Source: Eledone cirrhosa | Lineage: Eukaryota | NCBI GenBank assembly: GCA_964016885.1 | Contig: OZ024758.1 | Location: forward strand, 7,812,001 to 7,876,000 | Length of the DNA stretch: 64,000 nt | Direction: 5' to 3' | Shown here: piece after piece, positions 1-64,000 of the stretch | Numbering within the stretch: the first letter of the stretch is position 1 | How the letters are laid out: each line of letters opens with the position of its first letter | Made by a program: the position numbers and the translations under genes | Notes under the pieces: model-generated | What the model was told of the DNA's origin: nothing | Database searches by the model: none | What the model saw: the letters and a program-made list of their open reading frames with translations, nothing else

Positions 1-288
1 TGAAAGAGGACAGATAAACATCCATAAGATTATTCTATGATTTTAGAATTTGTTTTTTGCTAACAGTGTTATATGTCCCTCTCTGAATCTGTGTGTGTGT
101 GTAAAGTTGGTGACAGTTCTTTGATATAAACAGAACTGATTGTTAATTGTAGAGACACTTACACATAGTATTGTTAAAGTTTAGTCAAGAAACCTAATAC
201 TCTTTATTCTGGCCTTAAAAACATTGGATTAAGTTGTAATATTTAGTAATGTCAAGGACAGCAACTAACTCATAATTTTACAATAACA

Positions 289-445
289 ATGGTGTAGTAG
301 TTGAGTGTATGTGTGTGTGACGTCGTAACGAGTATTCTCCACCTACAACTACCTTATCCTCCACCTGTTGGCCCAACAGGATGGAGAATATATGGCCCTG
401 GAGGACGGCACTTATTAGGACGTCACACACTCTCAACCACACTGT
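289..445. mobile_element. Small inverted-repeat (MITE-like) element
   Basis: Imperfect terminal inverted repeats (ttgag..gtgtgtgacgtc / gacgtcacacac..ctcaa) and an internal hairpin cctgttg-gcc-caacagg. Single copy in the window. Confidence 0.3.
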
Positions 446-1370
446 TTATTTACTTATGAAAGGTTCTTACATGAAATTATATAGAACCATGAGCTCAGTT
501 CTTTATATATCTATAACAAATCTCACTCTAGTGGCCTGTTGACCGTTTTACGCTAGCATGGGTTAGACGGGTTGTCCTGTTGTGGGCAAACTATTAAGGT
601 CATTAATATTTATTAAGCACTATTCCAAAGATTCACCCCAACTTCTTTCCATAACATGTAACTGGTAAATTATAACACACATAACCCTATCAGTGAAGCC
701 CATTAGTATAGGTAAACTAACAGAAAATTGTATTACGGTTACTAAAAAAATTCTAAATAAGTCTACAAGATAAAATTAAAAAATGGTCAAAGCGAGCCAC
801 TCTCACTGTGGCCTGTGCGCTGCCTGTTGCACGTCCATGGTTTAGATTGTCTAAAATAAACAAAGATTTTTTAAGTCATCCATGTAAACATAGAAAAATG
901 GACGTAAAAACAATAACATTTATTTAAAACCATCTTACATTATTATTGGCTTGCACTTTATCAGATTGAAACCAAAAGATATACATTCAATGGATTTTAA
1001 TCAATTTTATTAATGGCAAATACTTTCTTAGTGTATTTAATCCTTTAGTTACCATTCCGACCAAAACTGACTCTGGTTCTGTGAAACAAAACCTCCAATT
1101 TTAAAGGTTTCCAATGTAAATAAAAATCTTCCAACATAATTACAGAGGAGTAATCTGATGCAGAAAGAAATTCACAAGAACCGAGATTGTGAAAGTTAGA
1201 ATTCGTAGCAACTTTGAAGGTTTTAAATACATGTTGTCCAATACTAGAAAGGGCAAGGTATGACACTTGCTAGTAGGGACAGAAGAGTGTAAATGATGAT
1301 GATGATGATGACGAAATTGTTGTTTTTCCACAAATTGTCTATTATCATTTAGAAAATTTTTGATTTTACG

Positions 1371-1660
1371 GGCAAAACCAGCCTGCAGGAAACCCAGGAG
1401 TAGACCCTGAGCAAGATGGTTGGATAACATCTATAGGAAACCCAGGAGTAGACCCTGAGCAAGATGGTTGGATAACATCTATAGGAAACCCAGGAGTAGA
1501 CCCTGAGCAAGATGGTTGGATAACATCTATGAGCTTGGCTTGTCTTTGCTTGAACATCTAACTGAATCAGTTGGAGACGGTGGCTTCTGACAGGACCTGT
1601 TGGCAGGAGTGTTTGAGGACTCTGCCACCCACGACCCTCTCAGGAATAAGTGGGTGAATA
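1371..1660 (+). mobile_element. RTE-clade (Rex3/Expander-like) LINE 3' fragment
   Basis: Degenerate translation resembles GRxPRGRPxARWLDNI...QLETVASDRxxWxExLRTLPP, the C-terminus of RTE ORFs. Homologous copies near 7848, 35660, 36705, 40066 and 56215. Confidence 0.7.
1387..1530 (+). repeat. Perfect 48-bp tandem triplication inside the RTE fragment
   Basis: aggaaacccaggagtagaccctgagcaagatggttggataacatctat x3. Confidence 0.95.
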
Positions 1661-2334
1661 AAAAGAGTTAAAATTCTACAAGAAACTTTGCCTTAGATTT
1701 GCAACCAGCAGCTAAATATAGCCATTGATAATTTTCTTGTCTTTTACAAACAATTTTGTGTTCTCTCTTTCTCTCTCTCCCTCACACACACACACACACA
1801 CATGTAAATGGAATGACTTCAATTTTTAAAGAAAAGAAATTATTCTTATAATAGAGTTATATCTCTTGTCTTCATGTCATTGACACCTGCCATTATGAAA
1901 AATTGATGAAGAGCTGTGCATTGAAGCCAAATGCAGTATGTATCTTAATAAAATTTTAATTTCCTGTACTTTTTTTTTCACTTTTTATAATATATATAGT
2001 AGAATCAAAAGTTACCAATAACTGCCAGATGCAACTTATTGAAAAAAGAAAAAAAAACCAGACTGGTTCTGTCACTGTAGTTGAACTGTTTATTTTTTTT
2101 ATTATGAAGAAGCAGGGGAGATGTATAGTTAACTCTTAACAAATATTAAACTGTCTCATTTTTTTACCACTATTTGTATTACTTTTCATATCCCACCTTC
2201 ATAGACATTTATTTTTCATCTATTTGAGGTCAATAAGTACCAGCTAAATACTAGGGATGATTTGATTCACTATACTCCCCCAACCTCACAAGTTAAGACT
2301 GCAATTTCTTATGCAGTTTCTTAATTGAAAACCC

Positions 2335-2872
2335 CCCAGTCCACACTGTAAAGTGGTCGTGTTGGTGAGATGGTACAAAGCGCCCAATCCAGTCCACACT
2401 GTAAAGTGGTCGTGTTGGTGACATGAGAAAAAGCGCCTAGTCCAGTCCACACTGTAAAGTGGTCGTGTTGGTGACATGACAAAAAGCACCCAGTCCACAC
2501 TGTAAAGTGGTCGTGTTGGTGACATGACAAAAAGCACCCAGTACACACTGTAAAGTGGTCATGTTGGTGACACAACAAAAAGAACCCAGTCCAGTCTACA
2601 CTGTAAAGTGGTCATGTTGGTGACATGGCAAAAAGCGCCTAGCCCAGTCTACAGTCTACACTGTAAAGTGGTCGTGTTGGGGACACGACAAAAAGCACCC
2701 AGTACACACTGTAAATGCGGTTGGCGTTAGGAAGAGCATCAAGCTGTAGAAACCAAGCCAAAATCAGTCTGTATGAGTAAGACATGGAGACCTGATCTGG
2801 CTTGTCTCACAATGGGACAACTTGTTTAATCCATGTTAGCATGAAAAAAATGAACATTAAACGGTGATGATT
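2335..2872 (+). mobile_element. RTE-tailed SINE-like element with internal ~48-bp minisatellite (2335-2715, ~7-8 units)
   Basis: Unit ccagtccacactgtaaagtggtcgtgttggtgacatgacaaaaagcac, followed by the family tail gttaggaagagcatc...aacattaaacggtgatga. Confidence 0.8.
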
Positions 2873-3810
2873 ATCATGTTCAGTTAGCACAAATGACATT
2901 AGTTAAAGGTGCTGAAATCCAACCAAAGTTAACCTGACCTTTTATTACTGAGAGCTAAATAAAATAATAGGACACATGGTCTGTAATAAATACTAACTCA
3001 TTGTTATGATGATCGTAACCCCTTTTATGTATTTCATCTTTTGTCACTAAAAAGATAAGAAAAAAGACTTACTGCTACAAAGTTATTTGCTGGTTATGTC
3101 AGTGAAATGGTAGTTTGTCTCTTTGAAACGTTTTCAAGACCTTTCACAAAGTATTCTGGCAGAAGAAAGGATGGCAGTCTTTTGTAATTCTGCTTACGTA
3201 GGCTGTCAATGTTTGCATTTCCGATCTTTCAGTTGTTTGTTTTGGTATCATGTTTACCTACTTTTCATACTAACCTATATTACATCATGTTATATTGTTT
3301 GCCTATCATTTTAACTACATTTACTTACTTTCATCTACTTTGCTATGCATTCAACACATACTAACATGCTGATTTTTGTCATTTTTTAGCTGACAACTTC
3401 AATTCAAATTGCTTGTTCTTCTGCAACCATGTTCTGTTATGCTCTTTAATTCTCTACCTGTCAGCTAAGCCAATAATTCTTTTCCAGCTTTGTTTTTGGT
3501 TTGTTTGACAAATTGCTAATGCAACACTTTATAGTTTTTCATCTCCAGAGTCTTCTTTTATTTCCTACGTTATGTCTTCTTTGTTCATCTTCTTCCATAC
3601 AGACAATTCTCTTCACGTTTCTCCAACATAATTTTATATTACTCTTATATGTCCAATTTAACTTCTCTACTCTCACATAGTCTTCTGTCCTTCCCTTCTT
3701 TTCTTGGTTTATACAAGGTTTGACAAAAAAGTATCTACCCTTAAGCTGAAATGAAAAATATACCCTATACATTCATGTAAAAGTTAAATTTTTTAGACTA
3801 TTTTTTAAGG

Positions 3811-4234
3811 TTAACCCTTTAGCATTTGCATTACTCTATATTTACTATTGAGGGTGGTGGATTGGCAGTATCGGTAGAGGGTCGGACGCCATGCTTTCCA
3901 GCATAGTTACGTCCCTTTACGATCTGAGTTCAGATCCCGCCGAGGTTGACTTTGCCTTTCATCCTTACGGGGTCGATAAAATAAAGTACCAGTAATGCAC
4001 TGGGTAATTGCTGGCCTTGTGCCTAAAGTAGAAACAATTACTCTATATTTACTATTATATTTTCATTGTAAAGGCTTTATCTTACATAATTATCTTACAA
4101 AATATTGAATCTATGAGATTTTGATGGAATTTATTTTGAGAATAATACCATAAAGTCAGTATGAGTGGCCAGTTTGAACAAACAGGTGAGAGAATTATCG
4201 CTGGATACGGCCAGTTTAAATGTTAAAAGGTTAA
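3811..4234. mobile_element. piggyBac-like MITE (TTAA target) carrying a nested SINE
   Basis: TTAA-CCCTTTAGCATTT ... AAATGTTAAAAGG-TTAA; internal sequence shared with about 8 other copies. Confidence 0.8.
3851..4037 (+). mobile_element. tRNA-derived SINE, family A (Meta/MESC-like central domain)
   Basis: A-box-like tggcagtatcgg, B-box-like gagttcagatccc, core gactttgcctttcatccttacggggtcgataaaataaagtaccag; 19-bp target-site duplication ttactctatatttactatt (3831-3849 / 4038-4056). Confidence 0.85.
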
Positions 4235-6521
4235 ATTTATGGACTCAACTATTACATGGATACTACTTTTAAGGGGCTGAATCTAAAAATATAAAAGTTG
4301 CAAGCTTGCAGCACATTTTATGCATACATTTATATACTTGATTATGTTCAGAGAAATTGTTTGAGAACCGATTTATTCATGATGAAAACTATTTGTGAAC
4401 CGAGGTTCCACTGTATATGATTTTCTTCACTAATTTCATTGCCTTCATTATTATAAGATTGATTTCTTAACACTTCATTATTTTATCTCTCTTTAATACA
4501 AGCTTGGCACACTTAATCACTATTGAACTGGAAATCAATATTTCTTGAAATTCTTATGGATTTGAGAGAGAAAAAAAATGAAATTTACAGCTCACAACTA
4601 TGAAAGTTTAGTTGGCTGCATCTCATTAGAGGTTTCTTGGGGTTTTTAATGGTAGGGGCCTTAGTTCTGTTATGAAAAGCAATATGAAATAAAGTATCTT
4701 GCTGAAGAACTCAACACACCACCCTTGTCCAGAAATTGAACCCACAACCTTATGATAATGAATCCAACACTTTAACCTCTAGGCCATAGATCTTTATTTT
4801 TTATTTTAATACACATACAAGTATATTTACACACAGTTGCCAAATATGTTTATATAGTGCATAGTAGGTGTAACAATTGCAGCTGTAATAATTGCAGCAG
4901 TATAAAGGAATTCTTATCATCATGTATTATGAATTTCACTAAGTTTAATGAATTCAAAACATGGTGGCATGTAACATGTTCGTTGATCCATTTGTAATCA
5001 GTTTCACTGAAATAATATACAACTGCTTCTATAACAACAATGGTAAGTTACCTATAAGTATTGATATAGGCACATTTCAGGAAATAGAAATACTCAGATC
5101 ATTAAATGTTATGATAAGCTAGATCAATGTAATTCGTTAGCTTTTCACATTGATTTTCTATGATGTTGATAATTGCTATGTCCATTAATGCAAAGATCCT
5201 CATAGAAACAGCAGCTGAATTTTTCACATATCTCACCTTACTGCCTTCAAAAAAATTACAAGTATGGGTTCACATTGAATTAATTACAGTGATAAGAAAG
5301 ACTGTATCTCTCGGAGAGAGTTAAGATTTAATTAGATTTGTAATTTATTGTTTTAATGTTGATATTAGTTAATAAAAAAAACGACGAAAGGGAGGAAAAG
5401 GGCAAGGATTGTTAAGCAATATAAGATTAAATGAAAGAAAAAGGAAAACCCAGTAAATGAGACGTGACAATTGTATTCTGAATGTTTTAGAATGTTTTGT
5501 ATTTTAGAACACTCTTCAACTGTCTGTATGTTTCATATTTCTCTTACTCTCAATCGATTAGAATTTTCAGTTTTTCTAGATCTCTTATGAATCCTCCTTA
5601 TTTTACCTAGAGTTATTATAGGATCCAGAAGGCTTTTGTTTGTGATTTATTCTGGAATAGATTTGGATCTCTACCAAATTTTGTGATGATTTAATGAGGA
5701 ACGGTATAGTAGTACGATTTTGTTTAATTAAAAAATCGTAATCCCATGGAAACTTGGTCTTTTTTTAATTATTAGTCTTGGAGATAATGAGGAAGTCTAC
5801 TTCCAGTTCTCCTAAGAACATTTATCTTAAAAATTCATTAGGCGCTAAGAAATTAAATACTTAGAATATTAAATTAACCGATATTTTAGTGCCGTTCTAA
5901 ATACTTATTGGGGAAACTGTTGCTAGTCCTATTGACAGGCAGAAATTTATAAGAATCAATTCTTCAGCTTTGAAGTTAAAAAGACAGGTTTTATTATAAT
6001 CATGCCTAAATGAAGTTATGAAAGCTTAAAAAGTTATTAGAATATGGGCTAATTTCAGAATACAGAAATAATAATATACAACATTTTTTCTTAATTAGAA
6101 GTAATTTGGCAAACATGATCAATTATTATTGGAGAGGAAAACATAGTTAACCCTTTCAGTGCCATATTTCTAATGTATTTCATGATTTTTAAATAATTTA
6201 GAAAATAATGAAAAATTTAAAGGAATTTTGTGTTTAACATTATCTTCCTAATGTATTTAAAATTCTCATTTTTTATTATGTGTTTGAAGCATAACTTAAT
6301 AAAGGTTCTGACATTATAACGGAAGGTTTTTAGATAATTATAAACATTTTAAAACAAAGAGTTTTATGTAAGCATTAATTGAAAAGGTTTGAAGTGATGA
6401 GTGTATATGAATTTTCATAAAATTGTAGAATTCTGTGTGTGATGTGTGAAGAGTCAGGAAAAGATACAACCACATATTGATTGGAGGAATGGAGAGAGGG
6501 AGAGAAAGGAAGAAAGAGAGT

Positions 6522-7047
6522 TTAACCCTTCAGCATTTATTGTATTTCCTGGCACCGGAGACGCTTCGTCCTCGAGGACGCACCTTAATTTTGGCAGCCA
6601 AAAATTTTTTTAAAAAAATAATAAACAACCTTCAGCCTCCAGGGCTCATGGTAGATTTTTGAGACTTATTTTAGGAAAAAAGTAGCGTCTTCGACACTGG
6701 GAAATGCGGTACATTACTCTAGATTTACTATTGTATTTTCATGGTAAACACTTTATCACACATAATATCAAAGCTATCAGATTTTGATATTATTTATTTT
6801 GAGAACAATACCTTAACATCAGTATGAGCGGCCGGTTACAGCCAGTTCTTCATCATCATCTTCATCACCGGCTATATTTGGCCAGAATTCTCTCGCCTCA
6901 TCCTGTTCAAACTGGCTGTAACCGGCCGCTCATACTGATGTTAAGGTATTGTTCTCAAAATAAATAATATCAAAATCTCATAGCTTGAACAGAAAGAGGA
7001 GAGAGAATTCTGGCCAAATATGGCCGGTTTAAATGATAAAAGGTTAA
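6522..7047. mobile_element. piggyBac-like MITE with nested pogo-like insertion and internal inverted duplication
   Basis: TTAA-CCCTTCAGCATT ... ATGATAAAAGG-TTAA; about 6780-6846 is inverted at about 6913-6978. Confidence 0.75.
6540..6709. mobile_element. pogo/Tc2-like non-autonomous DNA transposon
   Basis: TA duplication inside the MITE; homologous to 43496-43663. Confidence 0.75.
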
Positions 7048-7239
7048 AGCATGAAATGAGAAATGAGAGCGGTATAGAGAGAGAAGAGAAAAGCAGGAAT
7101 TAGATCTGTGGAGCAGAACTTTTGGAGAATTGCGAAAAATAATGGAGAACGGATGAAGAAAGTAAACTAACAAGAAAAACAGTTTTTTATCATAGAACCA
7201 GTGAACAATAATATTAGTTACATATTCATTGTGTTACAA

Positions 7240-7511
7240 TTAACCCTTCAGCATTTAAATCAGCCATATCCGGCCAGAATTCTCTCACCTTTTTCTGTTC
7301 AAACTGGCTGTAACTGGCCACTGATACTGATGTTAAGGTATTTTTCTCAAAATAAATAATATCAAAATCTCAAAGATTCAATAATATTAGTAATATTGGG
7401 GTTAGAATGTCTCAGGAGAGAATCGCAGGACAGATTTTATGGCCCCCCCCCCCCCCCCAAAAAAAAGAATACAATACTAAATATAGAATAATGTAATCGC
7501 TAAAGACTTAA
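7240..7511. mobile_element. piggyBac-like MITE interrupted by a short RTE piece and poly-C
   Basis: TTAA-CCCTTCAGCATTTA start; degenerate opposite end at 7468-7511. Confidence 0.6.
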
Positions 7512-7847
7512 AGAAATTTTAAAAACTAATCAAATATGCCATCTTTCCACGAGGAAGGTCAGCAAGTTAAGTGGCTTGAAGTAGATCCAATCCAGGGCCT
7601 TCTCGCTCATGTTGGAAAACCCCTCCCTAGTTAACCTCTACCGTTTTTCGTTTTGGTCATGTCTTCAGGGGTGTAGCCATACTCACCATGCTTGGCCAAT
7701 TGCGGGTTGGTGAGGCCATTTACCCCATAGTTGGAGTAAATAGCCGTTGATGCTGAGGAGTTCATCTGCCCCTTAACAGCTCTTGTATTTTGTGCTGCTA
7801 GGAGAGCCAGTTTAGTCACCAACCTCACATAATATTAGTAATATTGG

Positions 7848-8063
7848 GGTTAGAATGTCTCGGGGAAAGAATCGCAGGACAGATCTTATGGGCAAAACCA
7901 ACTGACAGGAGACCCAGTGGTAGACCCTGAGCAAGATGGTTGGATAACCTCCATGAGCTCAGCTGGACTCAATTGGAGATCCAACCAGATCAATTAGTGT
8001 AGTGATGGTTGCTTCTGACAGGAGCCACTAGCAGGAAAATTTAAGGACTCTTCCCCCACAAGA
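7848..8063 (+). mobile_element. RTE-clade (Rex3/Expander-like) LINE 3' fragment
   Basis: Frameshifted translation VRMS..RIAGQILWAKPTDRRPSGRP*ARWLDN; homologous to 1371-1660. Confidence 0.7.
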
Positions 8064-8164
8064 AGTTGTTTTATATGATAGAAACAGAGGTACTTTCAGG
8101 CAGTTTAGTATCAAAAGGCTTAAGATGTAGAGAAAATCGGAATTCTTTAATAGCAATGATAACC

Positions 8165-8501
8165 ATGTTGCCAACAACAACCCTGAGTACCTTTTTGATT
8201 TCCATGTGTCTAACACACGTGGACATGCCCACAAAGTAAGAAAACAGCACAGTTCCCATGACTTTCGGAAACATTTTTTCACGCTCAGAGTTGTTGAAGC
8301 ATGGAACAAACTACCTGCATCAGTTGTTAGCTGTCGAGACACTGCATCCTTTAAGGCCTCCATGCTTCCCGAGATCCACCAACACTACAGCTAACACATA
8401 CACACATGTATTTCCCTGACATTTGTGTATTATTCTATGTGCTATACATACACCTTTGACGAGTTGTAGTGCACCTGAGCACTTTACACAATAATTTCAT
8501 T
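8165..8501 (+). mobile_element. CR1-group LINE 3' end (ORF2 C-terminus plus 3' UTR)
   Basis: ORF 8206-8394 reads TRGHAHK...RKHFFTLRVVEAWNKLPASVV...SFK, the canonical CR1 ORF2 C-terminal motif; 3' hairpin gtgc-acctga-gcac and short tail. Confidence 0.85.
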
Positions 8502-9268
8502 AGTATATAATATTTTGATGTGTGTATGATATAAATGTATAACCTACTGTGAATGTAGACATTTTCTTTTTACAGTATGATGTAAATAGTGTGTGATGTG
8601 AAATGGAGTAGCTTTCGAAAAAATATTCAACATCCAAAGAATGTTGTCTTCGTGTGTATTGTGTGGGTATATGATGAGATAAATTATAAAGTAAATTAGT
8701 AAAGGAATGATGATGATGATGATGATGATGAATATATCAATTTAAACAAAAACAAATTTATCTTTCGCTTCGAGATAATGAAACGATGGAAATTAAATAT
8801 ATAAATATTGTTAGAAAACAAATTTAATTATCCAAAATGTATCAATAATATATAAAATACGATCAGTTGGTTAGCTATTAATCTTGTAAATATTTATGAT
8901 TTTGAGTTCAGGGAATAGAGCTTCGATATATATTTTCTTTCTGTACAGATTACATCCTCATTCGAATGACTTGTGTTAGTTTGCAAATTGTCTACACTTG
9001 ACAGATCGATCAGAATGAGTCATACATATTATTGCATGCTTGATTGATTAGATTAAAACAATTAATTAAATCTGCCATATAATGCCAAACTGAATGCTTT
9101 CAGTAATAAAGATAGATACATTCTACAGTAGTTGGAAAATATCTATTCAAATGTTTATTCTATGTATTGGAAATAATTTCCATTCACTCTTTAACCTAAT
9201 TGCCTGAAACTGACCCTGCTTCTATGATATGTAGCTGTTTGGCAGAAAGCATTTGTATTTATCTAAAA

Positions 9269-9560
9269 CAGACATGGGCAACCTTTTTTGAGAAGCGGGC
9301 CACATGAGATATGGCTCATCATCAGGTGGGCCACAAGCGCTAATTTACATTTGTGCCCACATTAAAAAAAAAGGGCGGGAACTCAGGTTGTTTCGTTTTG
9401 TTTCTTCAGAATTCGTACATGTTATTTTCCTCGATCATAAAAATGATAGAAAGATAAATTACGACTGAAAAGTTGGGGTAAAAAAATCAGAAAGATTTCA
9501 CTTACATGACTTAGGCGAGCCGTTCAGAAAGCTTTGCGGACCGCAGGTTGCCCATAACTG
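9269..9560. mobile_element. hAT (Charlie-like) MITE
   Basis: TIRs cagacatgggcaacct / aggttgcccataactg; 8-bp TSD atctaaaa / gtctaaaa. Confidence 0.8.
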
Positions 9561-9721
9561 GTCTAAAAACTTATAATTTCATGTAAGAATTATTGTAATT
9601 AATGAGAAAGTTAGTTATTGATAAATCACTGTAAATTCTTAGCAATGGAACTTCTCTGCTGTTAAGACGACCCTGCACACACACACGCACACATATGTAA
9701 TAATTTATCACTTCAATTGAG

Positions 9722-9938
9722 TCATCATCATTTTACATTCATTATTCCACGCTGGCATGGGTTGGACAGGTCCTTTTCAGTACAGCATCTCTTTCCACTT
9801 GTCATATTCCTTTGTCATCTCCTCCGTGAGTTTCGGCAATCTGAGTTCAGTTCTCACCACTTTCATCCAGATCTCCCTTGGTCTTCTTCTACTGCAGCTT
9901 CCTTTAACTGGGATTACTTGGCATTTCAGCCATGTGTA
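9722..9938 (-). mobile_element. RTE LINE 3' end
   Basis: ORF ...VKGSCSRRRPREIWMKVVRTELRLPKLTEEMTKEYDKWK (RGRPRKTW-like motif) followed by an (ATG)n tail; homolog of 22575-22731. Confidence 0.75.
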
Positions 9939-10512
9939 ATTGGCCAAGCATGGTGAGTACATTTTACACCCTCGACATGACCTACACCAAACAGAAAGTG
10001 GTGGAGGCTAACCAGGAAGGGGTTCCTCCAACAGGAATGGGAAAGCCCTGGATTGGATTGGATTGCATTGGCTATATTTTGATAGTTATTAGAATTTTAA
10101 AAGACTAAAAGTTATAAAGGCAAATGTGATACCAATTCCTATTTATAATCTGAGAAATTAAGTTAGGTTGTTGTCCTCGTCATTCTATTTCTATATCAAT
10201 TCATTTACAGATTATTTTTAGATTATTTAAACCAGTTCTTAATGCAGGAGGAGTTAATTTATAATTTTATTCAGACATGGAGAAGATGTTAATAGTTATC
10301 AATCAATTTTAGTTGATAGAAATGGAATTCTGATCTGTTCAACTGATGGTGAATCAACCAATCACTAACAACTATACACACAGATATACAAGACATTCAT
10401 AACTGATTTTGAAGGTTTGTCACATGATATGATCTTCAATTTTAATATTTAATGAAAATATTTTTATCATGCATTGACTTCTTTCTTTTAAGTTGATTAT
10501 TAATAAAGTAAA

Positions 10513-10770
10513 GTGAAGGCGTATAGCCTACAGGTAAGTGTGTTGGACTTACGATCATAATGTTGTTGGTTCAATTCCTGAAATTGGACTGTGTGTTGTG
10601 TTCTTGAGCAAAACACTTAATTTCTCGTTGCTTGAGTATATTCAGTAGCTGGGGGTTTAACCTTGTGATGGACTAGCGTCCTGTCAGGGGGGTTGTACTC
10701 TATCACTTCACGCCACAGAAACCGGAATAAGCACCTGCCTGATGAGGCTCTGTGTTTGAGTTAGACTTTA
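10513..10770 (+). mobile_element. tRNA-derived CORE-type SINE, family B (tail type 1)
   Basis: tRNA-like head with B box ggttcaattcc; CORE-like tgtgttcttgagcaaaacacttaatttc; tail shared with 15115-15373, 55183-55400 and 60421-60930. Confidence 0.75.
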
Positions 10771-10924
10771 GACTAATACAGTAAATTTTCTTTGTTAACC
10801 ATGTGAAGATGATTTGGTATGGTATATATCACTTTTTCTACAAGACTGTGACATAATGCAAAGAAACAATGGAAACTCTGCAGAACAGAATGTTTTCAGT
10901 TCAAACTCATCTAGATGTTATGTA

Positions 10925-11118
10925 CAAAGGTAGGCTGAAGGTTCCTCCTCAGCCTATGAAGGAGTGATGCTAGAGCTGTGAAATCTAGCTTGCATTAATT
11001 TCAACTCTTCTTAATAACTGCATTGTTTCTGTCCAGGGACTATATTGAAAAATAAACCTCATTTGGTCATTCCATGAGAGTATCTTGGTCAGCCTATGAA
11101 CTATCCAGCCAACCCTCG
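10925..11118. mobile_element. Tc1/mariner-like MITE
   Basis: TA flanks; degenerate TIRs; homologous to 53440-53638. Confidence 0.7.
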
Positions 11119-12278
11119 TATGTGTGTTGGAATAAGATAGAAAATACTTCAGCATTTATATGTTGCTAACCATCTAATAAGTACAAGCGCAGCCTAGCAA
11201 CCTATATAAGAGCACTACTTATACATCTTGATAGTGCTATTACAAACACCAATATCTTATCCCGCCACCCACATAACCCCCACCCTGAAAAAAAAAAGCC
11301 ATTTTACTAATTGCTAAAAAGTTACTTGATAAAACCTCTTGCTTACAGCTTTTCTTTATCCTCTCCCTGTATATTCTATCCTGACTATATTTGCTTGTCT
11401 GCTTTGCTGAACTGGCAAATTGTATGTCACCTTTGCTAAAGCTTTCCTCATAAATCTTCCTCTCTTAATCTTTACTTTTTTCTAACTACCAAATTCATCA
11501 CCAAACATTACCCAATCCTTTTTATCCAGAACACATTCCCTGCTATTTTCTTTCCATGCATCAGTCCATACAAGTTCAAGCTAAAATTTACTGTATTGAC
11601 CTCATCTTAGAGAGAGAGTGAGAGCCTTTAATAGTTGTGGACACATCTCAACTCATTTAACTAAATAAATAAAATACCTGAAGATAATTGTAGAAAAACT
11701 ATTGATTGGAATGTACAGTAGAAGATGAAAGTGAGGTGTGAGGCTAAAATGTCTGGAAACTTGGAATAACTCATCTTAAAAGTAAAGATACTTTAGTACA
11801 AGAAGATGCTAGTTGGTTGTCTTTGAAGAATAATAAAGATAAATATTTAGGAGTGGGGGAAGCAAGATTAGTAACTTTTTCTTGGAGTAATGCAATTTAA
11901 AAATAAAAACTATTTCATTGAGTTAAATGTATCGTGCGAATAGGAGGATATCCTAGTGGTTAGGATGTTGGACTTACAATCTTAAGGTTGTGGGTTTAAT
12001 TTTTGCACTGGGTAGTGTGTTCTGTTCTTAAGCAAGATCTTCATTTTACATTGCTTTTCATGATAGGATCAGGGTCCTCTATCATTAAAACAACTGAGAA
12101 ACTGTCTATGATATGAAATACACAGTCTATTATTTCCAAGTAATTTTGAAAATAATCCAAAATTTGGAGGGATTTTGTAACATAACTGTTTCATTTTTTA
12201 TCTGTGTTGTTTGGAGCTTGACTTAACAATGGTACCCATAGAATTATGATAGAAGGTTTTTAAATAAACATAATCACT

Positions 12279-12505
12279 TTAACCCTTTAGCATTTCCATT
12301 GCTCAATATATGTTATTATATTTTCGCAGTAAAGGCTTTACCTCACATAATTATCAAATAATATCGAATCTACAAGATTTTGATATTATTTATTTTAAGA
12401 ACAATACCTTAACATAAGTATGAGTGGCCTGTTATGGCCAGTTTGAACAGAAAGAGCTGAGAGAATTTTAGCCGGATATAGCCAGTTTAACTGCTAAAGT
12501 GTTAA
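12279..12505. mobile_element. piggyBac-like MITE
   Basis: TTAA-CCCTTTAGCA ... TGCTAAAGTG-TTAA. Confidence 0.8.
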
Positions 12506-12957
12506 AACAAGCAGCTTTGTAAAGGAAGGCATCCAGCTGTAGAAATCAAGCCAGAATCAGTTCCCGTCCCACCCTTGCAAGCAAGGAAAAGCGAACGTAA
12601 AATGATGATGATGATGATGATGCATAAATAGGATTTATTTGCTTTTCAACTTAGAATATTGAAAAATAAAGTTAAATGTTCTGCCACATTTTGAACAGGT
12701 TTCAATTGTTGCAGTTTACTCCATTTTATGTCTAACTAATGATATGAATTCCTCAAATCTCTCTCTAAATATAAACCTGAACATTTAAAGAACTTTTAAT
12801 GATTGTTACATTGCTCTGCGGATTATAGATATTTCTGTAATTGGTAATGTGGCTGATACCTTTCTTTTTACATAGTAAATCATCATCAAAGATGGAATAT
12901 TTTTACAATTTTACTTTCGAGTAGTTATGAATGTCTGTATTTGGTAACAAAAAAAAT

Positions 12958-13115
12958 GATGTATGTATATATATGTATATATATATGTATGTATATATGT
13001 ATATATATATGTATGTATATATGTATATATATATGTATGTATATATGTATGTATATGTATGTATATATATATATGTATATGTATGTATATATGTATGTGT
13101 GTATATATGTATATG

Positions 13116-13174
<59 letters not shown>

Positions 13175-13188
13175 ACATATATATATAA
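12958..13188. repeat. Compound (TA)n/(TATG)n microsatellite
   Basis: Direct inspection; explains the YI/YM ORFs. Confidence 0.95.
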
Positions 13189-13483
13189 TCATTAAAAGGT
13201 TTCAAGTTACGGCAGTAATTTAGAATTTGTGGAATAAATATCAAAAGTAATTGTGTGTATGTAAGTATAAATATATATATAAACCAGCCAGAAACTCCCC
13301 TATATGAGCAAGACATGGTCACCCGACCCAACTTACCTCTAATTGGAGCAAACCCATCTAACCCATGCTAGTGTGGAAGATAAACGTTAATCGACGATTA
13401 TGATGATATCTATGTATACATATAAATATATATATGTGTATATTATTGTCATTTAACATCTGTTTTCTTTGGTAGCAAGTATA

Positions 13484-13846
13484 TCATCATCATCGTTTAA
13501 CGTCCATCTTCCACGCTAGCATGGGTTGGACGGGTTTATCCCACTTGTGGCAAGATTGGTCGGGTGACCGTGTCTCGTTCGTATAGAACTGTTATATAGG
13601 TGTCACGACAAAAAAAAACACAGTCCACGCTGTAATGTGGCCGTGTAGGTAACACGGTAAAAAGCTCCCAGTCCACACTGTAAACATGGTTGGTGTTAGG
13701 AAGGGCATCCAGCCATAGAGAACCTGCCAGACAGTCCTATACCAGCGAGACATGGTCATCCGACCATTCTTGCTTCAAGTAGGACAACTCCCATCTAAAC
13801 CCATGCTAGCGTGGAAGATAGATGTTAAACGATGGTGATGATGATG
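13484..13846. mobile_element. Two RTE-tailed SINE-like fragments head-to-head (13484-13590 minus, 13598-13846 plus)
   Basis: Both carry the cccatgctagcgtggaagat..acgttaaacgatgatg tail, in opposite orientation. Confidence 0.7.
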
Positions 13847-15114
13847 TGTGTGATTCAGTAGATTTGTGGTGTACTGAGGAAGTTATCAATATTAACACTC
13901 TCTGCTATAGCAGAGTGTTTATATTAAGATTTTGAGATGAGATGCCCTCAGATGAGATTCTGGTTTGGCTTGGTTAACAAGTCTAATGAGCAGATTGGGA
14001 CTGGATCCTGAGTCACCCATTTGTGAATCATTCATAACTGAGCCTAATCAATGAAAACCTCAATATGAAACCTCATTTTGTTCACCATAATATATATATA
14101 GGACTCAAAAGCCATTTGAGATCTCATGCCAGAAAGGACCAGGCATAAGGTGCAAGAAGTGGTCAAGCTTTGTATGGGTCAGACGACCTTTATATATATA
14201 TATATATACTCACACACATATATACATGCATACATACATAATGTAGACCAAAATATAAGCCATTGTCAGAGTATCAGTCTTGGAGTATGTGTAATTTAAC
14301 TTGTTACTTTAGCTCATTATTTATGTTGTACTTTTCCATTAACCTATAAATCCATTATCCAAATGTAAATTATCACTTGTAAATTAAATTAGTCTCATTA
14401 GTTCTGAATAATTGGCCTCAAAACCACACTTAAATACAGATGTATGTACTCTTCTGCTCAGTCTTACGTTTTAAATTCTTCTTATTTCTTTTCATCATCT
14501 TTCCCAAAAGTCAAAAACTTGTACTACTATAAGCTTTGAGTTTGGGTTTTTTTTTTCATCTGGGAGATTTACACCTACATGTTGTTTATCAATCTTAGAT
14601 TCCTTATAAATAACCTAATTTATACTTACTTATTGATTTTTACAGGAAATACTATTTGGTATATTTCCAACACATTTTTTTCCTTTAGTTTCTCTGATAG
14701 AGTTTTCTTTCCTCAATTTAAGACTGGTTTCTATTTTTATTTTTATATTTTTGTATATTGTTGATGATGTCTGTCTTGCTACACAACCCACAGTAAATTA
14801 AATGAAACAAACTTACAGTCTATGTAACATAAAAGCATGAATAATAGAAAAATAATTTGGTTTTTTTTCATTGCTATTGTATTTCTTGATCAACTGTTTC
14901 AGTTTGTGTTCTTCACATTTCCTATGAATCCTTATATTTCTAAATACAGAGCCTCCAAGATATCTCCAACATGTTGCATGACTACTTGCACTTATGATGT
15001 GTGCATCTTCTTCTGACGTTTGTTATCCATTCGTATTTCAATTGAAATATTCCTACACAAAGAGACCAAGTCCATACCTGGATAAATGAAATGTGTAATC
15101 TAAAATCTAAAATC

Positions 15115-15373
15115 TGTTGCAAGCCTGGAGGCTCATCAGGCCAATGCGTATCCTGGTTTCTGTGGCGTTGAGCGACTGAGAGTACATGGCTTCCACCCCC
15201 TTGGACAAGACGCTAGTCCATCACAATTAAACACTTAGCTATAGCTTGTACTCATTTCCATCTCAGTACATAGGAGCAATGTGTTTTGCTCAAGAACACT
15301 ACACATGACCAGACCAGTCCACAACATTATGATCATAAGTCCAACACCCTGACCACTAGGCCATGTGCCTCTA
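15115..15373 (-). mobile_element. CORE-type SINE, family B (tail type 1)
   Basis: Reverse-complement homolog of 10513-10770. Confidence 0.7.
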
Positions 15374-15954
15374 CAACTCTGCAATAATAATACCTAAAAA
15401 AGACAAAATTAAATGTATTAGTCATGTAGTTCAGAGATATTTAAGTTACATCCATATTAACTTACAACCAATTTGTTGGAATTTAATTTCATCATAACTA
15501 AATCCAGTTGTAACTGTTACCACTGTTTAGAACATTTCGGACAAAATCTATCATGAAATTAAAATAGAAATAAATGGCTTCACTGTAACATTTGACTAAA
15601 TAAAACAGTCTAATAACAAGGTATATAAATCCACTGAATGGAAGAAGACAGTAATCAGCACAAATGAGACACCCATCTTTTTCTAGACTATTTTATTGAA
15701 CAGCGAAGTCTTCTATTTTTGTCTCAATTTTCAAACTTTGCTCGCCACTTTCTAAACATATTTTATTATAACTATGAAAGAGTAATGCTGGAGCTGTGAA
15801 ATCTTACATGTATTATTTTCAACTTTCCTGTATAGTTTCTTTCTAGGGACTATGTAGAAAAATAAACCTCATTTGGTCAGCCTATGAACTTTTCAGCTGA
15901 CCCATGTGTCTTTGTGTGTGTATGTATATATATGTATATATATATATATATATA

Positions 15955-16150
15955 TTTCGTTTCTGAATTTGTTTAGCAAGATTCTCTATCTGAAAACGTG
16001 TGTTAAAACCGATATTGTTATACTTTGGGAGGGTCATATTGCCAATAAGAAACACACGCACCATTTTTTAATTTATAATAAATTGGAGTGAAAGCAACTG
16101 GTGCATGTGTTTCTTATTGGCAACATGACCCTCCCAAAGTATAACAATAT
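15955..16150 (-). mobile_element. (TA)n-embedded fold-back element P3, putative Penelope-like terminus
   Basis: 52-bp inverted arms 16012-16063 / 16099-16150 (50/52 match), unique tail on one side, (TA)n on both flanks. Confidence 0.55.
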
Positions 16151-17828
16151 ATATATATATATAACAGTGTGTTCTGGTTTGCTTGAAGCATTGTTGAATA
16201 GGAAACACAAATCTAAATAATTTTGAAAACCATACAATGCACTAGAAAATTAAAATTGCCAAGATAACAATAGAATCTTACCTTAGCAAATTTAATAATC
16301 CCAAATATTTTCGGGTTTAAAAACCCATTATCAACGGAGTATCCCTATGAGAGACTTAAGGGATTGATTGGAGATGACTTGTTTGTAAAGCAGATTTAAG
16401 TTAAATGTAATGAAAAGATGTTAAAATTTCAAGCATGCACGTTATGAAATTCTGGGGAAAAGTGTGTGATATATGCATCAATGTAAGTGTGCTTAGTGGG
16501 ATGTATGTATGTGTGTGTGTGAATGTAAATGTTTAGTGGGATGTATGTGTGTGTGTGTCTGGATGTAAGTGTTTAGTGGGATGTATGTGTATGCATTTAT
16601 GTAGTGAAAGGCGTGATGCTAACACTCAGATGTTCTTGGTCTTCTGTTACATGTCTACCTTAGATTTTGTGATGCTAACACTCAGCAGACTTTTAAATTC
16701 TAATACTTTCTAACTGAATTTGTTTTTTCTTTCGATTTTCCAATAGATTTTGTAATTGGAACTTGGTTGTTAGTATACATAAATTCAATAAGCATCTGGT
16801 CTTCTCAAAAAGTAAAAGGAAAAGAAAGGAACTGAAGATAAAGATTTAATGAAATTTTTACTTTAAATTTTTTTCCTTAGTTCGTTGCTGATCTTGGCTC
16901 TGCTTTTAACATCTTTTTATATGTTCTGAACATTCACCAACTATTTCTACCTCCCAAAGTCAACAAATTGATTTGAAATTGTTTGTCTTTTAATATTTTT
17001 TTCTGATTTTTATTTATCTATTTTATTATCAGAAATATATGATCTGCGAGTTTATATCATTGTTTAAATTTAAATTGTAGTTCTATGATCACCCCCCCCC
17101 CCCCTACAAAGTGTATTTAAATATATATATTTAGATCATCATCATTTAACAACTTTCTCCTCCTGCTAGTAAGCGATAGACAGGTCTTCATAGACCAAGC
17201 CAATACTCATGTGAGGCTACTGACTTCTCAGATGGGCTGGGAGGCCACATCTTGCATCCATGGCATCTCATGCTTTACTTAGTTTCTTTTATCATAACAC
17301 CAGCACAGGGGAGGGTTGTCATGTCTTTGACACAACTCAAGGGTCCTCCTAACCCTTTCTTTGATAAGCTTTCTTCAGCTGAATGCCCTTCCCATCACAA
17401 ACCACTTTACAGCATGTACAGGGTGTGTTTACAATGTAAATCACCAACACTAGGGAGGTTATCTCACTGTTGACACAACTGAAGGGTCCTCTCAACCCTT
17501 TCTAGCATGGTATCTACAGTGGGGAGCCCTTCTTGTCACCAACCACCTTACAGGCTGTACTAGGCGCTTGTTCATAACACCAACACTACAGTAGGTTGTT
17601 CTGTTATTATCCCAACTGATGAGCCCTCTTTGCTCTGCAGGTGGAAGAGGGAGGAGGAAGATAAGCAATATGTTATGACAGTATGACAAGCGTGGTGGGA
17701 TTTGTTTGGGTGATGAATCGGGTGGTGAGGGTTGACCTTCGATGGCATAGGAGGGGTGGATAGAGGGGGAGATGTAGTGATGGTAAGGTATTAATTTAAA
17801 TTCATTATTGGTTAGAAAGTAGTTAGAA

Positions 17829-18015
17829 GGGCGGTGGATTGGCAGTATCGGTAGAGGGTCGGATGTCATGCTTTGACGCATAGAGTTACGGCCCTTGCCA
17901 TTCTGAGTTCAAATCTCGCCGAGGTTAACTTTGCCTTTCATCCTTACGGGATCGATAAAATAAAGTACCGGTAATGTACTGGGTAATTGTTGGCCTTGTG
18001 CCAATAGTAGAAACA
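17829..18015 (+). mobile_element. tRNA-derived SINE, family A
   Basis: Full-length match to 3851-4037; duplicated flank ttattggttagaaagtag. Confidence 0.85.
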
Positions 18016-18099
18016 ATTATTGGTTAGAAAGTAGAAACAATTATTGGTTAAACAAAGTGAAATGTTTGGATATCAAAAAATCTATATATTAATGATATA

Positions 18100-18557
18100 T
18101 TTCTACTATAGGAACAAGGCCAGCAATTTTGGGGGAGGTGAAAATCGCTTAAATCGACCCCAGTGCATTACTGGTGCTTTATTTTATTGAGCCCATAAGG
18201 ATGAAAGGCAAAGTTAAACTCAGCCGGATTTGAGCTCAGAATGTAAAAGGAAGAAACTATATGCCATGAAGCTTGTTGTCTGACACTCTACCGATTCTGT
18301 CAATCCATCGCCCTGATATATCATAATATAATAAAGGGTGGTTTTTCTGTTAGTATGAGTAGCATTAATATATACTTGAATTGAAAGTATCGATAGAGGC
18401 TCGGACATGCTTTCTAGCATAGTTACGTCCCTTTATGATCTGAGTTCAAATCCCGCCGAGGTTAACTTTGCCTTTCATCCATACGGGGGTCGATAAAATA
18501 AAGTACCAGTAATGTACTGGGTAATTGCTGGCCTTGTGCCAAAAGTAGAAACAATTA
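18100..18557. mobile_element. Two family A SINE copies (18100-18314 minus, 18385-18557 plus)
   Basis: Homology to the family A core. Confidence 0.75.
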
Positions 18558-19116
18558 ATATATACTAGCAGAAAAACCTCCTGAAGGGAGGAGGAGGGGG
18601 GGTTCTGCTAGTATATATTAATGGGAATAAAAATAAGAACTCGGTGGGTCATAAAACCATGTCTCCTCATTGATGCTTTGCTGTAATTACTATGTAATGT
18701 TGCATGTCTTCAAAAGAATTCACTTTTAATGTTAGTATCCCATATGAGCGTGTGTCGAATATTAAGCTTGTTTTAAATGCAGCCACAATCACAAACTGAG
18801 ATTAATGAATCTAATAAGACTAAGAAGCTAATTCTTTCAAACCAATTCAAAAGAATCTATTTGAAGTTTATTTTACAATCTCTAACTTTGATCGTAAATT
18901 AAATTTATTGATAGCTAGAACATAATTTGTTGCTTTATGTGGAAGAGATAAGTAATGTTTTGTTTATTCAGCAAATCATAACAAACCTATGTTTGTGTGG
19001 CTTATGTGAGGTACAGTTTTGTGGGTAGGGGTGATTGTTGTAGGATTATGATGTACAATATGTTTGGGTTCGCGGATAACTTAGGTTGCATTTAGATTTA
19101 TGTTCTAGTTGAGGCG

Positions 19117-19148
<32 letters not shown>

Positions 19149-19373
19149 AATCTTTTCCTGGGTCCTGTATTTTCGTTGCTCTAGTGATGCGGCTGGACTG
19201 CCGATCGCTATATCTGATTTGCTAAGCTGTCTGAACGCAATGTTATTACTCTGGGGTCTTTCCTCATCTGAGTGCTCAAGCTACAGACCGATTATGCATA
19301 TACGCTAGCTTGGCCGTATTCTAAAACTTTGTCAATGCTGTACTAAAATTTATATATATATATATATATATAT

Positions 19374-19500
19374 ACGTTATTCCGGGTTGAATCGGAGGTA
19401 ACTACAGTAAGTAAGGTACTCAATACATTGCAGAGTATAAAAGTTTTAATATAGATGAGATTCTACAGGACTAGAACTGTTTCATTCTTTAGAAATCATC

Positions 19501-19501
<1 letters not shown>
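19374..19501 (-). mobile_element. P2 family copy with 5'-truncated hammerhead motif
   Basis: Minus strand reads (a)TGATGA-t-ttct-aa-agaa-t-GAAA-cag-ttctagtc-ctg-TA-gaat; flanked by (TA)n. Confidence 0.65.
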
Positions 19502-19724
<223 letters not shown>

Positions 19725-21440
19725 AACACATACGTATAGAGAAAAAGAGAAAACACTGATTTATGCCATGAACAAAAACATATTAGGGCAATTAACATAT
19801 TTCTTTTTTTTTTTTGTATTTGTGTTCCATGAATTCCAAGTATATATTTTAGTATATTTTTCGTAGACTGAGGTGTCATTTGTGTGACAAATGGACCAAC
19901 AATGCTGTACAATTGTAATATAGATTAACTCACAATGTTAATTGAATGCTGAATGGATTTACATTTTCTTAAAGTGCATTGAGAAAATAAAGTTGATAAA
20001 AAAAAATTAAAATATGAGACCCAGTAGGACTTGAACCCCTCATGTCATCGATGTTGTATTGTTATTACTCTGTTATTACAATTATATTAATAATGTATTT
20101 GGTATTCAATGCTAACCAATTTACTTGTCAAGTCAACTACAAATAGATTTCTTTAAAATGTTCTGAATAGAATGAATTAAGTGCCACTTGTCAGCATTTT
20201 TACTTAATATCAAGTATAATAGATTTCCAAATTATTTTCACAATTGAGGCAGTAGATGCCATAGATGTTCAAATGTTTATTGAATGAAGTATTTTTTCTA
20301 TATTTAGTTTTGTTTTATTACCTCCTAAGTTTGAATCCTACAAGTGTGAATTTTGTCTTATCTCTTAATTTGATAACATAAGTACAATACACTGGAGTAG
20401 ATTCAACTATTCCACACTGTAAACGTGGTTGGTATCAGGAAGAGCATCCTGTTGTAAAAACCCCAGCCAAAATACAGTTCTATTTGAGCAAGGTAAGGTG
20501 CTGCCAACTTGCCAAACTTGTCTTATAACATGGACAACTCATCTGCAAGCATGGAAAAATAAGACATTAAATGGTAATCGTGATGATGATGATTCAAGTT
20601 CTTTGAAATTTTGGGATTTTTTTTAACCCTTTTGATACCAATCTGCCTGAACAGGCTTCTGTTGCTATGATAAAATACTGTTTTAAAGTGTAAATATTTA
20701 CCATAAATCTTTCCATCTGAACCCACCACTGTTGTGTCAATAAAAAGCTGTTTTAAAGTGTTTTACCTAAAAACCTTCCATCATATTAATTATAGTTTCT
20801 ACATTTAGCTTAGATTGACTTTATATTAATAGTATATTACTGGTACTTATTTAAACACCTTAATCTAGGATTGAAAACTGTCAATAATGTTCTGGTATTG
20901 CTTCAGTAGCTTGCATTCTAAAGAAAAGTAGCCTTGATATTTTGTTCAAATATCTACTCATTAAGTGATTGGAAGATATAAATCTTTCATAAAAGTCAGC
21001 AATTTTTCAGAAGACTTGATTTATCTGCCCCTAAAAAAAAACAGAATCTTTGAATTACAAGATGAATTGTAAAACTATTGCAAAGTTATCATCTGACATT
21101 GAATGTTGTTGTCTTCAACTATAACTTCTCTCTAATAAATCAGCTATCTTTTGGTTAGTTCTGAGAAATGTTTTAGTCTCATTCAAGTTCAAAGATATAT
21201 TTGTTTGGTTACTGCTCGGAATCAGCTCATGCATAAGCTAATTCTAGAAATGACAAGAGCTAATATTTCAAATGGGTCATTTTTTACATTGATATTATAA
21301 TTGTTGGTTGTTTTATAATTTTCTTTTGTGATATCACAAGATAAATAGACCACCTAAACAAATGTTAATATATATATCACATGTGAAGATGTAAGCACTG
21401 ATATATAATCATTAGATTTATTTTATTATTGTTGTTGTTA

Positions 21441-21628
21441 CGGTGGATTGGCAGTATCGGTAGAGGGTCGGACACCATGCTTTGACGCATAGAGTTACGG
21501 CCCTTGCCGTTCTGAAGTCAAATCCCGCCGAGGTTAACTTTGCCTTTCATCCTTACGGAGTCGATAAAATAAAGAACCAGTAATGAACTGGGTAATTGCT
21601 GGCCTTGTGCCAAAAAGTAGAAATAATT
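21441..21628 (+). mobile_element. tRNA-derived SINE, family A
   Basis: Near full-length match to the family. Confidence 0.8.
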
Positions 21629-22156
21629 AAGATTATTATTATTATGCAGAAATATTTTCATAATTATGATTTTCATTTGATTTTTGAAAAGAAAAAAAGT
21701 TTCAATAAGTGAGCTGAGGTTGCATTTATTTCAGATTGGCCTTTGTAAGTGGATATCTTTACACTAAAGGATAAAAAAAAAAGAATAATCTTTAAAAATC
21801 TTTTAGTATAAATATACTGATGCTTTTTGAATTGAGCAGTAATCTTTTAATCCTTTATCTTAAAATTTGTTTAAATCATTATAAAATTAAGTACATACAT
21901 CAGCATAGAATGAAGAATGAGATATCAGTAAGAACTATAAAATCTTTAGGTTGATCTCTTGAGGACATATTATGGGATTTGGAGCAACTTAATTGATTAT
22001 AATTTCCATATATAGAGGTTATATAGTAGAAACTTCATTTTGTTATTACAACATAGTATGTCTGTTTATTGCTTTCAATGGGCAGCAACAGCGGAAAATA
22101 TGCAATGGCTGGAGAGAAATGAAGCAAACATGCTTCGATGGAAAATTTGATGTTCG

Positions 22157-22386
22157 GTGTATATATATACCTACATATATGTATATGTATATATATATAT
22201 ATACATACATATATATATACAGTGCGTATATATATTTACAGTGTGTATATATATGTGTATATATGTATGTGTATATATATGTGTATATATGTATGTGTAT
22301 ATATATATATATATATGCATGTATATGTATGTATATATATATATACATACATATATATACACACACATGCATATATATATACACAC
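22157..22386. repeat. Compound (TA)n/(TG)n microsatellite
   Basis: Direct inspection. Confidence 0.9.
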
Positions 22387-22574
22387 TGTAATGTGGTTGG
22401 TGTTAGGAAGGGCATCCAGCCATAGAAAACCTGCCAGATAGTCCTATACGGGCGAGACACGGTCACCCGACCAATCTTGCCTCAAATGGGACAATTCCCG
22501 TCTAACCCATGCCAACGTGGAAGATAGACGTTAAATGATGATGATGATGATATATATACCTATACATACATACA

Positions 22575-22731
22575 AAAAACATGGGCGGAGGTGGTGAGAG
22601 CAGACCTCAGATCGCTGAAGCTCACAGAGGAGATGACGAAGGACTGTGACAAGTGGAGAGATGCTGTGCTGAATAGGATCTGTCCAACCCTTGCAAGCAG
22701 GGAAAAGCGGACGTAAAATGATGATGATGAT
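22575..22731 (+). mobile_element. RTE LINE 3' end
   Basis: Translates KTWAEVVRADLRSLKLTEEMTKDCDKWRDAVL, then cccttgcaagcagggaaaagcggacgtaaa(atg)n. Confidence 0.8.
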
Positions 22732-25700
22732 ACATATATATATATACACACACATACATGTTAAAATAACTGTAGATTTTTGCTTCATTTCAAGAATATC
22801 ATCACCATTTTCCATGTCTTGTAGTTAGTATGAAAATTTATTATTTGGATTTTGCATCTTAACTCTTAACATATTGAATGACAGAATCGCTCCCCATCAG
22901 AAAGATTATCTGAACTGCACAAAATAGCAGTAATGTTTATTCATTTTTTATGTTGTTCATTTTTACATGAAAAACAAACCAAAACAATCCACGTGTTAGT
23001 GAGATTTATCGAATTTTACCGTCTTCCTTGTTTTCTGGACCTTTCTCCTAATATTTTTCTTTAAAAAATGGTGAATGTTCTATTGAAGGTGATAATTTAA
23101 TCAATGGATTAATAGCTAAAAATATTTTGCTTTCAGAGTTTTTTTGTGATGTATTGCATGGCTGTCTCTTACTAATTGCATTTAATTTATTATTAACATT
23201 TTTTTTAGTATACTTGTTTATTTTTTTACGTTACTGTGTAATTTAGTTAACAACCACACATATGAAAATATTTGTTTACACACATGACTACATCACATTA
23301 AAAAAAAAGCCAAACAAAGGCATTATTGCAATACTGTTAATTTCCACAACAATCTGTCCTTTAGTAAAGATATTATAAATATTTGAATAAACAAATGTTT
23401 TTTAGACTTTTTTCTGCTTAATCATTACAGGATATTAAGAGTTAATATTGATGAAAATATTAATATTATTAACAGTTCAACTAATGCAAATATGCATGCA
23501 TGGTCCCATAATTCCTGATGTAGTGTAGAGGCACCGTATTGACACACAGCATTTCTATGACAGTCCATCCCTCTCCAGGTCTGAATACAGCAGATTTCCA
23601 CAGAAAGATAGAGAGGGAGAGAATGAAGTGAGAAAGAGATATAGAGGAAGAATAGACCACGGTACTAGACTGGTACTTTTCTTTTATCGACCTCGAATGG
23701 ACGAATAGCAAAGTTGATCTCGGAATGCTAATATATAGATTTGAAATATTCTTTACTCGTGATTCAATCAACTTTTACATATAAATAAATAATATTTGAG
23801 TGATTAAGACTTGCGATTCACAGTTATCATCATCATCATCACAGTTTAACGTCTCTTTTTTTCCACACTTGCAAGAGTTCCATCAATCATCCACATTATG
23901 AGACAAGTCTGGCCAGTTAGCCATGCCATACCTTACACAAATGGAACTGTATTTTAACTGGGTTTTTTCAGCTGGATGTCCCTCCCAACCCAGTCATGAA
24001 CTGGGTGGCTCCATTATGAGGAGGGTCTCACCAGTTGGCCGCACCTTACCCTGCTCATAACGGAATCCCTATATGTATTTATAATTCAAAGAATTTAAAT
24101 TGTTTCTTTGCATATCTACTATCTCCATTGCCTTGAGTTTTGTTTTGACTAGGAAATGCTTTATAAAATCAAAATACAACATTATGAATTGTAGTGGTGA
24201 CAGTAGCTGAAACAGAACAATCAACAACTGCCTTTTGTGATTTTGAGATATGTGTATTTGATATAAAGTTTGGGTCTTGTCCTTCAGGTCAGCTTTTGTT
24301 TAACTTTGTTATTTGGATAGTTTTTTTGGGAAGCCTTCATATTGCTGTCTTCCTTTACCTGCTGGGTTTTTTAATGTTCAGGCATCTCTCTTCCAAAGAG
24401 ACATTGAATAGACAAGGTCCTTCAGTGCATTGAACAGAAAATAAATCTGAACATAGTACAGTTGTAAAACCAGCATGATAATCATTTTGTCCATCAATTC
24501 CTTTTTTGACATGCAAGCATTTGGTTTCAGATAAGCTTTATTTCCAGACGTTATTTACGATGAAAGAATCCCTCCTCCAGACTTTATTAATGGTTCATAC
24601 TATCACATTTAGTTTCTCTATGTTATTCACATTTGAAACCTTTACATTAAATATCCCTATAGTTATCACCTATGGGATGTCAGCTGAGGTCATTAATATC
24701 AAGATTTTCTCTTATTACAGACAAAAATTTCTGGGGTTTTTTCCCTCTGGAATATTTAATTAATGAATTCTATCTAGAAAACATTTTTTTTTTCTTTATT
24801 CATTTATTATATAAATAATTTGGATTTGTTTCTGGCAGCTCTCCTTTTATATAATATTGTTATGTACATAGATTTCAGAGAACTTAGTTAAACTGAACAG
24901 GTGCAGGATTTAAATCAGTATGTTACTGGTAATTTCATCCATGAAGTAAAGTGAGCTGTTCTAGGATTCTCAGTATAGAACCACTAACCGTCTTATCTAT
25001 TTTTTTTTTATTCATATTTCTTTCTAAATAAAGATCATTGGTATAAGTTTACATTGGAAATGATTTAATATTTTCTAAAAGGTTTTTACTAAAGAAGCTT
25101 GTTTCATAAATGTTTCTGCTGCAAATGTAGGGCTAACAGATATATCTGTGATGATAAAAAGCCTTTCGGCTAAAAGGTTTCTAAGCTTCAGCTTATATCA
25201 AATTCCATAAAGTGAACATTGTGATCTTCTATGCATTTATTTGCAATGAATTTATCAGTGTTTATCAAAAGAAGACTGATAATCTTATATTCTGACACAA
25301 TACTACTTATTTAAGTTATGAAATGTTCATCTTTCCTGTAAATCAGAAAGGGGTATGATTCATTATCCCATTTCTTTTCCGGTATATAAACCAGTTGAGA
25401 CAAGATTCATCTTTTCCTTCTTATTTTCAATCTCAAACTAAGATTAAAAATAACTACTTTCAAGTTAAAGATACTGTTTTCACTTTATGATTTTCTGATA
25501 AAGTTTCAAATATACAGAAAAAGATAAACTAATATGTGATGCTGCCATATGTTGAATTAGCTTTGAGGCATGACCCTTGCTTAATTAGTTACCCATGGAA
25601 TCACTTAATTCTATAGATAAAGACGTTGCTGGAAAATTTAGCTTTGCAAGGTACCTCTTTGTTGGGTTCCATCCACCAGGGATTGAATTTAACCCATTCT

Positions 25701-26583
25701 TTCTATTTATTTCTCCATTCCTTTATATTTATTCTAATTTAGCTTAAAGCAGTTTGAGAAACTGCAGGAGTGTGCTTCCTTTCTGCCATTTGTACATTAT
25801 ATATGCATGACATCTTTAATCTGCTTGTACTGTATTGACTGCTCTGACAGCTTGCTTTCACAAATGCTATCTTTTTTTTATTTTCTTAACTCATTTTCAT
25901 TTTAAACTTTAAATTGGCAGAATTTAAATCAAAACAGTTGAATAGAAAAATAAAACAAAGCTAGTGAAAAATTTGAGTGAAAATAAATTGTCCTATTTTC
26001 TCTCTCTCCTTCATGAATCAATTTATGTAATAAATCAAAATTATGCTGCTTTTCTTTTTTTTTTCTTTTCTTTTCTTTTCTTTCTTTCTTTCTTTCAAAG
26101 TTTTCTGTTTATCATTCTTAAATTTCATTACTGAAATTTTTTCAATTATTTATATATGTTGATCAGATTACTAGTCAAAGAATTTTTCCCCAAAGTTTTG
26201 TTTTTTAAATTTATCTCAGGAATTTTAACTTGAGTTATTTTGTGAGAGCCTTTATATGTTCTTTTAAAATAGCCTGCTTCTTATCAATTACTTAAGTCTA
26301 TTAAACAGAAGATATCAATTTACTGGAAGTTTCTTTTTTATTTTCATTAAGATGATTGTGTTTGTCATTTTCTGTCTTTTTATTTTGTTGTATCTGAAAA
26401 CAAAGGTTATCTTTATTATTTATCATCATAATTTATCATGCCCTCCACAAGTCGTCAATATGGCTTCATAATTATCAAATATTCTTTTAACTGGTTTCAA
26501 TCATTTGAATGTGAATGTACTGGGGGCATCAACTTTTTTTATCAGCCATATCAACCCCTACATTTATTTCAACCCAGCACTTA

Positions 26584-26833
26584 CCATACATATTCAAATA
26601 TAAGCTGAGGAATGTATGACCAAAATATTGGTAAAATTAGGGGATGGGGTCAGTTGGCTTATATATGCCATCTAAATAATGTGTTGATTAGCTTCCTTGG
26701 CTTATAAATAGGGCTTGGATTTTGGCCCATTTCTCACATAAATAGAGGGGTCAGCTTATAAATGGGGCTTGGATTTTTCCCCATTTCTCAGACGTGAAAT
26801 AGAGGGTTGGCTTGTATCTGAGTATATATATGG
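26584..26833. mobile_element. Tc2/pogo-like non-autonomous DNA transposon
   Basis: TA-CCATACATATTCAAATATAAGC ... GCTTGTATCTGAGTATATATATGG-TA; relatives near 41005-41210 and at 42232-42439. Confidence 0.6.
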
Positions 26834-26951
26834 TAATATATTGATTTTTATTTTATGAAATCAGTAAATTACTGTTTTGATAATAGAGAGACAATGTAAT
26901 AGACATAGACTCACATATGAACATGAATAACTACAATAGCAATATATATAT

Positions 26952-27288
26952 GGAGGCACATGGCTTAGTGGTTAGAGCATTGGCCTTGCAATCGAAAGGT
27001 TGTGAGTTCAATTCTTAGACCGGGTGATGTGTTGTTTCCTTGAGCAAGACACTTTATTTCACATTGCTCCAGTTTACTCAGCTGTAGAAATGAGATGATA
27101 AGGACTGGGTTCCCTATCATTCCACTGCAAAGTGGTCGTGTAGGCGCCACGGCAAAAAAGCACCCAGCACTCACTGTAAATGAGGTTGGTGTTAGGAAGG
27201 GCATCCAGCTGTAGAAATCAAGCCAGAATCAGTTCCCATCCCACCCTTGCAAGCAGGGAAAAAGCAGACGTAAAATGATGATGATGAT
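26952..27288 (+). mobile_element. Full-length CORE-type SINE, family B, with RTE-derived tail (tail type 2)
   Basis: A box tggcttagtgg, B box gagttcaattc, CORE-like domain, single copy of the 48-bp unit, RTE 3' tail with (ATG)n. Confidence 0.85.
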
Positions 27289-27413
27289 ATATATATGTAT
27301 GTATATATATATATATATATGTACACAAACATATATGTAACGTTCAAAGAGATAGAAGGCTAAAATGGACTGTAAGAAGAGGTAACGAAAAGTAAAAGTT
27401 ACCTGGTAATCTT

Positions 27414-28394
27414 TGGGCGTTTTTTTGTCGTGACACCTACATGACTACTTTACAGTGTGGACTGGGCACTTTTTGTCGTGACACCTACACGACTACTTTA
27501 CAGTGTGGACTGGGCGCTTTTTGTCGTGACACCTACACGACTACTTTACAGTGTGGACTGGGCGCTTTTTGTCGTGACACCTACACGACTACTTTACAGT
27601 GTGGACTGGGCGTTTTTTGTCGTGACACCTACACGACTACTTTACAGTGTGGACTGGGCGCTTTTTGTCGTGACACCTACATGACTACTTTACAGTGTGG
27701 ACTGGGCGCTTTTTGTCGTGACACCTACACGACTACTTTACAGTGTGGACTGGGCGTTTTTTGTCGTGACACCTACACGACTACTTTACAGTGTGGACTG
27801 GGCGCTTTTTGTCGTGACACCTACACGACTACTTTACAGTGTGGACTGGGCGCTTTTTGTCGTGACACCTACATGACTACTTTACAGTGTGGACTGGGCG
27901 CTTTTTGTCGTGACACCTACATGACTACTTTACAGTGTGGACTGGGCGCTTTTTGTCGTGACACCTACATGACTACTTTACAGTGTGGACTGGGCAGTTT
28001 TTGTCGTGACACCTACACGACTACTTTACAGTGTGGACTGGGTGCTTTTTGTCATGACACCTACATGACCACATGGCCACTTTACAGTGTGGACTGGGTG
28101 CTTTTTGTTGTGACACTTACATGACCACTTTATAGTGTGGACTGAGCGCTTTTTGTCATGACACCTACATGACCACTTTACAGAGTAGACTGGGTGCTTT
28201 TTGTCATGACACCTACATGACCACATGGCCACTTTACAGTGTGGACTGGGTGCTTTTTGTTGTGACACTTACATGACCACTTTATAGTGTGGACTGAGCG
28301 CTTTTTGTCATGACACCTACATGACCACTTTACAGAGTAGACTGGGCGGTTTTTGTTGTGACACCTACCTGACCACTTTACAGTGTGGACTGGG
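27414..28394. repeat. 48-bp minisatellite, about 20 units, derived from a SINE internal segment
   Basis: Unit ctttacagtgtggactgggcgctttttgtcgtgacacctacacgacta; gives the 16-aa periodic ORF 27441-28124. Confidence 0.95.
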
Positions 28395-29949
28395 GGAACT
28401 GTGAAGAGATTGAGGTGGTACTACAGTACTAAACACATTATAGAACTTTCTGTTATGATATTGAACATTGCAGAAATATTTGCTGACTACATCTCTTTTA
28501 AAGAATTATATTTACTTTGACTTCTAACAATTGGTTCATATAGCCTGCTGTGATTTAATGTTTCTAATTCTTAGACTTAGATGCTTGTTACCAAACTGCT
28601 TCTCTCTATCACCTCTATTAGATTACTACTGCTCTTTTATTGATGTAATAGCCTTATTTCACAATTTCACTGAAGGTATTGAGGACACAATGTTGCTCTT
28701 TTTCTCATAACTGGTGTTATATTAAATTATATTGGCTTGCATAAACATTCGGTTAAAATTTTCTTATCTAAAATTGCTTGTAGGAAACAATCTGTAATAT
28801 AAATCATTTCTTAGAGCAAGTTATATGATAGATGGAAAGCTCATTGCAATATAATTGGTATTCAGTTCTGTTTGTAACAAAGTTATCATACTTCTGTCTT
28901 GTCATTTTTTTTTTTTAAACAGTAAATTTGTGCTACAATATATTGTTCTTCGTGATACAGCTGGTTTTGATTTGGTGTGACTTTGAGAAAGCAGAATGTT
29001 CATAGTAGCTTTTGTCATTTCTTTTATCTCTTAGGCATTCAACAAAACAGTTTTATTTGATTCCACGAATCCCATCAGTGAATATTCTTTAAAATAAACA
29101 ACATTGTGTTTTAACTTATCTCTTCTTGATAAAACAACAACAACATCAATAACAACAAAACTAGTTATTCTGTTGGTAACATAAATATTTTTATATTGGA
29201 TTTGTTATCTAAATGAAGTGGAATTATTATTTTTGTGAAAAGCTGGAATGCAACTTACAACTTGAAAATATTCCCTATATGTTCAAAGAAAATCTCCCAG
29301 GCTTCTAATTAAGTTGATTATTTGTGTTTATCCAACCAGTGTATTTTTCTCTTGAAAACATTAATAATAATTCTAATGAGGAAGTTAACAACAATAACAG
29401 CACAACACTCATTTTGTTTTGCTCATTCTTCTAGTTATTTCAATGAGAATGATATATGAATGACTTTGATATCTTGCTTTTCACTCTGCCAAATTAATTG
29501 TTTCTTATTGATTATATTTGCAGTGATGCTTGTTATTCAGAATATAGCCATATCTGTTTGGATTCCATCTATATAATTACATTTCAATAGTTATTTATGC
29601 ATGATTTTAACAAAATTTTGACAGGAATGGATACTAATTTTATTTTCTATTATAGAATGCTCTTATAGAAATTCTGTGCTGGTAACTTTGATCAAAATAG
29701 TCTAGAAAACTAAAGCGAATTTGCTTACTCTTCTATGACTGACTGTTCCTTGAGTGAGCTTAAAAGGTTTTTGTCAGCAAATACAGTTAGTTCTGTTGTT
29801 AATGAAACTCTGAAACAATATTTTAGATTTCTAGGAAACTGAATGTAGGAAAATTGTTAGTGGCTTTTATTAATATTGTAAGTAAAGTTTGGCTGAGATA
29901 ATATATAAATTAAGGTGGACTAAATTTCCATTATAATTAATTCTGTAAT

Positions 29950-30182
29950 AAAGTTCGTTATCGAAGGAAAGACAGCCACCAAGAGCCTTGATTCTTTTTG
30001 GTTGGAAGAAGAGAGAAAGTTATCGTTACAAATTCTTCAGGCATTCCTGATGATTTCATATGAATGAAACAGTTCTAGTCCTGTAGGAGTTGTTTCTATA
30101 TATAATAATGATGCCTATACTCTACCAACATATTGAGTCCTGTTTTTAACTGTGGTTACTCCCCAACACCACTTGGAAACCT
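29950..30182 (+). mobile_element. P2 family copy (putative Penelope-like terminal repeat)
   Basis: Homologous to the copies at 19374, 31341 and 33144; contains a hammerhead core; ends at a TA run. The 5' boundary is uncertain. Confidence 0.6.
30043..30089 (+). ncRNA. Putative type I hammerhead ribozyme (P2 family)
   Basis: attc-CTGATGA(30047-53)-t-ttca-ta-tgaa-t-GAAA(30066-69)-cag-ttctagtc-ctg-TA|ggag. Stem III acag/ctgt, GUA triplet, predicted cut after 30085. Short stem I and an atypical U-U pair at the base of stem II. Confidence 0.6.
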
Positions 30183-30457
30183 ATATATATAAGCTGAAGC
30201 ATATAGGCAATATGCCCCCATCCCCTCCCACTGCAAAGTGGTCGTAGAGGTGTCATGACAAAAAAGCACCCAGACCACACTGTAAATGAGGTTGGTGTTA
30301 GGAAGTGCATCCAGCTGTAGAAATCAAGCCAAAATCAGTTCCCGTATGAGCAAGACAAGGTCAGCTGACCTAACATTGCCCACAACAGGACAACCCGTCT
30401 AACCCATGCTGGCGTGGAAGAATCAACATAAAACGGTGATGATGATGATGATATATT

Positions 30458-30488
<31 letters not shown>

Positions 30489-30559
30489 CAAAATTAGTTT
30501 ATAACAGAAGCACTCTACAGAATTCTTCTGGAGTATAATATCAAAAGTATTAATAAATG

Positions 30560-30751
30560 GAAACTATCTTTATAAAATCATATTTATTTTATTATATATA
30601 TTTCAAGGGTACCAATTCAAACAGAACTTAAAACGATAAGTTCTTGTTTTGGATATGACACTATCTGTAAAACAACTTTTATATTTTATCTGATGAGAGC
30701 GTAGTAGACAAACGAACTGGACAGATCGGTGACCACCAGGCATATGTGCAT

Positions 30752-30755
<4 letters not shown>
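30560..30755 (-). mobile_element. P5 sister copy with a micro-inverted hammerhead 5' half
   Basis: Minus strand GAAA-tatata-TA-ataaaata (30604-30585); plus strand tattttat-CTGATGA-gagcgta (30682-30703); 54-bp match to 31021-31074. Confidence 0.65.
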
Positions 30756-30782
<27 letters not shown>

Positions 30783-31020
30783 AAATGGGGAGAAGAATAC
30801 TGCAGGTTGCACATGGATAACATGTTATAAAATGAGTCCCTCATCAGTGATTTGCCAACGATCATAGATATTTCATTGCATTAAAAATCATATACCTCAC
30901 GTTGGTGCAATAATAACTAAATTAAGTTATTAGGACAATTAAAACGCGTAAAGCGAGTGAGACAAGTAAACAACAAAGAGGAAAGCTAACCGTAGATAGG
31001 AAGGGCACAAGCTACATATA

Positions 31021-31220
31021 TATAATGCACATATGCCTGGTGGTCACCGATCTGTCCAGTTTGTTTGTCTACTAGCATATCAGGAAAAAAAATTATAGAT
31101 TTTCTATATATTTTGTCTGAGGAGGACATGTTTTGCTTTATGTTAAACATAAAACTTTACATCTTTGAAATATATATAATAAAATAAATAGAGATTATAT
31201 AAAGTATATATCTTTTGTTA
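31021..31220 (+). mobile_element. P5 family copy (putative Penelope-like terminal repeat)
   Basis: Homologous to 46225-46500 and 50495-50760; starts in a TA run. Confidence 0.65.
31109..31186 (+). ncRNA. Putative type I hammerhead ribozyme (P5 family)
   Basis: tattttgt-CTGAGGA(31117-23)-ggacatgt..tttatgtt-a-aacataaa..acatcttt-GAAA(31167-70)-tatata-TA|ataaaata. 8-bp stem I, long stem II, palindromic minimal stem III, predicted cut after 31178. Confidence 0.7.
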
Positions 31221-31340
31221 TTACTATTATTATTATATATATATATATATGCTGGCCTTGTGCCAATAGTAGAAACAATTATTATATATATATATATATA
31301 TATGTACACACACACACATATACATACATATATATATATA

Positions 31341-31490
31341 TTACAAGACTAGAACTGTTTCATTTAGTTCTGCTCCTGTAGAAGTCATTTCTATATATAA
31401 TAAAGATGCCTATACTCTACCGATGTATTGAGTACCTTTTGTTAACAGTGGTTACTCACTCCCCTGACATGACTCGGGTATCTGCATATT
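31341..31490 (+). mobile_element. P2 family copy with short inverted 5' arm
   Basis: tacaagactagaactgtttca is the reverse complement of the GAAA/stem III region, joined to the sense 3' part; lies in (TA)n. Confidence 0.6.
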
Positions 31491-31664
31491 ATATATGTAT
31501 ACATATTCTGAAATAATTGTTTCTTCTTTAGGCACAAGGCCAGCAATTTGAAAGGGGTGGGCTGATTAAATCAACTCCAGTACATTACTGGTACTTTATT
31601 TTATCGACCTCCGTAAGGATGAAAGGTAAAATTAACCTTCGTGGGATTGTTGACGGCATCTTTT

Positions 31665-31849
31665 TTAACCCTTTAGCATTTAAACTGGCCACTCATACTG
31701 ATGTTATGGTATTGTTCTCAAAATAAAAAAATGTCAAAATCCTGTAGATTCGATATTATCTGAAATAATTATGTAAGATAAAGCCTTTACCACAAAAATA
31801 TAATAGTATTAATAGTATATAGGGAGTAATGTAAATGCTAAAGGGTTAA
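31665..31849. mobile_element. piggyBac-like MITE
   Basis: TTAA plus perfect 14-bp TIR CCCTTTAGCATTTA. Confidence 0.85.
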
Positions 31850-32913
31850 AGATTTATCTGCATATCTGCTTCATGAATCAACCAGTATATTCTCTAATCA
31901 GCCTTGGGTTACCAATCTCTAAACTACACATTTTCTTTACAATTACATCATAGAAGTCTGATTTTAGCCATTTAAGAACAAAAAGAGAGGGAAAAATGTC
32001 CTGTGTTATCTTTCTATTTCTTAATAGTTCTACTAATTGGCAAGCAATTAAAAGTAATTAGTGTAAGTTGTCAAATGTGGAACATGTCTGACATTTATTT
32101 TGGCTATTTTAAAATATAAATCTTTATTTTAACTCAGTGAACTTATCCACTATATCACAGCCTTATAACCTCAAGATAGGGATATCATCATCATTTGTCA
32201 TCATCATCGTTTAATGTCCATTATCTCACAGTAACATGAGTTAGACGAGTTGTCCTGATGTGAGACAAGTCAAATCAGATGACTGTGTCTCACTCATACA
32301 GACCTGTTTCTGGCTTGGTTTCTACAGCTGGATACTCTTGCTAATGCCAACCACATAATGTGGACTGGGCACTTTTGACCGTGGCACCAAAACAACCACT
32401 TTACAGTGTAGACTGTGTGCTTTTTATCATGTCACCAAAACAACCACTTTACAGTGTGGACATGTAAGATATATTTATCATATAGATTAAGTAAAATCAA
32501 ATATTAAGGCTTATGAAGAAATTATGTTATCACTATTTATAAAAAGTCATTAAAATTGATTGGCAGATTGAAATACAGAGCTCTTAAAATTTAGCTTCTG
32601 AGCAAATTTCGTTTAGTGTCTCATATTAATATAACTTCATGTATAATTCAAGTTGTACATTGTGTACAAGAAAACATTGCTTTTTTTTTAATAATTCCAT
32701 GTTTTTATATAAACTAAAAAAACTTCATTAAAATTTACAGCAGACCATTGCAAAATGAGTCAATTTCAACCTTTCACTTCAGCTATTTATGTTGCATTAT
32801 CTTACCCATGTGTATCCAGTTTAGAATAGTTACATTGGATCCTTATGTGTCATAAGCAGCTACCAAAAAGGCTTGGCACCAAGAATGGACATTAATATTA
32901 CATATATATATAT

Positions 32914-33129
32914 ATAGGAACAAGTAAGACCCCGATGGCTGAGCTCAAGCCGTTTCGACGGCTAATTCTGTCAGAATTCGACGGCTAAGTCTATCAGAAT
33001 TAGCCGTCGAAACGGCTTGAGCTCAGCCGTCGGGGTCTTATTTGTTCCTATTACCCACTCTACTACCCTAAGTATTGAGTACTTTGGTGCGTTATGGTCC
33101 ACCTGGTTCCTTACCACATTTCCTTCGTT
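32914..33129 (+). mobile_element. P1 fold-back element with hammerhead 3' half
   Basis: Inverted repeat 32914-33051; GAAA(33009-12)-cggct-tgagctc-agccg-TC-ggggtc; unique tail; (TA)n flanks. Confidence 0.7.
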
Positions 33130-33143
33130 ATATATGTATATAA

Positions 33144-33295
33144 GACTAGAACTGTTTCATTTATATGAAACAGTTCTAGTCCTGTAGAAGTCATTTCTAC
33201 ATATAATATAGATGTCTATACTCTACCAATGTATTGAGTACATATTTTAACTGTGGTGACCCTCTCCCCTGACATAACTCGGGTATCTACATATT
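33144..33295 (+). mobile_element. P2 fold-back copy
   Basis: 17-bp perfect arms 33144-33160 / 33165-33181 around ttat, immediately 5' of GAAA; (TA)n flanks. Confidence 0.7.
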
Positions 33296-34037
33296 ATATA
33301 TGTACCTACATATTATTATATCCCAAAAGGACCCAATGATCAATATAAAGCCACGTTTGAGATATCTACCTTAGCTTTAGACTTAACATGCCTATTGTTT
33401 ATACAACTTATACAATTCCTATTAATAGGGGATTACATAGAAACAAAGAGCATAGGATAAACTTTAACATTATGCATAATTTTTACACATATTGCTTGAG
33501 ATTTTCTTTTAAAATTGTTGAAACAAATAAAACTATAAAACCTGTATCAGTTTGTGGACAAGTTAATAGTTATCTAAACATCGTTTATCATAGTTTTATT
33601 TAATAACTTTGTTAATTTATGTTCTAAACACCAGATTAATAATGAGAAAATTATTTATATTATTAAATTCCTCTCATTTCCTGAATATATTCCAAATGAT
33701 ATGAAAACTATAAACTGTGTTAGAAATATAGGAACGGAAGTGTTGCTATTTGTAACCTTTCCAAGCAATGTGCTTCTCATACTTACAAATTAAACTTCAA
33801 AATAATCTCAAACTATAGCAATATCTGTTCCAACACATTTTTCAGATAAAAAAATCTTGCAAAACAAATATAAAAACAAAATATAAAATCTCTTATTTTT
33901 GTCATTTGGAAACAAAACAGTCATTGCAATTGTGACGTTGAGGGCAACTTTGTTATAAAACTTTACTTAGGGAAAATTTGAAAATATTCCTTAAATATTT
34001 GTTAATTAATGAAACTATATGGTTTTATAGAATAACA

Positions 34038-34251
34038 TTAACCCTTTAACATTCAAACCGGCCTTATCTGGCCAGAATTCTCTCAAACCGGTTATAACTG
34101 GCCACTCATACCAACGTTAAAGTATTCTTCTTAAATAAATAATATCAAAATCTCATAAATTTGATATTATGTGAGATAATTATGTAAGATAAAGCCTTTC
34201 CTGTGAAAATACAATAGTATATATAGAATAATGCAAATGCTAAAGGGTTAA
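34038..34251. mobile_element. piggyBac-like MITE
   Basis: TTAA-CCCTTTAACATT ... AATGCTAAAGGG-TTAA. Confidence 0.8.
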
Positions 34252-34491
34252 ATGTATTTCTAAATATATTATCCCTGACTGGGAAATCATCTACTGCTCC
34301 AAGCTATGTCCAGAATTGTTTCAGTGATAGGTATGTATTTTGTAGAAAGATATTGTTATTGGTTTTTCACACTTGAAATATATTGACAGTATAATGATAT
34401 TGTTTTAGACTCAGTTAACCACGGCATTGCACTAAATGTTATGTAGTTTGGGGGAGGTTAGACATTAGTAATTTGCATGGTTTTCACATAG

Positions 34492-34792
34492 AATATATAT
34501 ACATGTGTGTGTATGTATGTGTGTGTACGTATATATGTGTATATGTATATATATATATATGTATGCGTATATATACACACACACACACACATGTGTGTGT
34601 ATATATATATATATACACACATACAAATATATGTATATATATATATACACACACATACAAATATATGTATATATATACACAGACACATACATATATGTGT
34701 GTATATATACACACACACACATGTGTGTGTATATATATATATATATATACACACATACAAATATATGTATATATATATACACACACACGTGT

Positions 34793-34825
<33 letters not shown>

Positions 34826-34898
34826 TACAAATATTTGTATATATATACACACACACATACATATATATGTGTGTATATACACATACATATATACACAC

Positions 34899-34975
<77 letters not shown>
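34492..34975. repeat. Compound (TA)/(CA)/(TG) microsatellite ending in poly-T
   Basis: Direct inspection; recurring acacacatacaaatat subunit. Confidence 0.95.
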
Positions 34976-34977
<2 letters not shown>

Positions 34978-35269
34978 GAATGACATTGGTTGTTGAGAGT
35001 TAAGGGAGGACATCCGTTTAATAACCGCTTGTGATGAAAAACAACTACAAATTTTGACAACCTTCCACTTGTATATTGTATATATTTTTTTAAATTACCC
35101 CACAGAAGGTTACTGCAGTACAAACATCCTGGTCCCTTATAATAAATCAAATATACATTTCACTATTTATGTTAACAGCAGGAAAACTGTTCAATTGTCA
35201 TGTTTCTAAAGTATATTTATTGGCACATTCATTTGAATAGGTTCCTTCTAATCATCATCATCATCATCT

Positions 35270-35830
35270 GCTTCTTCTGCTGCTGCTTCTTCTTCTTCTT
35301 CTTTTTCTTCTTCTTCTTCTTCTTCTCCTTCTTTTCCTTCTTCTTTTCCTTCTTCTTCTTTTCCTTCTTCTTCTTCGTCTTCTTCTTCTTCTTCTTCTTT
35401 TCCTTCTCCTTCTTTTCCTTCTTCTTTTACTTCTTTTCCTTCTTCTTTTCCTTCTTTTCCTTCTTCTTTTCCTTCTTCTTCTTCTTTTCCTTCTTTTCCT
35501 TCTTCTTCTTCTTCTTTTTCTTCTTCTTTTCCTTCTTCTTCTTTTCCTTCTTTTCCTTCTTCTTCTCCTTCTTCTTTTCCTTCTTTTCCTTCTTCTTTTC
35601 CTTCTTTTCCTTCTTCTTCTCCTTCTTCTTTTCCTTCTTTTCCTTCTTCTTTTCCTTCTTCTTCTTCCTGGCTTAGGGTCCTAAGGGTCCCCAAACCCTC
35701 CTTCCAGCGGGCCCTGTCAGAAGCGACCATCCCCAACTGATCCAGCTGGATCCCCAAGAGAGAGACCAGCTAAACTCATGGATGTTATCCAACCATCTTG
35801 TTCAGGGTCAACCCTTGGCCTCTCCCACTC
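35270..35830 (-). mobile_element. RTE (Rex3-like) 3' fragment (35660-35830) with a ~400-bp expanded GAA/GGAAAA tail
   Basis: LGIQLDQLGMVASDRARWKEGLGTLRTLSQE runs directly into the purine repeat. Confidence 0.75.
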
Positions 35831-36636
35831 ACTGGAATATGTTCCTTCAAATCAAATCCCTTCCCCTGGCTGTGTTGCAGATTACGTGTTATTTTGGGGT
35901 CTTCAAGTATGGAATTTGTAGAAATTTGTAGAAAAAAAAATATATATTTTACTTGACGACCCAATAGCTGTATTATTACACACATTTTAGAGTGTTATGA
36001 ATATATATTTTAAGAAAAGCATTCATATTTCTCTTATAATAGACATTGCTGGGGTGGGGAATCAGGTGAAAGAAGTCAAAATTAATAATATTGGCACTCA
36101 TTTGACTCTTCTATATATAAGGACATCCAATGTTTAGAACAGTTGCTCCTCCCCCATCCCCTATTTATTACCATTTATCCTGTTTATATTACCAAAGATT
36201 CCAGCTACAAAAGGTGGGAATGGTTATATATTTCTATGATATAATTTACACAGCGTGAATTACTGTCCTTGAAATAAACTTAATTTAGTTCTTTGAATTG
36301 TTATATTAAATCATTTCCTCGTCTAAATCTATTAACTTTAATCTAAAACACCAGGCAAAAGATCAAAGAATATATAATCTTTGTATCACACACTCACCCC
36401 CACAATCATATATTATTTGCACTGTGTGCACCCCAATTCAAATGACAATAATAATAGTTAATTACTATAGATGATAATTGAAGAAATCAGGTAAAGTACC
36501 CCTGGAGGCAGAAAAAAGTGGATAAGTGTACCATACCTGATTTTCTCAAGTGATCAACTATTATTATGGTCATTTACTTTGATGGACACACATTTCAAAT
36601 TTTCCCAATGTTTCTTAAGTCAACTGTTGTTTATAA

Positions 36637-36910
36637 GTTCTTCTTCTTCTTCTTCTTCTTCTTCTTCTTCTTCCCCATCTTCTTCTTCTTCTTCTTCTTC
36701 TTCTTCTTGGGAAGGTTGTGGGAGCAGAGTCCTCAAGTATGCTTTCCAATGGGTCCTGTCAGAAGCAATTGTCTCCAATTGATCTGACTAGATCCTCAAA
36801 CAAGACCAGCCAAGCTCAGGGATGTTATCCAACTATTTTGCTTATGGTCTACACCTGGGTCCCCTACCAGTTGATTTTTTTCCTGTAATTCTTTCTTGAG
36901 ACATTCTAAC
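36637..36910 (-). mobile_element. RTE (Rex3-like) 3' fragment with (GAA)n tail
   Basis: Homology to 7848-8063; (CTT)n on the plus strand at 36637-36708. Confidence 0.7.
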
Positions 36911-37107
36911 TACATGTTCGTTGTACTGGAACTGTGATCTCTCAATTTGGAGAAGCAGTGACTCTCTGTTCACTGAGCTACACACACTATCGAGTAATGT
37001 TACTCCAAAGAAGGAAATCCCCGCTTCAGCTGATTGTATTTATGATCGTATTGTTTTGCTCATTACCCAAGATTCATGACAATAGGTAAATGTTAGCACT
37101 TTACCTA

Positions 37108-37350
37108 TTGACGTGACACCAACACCATCATTTTACAGTGTGGGCTGGGCTCTTTTTGTTGTGACACAAACACAATCATTTTACAGTGTGGGCTGGGCTC
37201 TTTTTGTTGTGACACAAACACAATCATTTTACAGTGTGGGCTGGGCTCTTTTTGTTGTGACACAAACACAATCATTTTACAGTGTGGGCTGGGCTCTTTT
37301 TGTTGTGACACCAATACAATCATTTAACAGTGTGGACTGGGTGCCTTTTG
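37108..37350. repeat. 48-bp minisatellite, about 5 units
   Basis: Unit ttttacagtgtgggctgggctctttttgttgtgacacaaacacaatca, a variant of the 27414 unit. Confidence 0.9.
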
Positions 37351-37734
37351 TATGTATATAAAAAATTAAGTAATAATGTAGATGATGTTGGGGGTGGAGT
37401 AGGGTGTGTATGAAATAGAACTAGGCTTAGTATAACATTTTTATTTTCAATGTATATGATTATTTTCATGTGAGTGTGTGTGTACAACCTAGGGAGCAGT
37501 TGTCTGAAATGAAAAGAAGAGTAAAAAAAACTTCATTTAACATAAAACCATGTAACTGAAGTGGGATTTCAGATTGATGTATTCTTGTTGTCATTTTGTC
37601 AGATATATTTATTCCAGTGGTCATGTCATATAGTTTTTGTTTACATGGTAAACAAAATCACTGATCAATTAATCATATCAATAATTTGAAATACAGTAAA
37701 CAATGTATGGATCAAATAATGTGTTTGTGTAGTC

Positions 37735-38369
37735 CATGGGTTCCCAGTCTTTTATGAGTCATCGTACACTTTCACATGGAAAAGATTTCCACCACCCGCC
37801 TGTATACTAAATATTCAAAAGTATACCAAAAATGTTTGGTAAAAGTTTCTTACTGATTTCTTATTACCATTATTACCATTTAGCCTCCTGTTTTTTTTTT
37901 GTTTTTTTGGGGGGGGTGGGGTTATATATATATATATATATGAAAGTGGCAGAAAGAATGTTAGCGCAACTAATTAGAGAAAGGGTCAAATTAGATGAGA
38001 TGCAGTTTGGTTTTGTGCCTAGGAAAAGTACAACAGATGCCCTCTTCTCAGTGAGACAACTACAAGAGAGGTTCTTAGAGAAGAATAAGCCACTATACTT
38101 AGCTTTGGATGACCTAGAGAAGGCCTTTTATAGGGTACCCCGCAGGGAAAAGCGGATGTAAAATGATGATGATATATATATATATAAACCAATTCTTTAC
38201 ATATCACCTTTGAATATGTTTTTCGGGTAGCATATGTTGAAACAACTTTTGAATACTCAAATCCTATATCATCCACTAAAGTTTCCAATCGCTTACCATT
38301 TTCTTTTCAGTTGCTCAACAGTTAAAATCACTCACCAGTGGGCAATATCGCCCAGGTTGGGAATCTCTG
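37735..38369. mobile_element. hAT (Charlie-like) MITE with nested RTE fragment
   Basis: Degenerate TIRs catgggttccca / tgggaatctctg; candidate 8-bp TSD gtgtagtc / gtgtagag. Confidence 0.5.
37940..38172 (+). pseudogene. RTE LINE reverse-transcriptase fragment fused to the LINE 3' tail
   Basis: MKVAERML...DEMQFGFVPRKSTTDALFSVRQLQE...LYLALDDLEKAFYRVPR (RT motifs QxGF, STxDA, DLEKAF), then gcagggaaaagcggatgtaaa(atg)n. Confidence 0.9.
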
Positions 38370-39618
38370 GTGTAGAGTAAAATGGAATAAGTTATTTTAA
38401 GATTGGGGGTGATTAGAAATTATTTAAAGATTGGCGGTGGGGTTGAATTGTTAAAACATTTGCACACCATTTTCTGTTCAATTGCTCATCACCCACTCAA
38501 CAGTTGAAATCACCCACTGGTGGGTGATATGACCCAGGTTGGGAAACCCTGCCGTAAATGGAGAAACTATTAAATTGTGAAATGTTGTGAAGAATACTCT
38601 AAAATGTATTTGTATCATATTATAAAATGTAATATTGCAAACTTCAATTTGTGTCCTAACATGAAATGTAAACTTCACTATATATGAAATGTAAATATGA
38701 TCTTTAACAATAACCTGTGCTATATTATGAAACATAAAATTCTATTGAAAAATATTACCTTTATCATATTGTATAATGCTGTGGATATCTTTGTTACTGT
38801 TTCTTACATCTAATTCTCATCTAACTGTTCATCTCTCTCTCTGTTAACTCTTGAATAAGAGCCAAAGTAAAAATCAACATTTGATAACATTTTGCCTCTA
38901 AATTTTCGTATGAAGAAGCAAGCAATATGTCATTTATGTGTTAACTTATTAAGCTGAGGTTTGGAAGATAACTTAACAAAGGTTCTTACATGAAATTAGG
39001 ATTGAATGTTTTTAGATAAATATAAACACTTTCTCACAAACAGCCTTGTATCATAGAGCCAGGGATTCTTTCAAGCTGTTTGATATCAAATGGATTAACC
39101 ACTTCAAGGTTGTCAAATTGATATGTATGTTGTTATTGAGTAAATAAATTGGTAACAGTCAAGACTGGAATTACTAAGTCAAATGCTCTATGAGATTTCA
39201 CAAAATGAATTAAGATAAATTGCAAATGGTTACAAATTAGTACCATAAATGTGTACCATAAATCTTATACTAGATTTGATACAAAGAAAAAAGTATGGTC
39301 ATTGAGTAATTTCAAATAATTCTAAGGTATAAAACTAAATAATTGTGGTTACTAATTAGTATAAGAATGTGTACCATAAATCTTATATTAGATCTGCTAG
39401 ACAGAGAAAAAAGTATAATCATGGAATAATTTGTATAATTCTAGGGTATGAAACTAAATAATCTTCTAAACATAAAATGGTTGAGAACCAGTTGTGGAAA
39501 CTTTAATGATAGTAGCATAATTTTAGTGAGACTTAATAGAAAGTAAGTTTAATAAGAATTTGTATGAAGCAAGTCCTGTAAATAAATATAATGACTAGAA
39601 CAAACAGTGAATCTAAAT

Positions 39619-39833
39619 TTAACCCTTTAGCATTTACATTACTCTATATATACTGTTGTATTTTTGTGGTAAACACTTTACCTCACATAATATCGAATCT
39701 ACGAAATTTTGATATTATTTCTTTGAGAACAACTCCTTAACATGAGTATGAGCAACTGGTTAAGGCCAGTTTGAACAGAAAGAGGTGAGAGAATTCTGGC
39801 CGGATATGGCCGGTTTAAATGCTAAAGGGTTAA
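39619..39833. mobile_element. piggyBac-like MITE (intact reference copy)
   Basis: TTAA-CCCTTTAGCATTTA ... TAAATGCTAAAGGG-TTAA. Confidence 0.9.
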
Positions 39834-40065
39834 ACAGTTCAGTCAGTGATTTATCAACATGGGCTTGGGGTTGGCCCAAGGAAAATATGTGATCTTTGAA
39901 ATTCTTTTTTTTTTTTTTTCTTTTTTCAGTGATGTAAAATTATGAAAACACAAACTGCTTTACTTTATTTTTAAAGGCAAATAATTCAGAAATTATTTAA
40001 ATAAAATTTTCAACTTGACAAACTGATAGACAGACTCCAGGAGCAGTGCAGTCATTAGTCTTTTT

Positions 40066-40262
40066 CTTCATCCACTCATTCTTGAGAGGGTCATGGAGGC
40101 AAAGTCCTCAAGCACTCCTTCCAATGGATCCTGTCTGAAGCAACTATCTCCAACTGATCTGGCTGGATCCCTAAGCATGACCAGCCATGCTCATGAATGT
40201 TATCCAATCATCTTGCTCGTGGTCTACCCCTAGGTCTCTTGCCGGTTGGTTTTGTCCTTTAA
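40066..40262 (-). mobile_element. RTE (Rex3-like) 3' fragment
   Basis: Reverse-complement homology to 1371-1660. Confidence 0.65.
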
Positions 40263-41805
40263 AATCTGTCATGTCAAGAGCATGACAGTCTCCTTGGTGT
40301 TGGTGATCTACACTATAATTGCATCCAGCCATAGAAAACTTGCCAAACAAAGGATTGGGAGAACCCTCAGTTGTGTCAAAGACATGATAACCCCTCCTGT
40401 GAGACCGTACATAAGCGAGATGCAGATTCCCGGCTTGTCTGAGAAATCAGTAGCCCTGCTTAAGTACTGACTTAGTTTATGTAGACCCATCCAATCCTTG
40501 CTAGCAGGGAAAGAAGACATTAAAACGACAATGATGATGATGTGTGACAAGACTTTAAATCTCAATTATAGGCCAAATGATAGGTATCCACTTTTCTGTA
40601 TAGGTTTCTAAATGTTTGTGTCTGTTGATAAAATCTGTTTTGAAGGAATTAGCAGTTAAACAATTATATGAAATTGAGGTCAATGTAGAATGGAGCATAA
40701 TAGATTAATCATAGAACTTCCTTCAAGTGGACAAGTATTAGTTTTCTTCTTCGCCCATTTAGTCTTGAGAGGGTCATGGGGGCAGAGTCCTCAAACACTT
40801 TGCTATAGATATACATACACACAGGTGTAGAGAATGTTAGACACTGCCACCCCTTCCTTCCTCAGTCATCTCTACTGTTTTTATATTTATATACTCATAC
40901 ATAGATGAGTTACCTCCCTTTGCATGATGGACAAATACACAGTGGGTATTATATATTAACAGATAATATTTATCACCATTCAAATGAAATTTCTCCTTAG
41001 CTTTTACCATATATACTCTTACATAAGCCACCCCACTTATTTTCTGTCTGAGTAAAGGGCAAAAATCAAACCCCATTTATAAGCCAAAGCAGCTAATCAA
41101 GACATCGTTTAGATGGTGTATATAAGCACAACTTCTCCACTCCCGCCGCCAATTTTACCATTGATTTCTTGGTCATATAATCCTTGGCTTCTAATCTAGA
41201 GTAGATACAGAAAGTTGATCAAACACTTTTCTTTTTCTGTATTGCATATTAATGTTACTTATGTAATTTAAGAGCAATGCAGTTTGGTATAAGTTATTTG
41301 CTTCCATACTCTATATTTTGAGCTCTATAATATTTTCAAACTAATAGTATTCTAAAAGTGTCTTTTTGCATTTAACATTTCCTTTTTAAGCTTCAAAAAA
41401 ATATATTTCCTGGAACATATCTTGTCAAAATGTTCTCTTTCGTTTTTTAGTAATTTGAAACTTCTAGCAATATTACTCAAAATGTATTTACAAAAGGATA
41501 TGTTGGTGTGCAGCAATCAAGAAATATTCCATATAGATATTTATAGAAAAATTATTTCTCCCTCAAAGCATCACAACTTCTAAAATTTCAAATAAAAATA
41601 TATAAAGTATTTCATCATAAGAAAAAAGACTTACCACAAAAAAATAAACGAATAAATGAAATTACAAAAATAATAGGAGAAAGCCTAAGTCCAACTGGTT
41701 GGACCTGGGGAACAAAATAACTAAATTATGTTCATTGGATAGTTTAAAAGTTATATTCTCCAGTAATAAAACAGCTTTTGTTATTGGCTACCCTGTTAAT
41801 AGAAC

Positions 41806-42160
41806 GTTATCTTTATACCATATATACTAACATGAAGTAGTTACCATGTTGATAGCGAGTTATCTATATACCGTATATACTAACATGTGGTAGATACCTT
41901 GTAGATAGTTATCTATATACCGTATATATTAACATGTGGTAGATATCTTATTGATAGAGTTATCTATATACCGTATATACTAACATGTGGTAGATACCTT
42001 GTAGATAGTTATCTATATGCCATATGTACTAACATGTGGTAGATACCTTGTAGATAGTTATCTATATGCCATATGTAGTAACATGTGGTAGATACCATGT
42101 TGATAGTTATCTATATACCATATATACTAACATGTGGTAGATACCTTGTTGATAGGTATC
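41806..42160. repeat. ~49-bp minisatellite, about 7 units
   Basis: Unit agttatctatataccgtatatactaacatgtggtagataccttgtagat. Confidence 0.9.
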
Positions 42161-42231
42161 ATACCAAGTGTTCTACATCTGCCTGAGTGATTGATGAAAT
42201 TGAGATTTAGTATTCTTACAATAAGTGTTTA

Positions 42232-42439
42232 CTGTTATATACTCAAATATAAGCTGACACCACTATTTTGTTTGAGAAATGGGCAAAAATCCAAACTTTA
42301 TTTATGTAGAATTTGAAGTTGGTGAAAATCGTCAAAATATTGACTCCAAAGATAAGACCTCCCTTTTTCCATCGATTTTTTTTTCTTGGGGGGGGGGGGT
42401 CACATACATATTCATAGACTTATATTCGAGTATATATGG
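42232..42439. mobile_element. Tc2/pogo-like non-autonomous DNA transposon
   Basis: tatatactcaaatataagc ... gacttatattcgagtatatatgg-TA. Confidence 0.6.
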
Positions 42440-42909
42440 TAGGTTCTTCTGAAAATTGAAAATGAGCAATAACAAATTTGATGCAGCAAGTCAAGATATT
42501 TTTAGGGCATTAAGGAAGGGCATCCATACCTGTAGAAACTAAGCCAAAAATGGAATGTATTTTTGGGGGTGAAATAATTGTAAAGATATGATTTGTCTCA
42601 GAAAGTGTAACTCTGTCTTTTATTGGTTTAAGCAATAAAAAGATTATAACCAGGACATACATTTTCATCTAATGGCTTCTCATAGCTGTTCAAGCATTGC
42701 AAAAAAAACAAAAAAACACATTAAAACAAGTACTAAAAGTACAATTCATGGAAAGGTCAGTGACATATTATAGAGGTCCATTAACTATCTATCCTATTAC
42801 TTTTATTACCAAATCATGATCTTTGAAGCAATCACACAGGATACCATCACAGATTGGAATGTTTGGGGGCTTGTCTTTTTTTTCTTTCTTTACTATTATT
42901 ATTGTTATT

Positions 42910-43087
42910 ATTGGCAGTATCGGTAGAGCGTCGGACACCATGCTTTGCAGCATAGAGTTATGGCTCTTTACGTTCTGAGTTCAAATCCCGCCGAGGTTAA
43001 CTTTGCCTTTCATCCTTACGGGGGTCGATAAAATAAAGTACCAGTAATGTACTGGGGTAATTTCTGGCCTTGTGCCAAAAGTAGAAA

Positions 43088-43120
<33 letters not shown>

Positions 43121-43440
43121 CCCTTCGAGGTTAGCTTTGCCTTTCATCATTATGAGGTTGATAAAAATAAAAAGTACCGGTAATGCAGTGGGGTTGATTT
43201 ATTCGTCTTTCCCCCTCCCCCAAAATTGCTGGCCTTGTACCTATAGTAGAAATCATTATTATTATCGGTAGAGGGTTGGACGCCATGTTTTCTAACATAG
43301 TTACGTCCCTTTACAGTCTGAGTTCAAATCCCGCCGAGGTTAACTTTGCCTTTCATCCTTACGAGGTCGATAAAATTAAAGTACCAGTAATGTACTGGGA
43401 TAATTGCTGGCCTTGTGCCTAGAGTAGAAACAATTATTAT
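42910..43440 (+). mobile_element. Three tandem family A SINE copies linked by (TTA)n
   Basis: Family core near 42995, 43130 and 43340. Confidence 0.8.
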
Positions 43441-43495
43441 TATTTTGTTTTTATAATGCAGGGTTTAAAACGTGGTATTTTCAATATTTGATTTA

Positions 43496-43663
43496 CCGTA
43501 TTTCCCGGCACCGAAGACACTCCGTCCTCGAGGACGATCCCTGATTTTGACAACCACAAATTTGAAAAAAAATAATAAACAACCTTCGGCCTCCGGGACG
43601 CATGGTAGATTCTTGAGACTTATTTTAGGAAAGAAGTAACATCTTTGATGCCGGGAGATACGG
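43496..43663. mobile_element. pogo/Tc2-like non-autonomous DNA transposon
   Basis: TA-CCGTATTTCCCGGCA ... TGCCGGGAGATACGG-TA. Confidence 0.8.
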
Positions 43664-43695
43664 TAAATATGCCAGCATGGAAAAACTGACATTAA

Positions 43696-43880
43696 ATGAT
43701 GATGATAATAATGTTGATAATGATGATGATGATGATAATGATAATAATGTTGATAATGATGATGATGTTGATAATGATGATAATAATGTTGATAATGATG
43801 ATGATGATGATGTTGATAATGATGATAATAATGTTGATAATGATGATGATGATGATTGTGATGATGATGTTGATAATAAT
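43696..43880. repeat. (GAT/AAT)n trinucleotide repeat with higher-order periodicity
   Basis: Lies between an RTE-type (ATG)n tail and an opposing family A SINE tail. Confidence 0.9.
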
Positions 43881-44619
43881 TGTTTCTACTTTTGGCACAA
43901 GGCCAGCAATTACCCCAGTGTATTACTGGTACTTTATTTCATCGACCCCACCCCCCCGTAAGGATGAAAGGCAAAGCTAACCTCGGCGGGATTTGAACTC
44001 AGAATGGCAAGGATGGTGTTGATAACAGTGATGTTGATGATGATGATGGTGGTGGTGATGATGGTAGTGATGATCGTGATGATGAGGGTGGTGATGATGA
44101 TGATGATGGCGGTGGTGATGATGATGATGATGGCGGTGGTGGTGATGTACTGAGTCAGTGCAATTGTTTCCAGCAAATAACACCTTATGCAAGATGTATA
44201 CATTATTTTTTGATGGTGTGATTGACACCTTTTTTTTTCATAAAGTGCTAGGATTCCAGCAGAGAATGCATTTGTTCCCATCTTATAAGGTCTTGTGGTG
44301 TGGTGTGGTGTGTGGTGTGGTATGTGGTGTGGTGTGTGATGTGGTGTGGTGCATTTGTTCCCATCTTATAAGGTCTAACTGCACTTAGAAGAATATCTTG
44401 AGGCAACCAGTAGCTGTTGTTGCCACAACTCTAGCACATACAAATTCAAAGTAATGTCAGTGTTAATAATACTTTCTTTATTATTGGCCACAAGGGCTGA
44501 CTGTGTTAATAACAATTGCTTCTACCTTTGGCACAAGGACAGCAATTTACCAGTGCATTACTGGTACTTTATTTTATCGACCCCGTAAGGATGAAAGGCA
44601 AAGTTAATGTGTTGGTATA

Positions 44620-44940
44620 TAAAGTTATACAGTTTATCTCATGTAGCAAAGTTATATAGTTTATCTCATGTTGTAAAGTGATCCACTTCTATCACATGTA
44701 CTAAAGTTATCCACTTCTATCACATGTACTAAAGTTATACATTTTATCACATGTAGTAAAGATAGTTATCCACTTCTATCTCATGTAGTAAAGTTATCCA
44801 CTTTCAACACATGTGGTAAAGTTATCCATTTTCATCACATGTGGTAAAGTTATCCACTTTCATCACACGTGGTAAAGTTATCCACTTTCATCACATGTGG
44901 TAAAGTTATCCACTTTCATCACACGTGATAAAGTTATCCC
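44620..44940. repeat. ~28-bp minisatellite
   Basis: Unit aaagttatccactttcatcacatgtggt. Confidence 0.9.
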
Positions 44941-45096
44941 CTTTTAAACTTCATGGTCTTTCTAACCAGGTGACAGTAAGCTGCTGCTATCTAGGTTTAA
45001 GATTTGTGAATTTTATTTTTTCTATTTTTGACAAATATTAATAAGATGGTACTTGTACAAGTGTGTGTGTGTATATATATGTGTGTGTGTGTTCAT

Positions 45097-45400
45097 TCTC
45101 TCTCTTTCTCCCTCTCACTCTCACACACTCTCTCCCTTTCATCCCCCTCTCTAGCTCTTTCCCAATCTCCCTCTCCTCTCTAGCTCTCTCACACTTCTCT
45201 CTAGCTGTCACGCACTCTCTCCCTTTCACCCTCCTCTCTAGTTCTCTCTCTTCCTCCCTCTCCTCCACACTCTCTCCTCACCCCCTTCTCTTTAGCTCTC
45301 TCACACACTCTCTCCTCACCCTCCTCTCTAGCAATCTCGTTCTCCCTCTCACTCTCCCCCACACTCACCCTCCTCTCTAGCTCTCTTTCTCCCTCTCTGT
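45097..45400. repeat. CT-rich low-complexity tract
   Basis: Recurring ctcctctctagctctc / cacactctctc. Confidence 0.8.
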
Positions 45401-46224
45401 CAATCTGCCATTGTTTCTGGAAATGTTCGTTTATATATCATATGGATTTTTCTCCTTTTCTTCCTATAGAAAATAGTTTAGTATTCTCGTTGAACTGCAA
45501 CATTTGATGTTAGTTTGTCAAAAGCAATGTTTTTATTTTTACTATGAAATAAAAATATTTTACATCAAAAAGAATTTATCTTCACAAGAAATCAGTTCAA
45601 TATTTCAAGGATGATGGTTCAATATTGTATTTCAAAAGAAAAGTGAGTAGTTACAGAATAAATATGCCTTATAATATATATATATTTTTTTTAAATGCAG
45701 TCATAGCTAAATGGTTAAGAAGTTAGCTTTGAAATTATGAGGTCCTGGGGTTTGATCTCACTGTGTAGCCTTTCACTGTCTTTAACATAGCTGTAGATTG
45801 ACCCCCAAGCCTTGTGATAGTAACTGGCAAAACTGAAACTATGTGGAAGCTCGGCAGATGGACTGTACCAGTAATTTAAAGGTCCTATTTTGTCAAATGG
45901 GATAAAGTCAGGTATGGAAAAGGGAAGTTGAAGGGTTTTAAATATTTTGAGCTAAATAAGATTAGGTATAAGGGAACAAAAGCTGACCACTAAAAGACAA
46001 TTGGAGTGTGTAAAGAAGGAACAGTGTTAATACAGTCATATATACACATACACAAGCAAAACTATCCATCTTTCTATCCCTCCATCTATCTATCTATCCC
46101 TCCCTCCCTCCCTCCCTATCAAGCTATCCCTCTCTCTATCTATATATATAATCAATGAAAAAATAGTTAGTTGATTTGTGGTCAACTCGTTTTTTTCTGA
46201 CCAATCTAATTACGCTATATTTTA

Positions 46225-46500
46225 AATAATTTATGAAACATTTAAACCAACTGTAATGTGTCCCTGTCCCCCCCCCAATTACGTAACACCCTTACGTTCT
46301 GAGGTTTTTCTAGTCATATGCCTGGTGGTCATCGATCTGTCCAGTTCGGTTGTCTACCAACATATGAAAAAATTATACATTTTCTATATATTTTGTCTGA
46401 GGAGAACATATTTTGCTTGATGTTTTACATAAAACTTTGCATCTTTGAAATATATATAATAAAATAAATAGAGATGATATAAAATGTATATCTTTTGTTT
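46225..46500 (+). mobile_element. P5 family copy
   Basis: Homologous to 31021-31220 and 50495-50760. Confidence 0.65.
46389..46466 (+). ncRNA. Putative type I hammerhead ribozyme (P5 family)
   Basis: tattttgt-CTGAGGA(46397-403)-weakened long stem II-GAAA(46447-50)-tatata-TA|ataaaata. Confidence 0.6.
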
Positions 46501-46670
46501 ATTACTAATATTATTATCTCTCCCCCTCCGAGGTTAACTTTGCCTTTCATCCTTACGGGGTCGATAAAATGAAGTACCAGTAATGTACTGGGTAATTGCT
46601 GGCCTTGTGCCTAAAGTAGAAACAATTATTATCTCTCCCCCTCTCTCTCTCTCTCTATATATATATATAT

Positions 46671-46883
46671 TATAATTGAATATAAAAGAAAAACGAACAC
46701 AGACATATACATATATGTGTTCAAATCGTAAGGGACCAGATAATTTGAACACATATATATATATGTCTGTGTTTGTTTTTCTTTTATATTCAATTATACT
46801 ATACGGCTCGGAAATATCTCTTTCTTAGAGCTATTTTGTTGTAAGAGACTATTTTGAGTTCCTAACTCAATATATACCTTTGA
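46671..46883 (+). mobile_element. (TA)n-embedded fold-back element P4
   Basis: 56-bp arms 46671-46726 / 46743-46798 (54/56 match), 16-nt spacer, unique tail, TA flanks. Confidence 0.55.
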
Positions 46884-46894
46884 TATATATATAT

Positions 46895-47094
46895 ATAGGA
46901 ACGAGTAGGACCCCGACGGCTGAGCTCAAGCCGTTTCGACGGCTAATTCTGGACTGAGTCCAGAATTAGCCGTCGAAACGGCTTGAGCTCAACCGTCGGG
47001 GTCCTACTCGTTCCTATTACCCACTCTACTACTACTAGTATTGAGTACTTTGGTGCATTATGGTCCACCTGATTCCTTACCACATTTCTTCCGT

Positions 47095-47095
<1 letters not shown>
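46895..47095 (+). mobile_element. P1 fold-back element with hammerhead 3' half
   Basis: 61-bp arms around the single base 46956 (60/61 match); GAAA at 46975-78; (TA)n flanks. Confidence 0.75.
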
Positions 47096-47130
<35 letters not shown>

Positions 47131-48103
47131 CATCATCATCGTTTAACGTCCGTATTCCACGCTTGCATGGGTTTGGACGGGAATTTTCCCACTTGAGGCA
47201 AGAGTGGTTGTCTTGCTCGCATAGGACTGTCTGGCGGGTTTTCTACGGCTGGATGCCCTTCCTAACACCAACCACATTTACAGTGTGGGACTGGGAGGTT
47301 TTTGCCGTGTTACCTACACGGCCACATTACAGCGTGGACTGTGTGTTTTTTTGTCGTGACACCTACACGACCTCGTTTGTTTCGGCCTGGACGTTGTGGT
47401 ACCAACATATATATATATATATTCCTCCATCCATCTAGCTATCCCTTCATCTCACCATCCCAAAGTAAAGATAAAGATGGTTCCAGACAGAATTCAAACT
47501 AAGAATCTTCATTTCTAAACTAATTCTCTTTATAGAATTGTAGCGTAGATGTAATAGAGACACTGTAAAGATGAGATTATTAGTCCATAAAATCTAAGAT
47601 GCTGAATCCATCCATCCATCTATCTTGCTTAAATCTCCTTCAGAATTATATTAAGGGTACACTTATCTGTGAAATACTCAACCACTTATGTGTTAATTCA
47701 CAATTTAGCTACACACTTGACTTAACAACTGAATGTTCATCATTGAAACTGTTGGAGGATCTATTAATATTTAGTTCTATATATGTTCTCAGTTCAAATC
47801 TTGCCATTGTTGTCTTTGTCTTGCAACCCTCCAGGCTTCACCATATAAATAATATTGTGTATAAGTCAGTGGCTTTCTACCAAGCTAAAAATAAAAAGAA
47901 ATCAATATTTTATTTAAATGTTGCTTGAAAAATAAAGAAAAGAAAGAGATATGCCATGATTTACCATTTTTTCCTCTTTCATTCTCGCTATTTCCAAATT
48001 CCGTTAACCCTTTTGATAACAAATTACCTGCAACCATCCTTGTTCCTAAGATACTAGGCTGTTTGTTTTAAAATTTTTATATTTATCTAAATGACTTTCA
48101 TCT

Positions 48104-48400
48104 TCCAGCATAGTTATGTCCCTTTACGATCTGAGTTCAAATCCCGCCGAGGTTGACTTTGCCTTTCATCCTTATTGGGGTCGATAAAATAAAGTACCAG
48201 TAATGTACTGGGATAATTGCTGGCCATGTGCCAAAAGTGGAAACAATTATAATTTTATGTCAATTACGCCCCTTTATGGTCTGAGTTCAAATCCCACCGA
48301 GGTTAACTTTGCCTTTCATCTTTACGGGGTCGATAAAATAAAGTACCAGTAATGTACTGGGATAATTGCTGGCCATGTGCCAAAAGTAGAAACAATTATA
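48104..48400 (+). mobile_element. Two tandem 5'-truncated family A SINEs
   Basis: Near-identical cores at about 48130 and 48280. Confidence 0.75.
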
Positions 48401-48471
48401 ATTTTATGTCAGAACCTATAAGTTATTGATTATTTTCAGAATTATTTGAAAATTATTGAAATTTAGAAATT

Positions 48472-48671
48472 TGAGGGTCGGCTGAAAAGTTCATACGCTG
48501 ACCAAAATACTCTCATGGAATGACCAAATGAGGTTTATTTTTCAACATAGTCCCTGGAAAGAAACAATGCAGTTATTAATATGAAGAGTTGAAATTGATG
48601 CATGCAAGATTCCACAGCTCTAGCATCACTCCTTCCTAGTCAGCCTTTGAACGTTTCAGCCAATTCTCATA
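48472..48671. mobile_element. Tc1/mariner-like MITE
   Basis: TIR tgagggtcggctgaaaagttca / tgaacgtttcagccaattctca. Confidence 0.7.
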
Positions 48672-49678
48672 AATGTTTTACTTTATATAGTTGTCATTTT
48701 AGCAGTTTTTTGATCTCCCTATTTATTTTTTAAACTATCTTGTAGAAGGGATCATGATCAACATCGCTCAATTATAGTCAGCCTATGAACTTTTCAGTCG
48801 ACCCTTATATGGTAATAAAACGGTTAATGTTTACTGAGTTTTTACTAAATTAACCAACACTTCAGTATTTAATCAACTGGTAATGAAATTTCATCTAAGT
48901 CCTTAAAATTTAGTCAAAATGTGTAATAATATATTTGAAAGCAGGTTTAAAGATGCGCTGGTTTTGAACCAGCTTTGAATTTTAAGCTGTACGGAGCCTT
49001 GCATTTGTCTAGGTTTGATGAAAATGAAAATCAGTAGTTGCTGAGATAATTGATCTAAAATGCTGTATGAAGTTCGTAAATTACTGCAATAATTAGAGAT
49101 AATTGGACGAAAATGAAGTTTGGGGTTTGTAAATTACATCAAAGTGTTTGATCGACTATTCCCATGACTAAGGTCTACTTAATCAGAATGGATCTAGTTA
49201 CTGGACGACAATATCAAATTTAGGGTAGTAATTTGCAAAACTGTTGCGACATATTTACTGAAGTAGCTCTACTAATTGTCTTTCAATATCAATTGTCTAA
49301 GAACATGCCTTCTCTACTAGCATTTTAGAGGTTTTTACAATTTTCAATTTTTATTCCTGTATTGTTTTACATGTTAGACTGCAGCTATGATCAGGCACCA
49401 CGTTCAAAGGACTCAATCAATCATATCAACTCTAGTATTTATATTTTTAAATTTGATACCTATTATATCGACCTCTTTTTATCGAACAGCTAAGCTATGG
49501 AACATAAAAAAACCTAATAAATGTAAACATGGACACACACGTGTGTGTATATGTATATATTTATATATATATAGTGTGTGTGTGTGTGTGTGTAAAAGGT
49601 AAACAGAAATAACAACACAATCGGTACATTATATGGAAGGAATATATTAGTTTAATGCTTGAAATAGCAGAGAGAGGG

Positions 49679-49714
49679 TCTTAAAGTTTTGGACACTAGT
49701 CCTTCGTCAGAAGA
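49679..49714 (-). ncRNA. Degenerate minimal type I hammerhead (P6, Penelope-like)
   Basis: Minus strand tctt-CTGACGA-a-ggac-tagt-gtcc-aAAA-c-ttt-aaga. The G of GAAA is lost, so it is probably inactive. Confidence 0.5.
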
Positions 49715-50165
49715 AAGAATGAGAAATTAGAAAGATTGAAGGGACATGCAGAGTGGAATCGTAAAATTTTTTTTAAAGAAAAATGACGTTTCCATTCTTG
49801 GAAAGCTGTTGCTGCGGGCATTTTGTGTATGATATACTTTTTTTTTTATAAAAGTGGATGATGGAGTGCATCTATCTGAAAGGGGAAAAAAACATTTGGT
49901 AAATAGAGCTATAAGAGTGTGAGTGCGTAAACGTGTGTGTGATTATACATATATCATCATTACTGTTTTACGTCCATTTTTCCACACTAGCATGGGTTAG
50001 ACAAGTTGTCCTGCTGTGGGCAATGCCAGGTCAGGTGACCATGTCTTACTCATGCAGAATTGATTTTGGCTTGGTTTCTACAGCTGGATGCCTTTCCTAT
50101 ATATATTAGAAAGAGTTGGGACCCACTCTACTATCCCAACTATCAAGTTTAATCCTGATATATAT

Positions 50166-50358
50166 ATAGGAACAAGTATGACCCCGACGGCAGAGCTCAA
50201 GCCGTTTCGGCGGCTATTTCTGGACTGAAATAGCCGTCGAAACGGCTTGAGCTCTGCCGTCGGGGTCATACTTGTTCCTATTACCCACTCTACTACACTA
50301 AGTATTGAGTACTTTGGTGCGTTATGGTCCATCTGGTTCCTTACCACAATTCCTTTGT
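50166..50358 (+). mobile_element. P1 fold-back element with hammerhead 3' half
   Basis: 55-bp arms 50166-50220 / 50227-50281 (54/55 match), loop tggact; GAAA at 50239-42; (TA)n flanks. Confidence 0.75.
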
Positions 50359-50494
50359 TATATATATATATATTTATATATAATAATAATAGTTTTTACT
50401 TTTATCACAAGGCCAGCAATTACCCAGTGCATTACTGGTACTTTATTTTATCGACCCCGTAAGGATGAAAGGCAAAATGATAATAATAGTAATA

Positions 50495-50760
50495 AACGAA
50501 AAATATATACTTTATATCATCTATATTTATTTTATATATATTTCGAAGATGTAAAGTTTTATGTATAACATAAAGCAAGACATGTCCTCTTCAGACAAAA
50601 TACATACGAGATGTATAATTTTTTCATGATATGCTAGTAGACAAACGAACTGGACAGATGGGTGACCACCAAGCATATGACTAGAAAAAACTCAACACAT
50701 AGAGAGTTACATGACTAGGAGAAAACATTACAGTTGGTTTAAACGTTTCATCAATTATTT
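50495..50760 (-). mobile_element. P5 family copy with hammerhead core (stem III shortened)
   Basis: Minus strand tattttgt-CTGAAGA-ggacatgt...acatcttc-GAAA-tatat-ataaaata (50602-50528). Confidence 0.65.
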
Positions 50761-50771
50761 ATATATATATC

Positions 50772-51043
50772 TCAGACCGGGTGATGTGTTGTTTCCTTGA
50801 GCAAGACACTTTATTTCACATTACTCCAGTTTACTCAGCTGTAGAAATGAGATGATAGGGACTGGGGTCCCTATCATTCCACTGCAAAGTGGCCGTGGAG
50901 GTGCCACGGCAAAAAGGCACCCAGCACTCACTGTAAATGAGGTTGGTGTTAGGAAGGGCATCCAGCTGTAGAAATCAAGCCAGAATCAGTTCCAGTCCTA
51001 CCCTTGCAAGCAGCGAAAAGCGGACGTTAAATGCTGATGATGA
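50772..51043 (+). mobile_element. 5'-truncated CORE-type SINE, family B, with RTE tail
   Basis: Near-identical to 27015-27288. Confidence 0.85.
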
Positions 51044-51761
51044 TTATATGTATATATATATAATCCTGGCATATATATATAGTTGAAATGAACGAACAAA
51101 ACGCAGGAGGCAATTGTACACAGTTATATTAGGTTCACGCTTGATGGATCAGGATTAAACCAGTTTTAAACTAGTTAGACCATTATTCAACAGAGTACTC
51201 GATACTTGGGATAGTATATATATATATATATATTTATGTATATGTGTATATGTGTGTATATATATATATGAAGTACTTCCTCACAACTGTCCACCTAATC
51301 TCCCTGTCAAGACTATAGTAGAAGATACTTCATCCCGCTGTCATACAGTGGGACTCAACCTGAAACCTTATGGTTGCAGAGCAGACTCTTTAACCACACA
51401 GAGATGCCTACATCTATACGTACATCTGTAACATTATAGTTTATCTGGTGCCTGACAAAATGGAATGTTTCAGAAATATGCTCATGTACTAATTAAAAGC
51501 TTCTTGGATAATTAGGCGCTAGAGTACATCTCAAAATAGTTATATTCTATGCTCTTCTTTGGGTGGAGTTTAGTGGAAAATTTCAAAATATGTGATAGAT
51601 CAATAGACTTATGTAAATTGCCAAAACGTTGTGTTTACCTTGCTTATTTTCTCCACACCCTTTTAAAATGATTACTGGTTACATGTCATGACATGTCTAC
51701 GACATCAGTTATATATCTTTTAAAACACACCTAGGGGGCTCACTAATGAAACTATCATTTG

Positions 51762-51802
<41 letters not shown>

Positions 51803-51954
51803 TCATGATTGTTTTAATTTCTGCTCTCCTTGCTAGCAAGGGTTGAACGGGTCTACATAGACCAAGTCAGTGCTGAGGTGCGGTTACTGATCTCTCTGAT
51901 TAGCCAAGGATCTGTCTCTCATTTATGTACGTTATCACCTATGTGTGTGTGTAT

Positions 51955-51997
<43 letters not shown>

Positions 51998-52220
51998 GTG
52001 TTATAAAATGTTGACTAACTGAGGTTGTATTTGCAACACTCCAAGAAATAATGATGTAATCAGAATCAAGCACTCAACGTCATATGTATCCATCCAATTC
52101 TGATATGGCAGTCCATGATGGAGTATACATAGAATAATAATAAAAATATGAAGGCTAAATTTCTATAATTCATTTTATTATGTTATTCACTGTTATATGT
52201 ATTTCTGTGGCATTATTAAT

Positions 52221-52412
52221 AGGGCGGTGGATTGGCAGTATCGGTAGAGAGTCGGATACCATGCTTTGAATCATAGAGTTACGTCCCTTTATGATCTGAG
52301 TTCAAATCCCGCCGAGGTTAACTTTGCCTTTCATCCTTACGGGGTCGATAAAATAAAGTACCAGTAATGTACTGGGTAATTGCTGGCCTTGTGCCTAAAA
52401 TAGAAACAATTA
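52221..52412 (+). mobile_element. tRNA-derived SINE, family A
   Basis: Full length; duplicated flank attattaata. Confidence 0.85.
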
Positions 52413-52887
52413 TTAATAAAATAATGCTGCTCTCATGCAATGACTAACACAACTTCTTCCGACAGCATTTTATGTAATACATTTATCATGAATATATTTC
52501 TAATGCAAAAGAGCCTACAGATATGGAGGTGGTCTTATATTCGATGTTGTTTTTTCAAGTATATAAGTATAAATGATGATGTACTCAAGCCTGTAGATGC
52601 TATAAAATAGCTTATACAATAAGGTCATGGTGCTTAAAAGACGAAAAAAAGAAGTTGCCATCAGTCATTATAGAACCAGGGGAGGTTTTGTGTGGTTATA
52701 TATCACAATTATAATCATTGATTACAGGTTGATGTTGTTTTTTCTGTCATAGATTGGATGGATCTGCATGTTACTATTTCTCTTGATCCTGTTATTAGTG
52801 TGGCCCAACTTGTGTTCTTAGATCAGACTTTGTTTCTTTCTGTGTGTCATAGCTATAACTGCTTCCTCAATCTAGTGCTAAGGGTAA

Positions 52888-53190
52888 GAAACTCTCAGGA
52901 GAGCTGGACTGCAGAAAAGGTCTTCAGAAAAGAAACTCTCGAGAGAGCTGGACAGCAGAAGGTCTTCAGAAAAGAAACTCTCGGGAGAGCTGGACAGCAG
53001 AAGGTCTTCGGAGAAGAAACTCTCAGGTGAGCTGGACTGCAGAAAAGGTCTTCAGAAAAGAAACTCTCAGGAGAGCTGGACTGTAGAAAAGGTCTTCAGA
53101 GAAGAAACTCTCAGGTGAGCTGGACAGCAGAAGGTCTTCAGAGAAGAAACTCTCAGGAGAGCTGGACAACAACAGCTTTTTAGAGAAGAA
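52888..53190. repeat. ~43-44-bp minisatellite, about 6-7 units
   Basis: Unit aaactctcaggagagctggacagcagaaggtcttcagagaag with alternating variants. Confidence 0.9.
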
Positions 53191-53439
53191 CGCCCCCCCC
53201 CCCCCCCTCCATCCCTCAAGCAAGTATTTTGGTTCTTTACTTCTTACACTCTAAGGAGGGACCGGGCCATATCCGGCTCACAACTCTTGGGTGCCCTTCT
53301 GTTGACATTTAGCCATGTTGATATTGGAGACTTGTGTATTTAAACCCTATGAAGATTTGTTGACAAGATCTTGCTAAAACTCCTCTTCATCTGTCACCTC
53401 TGCTTTCAAACCTATATTTATAGATAACAATCGCATATA

Positions 53440-53638
53440 TGAGAGTTGGCTGAAAAGTTCATAGACTGACTATAAAGGATTGATGCTCGGGCTGTGAAAT
53501 CTTGCATACATTAATTTCAGCTCTTCTTATTAATAAACTGCATTATTTATTTTCAGGGACTATGTTGACAAATAAACCTCATTTAATTATTTCATGAGAG
53601 TATCTTGGTCAGCCTGTGAACTTTTCAGCTGACCTGCA
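53440..53638. mobile_element. Tc1/mariner-like MITE
   Basis: TA flanks; TIR gctgaaaagttcatagactgac / gtcagcctgtgaacttttcagc. Confidence 0.8.
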
Positions 53639-54446
53639 TATATGTGGTTACACCACTCTAATTTATCTGGCTCTCTTGGACATATCAACTGTTAATTTCC
53701 ACAATTTCATAAAATAATGATGCTAACCTTTCTACTAGAAATTGAAACAAATTACTTAATGTTTATTTAATAGCTAGGCTACATGGAATTATATAATCAA
53801 ACAATAATATAATGGAAACTACTTGACAAATTCACCTAAAATTTGTCAGTATGGAAAATCAAGCATGAAATTGCATTTAAATAATTCATACGAAGAGTGA
53901 AATTCAGTTTAATAATTCAAACCATTATATTTTGTGACCAATTTATAAATCAATCAACTTACTTTATTGCAATTCTTTCAGTTTGTGTTTTATTTTTTCT
54001 CTGTCTAAAGAATTATTAAGAAAATATTGGATTGATTAAATAAATATTTTTTCAATGGGTAATATTGATTTTTTTTTTTTTTTATAGATTTTTTTTTTTT
54101 TTAGCTGTTGTTAAGGTGTCTTTAATATTTTTGAATTGAATTGCACATTATTGATTCATTGTCTATCAGTTTATTTTCATTGGACATCATCTGATCTGAT
54201 TCAAATTTTATACCTTACAAAGAAGATGTATGATGATGATGATGATGCTGTTGTGGTGGTGGTGGTGGGGGGGGGGGGGCAGTTCTTTATTCTGCATATG
54301 GCTTTCATTCTTCTTTCACTAATTTAATGTCAGTGCTTCATCAAATATTTTTCTTTTTTTTTTTTTAGATCTTAGGAGAATTGAAACTATTTTCCCAGCT
54401 GCTTCTATATGAGTCAGTTATTTATACAAAACTCTCTCTCTCCCTC

Positions 54447-54509
<63 letters not shown>

Positions 54510-55753
54510 ATCTTCCTTTTTAACAAACAGCCTTAAGAATCATTGTTGAATGAATATGAATAAATGTTTCAGAATTTTGTATATAAAACTAAAATCTTGT
54601 TTTAAATAAAAAATATTTTGTTCAATTAGTGTGAGAAAGACAAAATCTTCTGAATAGCAAACTAGAATTTTCCTTTCAAATCTGATGATAAATAGATATA
54701 CGCTTTAGTTTTTGAATAGAAAATATAGTAATATAATGATAGTGCTTCTAAAGCACAAAACTATTGTGTCTAGTCTTATTGAATTGAAGTTAAATTGGGT
54801 GAGTTTTATTATGCTACTTTTACTTATTGAAATATAGTAAATATTTTCACATTAGAACCGTTGTAGTAACTAGCATAGGTAACATACTTACTAGCTTTTG
54901 AGCCCTAAACTGCTTTTATATTTAACTTTGTTTCCAGGTAGTTTCCTGGTGAGATTTGGTATCCTTCAGAATATCTTTTCTGTCCTGTTACAATCTATGA
55001 AAATACTGAAAAATATTATTTAAGGTATATAATTGGCAAATCCTATCACCTGAAACTGAGCTTCTTTACCCCTTCAGTTAGCAACCCACCCAAAACTGGC
55101 TCTGGTTCTATGAAATAAAATCACCCATTTTAAAGGTTTCCAATTTATATTAAAATCTTCCAACATAATTCCATATAAGAACTGGGACTGGGTTGTGTGT
55201 TGTGTTCTTGAACAAAACACTTCATTTCACATTGCTCCACAATACTCAGCTGAAAATGAGTACCAGCAATAGCTGGGGGTTTAACTCTGCAATGGACTTG
55301 CATCCTGTCCAGGGTGAGTCTTATACTCTCAATCACTTCACACCATCGAAACAGGGATAAGCACCAGCCTAATGAGCATCTGGGCTTCAGACAGACTCAG
55401 ATTAATCCAAACACAGTTTTTGGTGACTTAACGCAGCAAATTTGATATATTATCATTTCTTTTCTTTTTTTTTTATCAATAAAACGTGATTATATATAAA
55501 ATTAGAACTAGAAATTGGAATTGAATTCATCTATTTTTGAAACTGAAACCAATCATATTATAATTTGCTTCTATAATTGTAGAAAGTGAAGATTTAATCA
55601 CAGAATCCTTCTAACATTTATTTCTAACTTTCTCTTTATTCATGATCTTATAAAGTTTTTAAAGAAATATATTTTTAAAAAAACAATTCAACCTTATGGA
55701 TAACTTATTTGTAATGTCAGTTTCTATGTAGACTAGTTATTTATCAGTAATGT

Positions 55754-55983
55754 GTATGGTAGGTCAGTGGGACCATATCTGTTCTGTTGAGGTCCTGTCT
55801 CTTTGTATTGTAGGTCAGTGGGACCATATCTGTTCTGTTGAGGTCCTGTCTCTTTGTATTGTAGGTCAGTGGGACCATATCTGATCTGTTTAGGTCCTGT
55901 CTCTTTGTATGGTAGGTCAGTGGGATCATATCTCTTGATGTCCTAAGTGTCTCTCTCTATGGTAGGTCAGTGGCACCATATCT
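55754..55983. repeat. 51-bp minisatellite, about 4.5 units
   Basis: Unit gtaggtcagtgggaccatatctgttctgttgaggtcctgtctctttgtatt. Confidence 0.9.
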
Positions 55984-56536
55984 ATACTACTTGCCTTTGT
56001 TCTCCTGTGAAGGTTAAATGAACATAAAGTATTTGAAATATATAATTTATCACTTCAGACTAATTATATATAATAGGATTAAATCATGTTGTTAATTAGT
56101 CCCATGTCAACTCTGGTCAAGCAGACCTATGATCAAAAGTATTTCAGTCTTGACCACGCTGTATAAGGACCATATTATCCAATGTGTCCTGTTTATAACA
56201 TGTCTTCTTCTGTTTCTTCTCCCTTTATTCCTGGGAGGGCCATGGGGGCAGAGTCCTCAAAGACTCCTTCCAGCAGATCCTGTCAGAAGCAACCATCTCC
56301 TATTGATCTGGCTTGAACCCAATTAAATCAGACCCTAGTGCATTACTGGTGTTTTATTTTATTTTACCGACCCTATAAGCATGTAAGGCAACACTAACCT
56401 GTATGGGATTTGAACTCAGAACATAAAGGGCCATAACTATATGGTACAATACATGTCTGATGCTCTACCAATCCTGCCAGTCCACCAGCCGTGTGTTTGG
56501 TTAACATATAATCAACTCAGATACAGTTAACCTTAT

Positions 56537-56727
56537 AATTGTTTCTACTATTGGCACAAGGCAAGCAATTACCCCCAGTACATTACTGGTACTTTATTTT
56601 ATTGACCCCGTAAGGATTGTAGGCAAAGTTAACCTCGGCGGGATTTGAACTCAGACCGTAAAGGGACGTAACTATGCTGGAAAACATGGTGCCCGGCTCT
56701 CTACCGATACTGCCAATCCACCGCCCT
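56537..56727 (-). mobile_element. tRNA-derived SINE, family A
   Basis: Full-length reverse-complement match; an older copy lies at about 56330-56491. Confidence 0.85.
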
Positions 56728-57105
56728 TATAATGAAAGAAAAGTTTAGTTGATATTTAACTTACTGATATGAGATAGTTACTTTTTTTTCTTTTTATGCA
56801 TTTTGTTTGCAACTAGGAAAGCAAAGTTTTCTAGATGCTTAAATCTTTCTGTTGTCACCTTATTTTCTGTTGATATCTAAAGCAAAATGTTAATCGAGTT
56901 TTTAGATTGAACAGATTAAAAACAAAATTTCAATTTTATTATATATTGTATTTTTCTATTATATTGAATAAAAACATCTCTTGGCCATTATTTCTTAAAA
57001 TAGGTTTCTCTTTACTTCCCTTCTTCCAACACGTTAGTTTTATTTGTAAATTTAATTATCTTACTTTAACATTGTTATGAGATACCATTTATTGAGTTGT
57101 CATGG

Positions 57106-57153
<48 letters not shown>

Positions 57154-57855
57154 TATAAAAAGAAAGAAAATGCAACTCAAAACATTATATTTTAGCAATT
57201 TATATATTGCTTACATCATTTTCATTTTTTTCTTATTGTAAACGCTTTGATTTACAATAAGTTATTTAAAGTTTTTGCCACATTTTTTCTAAGGAAACAA
57301 TAACTACTAAATCTGTGTATTCAGTGAATATATAATTGCCCTTTCTGTCAATACTAAAACTATTGAAATGTTGCATTTAATATTACCATTTGTTGTTTGA
57401 GGACAAACAGTATATTTCCAGAAGGTATTCATTTGATGTCAAGTAGTCTGATAATGTTTTTATTTCTACTGTATTTAAATACCAGTATTTTGTAGTCACT
57501 AGTGGCTCACATGTATTTCATCCATAGTTTTCATCTCTCATTCTACTTATTCGTTCTCTTTTTTATTTATTTAAGACCATTCCTGAAATATCCACTCTTA
57601 TGCTTACCTCAGTTTAGGTTTAGATCTTTCTGAAAAATCGGGGCAGATATTTGTATTGACATGTACTCTCTTAAATACTTAAACACCCTGTAATGATTTA
57701 GCAGAAAATGTCTTTTTTTTTTTTTTTAATTTGTTAATTGAAATGTTTATAGTATTTTGTAGTCAGATCATTGTAAACATTTGCAGTATTAGAGTAAAGA
57801 TTTGATATTTTATATAATGCTGATATAAAGGATGATGTTCTCATGCACAGATGCT

Positions 57856-58072
57856 TTAACCCTTTAGCATTTAAACCAGCCATATTCGGCCAGAATTCTC
57901 TCACCTCTTTCTGTTCAAACCGGCTGTAACTGGCTTTTCATATTGATGATGAGGTAATGTTCTCAAAATAAATAATATTAAAATTTCATAGATTCGATAT
58001 TATGTGAGGTAAAGCCTTTTCAGGTGAAAACATAATAGTAAATACAGCATAATGTAAGTGCTAAAGGGTTAA
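57856..58072. mobile_element. piggyBac-like MITE
   Basis: TTAA-CCCTTTAGCA ... TGCTAAAGGG-TTAA; another copy at 58268-58480 in opposite orientation. Confidence 0.85.
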
Positions 58073-59723
58073 AATAGCTTATAAAATAGAGTGAAGACCG
58101 TTAAAAGAGAGAAAAAGGGGGTTACATTGGCTGTAATGTTGTCATGTCCTCATCAAGACTAAAGAGTTTTCTCTATTCTATGTTGTCTCCATTCATCATC
58201 AACCACTTTAGAGAGTGTACTCAGTTCATTTTATGGTGACACCAACTCTACAGAGGTTGTCAAGTCCTTAACCCTTTACCATTTACATTACTCCATATTT
58301 ACTATTATATTTTCATGGTAAAGGCTTTACCTCACATAATTATCTCACATAATATCAAATCTATGAGATTTTGATGTTATTTATTTTGACAACAATACCT
58401 CAACATCAGTATGAGTGGCTAGTTACAGCTGGTTTGAACGGAAAGAGGTGAGAGATTTCTGGCCGGTTTAAATGCTAAAGAAAAGCCAAAGGGTCTCTTT
58501 GTCAACCATCTTACAGAGGATATTAAGTGCATTACATCCATTAATATGTAACCATATAACCAATGCATACTTCAACTCATTACTAACATATTGTACAAAT
58601 GTGTAACCAACATTGATTCTCATTTTCCTTTTTAAATGAGAATTTATAAATTTGTGAGCATGTTAAGACAAAAACCCTGAATTCGAATTGGTGCTTTGAT
58701 TCTACAGTCTGTGAATTTACAGTTGTAAGAATGTCAGATAGAATGTTTTGTTGTATTCATTTTGGCTCTCTGCTCACTGAGTTCAGGTCAACTTTGCCTT
58801 CTATCTATTTAAGGTCAATAAAAAAAAGTAACACTCTTGTACTGGGGTCAACTCTTCCTTTATATCTCTTTCTCACTTCCGCTCTCTCTCTCTCTATCCT
58901 TCTCTGGAAAAAATCTGCACCTGGAGAGGAGATAGGCTCCTCCAGAAATTGCCCTAGAAATGCTGTATGTCAATACAGTGCTTTTATGACTCCTTCAGGA
59001 GTTATGAGACTATAGATGCATGCTTTTATTCTCAGAAGTATTTTAATTTAAACGGTTTCAATTCAAAGTAATCATTAATTTTGCACTACTTCAGATTGTA
59101 TATTATAATTGGTACATAATGATAAATCTCAGCTCTATCCCTTAATTATCTTATATTTAATTAAGTTTGATAAGCTACTGGGTTTTCTACTCTACCGTAG
59201 CCCTTAGACCCAACTAACTGAAAATTAGGCACCACTGTTGAGTGATTCATATATGCCTTATCTTGCCTAAACAAGCTAAAAATAAACAAAACTACACACA
59301 TGGTGAAATTAATATAATTAGATAATTTCTATAGTAATTACTTCTGGTTACTCTTCAGTGATTATCAGTAAAGGCTGCCTGACTGATTGGCATAAAGATG
59401 TGCTATTACCTCTCTCTACATTTTGTACTGCTACTATAGTAGCTTCTGGTCCTTAGATTTAGCTAATCTTATGCTTCTTCCAATCAATCCCCCTGACTCA
59501 CTCACCTCTTTTCCTCTTCTCTCATTATTCATATTATGTCTAATTACTGCCCTCACCATCATGCCAGTTTTCCTACGCAGAACCCTCTAGACATGCCTCT
59601 CCTCCCATGTTTTTCACTGCAGCCATCAACAGCCAACTGTTCAAGAGGAATGTGTCAATCATCATTCAAATCTTGAGAAGCCTACGAAGGTTATGGATTC
59701 AGCCTCTTCCCCCAGACTAGACT

Positions 59724-59760
<37 letters not shown>

Positions 59761-60420
59761 GTTTAACGTCCATCTTCCACGCCAGACTAACTGAAAACAA
59801 ATATATAAACATAGGACAGTCTCTATATATTTGTTTGGTCTTCTCAGAATAGCTGCCAAATATTCTTAACATTATACCTTAGCATCCTTTAAAAAACATT
59901 GCATTTATTTCATCTACTTAATCCATGCTGGCTTTGAGCTAAACCACGATGTAATGGTGTCTACATATTTGCCTGATCTTCTAGGAATAGCAGCTAAATA
60001 TTCTTAGAATTATACCTTGACATCTTTTTTAAGAAAAGGACATATTAGATATTGTCTTTCATCATGTCTGCTTAATCAAGACTGACCTTGGGCTAAACCT
60101 CAATCTTCATAGGCTGACCAAATGAAATGGATTTTTTTCAACATAGTCCCTGAAAAAAAAAACATTGCAGTTTTTAAGAAGAGTTGAAATTAATGTATGC
60201 AAGATTTTACAGCTCTTGCATCACTCCTTCATGGTTAGCCTATGAACTTTTCAGCCGAGCCTCATAAGGGAGGGGGGGGGGGGGGAATTGGTACAGATTT
60301 AATATTTCATTGTAGTCATTTCAATATTTAACAACATTAAGACTCTTGAGAAAGGAATAAACTTCAGAACATTCATTTCCCACCTCAGTAAAAAATGTGT
60401 TGCTACAAGCTTACCTGGCA

Positions 60421-60930
60421 TGTGGACATGTATGGCCTAGTGGTAAGGGTGTTGGATTTATGATCAAAATGTCATGGGTTGGATTCCTGGACGGGGTGGT
60501 GTGTTGTGTTCTTGAGCAAAACACTTCATTTCACATTGCTCCAGTATACTCAACTGAAAATGAGTACCAGCAATAGCTGGGGTTTTAACTCTGGGATTGA
60601 CTGACATTCTGTCCAGTGGGGAGTATTGTACTCTCAGTCGCTTCACGCCATGGAAATAAGTATAAGTACTGCCTGATGGGCATTGAGGCTTGAGACAAAC
60701 TTTAACCCTGTGATGGACTGGTGTCCTGTCCAGGGGTGGTCCTGTACTCTCAGTCGCTTCACACCACAGATAAGTACCAGCTTGTTGAGCCTCCAAGCTC
60801 AAGACAAACTTTAACCCTGCGATGGACTGGTGTCCTGTCAGGAGTGAGTTTCATATTGTCTGTCACTTCACACCATGGAAACCAGGATAAGCACCAAGTT
60901 AATGAGTGTCTGGGCTTGACACAGACTTTA
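60421..60930 (+). mobile_element. CORE-type SINE, family B, with triplicated type 1 tail
   Basis: A box tggcctagtgg, CORE-like domain, ~110-115-bp tail units starting near 60585, 60701 and 60810. Confidence 0.8.
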
Positions 60931-61409
60931 AACAACCTGTAGACTATCTTGTACTAGTAGTAAGAGATTGCTGTACAGTATATGATTTGTTACAAATGTA
61001 TAGCAAGACGATGGAATAAGTTTCTGATGTAAGAAGAGGATTTTAAACATTTTGAATCTGAAGCATTAGAATTCTCTTCTTCCTATTCACAAAATTATTC
61101 TATTTTGTGAATATTATTAAGTTGATTTTTGCCAATGTACATCACTTTAAGCTGCTAATGCTCTTGGTGAGAAGCAAGTTTTATAACTTGTAAAAAAAAC
61201 AACTAATAATAATAATGTAACAGATTATCATTTTATATGAATGAAAAAACAGTTTCTCTGTTCACTCACGAAATGTTTTGCTTTGTTGTGTGTTTCTTTT
61301 TATTTATGGAAAACGTTCAGAGATGTGGTTTTGTGTAATATATATTATATTATATATGTGTGTGTATGTGTGTGTATTCATGTCAGCATGGAACATGGAT
61401 GTAAAAAAA

Positions 61410-61411
61410 TG

Positions 61412-61447
<36 letters not shown>

Positions 61448-61620
61448 ATGTATATATATATATATGTGTGTGTGTATGTATATATATATATATGTGTGTG
61501 TGTGTATGTATATATATATATATATATATATCTGTGTGTATGTATATATATATGTGTGTGTGTGTGTATATATATATATATGTGTGTGTGTGTATATATC
61601 TATATATATACATACATATA
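61410..61620. repeat. Compound (TA)/(TG) microsatellite
   Basis: Direct inspection. Confidence 0.9.
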
Positions 61621-63027
61621 TAATATTATTTGGTGCCTAAGCAAAATTTCTTTACTAAGCTTTCTTATTTTTATACACCCAATAAAAAGAGTTTGTTTTT
61701 TAAAATTATTTGCTTGTGCCAAAGTGGTCTGTCTATCAGAAATTTTACTTCCACAGTCGATGATATTGCTGCATTTATGCTTGTTTTTAACAAAACCAAG
61801 CATTTTTCCATCAAAAAACAAGTCTACAACTTTTTAGAAGCAGCTATATGTTCAGCATTACTGAGATTGTTTTCCTTTACTTACCATGCATTTCTAGGAC
61901 TATATTTCATTTGAAACTGGTGGGTAATAGAAAATATGTACGTCATCATCATCATCATCGTTTAACGTCTATCTTCCACCCTAGCATGGGTTTAGACAGG
62001 AATTGTCCCACTTGAGTCAAGAGTGATCGGGTGACCATACTGCTGGATGCCCTTCCTAACACCAACCACGTTTACAGTGTGGACTGGGAGGTTTTAACTG
62101 TGTTACCTACACAGCCACATTACAGCGTGGACTGTGTGCTTTCTTATGACATGACATTGAAGGACTTTTTGTCCATTTTGGAGACAGTTCTGCAATGCAT
62201 GTCCATAAAAAGCCCAGTAATAAATTTAGCAAGAAACCACCAAAAAAAAAAAAACCCATTGTTCTATCATCCTTCAAACTAAGCCTAGACATTGTTTTCT
62301 CTTTGTTTCATATCAATGTTCAGAATAATTTGGCTCAAAACTTTCACTCACATCTAAATACATGTTCAAAATATTTCCTAACACAAGTTTTTGCTGTCTC
62401 CTTTTAGTAACATTTTCTATTAAATTTGAATCAAATTCTAGTTTTATCTTGAAAAATTCTCCATGTTATCAGACATCTGTTGAGTTGTTTTAACTCTTAA
62501 CATCATGTACCTTGTGAAACCACATTACCAAGAGTTTCTTGAAAAGTAAACAGTATTATGACTGCATCACATCAAAAGCTAAACTATTTACTTTAGTTTA
62601 ATGTGAATTTTTACAAGAATCTTTCCTAGTAAAGATTATATTAACTTTTGATTTAACAAATCTTTTTTAGGTATTTTCTGTTAAATTATTAGAGGGTGTT
62701 AAGAGTTAAATGATGGCTAGTTTTCTTGTTAGTTTATGTATCAAGTTCAAAATTGAGTGCAGTTTTCCAATGCACTTTGAGTGACATGTTCTTAAAACTT
62801 ATACAGTCTGGTACACAGAAACACAAACTCACAGTTGTGAATGTCATAGAAGTTTTATTTGAAATTCATATCTAAAAAATGCATAAAATATAAATGTATG
62901 CTAGTAATGTTGTTTCTGCTGTTAAGCTTTCTCTTGCTATTGCCTAACTTGTTAGGAATGTGAATACCCTACCAGAATATACTGTTTTTGACAGCTTATA
63001 AGACACATTATTTTTTTTTTCCAAAAA

Positions 63028-63149
63028 AATGTCCCAGAAAATTACCCACCAGTTTATAAGGACAAGGGTCAGTTTGTGTTACTGGCTAAATGTCCCAGAA
63101 AATTACCCACCAGTTTATAAGGACAAGGGTCAGTTTGTGTTACTGGCTA
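63028..63149. repeat. Perfect 61-bp tandem duplication
   Basis: aatgtcccagaaaattacccaccagtttataaggacaagggtcagtttgtgttactggcta x2. Confidence 0.9.
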
Positions 63150-64000
63150 GTGGAGTTCTAGTGCTGCAGTGACCCTTAAATTAAACTGAAAATATAAACA
63201 AGCTGGTGATCGCTTCTACACCAACACTGGCAACTATTTAATGTACTAAAATATTAGTTTAAACCCATTTATTTATTATTTTTTAGATACCTGTCTAAAT
63301 TGCGGTACATCGTATAAGCCATTAAATATGGTATTTTAGTTTACACTTTAGAAAGTAATTTATTATTTAAACATTGATGAAGATTTCTGGTCTTTTACTA
63401 ATCTACGCAAGATTTGTCTCCGGTCTATTTAGGAGGACAGTAACAATGAATAAGAACTGTTCTGGACCAGACTGTGACAACTTGTCCAACCCATGCAAGC
63501 ATGGAAAGCTGTCATAAAATGATGAGGTGTGAAATAGATTTAATGCTATGACTGTGTACTGCATTTTTTTCTTTTAAGATATTGAATGTTCATCATTTAT
63601 TCAGTATAGAAAATCTCTGAATGTGTTGAGAAGCCATTCACATTATAGGAGAATAATTGAGCAGTATCTAATAAACACAAAACATTACTAAAGGGGGAGA
63701 AAGAAAGAAGGATCAAACAGTGAAAGAAAGGGAAGTAGGAGAGACATTCTCTACACCCCCAGACTGACCACTGCTTCAGCCGTGGACAAAACGCAGAGTA
63801 TGGCCAGAGACACCTGCTGCAGCAGTAGCAGCCCCCCCCCCCCCCCCCCCCCCCCCACATCTCAGCGCTCCTTCCTCAAGCAGATCACTATCTGTCTAAC
63901 TTCACAGAGGCAATCATCAGTGCGGTGACCAAAGACACCAGAGATCAGTGCAAAGTGGTCAGTCAGGCCCCAGTATTTAACTATTTTCCTCTACTCTGTA

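What the first reader, a model, noticed from the sequence alone, without database searches (positions are those of the whole stretch)
30585..30703. Hammerhead split between strands by a ~50-bp micro-inversion, revealing covariation and a conserved C-C mismatch
Seen: the minus strand carries taccctt-GAAA-tatata-TA-ataaaata (30611-30585). The matching 5' half, tattttat-CTGATGA-gagcgta, lies on the plus strand (30682-30703). Re-inverting about 30655-30703 restores a complete type I hammerhead, collinear with the P5 copy at 31109-31186. It has a perfect 8-bp stem I, a stem II gagCgta/tacCctt and an apical hairpin agaactta/taagttct. Stem II differs in sequence from the other P5 copies (ggaCatgt/acatCttc) yet keeps the pairing and a C-C mismatch at position 4. 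Inference: structure is under selection across subfamilies, and this copy was inactivated by an inversion ending in stem II.
Basis: partly seen in the sequence, partly recalled or inferred. Interest (0 to 1): 0.75.

Follow-up and report, generated by a model that had tools for sequence, protein, structure and literature searches.

The report
Flipped dead copy of hammerhead repeat
This is a broken copy of an abundant animal repeat carrying a hammerhead (predicted self-cutting) RNA motif, with a piece of about 88 bases flipped, likely during insertion; most intact relatives keep an unusual C-C mismatch in one stem, which may be part of how the RNA folds.

Summary
The split is real. The halves of a type I hammerhead lie on opposite strands at the stated coordinates, and sequencing data hold many sisters with these halves joined (main joint 30615/30703: 525 reads, 88 starts in one run; 31, 2 and 1 contigs in three others).

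Sisters join the stem II arms over about 8 letters, so the 'apical hairpin' is not loop II. The flipped piece is about 88 bp (30616-30703), about 8 nt are lost, and 30702-30763 is an inverted duplicate (60/62) of the neighbouring copy's 5' end. This fits a twin-priming-like inversion at insertion best (about 50%).

Covariation holds qualitatively. C faces C at stem II position 4 in 7 of 10 distinct stems (4 of 4 window copies, 3 of 6 read-derived). In those 7, 41 of 42 flanking positions pair. No formal covariation test was possible.

Repeat-borne type I hammerheads with covarying stems and inverted copies are known from Penelope-like elements. The conserved C-C was not found in my literature searches, and Rfam misses the family. 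Verdict: a dead copy of a new variant of a known kind; cleavage untested.

The parts
30452..30487 (.). (TA)n/(CA)n microsatellite, left flank of the composite insertion
   Evidence: sequence
30488..30592 (-). 3' tail of the split (B-type) copy; 30592-30585 is the 3' strand of stem I; outer end uncertain
   Evidence: read depth continues to 30490
30593..30604 (-). 3' half of the catalytic core: GAAA, palindromic 6-nt stem/loop III, AUA triplet; predicted cut between 30593 and 30592
   Evidence: same 12 nt as two intact sisters; self-duplex -5.2 kcal/mol
30605..30615 (-). 3' arm of stem II (C11.4 at 30608); 30615/30616 is the internal inversion junction, about 8 nt lost
   Evidence: sister joint 30615/30703
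30616..30651 (+). upstream part of the flipped piece, holding a hairpin (30619-30649); not loop II
   Evidence: fold z -3.5; reads align across 30646; placement not resolved from the window alone
30652..30689 (+). middle of the flipped piece; 30682-30689 is the 5' strand of stem I; extension pairs further with the tail
30690..30696 (+). 5' half of the catalytic core (CUGAUGA)
30697..30703 (+). first 7 nt of the 5' arm of stem II (C10.4 at 30700); the last 2 nt (TA) are shared with the next piece as microhomology
30702..30763 (-). 62-nt inverted duplicate of the 5' end of the neighbouring copy (31013-31074), including its junction with (TA)n
   Evidence: 60 of 62 identical; the two other sisters have a different upstream sequence
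30752..30778 (.). (TA)13, likely fold-back point
   Evidence: role inferred
30779..31018 (.). spacer: fragment of another high-copy repeat, cut off at 31018
   Evidence: high depth and loose ends at 31018; no other copy in the window; no Pfam family
31030..31236 (+). intact A-type sister; hammerhead at 31109-31186
46225..46517 (+). intact A-type sister; core starts at 46397
50477..50765 (-). A-type sister with a 3-nt loss between the core and stem I that breaks the cleavage register
   Evidence: (missed by the descriptor)

Best explanation
The locus is a dead copy of a high-copy repeat that carries a type I hammerhead motif, and it was likely split while being reverse-transcribed into a (TA)n/(CA)n tract by a twin-priming-like event. 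SHOWN: 3' half on the minus strand, 5' half on the plus strand, sisters with the halves joined over about 8 letters, a 62-nt inverted duplicate of the neighbour's 5' end beside the flip, and 2 nt of shared TA at that junction. INFERRED: one break end primed cDNA from the RNA's 3' end as far as loop II. The other end folded back on (TA)n, copied 62 nt of the neighbouring copy, then primed inside the RNA at stem II and copied about 88 nt upstream. The two cDNAs were joined with about 8 nt lost. The enzyme would be that of an unidentified Penelope-like element. In intact sisters the motif would cut after AUA, likely as a dimer through the palindromic stem III. The C-C at stem II position 4 is likely a kept structural feature, possibly facing the purine-A mismatch at stem I position 9.
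For: Reciprocal breakpoints about 8 nt apart in sister coordinates (X6 record 17). Two inverted fragments with an internal deletion define twin priming, with microhomology at the target junction and little or none at the internal one (PMC2837659, passages); the tool gives 0 shared letters at the sister joint. Inverted duplications at the reciprocal break end, one primed by TA/AT homology, accompany L1 insertions (10.1101/2024.12.14.628481, section 9). A Penelope-like protein cuts and extends both strands and starts inside the RNA (PMC11167929). Inverted 5'-truncated copies and (TA)n targets are typical of these elements (PMC8557442). Both flanks are microsatellites. Pair tables: and tables 3, 5c, 7.
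Against: No reverse transcriptase or GIY-YIG frame lies beside any copy, and no partner was found among published octopus Penelope-like consensus sequences. Twin priming is described for L1; my search gave no Penelope-specific paper (1 review, not read). The microhomology is only 2 nt, no target-site duplication can be read in microsatellites, and the L1 inverted duplications had small hairpins whereas this loop is about 250 nt. No listed piece spans the window's junctions. Sisters fold no better than shuffles (z -0.6 to -1.8). Three of 6 read-derived stems lack C-C. This copy has G-U, not the canonical G-C, at 10.1-11.1.
Confidence: 0.5

Rival explanations
1. An intact B copy was inserted first and later rearranged at DNA level, by replication template switching or end-joining repair at the stem II hairpin: three switches giving the 62-nt inverted duplicate, the 88-nt flip and the 8-nt loss.
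For: Hairpins and (TA)n favour fold-back (established knowledge). The same pieces result. The duplicate keeps the majority letter at 31062 where the neighbour has changed, which fits an old event of either kind.
Against: It needs three switches, one with no visible microhomology. One switch would have to land near where sister alignments begin (30615-30624; three single-contig joints, weak).
Confidence: 0.28
2. Penelope-type head-to-head insertion: an inverted 5'-truncated copy (cut at loop II) abutted a complete forward copy, and the forward copy later lost its 3' half when the inverted duplicate replaced it. The two halves would then come from two cDNAs and two events.
For: This arrangement is typical of Penelope-like elements (PMC8557442). 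X1 record 1 runs 30574-30703 on one strand with 11 other letters and 18 gap letters, and three single contigs join rc(tail) to 30615-30624, suggesting other head-to-head copies.
Against: The two independent breaks would have to fall about 8 nt apart by chance. The supporting joints are single contigs with short sides, which the tool warns are often false.
Confidence: 0.13
3. One reading: a simple about 50-bp micro-inversion in an intact copy collinear with the 31.1-kb copy, with the hairpin as the tip of a long stem II.
For: Re-inverting about 30649-30697 gives the best global score among tested breakpoints. The piece at 30652 resembles the sisters' middle in register.
Against: That score lies within shuffles. 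No joint near 30650/30703 is among the 15 shown, while 30615/30703 dominates. Reads cross 30646. Depth falls from about 780 to about 4 (X10) beyond 30714. The 5' piece is 98% like the neighbour while the middle is 56-65%.
Confidence: 0.05
4. Assembly artefact (chimeric or fold-back read).
For: No listed piece spans the junctions. The best runs hold 0.49-0.59 of the sampled words.
Against: The inverted arms differ at 2 of 62 letters and enclose a 249-nt spacer, unlike a fold-back of one molecule. The tool notes that a hole in contigs proves nothing.
Confidence: 0.04

Closest known systems
Hammerheads of metazoan Penelope-like elements, especially variants with a small palindromic helix III (Cervera and de la Pena 2014, PMC4209133; Results, Discussion and alignment in supplement file 2 part 2 read)
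   Same: Type I topology, long helix II, palindromic helix III suggesting dimers, dispersed single copies, many consensus families with compensatory changes, and motif pairs 100-700 bp apart on opposite strands.
   Different: No extra nucleotide between A9 and 10.1; stem I is 8 bp plus an extension, not 4-5 bp; G-U or A-U often replaces G10.1-C11.1; C-C at helix II position 4 was not seen by eye in the representatives listed in the part I read; no ORF linked.
Canonical type I hammerheads of animal non-LTR retrozymes (PMC7229834, passages; 10.64898/2026.07.22.740005, parts 1-2 of 5)
   Same: Short non-coding AT-rich repeat, long helix I, weak palindromic helix III as in amphibian motifs; dispersed monomers are known.
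   Different: No tandem array of this unit in the window. Helix II is far longer than 4 bp, so the canonical loop 1-loop 2 contact cannot form in the usual place. The supplement of PMC7229834 (mussel motifs) could not be read.
Twin priming and break-end remodelling of L1 insertions (PMC2837659, passages; 10.1101/2024.12.14.628481, passages and section 9)
   Same: Two inverted fragments, a small internal deletion, short microhomology at the target junction, and an inverted duplication of flanking DNA.
   Different: Not an L1; no poly(A) tail or readable target-site duplication; larger fold-back loop.
Published octopus Penelope-like families Naiad_Ovul, Naiad_Obim, Hydra-1_Obim (PMC8557442 supplement: rows, part 24 of 59)
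   Same: (TA)n insertion preference; Hydra-1_Obim has a hammerhead.
   Different: Family motifs were not found in the supplement (line breaks could hide a match). By eye, the Naiad 3' ends and the Hydra-1_Obim ribozyme do not resemble this family.

Membership tests
Type I hammerhead ribozyme | Core CUGANGA, GAAA and UH | tested here: met
   All present in the split copy (two strands) and in the sisters at 31117 and 46397; descriptor finds 0 hits in 200 shuffled windows
Type I hammerhead ribozyme | Stems I and II | tested here: met
   Stem I 8 of 8; stem II 6 of 7 with C-C; sisters extend stem II to about 11 bp
Type I hammerhead ribozyme | Both halves on one strand, in order | tested here: not met
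   Not in this copy; met in window sisters and in read sisters
Type I hammerhead ribozyme | G10.1-C11.1 pair | tested here: not met
   G-U in this copy; G-C in the 50-kb copy and in most A-type reads (31166 T>C, 509 of 521 X10 reads); A-U in about half of B-type reads (30697 G>A, 659 of 1338)
Type I hammerhead ribozyme | Match to an Rfam hammerhead model | tested here: not met
   0 hits at gathering score in the window; no hammerhead family among matches up to E 10 at 30500-31300 or 50450-50750
Type I hammerhead ribozyme | Self-cleavage | not testable with these tools
   needs an assay
Penelope-like element hammerhead (min-HHR and variants) | Long helix II and palindromic 15.2-16.2/loop III | tested here: met
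   definition from PMC4209133
Penelope-like element hammerhead (min-HHR and variants) | Extra nucleotide between 9 and 10.1, and short (4-5 bp) helix I | tested here: not met
   No extra nucleotide; helix I 8 bp or more
Penelope-like element hammerhead (min-HHR and variants) | Lies in the pLTR of an RT/GIY-YIG ORF | tested here: inconclusive
   No such ORF beside the 4 copies; 133 of 192 stop-free frames of 62 aa or more scanned, one weak RT fragment 6.5 kb away. No genome was held for a wider search.
Penelope-like element hammerhead (min-HHR and variants) | Insertion in (TA)n; inverted truncated copies | tested here: met
   Flanks; inverted layout; neither feature is exclusive to this family
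Animal non-LTR retrozyme | Head-to-tail tandem units each with a hammerhead | tested here: not met
   No tandem array over any of the 4 copies; arrays elsewhere in the genome not examined
Animal non-LTR retrozyme | Circular RNA monomers | not testable with these tools
   needs RNA data
Twin-primed insertion | Two inverted fragments with a small internal deletion | tested here: met
   about 8 nt missing between 30703 and 30615
Twin-primed insertion | Microhomology at the internally primed junction | tested here: inconclusive
   2 nt (TA), near chance level
Twin-primed insertion | Target-site duplication or empty-site allele | tested here: inconclusive
   Both flanks are microsatellites; no allele data at this site

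The most novel reading that the evidence does not exclude
This repeat family carries an undescribed hammerhead subclass, missed by Rfam, in which a fixed C-C internal loop in a long stem II docks onto a purine-A mismatch in a long stem I, replacing the canonical loop-loop contact. The split copy would also be a direct footprint of twin priming plus fold-back by a Penelope-type reverse transcriptase.
Probability: 0.25. Interest if true: 0.65.

Novelty: new variant of a known kind. Interest (0 to 1): 0.4.

Why it matters
The flipped copy itself is dead and a one-off. Its value is as a pointer. First, it marks a very abundant hammerhead family that current Rfam models miss, with several subfamilies that supply natural compensatory changes. 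If the C-C mismatch proves to be needed for cleavage, it adds a new way of stabilising the hammerhead fold and a new search descriptor. Second, a genome-wide count of such reciprocal inversions would test whether the inverted copies long seen in Penelope-like insertions arise by twin priming, a step not yet shown for these elements in the papers I read.

Tried and rejected
No genome is held for this window, so no genome-wide alignment, covariance model or R-scape-type test could be run.

Pattern scans for relatives. Family pattern: 1 metagenome hit (L001; stems do not pair), 0 viral, 0 prokaryote. 5'-piece pattern: 0 and 0. General C-C pattern: 7 prokaryote and 1 viral hits, none forming both stems, treated as chance.

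A global-alignment scan for breakpoints did not discriminate. Window-only placement of 30616-30651 was inconclusive: 768, 874, 1940 and 1984 of 2000 shuffles reached the scores. MFE folds of in-silico re-inversions formed stem II only in the sister-type model and never the complete core.

A CUGAUGA motif in the spacer (30847, minus) has no stem II, and the reads' common letters at 30866/30868 do not favour a core (by eye); rejected. The spacer has no Pfam match in six frames. The link to octopus Naiad 'half-core' motifs was suggested by the 35-50 nt spacing but rejected on sequence.

A functional split or trans ribozyme from the two strands was rejected, because the two transcripts would be fully complementary (reasoning). 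Non-circular permutations (PMC10085705, abstract only) concern one strand and do not apply.

Literature on C-C: 'c-c mismatch' had 0 occurrences in the 20 of 22 papers listed; 'conserved mismatch' had 0 in 15 of 16. Lunse et al. 2017 on Penelope hammerhead dimers was not held (recalled only) and may bear on novelty, as may the unread supplements of PMC7229834 and file 1 of PMC4209133.

Full report
SETTING. The window is AT-rich (30-38% GC), microsatellite-rich animal DNA. Its repeats look octopus-like to me; that label is recalled and was not tested. No genome is held. Rfam gives no hit at gathering score, and no hammerhead family appears even up to E 10 around two copies.

THE FAMILY IN THE WINDOW. 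Self-BLAST and a profile built from three copies show four members: 31030-31236 (+), 46225-46517 (+), 50477-50765 (-), and the split copy at about 30534-30763 (E 1.1e-22). A type I descriptor finds the first two and nothing in 200 shuffled windows. The 50-kb copy has lost 3 nt next to the cleavage site and is out of register. Intact copies have an 8-bp stem I, an A-A mismatch at position 9 and a further paired extension. They also have stem II with C opposite C at position 4, and a palindromic AU-only stem/loop III ending in AUA. Their folds are no more stable than shuffles (z -0.72, -0.64, -1.81), so the evidence for structure is the core and the pair changes, not the energy.

THE OBSERVATION. 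Both halves are at the stated coordinates, with stem I 8 of 8 and stem II 6 of 7. The middle piece matches the sisters only on the + strand (score 76, 0 of 5000 shuffles; other strand 43, 1231 of 5000). A whole-copy global test was uninformative. Segment identities exposed a problem. The 5' 45 nt are 44/45 identical to the neighbour at 31030, but the middle is 56-65%, the supposed loop II 36-40% and the tail 58-69% identical to the sisters. The 5' piece belongs to a 62-nt inverted repeat (30702-30763 and 31013-31074, 60/62) that includes the neighbour's own junction with (TA)n. The other two sisters have a different upstream sequence.

READS. Four runs from three studies were laid on 30490-31235 at 80% likeness: X1 and X10 share one species label but differ in sample and study; X4 and X6 are two other organisms. 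X1 may be close to the assembly's source. Ten of the 15 joints shown (32 in all) join 30607-30615 to 30697-30703 across strands. The main one, 30615/30703, stands in 31 X1 contigs, 525 X10 reads from 88 starts, 2 X4 contigs and 1 X6 contig; X6 record 17 has 8 letters between. So uninverted sisters are common, and their stem II is about 11 bp with a short loop. Insertions are called behind 30646 in reads that must extend on both sides, so 30616-30651 travels with the middle piece. The flip is therefore about 88 bp with about 8 nt lost, and the hairpin at 30619-30649 sits upstream of the ribozyme. X10 depth drops from about 780 to about 4 beyond 30714, so B-type sisters do not continue into the duplicated 5' piece. 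The spacer 30779-31018 is a fragment of another high-copy repeat. No listed piece spans the whole stretch.

COVARIATION AND C-C. I read stems by eye, assuming that aligned parts equal the window letters. Table 5c shows 12 of 18 rows; 7 give a whole stem II, falling into 5 distinct stems, and the 5 other rows were set aside because they lack an arm. The commonest loose end (4642 X10 reads; also 2 X4 contigs; cut at 30 letters, so its 5' core is not seen) gives a sixth. Three of these six keep C-C, with first four positions GGAC/CUCC (38 reads), AGGC/CCCU and GAGC/CUUU (3 reads). Three do not: U-C in one contig with a changed core, C-U in one poorly paired contig, and C-G in 3 reads. With the four window copies that is 7 of 10 stems. 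In those 7, 41 of 42 positions flanking the mismatch (1-3, 5-7) pair, and each of the six positions shows a two-sided change between at least two stems. Single-letter tables agree: 30697 G>A turns G-U into A-U, 31166 T>C gives G-C, and 30590 T>C and 31181 A>G give U-G in stem I. 30681 A>G keeps a purine-A mismatch at stem I position 9. No row at 30700, 30608, 31127 or 31163 is among the 40 best-supported of 210 rows. These stems are related, few and selected by alignment to the window, so this is qualitative support, not a significance test.

HOW IT LIKELY AROSE. In element orientation the locus reads: flank, inverted upstream-to-stem-II piece, then 3' half and tail, with a small deletion at the inner junction and 2 nt (TA) shared at the outer one. 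That is the layout of twin priming (PMC2837659, passages). L1 insertions can also carry inverted duplications made by self-annealing of the other break end, in one case through TA/AT (10.1101/2024.12.14.628481, section 9), which would explain the 62-nt duplicate beside (TA)13. A Penelope-like protein cuts and extends both strands and initiates inside its RNA without homology (PMC11167929, parts 1-2 of 4). Such elements favour (TA)n and often show inverted truncated copies (PMC8557442, passages and section 11). The enzyme is not identified: no RT or GIY-YIG frame adjoins any copy, and published octopus Penelope-like consensus sequences do not match.

HOW THE INTACT MOTIF LIKELY WORKS. By established hammerhead chemistry it would cut after AUA. 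The weak palindromic stem III (self-duplex -5.2 kcal/mol) suggests dimer action, as proposed for metazoan type I motifs (PMC4209133; PMC7229834, passages; PMC3088659, passages). Canonical helix II is 4 bp with a loop that contacts helix I. Here position 4 is the C-C mismatch inside a longer helix, and stem I has a purine-A mismatch at position 9; a contact between the two is my inference and is untested.

WHAT IS KNOWN AND WHAT IS NOT. Type I hammerheads in Penelope-like and retrozyme repeats, their covarying subfamilies, long helix II and opposite-strand pairs 100-700 bp apart are all described (PMC4209133). Hammerhead_1 matches are reported in the giant squid genome (PMC6962438, one passage). 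This family works like those, but fails two min-HHR features (extra nucleotide, short helix I) and the retrozyme tandem test in this window, so I file it as a variant, not a member. I found no mention of a conserved C-C in helix II (alignment), but one key paper and two supplement files could not be read. PMC6155905 was seen in passages. Earlier AI notes on other genomes treat Penelope-type hammerheads with covarying stems as ordinary; none concerns this family.

VERDICT. Real split, wrong size and reconstruction; a dead copy. The family and its C-C are the part worth following. Interest 0.4.

Noticed in passing
window 31250-31285, 46524-46632, 50383-50476: All three A-type copies are followed, in the same orientation and just behind their AT-rich tail, by a differently truncated piece of a SINE-like repeat with over 20 copies in the window. 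This suggests a target preference or a shared history.
   Followed up: partly
window 30779-31018: Fragment of a separate, very abundant repeat present in all four runs, with a CUGAUGA motif on the minus strand at 30847 but no hammerhead and no Pfam match.
   Followed up: partly
window 30540-30614 (reads): A further, apparently more abundant subfamily shares the 3' core but has its own stem II of about 12 bp with C-C at position 4 and A-A at position 8 (loose ends at 30605: 4642 X10 reads, 2 X4 contigs).
   Followed up: partly
window 30574-30703 (X1 record 1): One contig aligns through the head-to-head junction on one strand with 11 other letters and 18 gap letters; it may be a second inverted copy with another breakpoint.
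   Followed up: no
window 37811-38158 +: Weak reverse transcriptase fragment (RVT_1, E 2.8e-5, below cut-off), not next to any hammerhead copy.
   Followed up: no
window 46660-46790 and 50190-50290: Long near-perfect palindromes a short way behind two of the sister copies (seen by eye).
   Followed up: no
L001 256-319: Metagenome contig with a hammerhead-like core spacing and the same AU palindrome, but stems that pair poorly; probably chance or a decayed distant motif.
   Followed up: partly

Follow-up and report, generated by a model that had tools for sequence, protein, structure and literature searches.

Type I hammerhead ribozyme patterns lie in a dispersed repeat of Eledone cirrhosa, and this repeat probably represents a Penelope-like retroelement, or a non-autonomous derivative of one, of which the 5′-truncated 3′ end (pseudo-LTR) is left. 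The stretch analysed (hereafter the window) spans 64,000 nt of contig OZ024758.1 and consists of animal-type DNA rich in repeats, with a GC content of ∼33% and without any long clean open reading frame. A relaxed type I descriptor finds exactly two complete motifs in its 64 kb, at 31109–31186 and 46389–46466, precisely where a preliminary description had placed two complete cores. The near-complete third core given there (50528–50602, minus strand) is also present, with an intact stem I and CUGAAGA, but 3 nt are missing at stem III and the cut site and the motif is likely dead. The motifs and the element copies that carry them are listed below in window positions.

31109..31186, plus strand: complete type I hammerhead motif, subfamily A, with a 43-nt stem II; predicted cut after 31178
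31098..31196, plus strand: the same motif with its extended stem I (∼17 bp), from the fold with flanks and the pair table
46389..46466, plus strand: complete type I hammerhead motif, subfamily A, laid out as 31109–31186; cut predicted after 46458; private mutations weaken its stem II
50528..50602, minus strand: near-complete motif, subfamily A; retains the G10.1-C11.1 pair but has lost 3 nt spanning stem III and the cut site
31013..31237, plus strand: element copy 1, which reaches least far in the 5′ direction; a TA run at either end, and immediately downstream the 3′ end of a SINE
46190..46508, plus strand: element copy 2, longest 5′ extent; contigs start at ∼46190
50477..50769, minus strand: element copy 3, with a TA run at its 5′ end
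30534..30763, minus strand: element copy 4 of subfamily B, facing copy 1 head-to-head
30586..30652, minus strand: 3′ half of the copy 4 hammerhead (apical hairpin, 3′ strand of stem II, GAAA, AUAUAUAU-A, 3′ strand of stem I)
30682..30703, plus strand, opposite to the rest of copy 4: 5′ half of the copy 4 hammerhead (5′ strand of stem I, CUGAUGA, 5′ strand of stem II)

In the motif at 31109–31186, stem I is formed by the strands UAUUUUGU and AUAAAAUA (8 bp, one G-U). CUGAGGA follows at 31117–31123, then the 43 nt of stem II (31124–31166), GAA, AUAUAUAU and A17. In hammerhead nucleotide numbering A17 corresponds to 31178, so that cleavage is predicted after this nucleotide. Stems I, II and III surround the core with the open end at stem I, which is the type I arrangement. 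The C3-U-G-A-N-G-A9 part of the core is present in all three subfamily A copies; G12-A-A-A15.1, the A15.1-U16.1 pair and H17 are found in two of the three and in the 3′ half of copy 4, and are broken in the 50528 motif. The latter, with its CUGAAGA core, has a G-C pair closing stem II, as does 42–47% of the contig depth; G10.1-C11.1 is G-C in one of the three A copies and G-U or A-U otherwise. The 8 pairs of stem I noted in the preliminary description are there but are not its full length: extended by a further 9 bp, the stem runs to ∼17 bp with one mismatch and one bulge. The duplex of the stem I arms is worth about –11 kcal/mol, a value equalled by 4–13 of 1000 shuffles. Among the three window copies, both partners have changed in two distal stem I pairs, a result that 44 of 500 shuffles also give (not significant). 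An extended stem I was rejected for copy 4, for which 388 of 1000 shuffles were as good.

Chance does not readily produce such a motif. In 150 local dinucleotide shuffles we found a mean of 0.013 motifs per window with a stem I of at least 6 bp and none with at least 8 bp. Among viral contigs, none of 113 matches to the core pattern had a stem I longer than 4 bp and we dismissed them as chance, together with 14 metagenome-contig matches, all confined to the seed and with 46–69% GC; prokaryote genomes gave no matches to the motif. Since the window copies share ancestry, these figures speak for one real motif and not for three independent ones. A covariance model built from the three subfamily A copies finds no further complete copy in the window, its next matches being TA hairpins. 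The Rfam search proposed in the preliminary description returned no hammerhead at the copies: there was no hammerhead match at E ≤ 1 in the window, nor at E ≤ 10 in 30520–31240, and the many miRNA matches are TA/CA repeats below threshold. A match to Rfam is a test against a library, not a definition of the hammerhead fold, and its hammerhead models likely miss the motif because of the long stem II.

Stem III is the palindromic 8-nt AUAUAUAU, which makes two A-U pairs and a palindromic tetraloop. It had been described as a palindromic minimal stem III of the Penelope-associated type; a type I hammerhead of the Penelope-associated type and the palindrome are both supported, but this is a small helix III and not the helix-III-less ‘min-HHR’ as given in PMC4209133. 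By the folding model, forming the 2-bp stem III costs ∼3.5 kcal/mol, and an 8-bp AU duplex between the stems III of two copies gains only –3.2 kcal/mol. The whole motif folds weakly (z –0.1 to –1.7) in these copies, which are decayed and AT-rich. Without flanks neither of the two complete copies folds as a hammerhead; with flanks, the minimum-energy fold of two of three copies (31109 and 50528) is hammerhead-like in its stems I and II. When the three copies are aligned, pairing is kept in 98 of 100 pair cells, against 36–59% when the partners are slid. The further idea that stem III, as a TA repeat, matches the preferred TA target is supported by nothing beyond coincidence in a genome of 33% GC; the (TA)n-targeting Hydra elements in the rows of File S2 of PMC8557442 used here have non-TA stem III sequences, unlike the TA palindrome of our motif. 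At 46449 one read locus carries five extra AT units in stem III, which would lengthen helix III so that it could form within one molecule.

The read and contig data extend this picture to the family. They come from four runs, at most three samples and two studies, all of DNA or unlabelled, and the contig runs may represent the window's own sample. Copy 2 is aligned by 713 X1 contigs and 724 X3 contigs and by ∼1,170 RAD reads per run, as befits a dispersed multi-copy family. The summed X1 depth rises about tenfold 3′-wards, from ∼4,700 at CUGA to 45,000 at GAAA and stem III, a value that is not a copy number and to which short AT-rich matches may contribute; such a rise is as expected from 5′ truncation and from subfamilies sharing the 3′ half.

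Sequence variation within the family largely spares the core. Among the best 40 of 142 variant rows, N7 (G>A, 23–24 contigs) is the sole core position. In the same 40, 46446 T>C restores G10.1-C11.1 (42–47% of depth, 75–79 contigs), a frequency that points to CpG decay behind the G-U of the window copies. Also among these 40, 46410 A>G, 46419 G>T and 46425 T>A mend private stem II changes of copy 2, and the variants at 46405 and 46461 (the latter A>G) keep G-U/A-U pairs. None of the 22 listed variant positions in the 99-nt motif falls on the 12 core and cut-site positions (P ∼0.04), and with the palindrome counted as well 0 of 18 positions are hit (P ∼0.007), recruitment favouring conserved stretches in both cases. 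A counter-example is one read locus that breaks both the 5′ C of the stem II mismatch (46407) and a stem I pair (46393).

These data bear on whether the family is a hammerhead at all. A hairpin-rich AT repeat, for example part of a decayed MITE or SINE, could resemble a hammerhead by accident and be copied with its family; a single chance origin would be enough, since the copies are not independent of one another, and both the silence of Rfam and the weak folding z-scores would suit it. We nevertheless hold such an accident to be highly improbable, given that the 12 core and cut-site positions, stem I, G10.1-C11.1 and the palindromic stem III all co-occur, that the core survives in subfamilies with different stems II and that, among the listed variants, core variation falls on N7.

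The core, together with a basal stem II of 8 positions that includes a C·C mismatch and shows compensatory changes, seems to be common to three subfamilies. In subfamily A, stem II runs through 3 bp, the C·C mismatch, 4 bp and a 3 × 3 U-rich loop, continues with a single pair, a mismatch and 7 bp, and ends in a 3-nt loop. Subfamily B is represented by copy 4, whose identity to copy 1 is 96% across the initial 45 nt, drops to 55% in the middle section and is 79% in the 3′ portion. The two halves of its hammerhead make 6 of 7 basal stem II pairs around the same C·C, with two G-C pairs where subfamily A has A-U, and give 5 pairs when swapped with subfamily A halves. The 5′ half alone is a weak BLAST match (E 0.39), and it is likely an inverted piece of a subfamily B hammerhead whose stem II would measure ∼55 nt. 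Subfamily C is found in reads (209 and 277 in two samples, among 24 of 305 loose ends listed) that have an intact stem I and CUGAUGA followed by a different stem II and a copy-4-like tail. Its raw reads possibly come from one RAD locus; these changes also occur in 15–19 contigs. The numbers of reads that have T at 46440 (230 and 299) match these read counts and suggest, for subfamily C, a 30-nt stem II whose base again has 3 bp, C·C and 3–4 bp, with A-U, G-U, G-C, C·C, A-U, U-A, A-U.

The preliminary description had raised the possibility that the extended stem II is an added functional module, such as a protein-binding or SECIS-like hairpin. Stem II length differs among the subfamilies (∼30, 43 and 55 nt, two of the three having been pieced together by inference), the apical arm appears to vary in both length and sequence, and the basal helix alone is kept. 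The idea of a fixed added module is therefore weakened, and the SECIS version is not supported: no UGA/GA quartet occurs on the sense strand of any of the four copies, and Rfam finds no SECIS match at them. We also looked for an open reading frame starting inside stem II, as in the anole element, and discarded it, the ATG frame ending after 19 codons. In the reading we prefer, the basal 8 positions including C·C would be the structurally constrained part of stem II and the apical arm a tolerated, variable extension. Alternatively, the long stems and the conserved C·C could provide a tertiary contact, or a site for protein binding, through which a single hammerhead is able to cut; the extension would then be a functional module after all, if not a SECIS. 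All three subfamilies have the C·C in the same place, next to compensatory changes, the length of stem I is unusual, and an apical hairpin is present in subfamily A (7 bp) and subfamily B (about –11.5 kcal/mol); moreover, the anole element's hammerhead requires protein (PMC11167929), and an axolotl helix III of 2 bp and a tetraloop gave 22% monomer cleavage (PMC7229834). Yet the apical arm is conserved neither in length nor in sequence, the 30-nt form has no clear apical hairpin, this stem III has A-U pairs only, C·C could be accounted for by common ancestry alone, and two of the three subfamilies are pieced together, so that we find this reading rather improbable.

As to the parent element, the Penelope-like pseudo-LTR is our preferred assignment because a sense hammerhead with a palindromic helix III lies near the 3′ end of the repeat, and because of the variable 5′ ends, the head-to-head pair, the inverted half in copy 4 and the TA runs at 5′ ends. 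The repeat is 200–320 bp long with the cut site ∼55–60 nt from its 3′ end, and the three subfamily A copies are ∼88% alike, each with a different 5′ end. TA runs of at least 9 nt lie within 15 nt of three of the four 5′ ends and one of the four 3′ ends, against a background of 5% (for runs of at least 8 nt), two of these ends belonging to one cluster. Penelope-like elements typically show truncation at the 5′ end, 5′ pieces in inverted orientation and insertion at (TA)n (PMC8557442, in the parts drawn on here). In 123 window frames no ORF for a Penelope reverse transcriptase or GIY-YIG domain was found near any copy, the copies being only 200–320 bp long. The sole reverse transcriptase match among these frames is an RVT_1 fragment at 37811–38158 (E 2.8e–5), 6.6 kb away, which we take to be RTE-like and which is unrelated to the hammerhead family. 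ARAGORN finds no tRNA head on the element.

In an active ancestor, tandem transcripts would fold two hammerheads together through the self-complementary stem III, as in the strand-swap model of the hammerhead dimer. Such a double hammerhead would cut after AUA, ∼55–60 nt from the 3′ end of the element, and the element's protein might assist in this, as with Poseidon of the anole; solo genomic copies would then be decaying remnants without a partner in cis. Penelope-like hammerheads are described as cleaving poorly and as dimers (PMC4209133; review PMC6765202), and cleavage in the anole element needs the element's protein and is dispensable for insertion in vitro (PMC11167929, as far as the portion used here goes).

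The same copies might alternatively be monomers of a non-LTR retrozyme, that is, a 190–320 nt non-coding unit arranged in tandem arrays elsewhere, cut to unit RNA, circularised and re-inserted by a Penelope enzyme. The repeat has no coding sequence, its size is inside the 150–450 bp range (PMC7229834), a 5′ boundary at ∼46316 preceded by TA repeats recurs in 9 contigs, and retrozyme families can consist mostly of monomers (bioRxiv 10.64898/2026.07.22.740005). We see this origin as possible, though unlikely: none of the four window copies has a direct tandem partner, none of the 11 joints listed goes back head-to-tail from the 3′ end to the start, the loose ends behind the 3′ end of the element are heterogeneous (agreement 0.53), and 5′ ends differ between copies. 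The axolotl retrozymes HHR_Amex1/2 do share with our motif the type I layout, a helix III of 1–2 bp with a tetraloop (palindromic in HHR_Amex1) and a non-coding unit of a few hundred bases, and they cleave better as a dimer (PMC7229834, in the sections used here). In contrast to them, the window loci show no tandem arrangement, no recognisable canonical contact between loops 1 and 2, and long stems I and II.

A further comparison is with the Penelope pseudo-LTR hammerheads. According to the parts of PMC4209133 and PMC8557442 used here (including the Hydra/Chlamys list in File S2 of the latter), these too are type I with CUGANGA, GAAA and a palindromic stem III (for some, helix III is recorded as small and palindromic), and they have the pair G10.1-C11.1, which here is G-C in one of the three A copies; lying in pseudo-LTRs, they are likewise near the 3′ end, mostly solo and dispersed, with inverted neighbours 100–700 bp apart. 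The differences concern the arms. Stem II has 43 nt here, compared with a 7–8 bp helix in the published minimal motifs (PMC4209133) and short stem-loops in the Hydra rows (File S2 of PMC8557442), and stem I has ∼17 bp compared with 4–5 bp (PMC4209133). Unlike the published motifs, ours has an internal C·C mismatch, and no linked ORF was found for it in the window.

A long stem or loop II in Penelope-like elements does have precedent (PMC8557442). In File S2 of that paper the spike-moss PLE-X1 hammerheads also have a long stem II insertion (9 bp and a 34-nt loop in PLE-X1_sMoe, a 29-nt loop in PLE-X1_sTam) and are marked as departing from the canonical structure; PLE-X1, however, is a plant, endonuclease-less, rDNA-targeting element whose sequence is unrelated to our motif. 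Another parallel is Naiad, where ‘HHR_half_core’ is annotated in eight families including Naiad_Ovul and Naiad_Esco (two are cephalopod), with core halves 35–50 nt apart and (TA)n targets; standard descriptors, with a spacer of 7–17 nt, miss these half cores (PMC8557442, parts used here). The 3′ ends of Naiad_Obim, Naiad_Ovul and Naiad_Esco are different sequences without closed stems I–III by eye, whereas the motif here is complete. We accordingly rejected these three and Hydra-1_Obim as the parent, as their ends differ in the PMC8557442 supplement. Short-motif searches and the parts of that supplement covered gave no match to cephalopod Naiad or Hydra consensus 3′ ends, where FASTA line breaks can hide matches. 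No description of the motif was found in the literature searched, which included few subscription papers.

Penelope-like hammerheads are well known; the motif described here escapes both Rfam and the published 7–17 nt spacer limit, and counts of elements ‘without a hammerhead’ may for this reason be too high. A bolder reading would make it an active, undescribed architecture in which a stem I of 17 bp and an extended stem II, with the conserved C·C in tertiary or protein contact, mark a Penelope-like lineage that descriptor searches score as hammerhead-less (Naiad ‘half cores’, for example), and in which the TA palindrome could allow trans cleavage of the many 3′ halves present in the genome. 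We regard this as unlikely. Under the preferred Penelope-like pseudo-LTR assignment, the copies are most likely inert remnants for the host. Subfamilies that keep the core and the mismatched basal helix while swapping the apical arm nonetheless offer natural variants for studying stem II requirements, dimer pairing and a protein switch.

Several observations concern the surroundings of the copies. The head-to-head pair 30534–30763 / 31013–31237 has a 62-nt arm in common (97% identity), and its left copy looks chimeric, with an A-type 5′ end and a B-type hammerhead whose 5′ half is inverted. At the corresponding place (31076–31098) the A copies show a faint look-alike of this inverted 5′ half. 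The spacer between the arms (30780–31012) is unique in the window, bounded by TA runs and perhaps the end of another element; it contains a minus-strand CUGAUGA at 30841–30847 and no complete hammerhead, a type II hammerhead around this CUGAUGA having been rejected because no convincing stem II was visible by eye. All three A copies are directly followed by 3′ pieces of one SINE (31250, 46510 and, on the minus strand, 50476), likely inserted into the TTA/TA tail; the SINE tails of the window presumably resemble octopus SINEs. A second TA-associated family at 32913–33115, 46894–47081 and 50165–50345 forms a near-perfect GC-rich hairpin of ∼120 nt. Its copies are 83–88% alike, and each lies 0.1–1.7 kb from a hammerhead copy in mixed orientation. 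Finally, 48-bp tandem arrays derived from a dispersed repeat segment occupy 27277–28504 and 37008–37451, the former giving a 242-codon open frame.

Follow-up and report, generated by a model that had tools for sequence, protein, structure and literature searches.

The window analysed here, a stretch of 64,000 nucleotides from Eledone cirrhosa (assembly GCA_964016885.1, contig OZ024758.1, positions 7,812,001 to 7,876,000), has a G+C content of 33.9 % and is dense in microsatellites and short interspersed repeats. It contains four copies of a repeat family termed P2 (copies A–D; Table 1), all of which are monomers, single rather than tandem, and a blastn search with each copy against the window returned no fifth copy at E < 0.001, matches to TA repeats aside. 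In copy A the repeat starts at about 30040–30044, and the intact core described in the initial annotation (CTGATGA, GAAA and GTA) is present. Copies B and C each consist of an inverted arm followed by a direct arm. Copy D belongs to a more distant P2 subfamily and has no inverted arm; it had correctly been described as truncated within CUGAUGA, as its 5′ truncation lies at the C of this motif, against a TA/CA microsatellite, such that the copy starts at TGATGA and is without the first C and stem I only. Copy B itself sits in the TA-rich 3′ end of an upstream copy of another family, P1 (32914..33135), which is found at two further places in the window.

Table 1. Coordinates of the P2 and P1 copies and of their parts within the window
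Feature	Position	Strand	Description
Copy A	30040–30190	+	Complete type I hammerhead-like motif, decayed stem I, common tail after
CTGATGA of copy A	30047–30053		
Stem II region of copy A	30054–30065		
GAAA of copy A	30066–30069		
Helix III of copy A	30069–30084		
GTA of copy A	30083–30085		
Copy B	33139–33300		Inverted arm (–) plus direct arm (+)
Inverted arm of copy B	33139..33170	–	32 nt; reverse complement of A 30054–30085
Perfect palindrome of copy B	33144..33181		17-bp arms, loop TTAT at 33161–33164; 38 bases in all
Junction overlap of copy B	33165..33170		ATGAAA, 6 nt, common to inverted and direct arms
Direct arm of copy B	33165..33300	+	GAAA 33167–33170, helix III, GTA 33184–33186, stem I 3′ arm, tail
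Copy C	31342–31505		Inverted arm 31342..31365 (–) plus direct arm 31366..31505 (+)
Copy D	19374..19501	–	More distant P2 subfamily; no inverted arm
P1 copy	32914 to about 33135–33142	+	Directly upstream of copy B
Further P1 copy	46895–47118		
Further P1 copy	50166–50382		

The hammerhead-like core of P2

In copy A the CUGANGA and GAAA core elements occur in order and are followed by an NUH triplet after helix III, this being the only one of nine CTGATGA..GAAA matches with a helix III after it. Helix III (ACAG/CTGT) has 4 bp and is closed in copies A, B and D by an 8-nt loop holding CTAG, and stem II of A and D begins with a U-U followed by 3–4 bp, with no G10.1-C11.1 closing pair. Stem I is decayed to 3 bp in A; the consensus of two of the public runs described below, read by eye, is suggestive of 6-bp versions in other subfamilies (AGATTC/GAATCT in a tandem unit of run X5 and GGCTTT/GAAGCC in X4). 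The tandem unit in question is 78 nt long, has a joint backed by 90 reads with 16 starts, and contains a complete hammerhead with a perfect 6-bp stem I. The predicted minimum-energy fold of copy A differs from the active ribozyme fold, and no Rfam hammerhead was present among the 124 matches in the window (E ≤ 1) or the four at 29990–30140 (E ≤ 10); microRNA matches from the same database, all below gathering scores, were dismissed as microsatellite artefacts. A motif scan of viral contigs gave 0 matches, and the single match in metagenome contigs (L001) had no CUGAUGA upstream and was taken as unrelated. Judged by its sequence, P2 is likely a family of type I hammerheads, with copy A a decayed member of it.

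When P2 is set beside known systems, its predicted ribozyme resembles the type I hammerheads of Penelope pLTRs and metazoan non-LTR retrozymes in layout, conserved core, palindromic bases of loop 3 and variable stem II, as does the repeat in its very high copy number and in being mostly dispersed as single copies, with some tandems (PMC4209133, PMC7229834, bioRxiv 10.64898/2026.07.22.740005). Unlike them, it has a longer helix III (4 bp, 8-nt loop), lacks the G10.1-C11.1 pair and is monomeric in the window. A U-U at the base of stem II is also found in the axolotl HHR_Amex2 (PMC7229834). Additionally, in the 78-nt unit of X5, which aligns on 30043–30086, the start of the spacer resembles the sequence downstream of copy D, and its end is a T-run plus CAG, like a 3′ splice site.

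The head-to-head junction in copy B

The perfect palindrome reported in the initial annotation was confirmed, with its 17-bp arms and TTAT loop, and the full inverted arm was found to extend to 32 nt. The DNA of 33139–33186 has a predicted fold of −17.2 kcal/mol (z −10.45), and non-simple arms of at least 17 with a loop of at most 40 occur at five centres in the real window and in none of 100 third-order Markov simulations of it, which rules out a chance palindrome. Read along the top strand, copy B presents the reverse complement of A first and turns to sense at ATGAAA. The inverted arm covers the hammerhead from just behind CUGAUGA up to and including the cleavage triplet and differs from the reverse complement of A at three of 32 positions (26/27 by blastn), and the tail of the direct arm is ∼110 nt long with TA-rich sequence at its end. 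At the palindrome (33144–33181), an inverted insertion of a very abundant, hammerhead-bearing repeat has its head-to-head junction.

The source of the overlap in A is TTTCAT (30054–30059) together with ATGAAA (30064–30069), which form the only short-loop perfect inverted match of at least 6 nt amongst the 15 matches of at least 5 nt in 30040–30190, as well as the centroid hairpin in the fold prediction for the minus strand of copy A. In this hairpin (30054–30069) the 5′ arm of stem II pairs with the core GAAA, in a register offset from that of stem II in the ribozyme itself. As such, the junction does lie on the self-complementary stem II region to which it had been assigned, but near stem II and with a different pairing.

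The loop of the palindrome bears on how the junction arose. TTAT is one base off the inverted loop, TCAT, the sense loop in A being ATGA, and over 48 nt of copy B an inverted-loop model leaves three mismatches vs five for a sense-loop model, a test that assumes that stem II of B's parent equals that of A. The inverted loop would therefore favour attachment of a further minus-strand copy at the left flank, with moderate support only, because the margin is two bases and 30058–30061 is the most variable part of the family. This weakens the stem II fold-back proposed in the initial annotation. In a fold-back of this kind, which is also the self-priming reading of Arkhipova (2013), the single cDNA, or else an antisense RNA or the end of a broken DNA, would stop after stem II, snap back on TTTCAT/ATGAAA, copy about 20–30 nt and be end-joined to the left flank. 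The minus strand of copy A forms exactly the hairpin needed, Penelope junction palindromes have been interpreted as self-priming (PMC3846280), and the arm length falls within the about 5–34 bp of templated fold-back inversions at yeast breaks, which also resemble P2 in their use of microhomology (PMC11724301). Nevertheless, we consider fold-back of the main strand unlikely, as it predicts a sense top-strand loop and leaves unexplained the fixed end of three P1 inverted arms, 21 nt past the triplet; the yeast inversions, which are a product of host repair, likewise predict a sense loop and no fixed arm ends (PMC11724301).

Copies B and C share more than their architecture. Aligned over 134 bases, their direct arms are identical at 119, against 76–83 % identity in the remaining five pairs of P2 copies, and their inverted arms have the same left end and two common changes relative to A (at 30062 and 30081). 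At position 30081 both direct arms retain the base of A, and the same arm site has a T in both inverted arms and a C in both direct arms; by a rough estimate, two arms would acquire an identical change at one of 15 sites with a chance of 2–4 %. Furthermore, the junction of copy C equals that of copy B minus 9 nt at the hairpin tip, and an irregular TA-rich 3′ end is common to both. Given the 9-nt difference and the two common arm-specific changes, the simplest reading of the sequences is that B and C are probably one event, later copied, although an RNA carrying two unlike ribozymes is a possible source. A plain segmental duplication with long flanks was rejected, similarity ending at the TA-rich ends. 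P2 therefore gives one inversion and no replicate set: the count of three in four P2 copies broken within the core stands, but not as three independent events, B and C being sister copies.

A quite improbable alternative is that B and C arose as separate inversions, both from a master RNA with two slightly different ribozymes, the second cDNA being primed each time at the cleaved GUA 3′ end, with cleavage active. Both inverted arms do begin at the complement of GUA (for copy C the initial annotation had recognized this start, at tac, although it lies at 31342 rather than 31341), type I ribozymes of such kind are thought to act as tandem dimers (PMC4209133), and a 78-nt tandem exists in X5. Conversely, a 9-nt deletion suffices to turn B into C, the irregular TA-rich 3′ end is common to both, and the 123 nt of A that follow stem II contain 18 TA sites, of which the TA of GUA is one and may just match the TA target. 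P1 arms, moreover, end elsewhere than at the triplet, and for the anole element insertion in vitro did not require cleavage, RNA reads with an end at the cleavage site being absent as well (PMC11167929). The arm end at GUA is a single observation, and with 18 such TA sites and P1 arms ending 21 nt past the triplet, priming at the cleavage site is not established.

The three P1 copies carry the 3′ half of a hammerhead, consisting of GAAAC, a helix III with a palindromic loop, and GUC. In all three, the inverted arm stops within TA repeats at 21 nt beyond the triplet, and the junction loops differ; either arm can extend further 5′, as read by eye. Within a copy the two arms differ at two, one and one of 50 positions, vs three to six between copies, which makes P1 better evidence than P2 for arms made at each insertion. 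P2 had been put forward as the best internal control for P1; with one event only, it is a weak one. In the P1 copy at 32914 a 9-bp stem II in sense orientation is seemingly retained. Downstream of their ribozymes, P1 and P2 have a short motif in common, ctctac...gtattgagtac (33058–33090 and 33230–33242), which hints at related families or a shared protein-binding site.

Public sequencing runs aligned on copy A

Four of seven public runs were aligned on 29700–30215 of the window at 80 % likeness. X1 and X2 come from one sample, X4 from another organism, and X5 consists of reduced-representation reads. Matching records numbered 6,774 in X1 (contigs), 6,217 in X2, 5,047 in X4 and 5,408 in X5, and the P2 core is very abundant in runs of two species; the summed depth of X1 (about 1.3 million vs 16.6) was not used as a copy number. 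Up to about 30030 the depth was evenly low, whereas across 30042–30095 it was very high, with single-copy depth upstream of about 30040 in X1 and X2. From the step near 30040 it follows that A begins at stem I and is not full-length, and we therefore discarded copy A as the intact parent that it had been taken for.

Of the loose ends in the runs, 24 of 590 were listed. Among these, the 5′ ends of X1 were at 30040 (92 contigs), 30042 (128), 30043 (95) and 30044 (260). Those listed for X2 fell at the same four places, and those for X4 at 30040, 30044 and 30047; none of the ends listed for X1, X2 or X4 lay in stem II. For X5 the listed ends were at 30043 (1,010 reads), 30044 (407), 30048 (335) and 30062 (478). 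The X5 ends at 30048 come after TA repeats, as in copy D, and at 30062 the sequence shows an inverted core that a short spacer separates from a direct core in decay; with this decayed core upstream, the junction really lies near 30046–30048. Across the ends listed, the best-supported 5′ ends were thus at 30040–30047, before the core rather than in stem II, and copies that keep the core look commonest in the runs, contrary to the three broken copies of four in the window.

Of the 25 joints, 15 were listed, and 11 of these link opposite strands. Amongst those listed, one end of the opposite-strand joint was at 30062–30063 in 7 of 8 contigs in X1, 7 of 10 in X2 and 10 of 12 in X4, as well as in 215 of 265 reads in X5, and in the other six opposite-strand joints the second end was at 30050 or at 30085–30105. 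A B-type joint was absent from the 15 of 25 listed. Some of the joints at 30062–30063 are probably alignment clipping at the variable loop. As such, inversion joints cluster at stem II in a manner that is suggestive, by an assay biased to that place. The initial annotation had looked to a genome-wide histogram of 5′ truncation and inversion points for a peak at stem II or the cleavage site; as approximated from the four runs on copy A, inversion joints do peak at 30062–30063, yet the best-supported 5′ ends lie at 30040–30047 and B and C are probably one event. The outcome is no clean pass, in that junctions upstream of 30040 are invisible on the copy A reference, alignments clip at the variable loop (30058–30061), and palindromes break short-read contigs.

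Relation to Penelope-like elements and origin of the insertion

Head-to-head inverted architecture is already known, and P2 adds a family to it. In the rotifer Adineta vaga, the Penelope elements Pen2, Pen2a and Pen3a have head-to-head inverted pLTRs, with a 15-bp junction overlap in Pen2a, and the pLTR 5′ end bears palindromes of 18 and 38 bp, which were explained in 2013 by self-priming on an antisense template (PMC3846280). P2 is like these rotifer pLTRs in that an inverted 5′-truncated copy abuts a direct copy with a junction overlap, and in its junction palindromes, one-end tail and AT-rich or TA targets; it is unlike them in having no coding region, an arm of 24–32 nt and a tail of about 110 nt vs 30–40 nt, and in the accessible text the rotifer palindromes are not related to hammerhead stems, antisense self-priming being proposed instead (PMC3846280). 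More generally, an inverted 5′-truncated copy, an optional tail and TA targeting are traits of Penelope-like elements (PMC8557442), and copies B and C and the three P1 copies have the inverted 5′-truncated copy beside a direct one, the tail at one end and the TA-repeat target. Minimal hammerheads occur in pLTRs, with opposite-strand pairs 100–700 bp apart (PMC4209133), and animal retrozymes are described as derived from pLTRs (bioRxiv 10.64898/2026.07.22.740005). Three P1/P2 motifs were absent from the readable supplement of PMC8557442.

No Pfam match to a Penelope reverse transcriptase or GIY-YIG domain was found in 68 reading frames of at least 52 aa in 17–36 kb (68 of the 250 window candidates were scanned, plus 37811–38158), and six-frame translation gave no long frame in 28401–30200. 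As no Penelope coding sequence was found near the copies, the repeat can be said only to behave like a Penelope terminal repeat, with putative membership by analogy. It is likely a high-copy, non-coding repeat, either a Penelope-type terminal repeat or a retrozyme, moved in trans.

In LINE-1 twin priming, two target-primed cDNAs are joined by microhomology to give a 5′ inversion. The inverted and direct parts of such LINE-1 copies are mostly adjacent, whereas those of P2 overlap and so give a palindrome. Judged by title and start of abstract, none of the papers found on Penelope, twin priming and inversion applies twin priming to Penelope. A tie between inversion junctions and hammerhead stems was likewise not found in the literature searched, which included few subscription papers.

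The reading that we prefer, and on which we are about evenly divided between acceptance and doubt, is that the head-to-head junction was formed via two cDNAs pairing through TTTCAT/ATGAAA. An element-encoded enzyme acting in trans would cut a TA repeat and prime cDNA from both sides, one cDNA starting at the 3′ end of the element and another at the GUA triplet or next to it. The latter cDNA would run through stem II, and its 3′ end, ATGAAA, would pair with the TTTCAT of the former, either at once or following a short snap-back on itself, whereupon repair would fix the paired structure. B and C would both derive from a single event of this kind, with a loss of 9 nt from the hairpin tip in C. 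Since two minus strands can pair only at self-complementary sequence, which in so short a repeat means the ribozyme, the ribozyme would be passive, simply providing the nearest sequence of this kind. The anatomy, the 6-nt overlap, the TA-rich flanks and the abundance of the core in runs of two species are observed, and the joining of two cDNAs is inferred. In its favour are the turn of copy B to sense at ATGAAA, the fewer mismatches of the inverted loop, the unique short-loop match of TTTCAT and ATGAAA in A, the P1 arms that are closer within a copy than between copies, the action of the anole protein on both target strands, the traits described for Penelope-like elements and, amongst the opposite-strand joints listed, the frequent end at 30062–30063. 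Against it stand the two-base margin of the loop test at a highly variable site, the negative Pfam and Rfam results, the absence of a B-type joint from the 15 of 25 listed, the probable clipping behind some joints at 30062–30063, and the T/C difference between inverted and direct arms of B and C, which is not expected from a single template and would call for inheritance or for an RNA whose two ribozyme copies differ.

A later template switch at the DNA level, in which an inverted 32-nt piece replaced the 5′ ribozyme of an intact inserted copy with no role for retrotransposition, would formally give the same product. It has short matches at both switch points (TA and ATGAAA) in its favour, and P2 supplies just one independent event in the window. 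Nevertheless, three P1 copies have the same architecture, their arms ending at a fixed site within TA repeats, and joints between opposite strands are seen repeatedly in runs of two species; we regard a DNA-level switch as quite improbable.

P2 bears on two questions, the attachment of the Penelope 5′ end and the role of the hammerhead (PMC8557442, PMC11167929). The function of Penelope hammerheads has been called unclear (PMC8557442), and in vitro a Penelope-like protein from an anole both cuts and extends the two strands of its target, with two internal start sites (PMC11167929). We think it quite improbable that Penelope hammerheads are active in insertion, with the GUA-cleaved 3′ end priming the second cDNA and the stems pairing the two cDNAs and attaching the 5′ end; if they were, the long-known junction palindromes of Penelope would preserve a fossil imprint of the ribozyme stems and of in vivo cleavage. 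In a genome with thousands of short copies, loop orientation separates fold-back from two-primer joining, and the end position of the inverted arm separates passive from active ribozymes. The P2 finding, as one event, settles neither matter, and with one event and biased read evidence a stem-guided join is a modest, though reasonable and testable, lead.

Several other repeats were noted in the window. At 46666–46803 there is a TA-flanked hairpin whose centre lies immediately 5′ of a GAAC; a TA-rich helix and GTC come after this GAAC, and the hairpin may represent a third family, one in which the core is non-canonical. Another repeat, of 230 nt, forms an inverted pair (30534–30763 and 31013–31237) with TA runs at the inner ends; it is also found at 46315–46517 and 50477–50679, and has a CTGATGA at about 30690 without a matching GAAA. 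Local inverted duplications of other short repeats lie at 6771–6986, 13300–13586, 16012–16150, 17828–18314 and 57862–58480, and no hammerhead half was seen at the four of these centres inspected. A reverse transcriptase fragment at 37811–38158 (Pfam RVT_1, E 2.8e-05, below the curated cut-off) is probably a decayed LINE piece. Finally, a 48-nt tandem array with a core 97–98 % identical occupies 27400–28400 (also 2328–2715 and 37100–37350), and single units related to it are dispersed across the window.

What the first reader, a model, noticed from the sequence alone, without database searches (positions are those of the whole stretch)
46895..47095. P1 family: hairpin elements folded back on a hammerhead stem II, with copy-private mutations mirrored in both arms
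Seen: three copies (32914-33129, 46895-47095, 50166-50358) share the layout (TA)n - inverted arm - sense arm - ~80-bp unique tail - (TA)n. The sense arm reads gaattagccgtc-GAAA-cggct-tgagctc-agccg-TC-ggggtc, which is the GAAA / stem III / GUC half of a type I hammerhead. The CUGANGA half is replaced by the reverse complement of the sense arm. Differences between copies appear in both arms of the same copy: cgagtagg/cctactcg at 46.9 kb, and caagtatg/catacttg, gcagag/ctctgc and tatttc/gaaata at 50.2 kb. All left arms end at the same base (..atagg), merging into (TA)n. Established: Penelope-like elements carry hammerheads in their terminal repeats and often have inverted 5' duplications. Inference: the cDNA snaps back at the ribozyme's own stem II and self-primes second-strand synthesis, then joins the target through AT microhomology. 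The ribozyme fold would then set the integration junction and destroy the ribozyme in the daughter copy.
Basis: partly seen in the sequence, partly recalled or inferred. Interest (0 to 1): 0.85.

Follow-up and report, generated by a model that had tools for sequence, protein, structure and literature searches.

The report
Twin-primed stubs of a Penelope retrotransposon
These small DNA hairpins are miniature insertions of a Penelope-like jumping gene, likely made by two separately primed DNA copies of its RNA joined head to head rather than by one copy folding back, and their inner ends likely mark where the RNA starts and where its ribozyme cuts.

Summary
The three hairpins are real, and the family has thousands of copies. 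[quoted passage not shown] Their hammerhead core is mostly U3-A8, never CUGANGA.

Snap-back on stem II is not supported. The fixed left end (S1) is one of two priming sites, 80 nt apart, at which ordinary uninverted copies also end. An insertion pairs one S1 end with one tailed end (S2): 180 of 212 short hairpins and 18 of 19 long insertions. In 9 of those 19 the tailed arm is the inverted one. Either arm can reach deeper (50 versus 44 of 156). The 'private' variants are subfamily marks.

Inner ends peak at an initiator-like A that is often preceded by an untemplated G (28 G versus 1 A), which suggests a capped transcript start. A second cluster falls exactly on the predicted ribozyme cut (5-7 loci).

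Best reading: two run-off cDNAs, primed on opposite strands of a cut (TA)n target, probably from one RNA, then end-joined. The structure is known. The mechanistic read-out was not found in my searches and bears on an open question.

The parts
46895..46955 (-). Tail-less arm: cDNA primed at site S1 (parent 1513), inner end at parent 1453
46956..46956 (+). Single G between the arms. Most parents have T here; read as a copy of the RNA cap (inferred)
46957..47017 (+). Sense arm, parent 1453-1513: initiator-like start, 3' strand of stem II, conserved G12-A14 strand (from 46975), stem III with palindromic loop, predicted cut between 46997 and 46998, 3' strand of stem I, S1
47018..47097 (+). Tail between the two priming sites; ends at S2 (parent 1591-1593)
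46884..46894 (.). (TA)n target, left side
47098..47130 (.). (TA)n target, right side
32914..33129 (+). Second copy: S1 arm 32914-32970, 23-24-nt centre insert partly copied from the arms, sense arm 32995-33051, tail to 33129
50166..50358 (+). Third copy: tail-less arm reaches parent 1453 (50166-50226), tailed arm only 1459 (from 50227). Snap-back of the tailed strand cannot give this geometry

Best explanation
Each hairpin is a miniature insertion of an endonuclease-bearing Penelope-like element, likely made when the element's protein cuts both strands of a (TA)n target, primes one cDNA at site S1 and another at site S2, and the two short cDNAs, predicted to run off the RNA's 5' end, are joined head to head by host end-joining.

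SHOWN: the parentage; two fixed outer ends 80 nt apart; one of each per insertion, with either on the longer copy; symmetric, variable, often insert-bearing centres; inner ends peaking at parent 1453, with a minor peak at 1494; an excess of untemplated G before 1453.

INFERRED: two priming events (about 0.9). 1453 is a capped Pol II start at an initiator inside the stem II apex, so the 5' copy of the repeat holds only half a ribozyme (about 0.7). 1494 ends are copies of ribozyme-cleaved RNA (about 0.65). Both cDNAs usually copy the same RNA molecule (about 0.65). The stretch 1453-1593 acts like a retroviral R region: the stubs are 'strong-stop' cDNAs integrated without transfer to the RNA's 3' end, and transfer yields the tandem pseudo-LTRs (about 0.45).
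For: PARENTS. L061 and L062 are pLTR-ORF-pLTR with a 3.5-kb unit. The model's best Foldseek hits are telomerase RTs (E 3e-8). For the C-terminal domain the top hits are GIY-YIG nucleases (T4 EndoII, Hpy188I; E 0.13 or worse).

OUTER ENDS. They fall at 1513 and 1593 (87 and 122 arms). 126 of 133 and 190 of 204 such ends run into (TA)n.

PAIRING. 180 S1/S2, 5 S2/S2, 2 S1/S1 and 25 unclassified or partial, of 212. Among the 74 pairs not selected on the tail: 54 S1/S2, 2 S1/S1, 1 S2/S2, 17 partial or unclassified, while solo arms split 18 S1 to 13 S2 (p 6e-14 for 54 of 57). Bystanders and the unselected region alone give 35 of 37 classifiable pairs. Long insertions have opposite ends in 18 of 19. 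This matches a Penelope protein that in vitro cuts and extends both strands, starts at two RNA sites bounding the tail, and is predicted to be a dimer (PMC11167929).

INNER ENDS. 296 of 435 lie in 1449-1460, with the mode at 1453. The base before 1453 is G 28, C 21, A 1, against A 32, G 15 at control positions (p 8e-9); the clean subset is 6 G of 7 against 2 of 18. Long copies have T there in 74 of 93. An extra G at full-length 5' junctions is the published cap signature for L1 and SVA (PMC3287187, PMC11702581). D. virilis Penelope has an internal, initiator-type promoter (PMC2377424).

CUT SITE. 7 of 27 non-microhomology ends in 1472-1499 sit at 1494; 5 of 25 after removing two ambiguous ones (p 0.002).

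ONE RNA. Deep arms pair with deep arms (6/2/3/145, p 1e-7). Both arms of L109 end at 1494. There are 22 rare mirrored variants against 1.4 expected.

JUMPS. L271, L272, L266, L261 and L285 have ORF sequence joined to a stub restarting at 1454, 1453, 1468, 1494 and 1494. L272's junction is four A, one G, then 1453.
Against: There are no RNA data and no biochemistry for this element, so the start site and the cleavage are read from DNA scars only. C precedes 1453 nearly as often as G (21 vs 28) and is not fully explained. The boundary is soft: 45 of 435 ends lie at 1449-1452 and there is a second peak at 1457. Only 1 of 27 ORF-bearing events starts in 1449-1460, while 18 run upstream through it; this needs efficient strand transfer or a second, longer template. 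18 long copies carry a C3-A8 mismatched core, and the parent helices show no compensatory change (89% paired), so selection on catalysis is not shown. The 1494 cluster was noticed before it was tested. Three chimeric pairs need two RNAs or a template switch. In vitro the two strands showed no difference in start site, and priming needed no homology (PMC11167929), whereas both sites here share a 3-nt match to the target. Most loci are best hits to tail queries, so they are biased to young, tailed copies. Exact genome-wide counts of end combinations were not obtained.
Confidence: 0.7

Rival explanations
1. Two separately primed cDNAs as above, but the inner boundary is a reverse-transcriptase stop or a trimming point in the stem II apex, not a capped RNA end.
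For: The boundary lies in the 3' strand of an apical hairpin. It is spread over 1449-1460. Long cDNAs pass through it. C is also frequent before 1453.
Against: G versus A before 1453 is 28:1. The apical hairpin differs in strength and register between subfamilies while the boundary stays. L272's junction reads A-run, G, 1453.
Confidence: 0.15
2. One reading: one cDNA snaps back on stem II, self-primes, and joins the target at the left end. Self-priming was also proposed in print for Penelope palindromes (PMC3846280).
For: Arms match by copy. Depths are correlated. 8 of 156 centres have compatible geometry, and L122 and L168 can also be read that way. Later deletions at palindrome centres could blur the geometry.
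Against: The mirror class is as frequent (10). The tailed arm reaches the 5' strand of the apex in only 9 of 156. Solo stubs share the boundary. S1 is an end of uninverted copies. The inverted copy carries the tail in 9 of 19 long insertions. Chimeric pairs exist. The sister family has its centre elsewhere.
Confidence: 0.04
3. The stubs propagate as a SINE-like family: transcripts from the sense arm of existing stubs are mobilised in trans and form a new hairpin at each insertion.
For: Stubs far outnumber long copies in tail-selected samples. An internal promoter would travel with them. One sampled stub subfamily had no long copy among those picked.
Against: Most subfamilies have matching ORF-bearing parents. 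Jump products show that RNAs starting at 1453 run into the ORF. In the lizard element the protein needs ORF sequence downstream of the start sites (PMC11167929), which the stubs lack. This rival changes the donor, not the joining mechanism.
Confidence: 0.08
4. An ordinary palindromic MITE, or a few palindromic master copies moved as units.
For: Subfamily marks are shared by many copies. A few centres recur up to 3 times.
Against: 145 of 156 centres are distinct. The tail is one-sided. The parent encodes an RT, not a transposase. Solo arms and long copies share the same ends.
Confidence: 0.01
5. The boundary is a 3' splice site, since 1444-1454 resembles an acceptor, and the extra G is the end of a short upstream exon.
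For: A pyrimidine run plus AG is present in all parents. Penelope has an intron ending at its hammerhead (PMC4209133).
Against: The bases upstream of the G are not constant. A search of the flanks of the short arms found no spliced upstream parent sequence (2 hits, neither at splice signals).
Confidence: 0.02

Closest known systems
Canonical EN+ Penelope-like insertions: partial-tandem pLTRs, an adjacent inverted 5'-truncated copy, and a tail at one end (PMC8557442, PMC3846280)
   Same: Same layout. The long copies here are textbook examples, and the stubs are the minimal form.
   Different: The tail is about 80 nt, not 30-40. Most copies are ORF-less stubs with a fixed inner boundary. The print explanations I read (self-priming; nuclease resolution of an intermediate) do not fit the end-pairing seen here.
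Poseidon element PAc of Anolis, in vitro (PMC11167929)
   Same: Both target strands cut and extended, two internal RT start sites bounding the tail, uncleaved RNA as the main template, AT-rich target.
   Different: That work did not pair the two starts within one event, found no RNA reads ending at the ribozyme cut, and saw priming without homology. Here the ends are paired one of each, some end at the cut, and both sites share 3 nt with the target.
Hydra clade of Penelope-like elements, e.g. Hydra-1_Obim (PMC8557442 section 11 and supplement)
   Same: C-terminal nuclease, DKT, CxCX5C linker, CxxC and CxH motifs, no CCHH, (TA)n targets.
   Different: RWR instead of RWK, a 3.5-kb unit, and a non-canonical U3-A8 core with a long stem II. 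By eye a different family from Hydra-1_Obim. No tree was built.
U3-A8 minimal hammerheads of Schistosoma Cercyon elements (PMC4209133)
   Same: Same core covariation, long helix II, G10.1-C11.1 pair; pairs of motifs on opposite strands 100-700 bp apart were noted there.
   Different: Helix III here is 5-6 bp, enough for a monomer fold. A C3-A8 sub-lineage exists.
L1 twin priming and L1/SVA cap-derived G (PMC11702581, PMC3287187)
   Same: A second primer from the other target strand, an internal end-joined junction, and an extra G at full-length 5' ends.
   Different: L1 twin priming inverts without duplicating, and its second site is opportunistic. Here both sites are fixed and both cDNAs copy the same stretch, giving an inverted duplication.
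Retroviral minus-strand strong-stop DNA and R-region transfer (own knowledge)
   Same: Priming near the 5' end, run-off at the cap, transfer to the 3' end.
   Different: The primer is target DNA, there are two cDNAs, and the product is already integrated. Analogy only.

Membership tests
EN+ Penelope-like element (parent) | Single ORF with a telomerase-like RT | tested here: met
   (both copies carry a frameshift). Top fold hits are telomerases. Pfam scans found nothing, although relatives carry precomputed PF26215 and one carries PF00078.
EN+ Penelope-like element (parent) | GIY-YIG endonuclease domain | tested here: met
   Invariant Y, YxG, R, H and N pattern. The best fold hits are GIY-YIG enzymes, but weak (E 0.13 or worse).
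EN+ Penelope-like element (parent) | Pseudo-LTRs from partial tandems, inverted 5'-truncated copy, tail at one end | tested here: met
Hydra clade | DKT; CxCX5C linker; CxxC and CxH; no CCHH; C-terminal nuclease; (TA)n target | tested here: met
   Translation, against the definition
Hydra clade | RWK motif, length under 3 kb, canonical hammerhead | tested here: not met
   RWR, 3.5-kb unit, U3-A8 core. Filed as Hydra-like, not as a member.
Hydra clade | Phylogenetic placement with reference Hydra RTs | not tested
   No tree was built with the reference sequences.
Type I hammerhead ribozyme (parent) | Three helices around the core, G10.1-C11.1 pair, cleavage triplet, variable position 7 | tested here: met
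   Unconstrained folds give the junction in several parents. 89% of cells are paired and G10.1-C11.1 is 15 of 15. All four bases occur at position 7.
Type I hammerhead ribozyme (parent) | Watson-Crick pair 3-8 | tested here: inconclusive
   U3-A8 in 54 copies, C3-A8 mismatch in 18, C3-G8 in none. No covariation in the helices.
Type I hammerhead ribozyme (parent) | Self-cleavage | not testable with these tools
   Indirect only: cDNA ends at 1494.
MITE | Terminal inverted repeats at both ends, fixed internal sequence, DNA-transposase partner | tested here: not met
   One-sided tail, 145 distinct centres of 156, RT parent
Non-LTR retrozyme | Tandem repeats with a complete hammerhead in each unit (10.64898/2026.07.22.740005) | tested here: not met
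   Stubs are dispersed, head to head, and hold half a ribozyme. No Rfam match in the window.

The most novel reading that the evidence does not exclude
Penelope-like elements integrate by a fixed two-primer reaction. A dimeric protein primes both cut target ends at two staggered sites on one capped RNA near its 5' end. The two strong-stop cDNAs either join at once (stub hairpins) or jump to the RNA's 3' end (tandem pseudo-LTRs). This single rule would explain the tail, the inverted copy and the pseudo-LTR. It would make the stubs a genomic record of RNA 5' ends, and the first sign, as far as my searches reach, that a Penelope hammerhead with a U3-A8 core cleaves in vivo.
Probability: 0.4. Interest if true: 0.85.

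Novelty: new variant of a known kind. Interest (0 to 1): 0.62.

Why it matters
[quoted passage not shown] Thousands of tiny, independently made insertions turn these questions into countable data. One end of each kind per insertion argues against the published self-priming idea and gives a sharp in vitro prediction. The extra G and the ends at the predicted cut give a route to map start sites and ribozyme activity from DNA alone. If the strong-stop and transfer reading holds, these telomerase-related elements use a logic that parallels LTR elements. The hairpins themselves are a known kind of by-product.

Tried and rejected
- Rfam scan of the window: 0 matches.
- Pfam scans of the parent ORF and 5 relatives: nothing significant. 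PDB sequence search with the alignment: nothing significant.
- A pattern requiring CTGANGA upstream of stem III gave 38 matches and no true parent in the rows read. These loci bias the centres, so key counts were repeated without them.
- Sequencing runs: no RNA holder listed. This is not evidence either way, and no reads were laid.
- Two own-genome DNA searches returned nothing, probably because their words are too common, so no parent of the sister family was obtained.
- The first structure string was out of register and was redone.
- A cap-G reading for the sister family was rejected: the G there belongs to stem I and covaries with its partner strand.
- Naiad identity, first suspected from an RT motif, was rejected because the nuclease is C-terminal.
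- The splice-acceptor reading was rejected (see rivals).
- Clusters at 1474 and 1480-81 were rejected as RNA ends; they are microhomology joins.
- Literature searches. None returned a paper describing paired S1/S2 ends, a cap G or strong-stop transfer in Penelope elements. The 2004-2006 Penelope papers cited within those papers were not read and may hold related models.
- Exact genome-wide counts of end combinations were not obtained; all proportions come from samples.

Full report
1. OBSERVATION. The three copies are as described: an inverted arm, a sense arm, a one-sided ~80-bp tail, and (TA)n on both sides. The tail gave 3015 first-look candidates in the 3.0-Gb own genome, of which 40 were scored. 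I use the coordinates of parent L061. S1 = 1513 is the outer end of tail-less arms. S2 = 1591-1593 is the end of the tail. 1453 corresponds to window 46957.

2. PARENTS. 3 of the first 30 loci continued uninverted upstream. L061 and L062 are pLTR-ORF-pLTR elements with a 3.5-kb unit. Pfam did not recognise the ORF. 283 relatives at E <= 1e-20 were found, many with PF26215. The AlphaFold model (pLDDT 83) matches telomerase RTs best. The C-terminal model (pLDDT 90) has GIY-YIG nucleases as its top but weak hits. The motifs fit the Hydra clade as defined in PMC8557442, except RWR, the length and the ribozyme core, so I call it Hydra-like. The upstream half of the hammerhead is present, with a U3-A8 core in 54 of 93 automatically picked long copies, a C3-A8 mismatch in 18, and never C3-G8 (the 93 include mis-picked hairpins and non-independent copies). 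Position 7 takes all four bases. The U3-A8 core is already reported for Schistosoma elements (PMC4209133). The helices pair in 89% of cells but show no compensatory change.

3. THE LEFT END IS A PRIMING SITE. L061's 3' repeat ends at S2 and L062's at S1, so S1 is an ordinary end of uninverted copies. Outer ends fall on these two positions and run into (TA)n (126 of 133 and 190 of 204). Two RT start sites bounding the tail were shown in vitro for a lizard element whose protein cuts and extends both strands (PMC11167929).

4. ONE OF EACH PER INSERTION. The sample was 204 loci (210 fetched by tail or stem III queries, 6 duplicates dropped) plus 464 kb around the window. It gave 517 arms and 212 head-to-head pairs: 180 S1/S2, 5 S2/S2, 2 S1/S1 and 25 partial or unclassified. 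Tail selection hides S1/S1, so I also counted the 74 pairs not selected on the tail: 54, 1, 2 and 17. Solo arms split 18 S1 to 13 S2. As a prediction test I fetched the far ends of 19 long insertions whose inverted copy had been classed. 9 of 10 with an inverted S1 end had a sense S2 end, and 9 of 9 with an inverted S2 end had a sense S1 end (p 1e-4). In the latter nine the inverted copy holds tail sequence that the sense copy lacks, which fold-back cannot give.

5. CENTRES. Of 156 scored S1/S2 pairs, the tail-less arm is deeper by 3 nt or more in 50 and the tailed arm in 44; 145 centres are distinct. Snap-back geometry fits 8, its mirror image 10 and loopless palindromes 17. 78 have inserted bases and 43 are blunt or overlap by one base. 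15 of 41 inserts of 6 nt or more copy at least 7 nt of the adjacent arms, the pattern of polymerase-theta-type joining (own knowledge). Without the 30 pattern-picked loci the numbers are 48 vs 36 of 140, and 6 vs 10.

6. MIRRORED VARIANTS. Rare variants mirrored in both arms number 22 (11 singletons) against 1.4 in shuffles; some may be small unsampled subfamilies. One-arm variants number 279, so the arms are not being homogenised. Six pairs differ at two or more diagnostic columns; on inspection three (L003, L103, L233) join different subfamilies. The arms therefore usually come from one donor, and sometimes from two.

7. WHAT SETS THE INNER END. 296 of 435 short arms end at 1449-1460 and 24 upstream. 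S1 and S2 arms have the same distribution, and 21 of 43 solo stubs end there too. The mode, 1453, is the A of an initiator-like motif kept in both sequence variants (the consensus is recalled). The base before it is G 28, C 21, A 1, against A 32, G 15, T 15, C 14 at control positions. Where the upstream bases copy neither arm it is G in 6 of 7, against 2 of 18. Long copies have T there in 74 of 93 and G in 6. An extra G is the cap signature in L1 and SVA insertions (PMC3287187, PMC11702581). The window's own focal copy has exactly this G at 46956. The C class is not fully explained. A second cluster lies at 1494, the first base after the predicted cut: 7 of 27 non-microhomology ends in 1472-1499, or 5 of 25 without two ambiguous ones (p 0.002 for that one position); it was noticed before it was tested. 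Deep arms pair with deep arms (6/2/3/145), as expected if both copy one RNA.

8. JUMPS. Five events have ORF sequence (ending at 2426, 2409, 2425, 1911 and 2481) joined to a stub restarting at 1454, 1453, 1468, 1494 and 1494. One junction reads four A, one G, then 1453. I read these as cDNA reaching a 5' end and jumping to a 3' end. Against a simple picture, only 1 of 27 ORF-bearing events starts at 1449-1460 and 18 run upstream through it. Efficient homologous transfer on full-length RNA would explain this, but so would a longer or circular template.

9. CONTROL FAMILY. A sister family in the window (33144, 31342, 30040, 19397) has the same two-end layout. In one search, 9 of 9 hairpins with both cores read by eye have one tailed and one tail-less end, a canonical core in both arms, and the centre just upstream of the core. 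So the centre is family-specific, and the ribozyme need not be destroyed.

10. COMPARISON AND VERDICT. The structure is the known inverted pseudo-LTR with a tail (PMC8557442, PMC3846280). Self-priming was proposed for it in PMC3846280; these data argue against it. My nine literature searches found no account of paired ends, a cap G or strong-stop transfer in these elements, but most subscription papers are not searched. Two earlier AI notes from other genomes describe similar stubs and a fixed boundary; they are leads, not support. Verdict: a new variant of a known kind, interest 0.62.

PAPERS SEEN. PMC11167929: parts 1-2 of 4 (main text). PMC4209133: parts 1-2 of 4. PMC3846280: parts 1-4 of 5. 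PMC8557442: passages, section 11, supplement passages and part 2 of 59. PMC2377424, PMC3287187 and PMC11702581: passages. 10.64898/2026.07.22.740005: part 1 of 5, supplements not seen. Figures were not available. Initiator consensus, polymerase-theta signature and retroviral strong-stop are recalled.

Noticed in passing
window 33144-33290, 31342-31483, 30040-30159, 19397-19486: A sister hammerhead-bearing stub family with a related tail. It keeps a canonical core in both arms, and its stem I strands covary between subfamilies. One copy sits in the same (TA)n tract as the 32914 copy.
   Followed up: partly
window 46666-46885: A third hairpin-plus-tail element (61-bp arms, ~80-bp tail, ending in (TA)n) directly left of the focal copy; relatives in L092, L101, L117 and L201.
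   Followed up: partly
L271, L272, L266 (ORF ends at parent 2409-2426): Three independent jump products leave the ORF within 18 nt of each other, two with A-rich junctions. This suggests a premature polyadenylation site inside the RT ORF.
   Followed up: partly
L003:333, L103:1756: The tailed arm is itself a mosaic: the outer part is from one subfamily and the inner part matches the partner arm's subfamily. Template switch or conversion.
   Followed up: partly
18 long copies, e.g. L257, L269: A sub-lineage with a C3-A8 mismatched hammerhead core, predicted inactive, yet present in many copies.
   Followed up: no
window 27277-28504, 37008-37451, 32344-32474: 48-bp tandem arrays related to a dispersed repeat at 47288 and 62081.
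   Followed up: no
window 3911-4043, 17890-18022, 46524-46631, 52283-52415 and others: An abundant SINE-like dispersed repeat, at least 8-11 copies in the window.
   Followed up: no
window 16012-16150: Another short inverted repeat (45-bp arms, 49-nt spacer); a related sequence flanks L030.
   Followed up: no
L061:57-730: A decayed transposase-like reading frame directly upstream of the parent's 5' repeat (resemblance to Tc1/mariner recalled, not tested).
   Followed up: no
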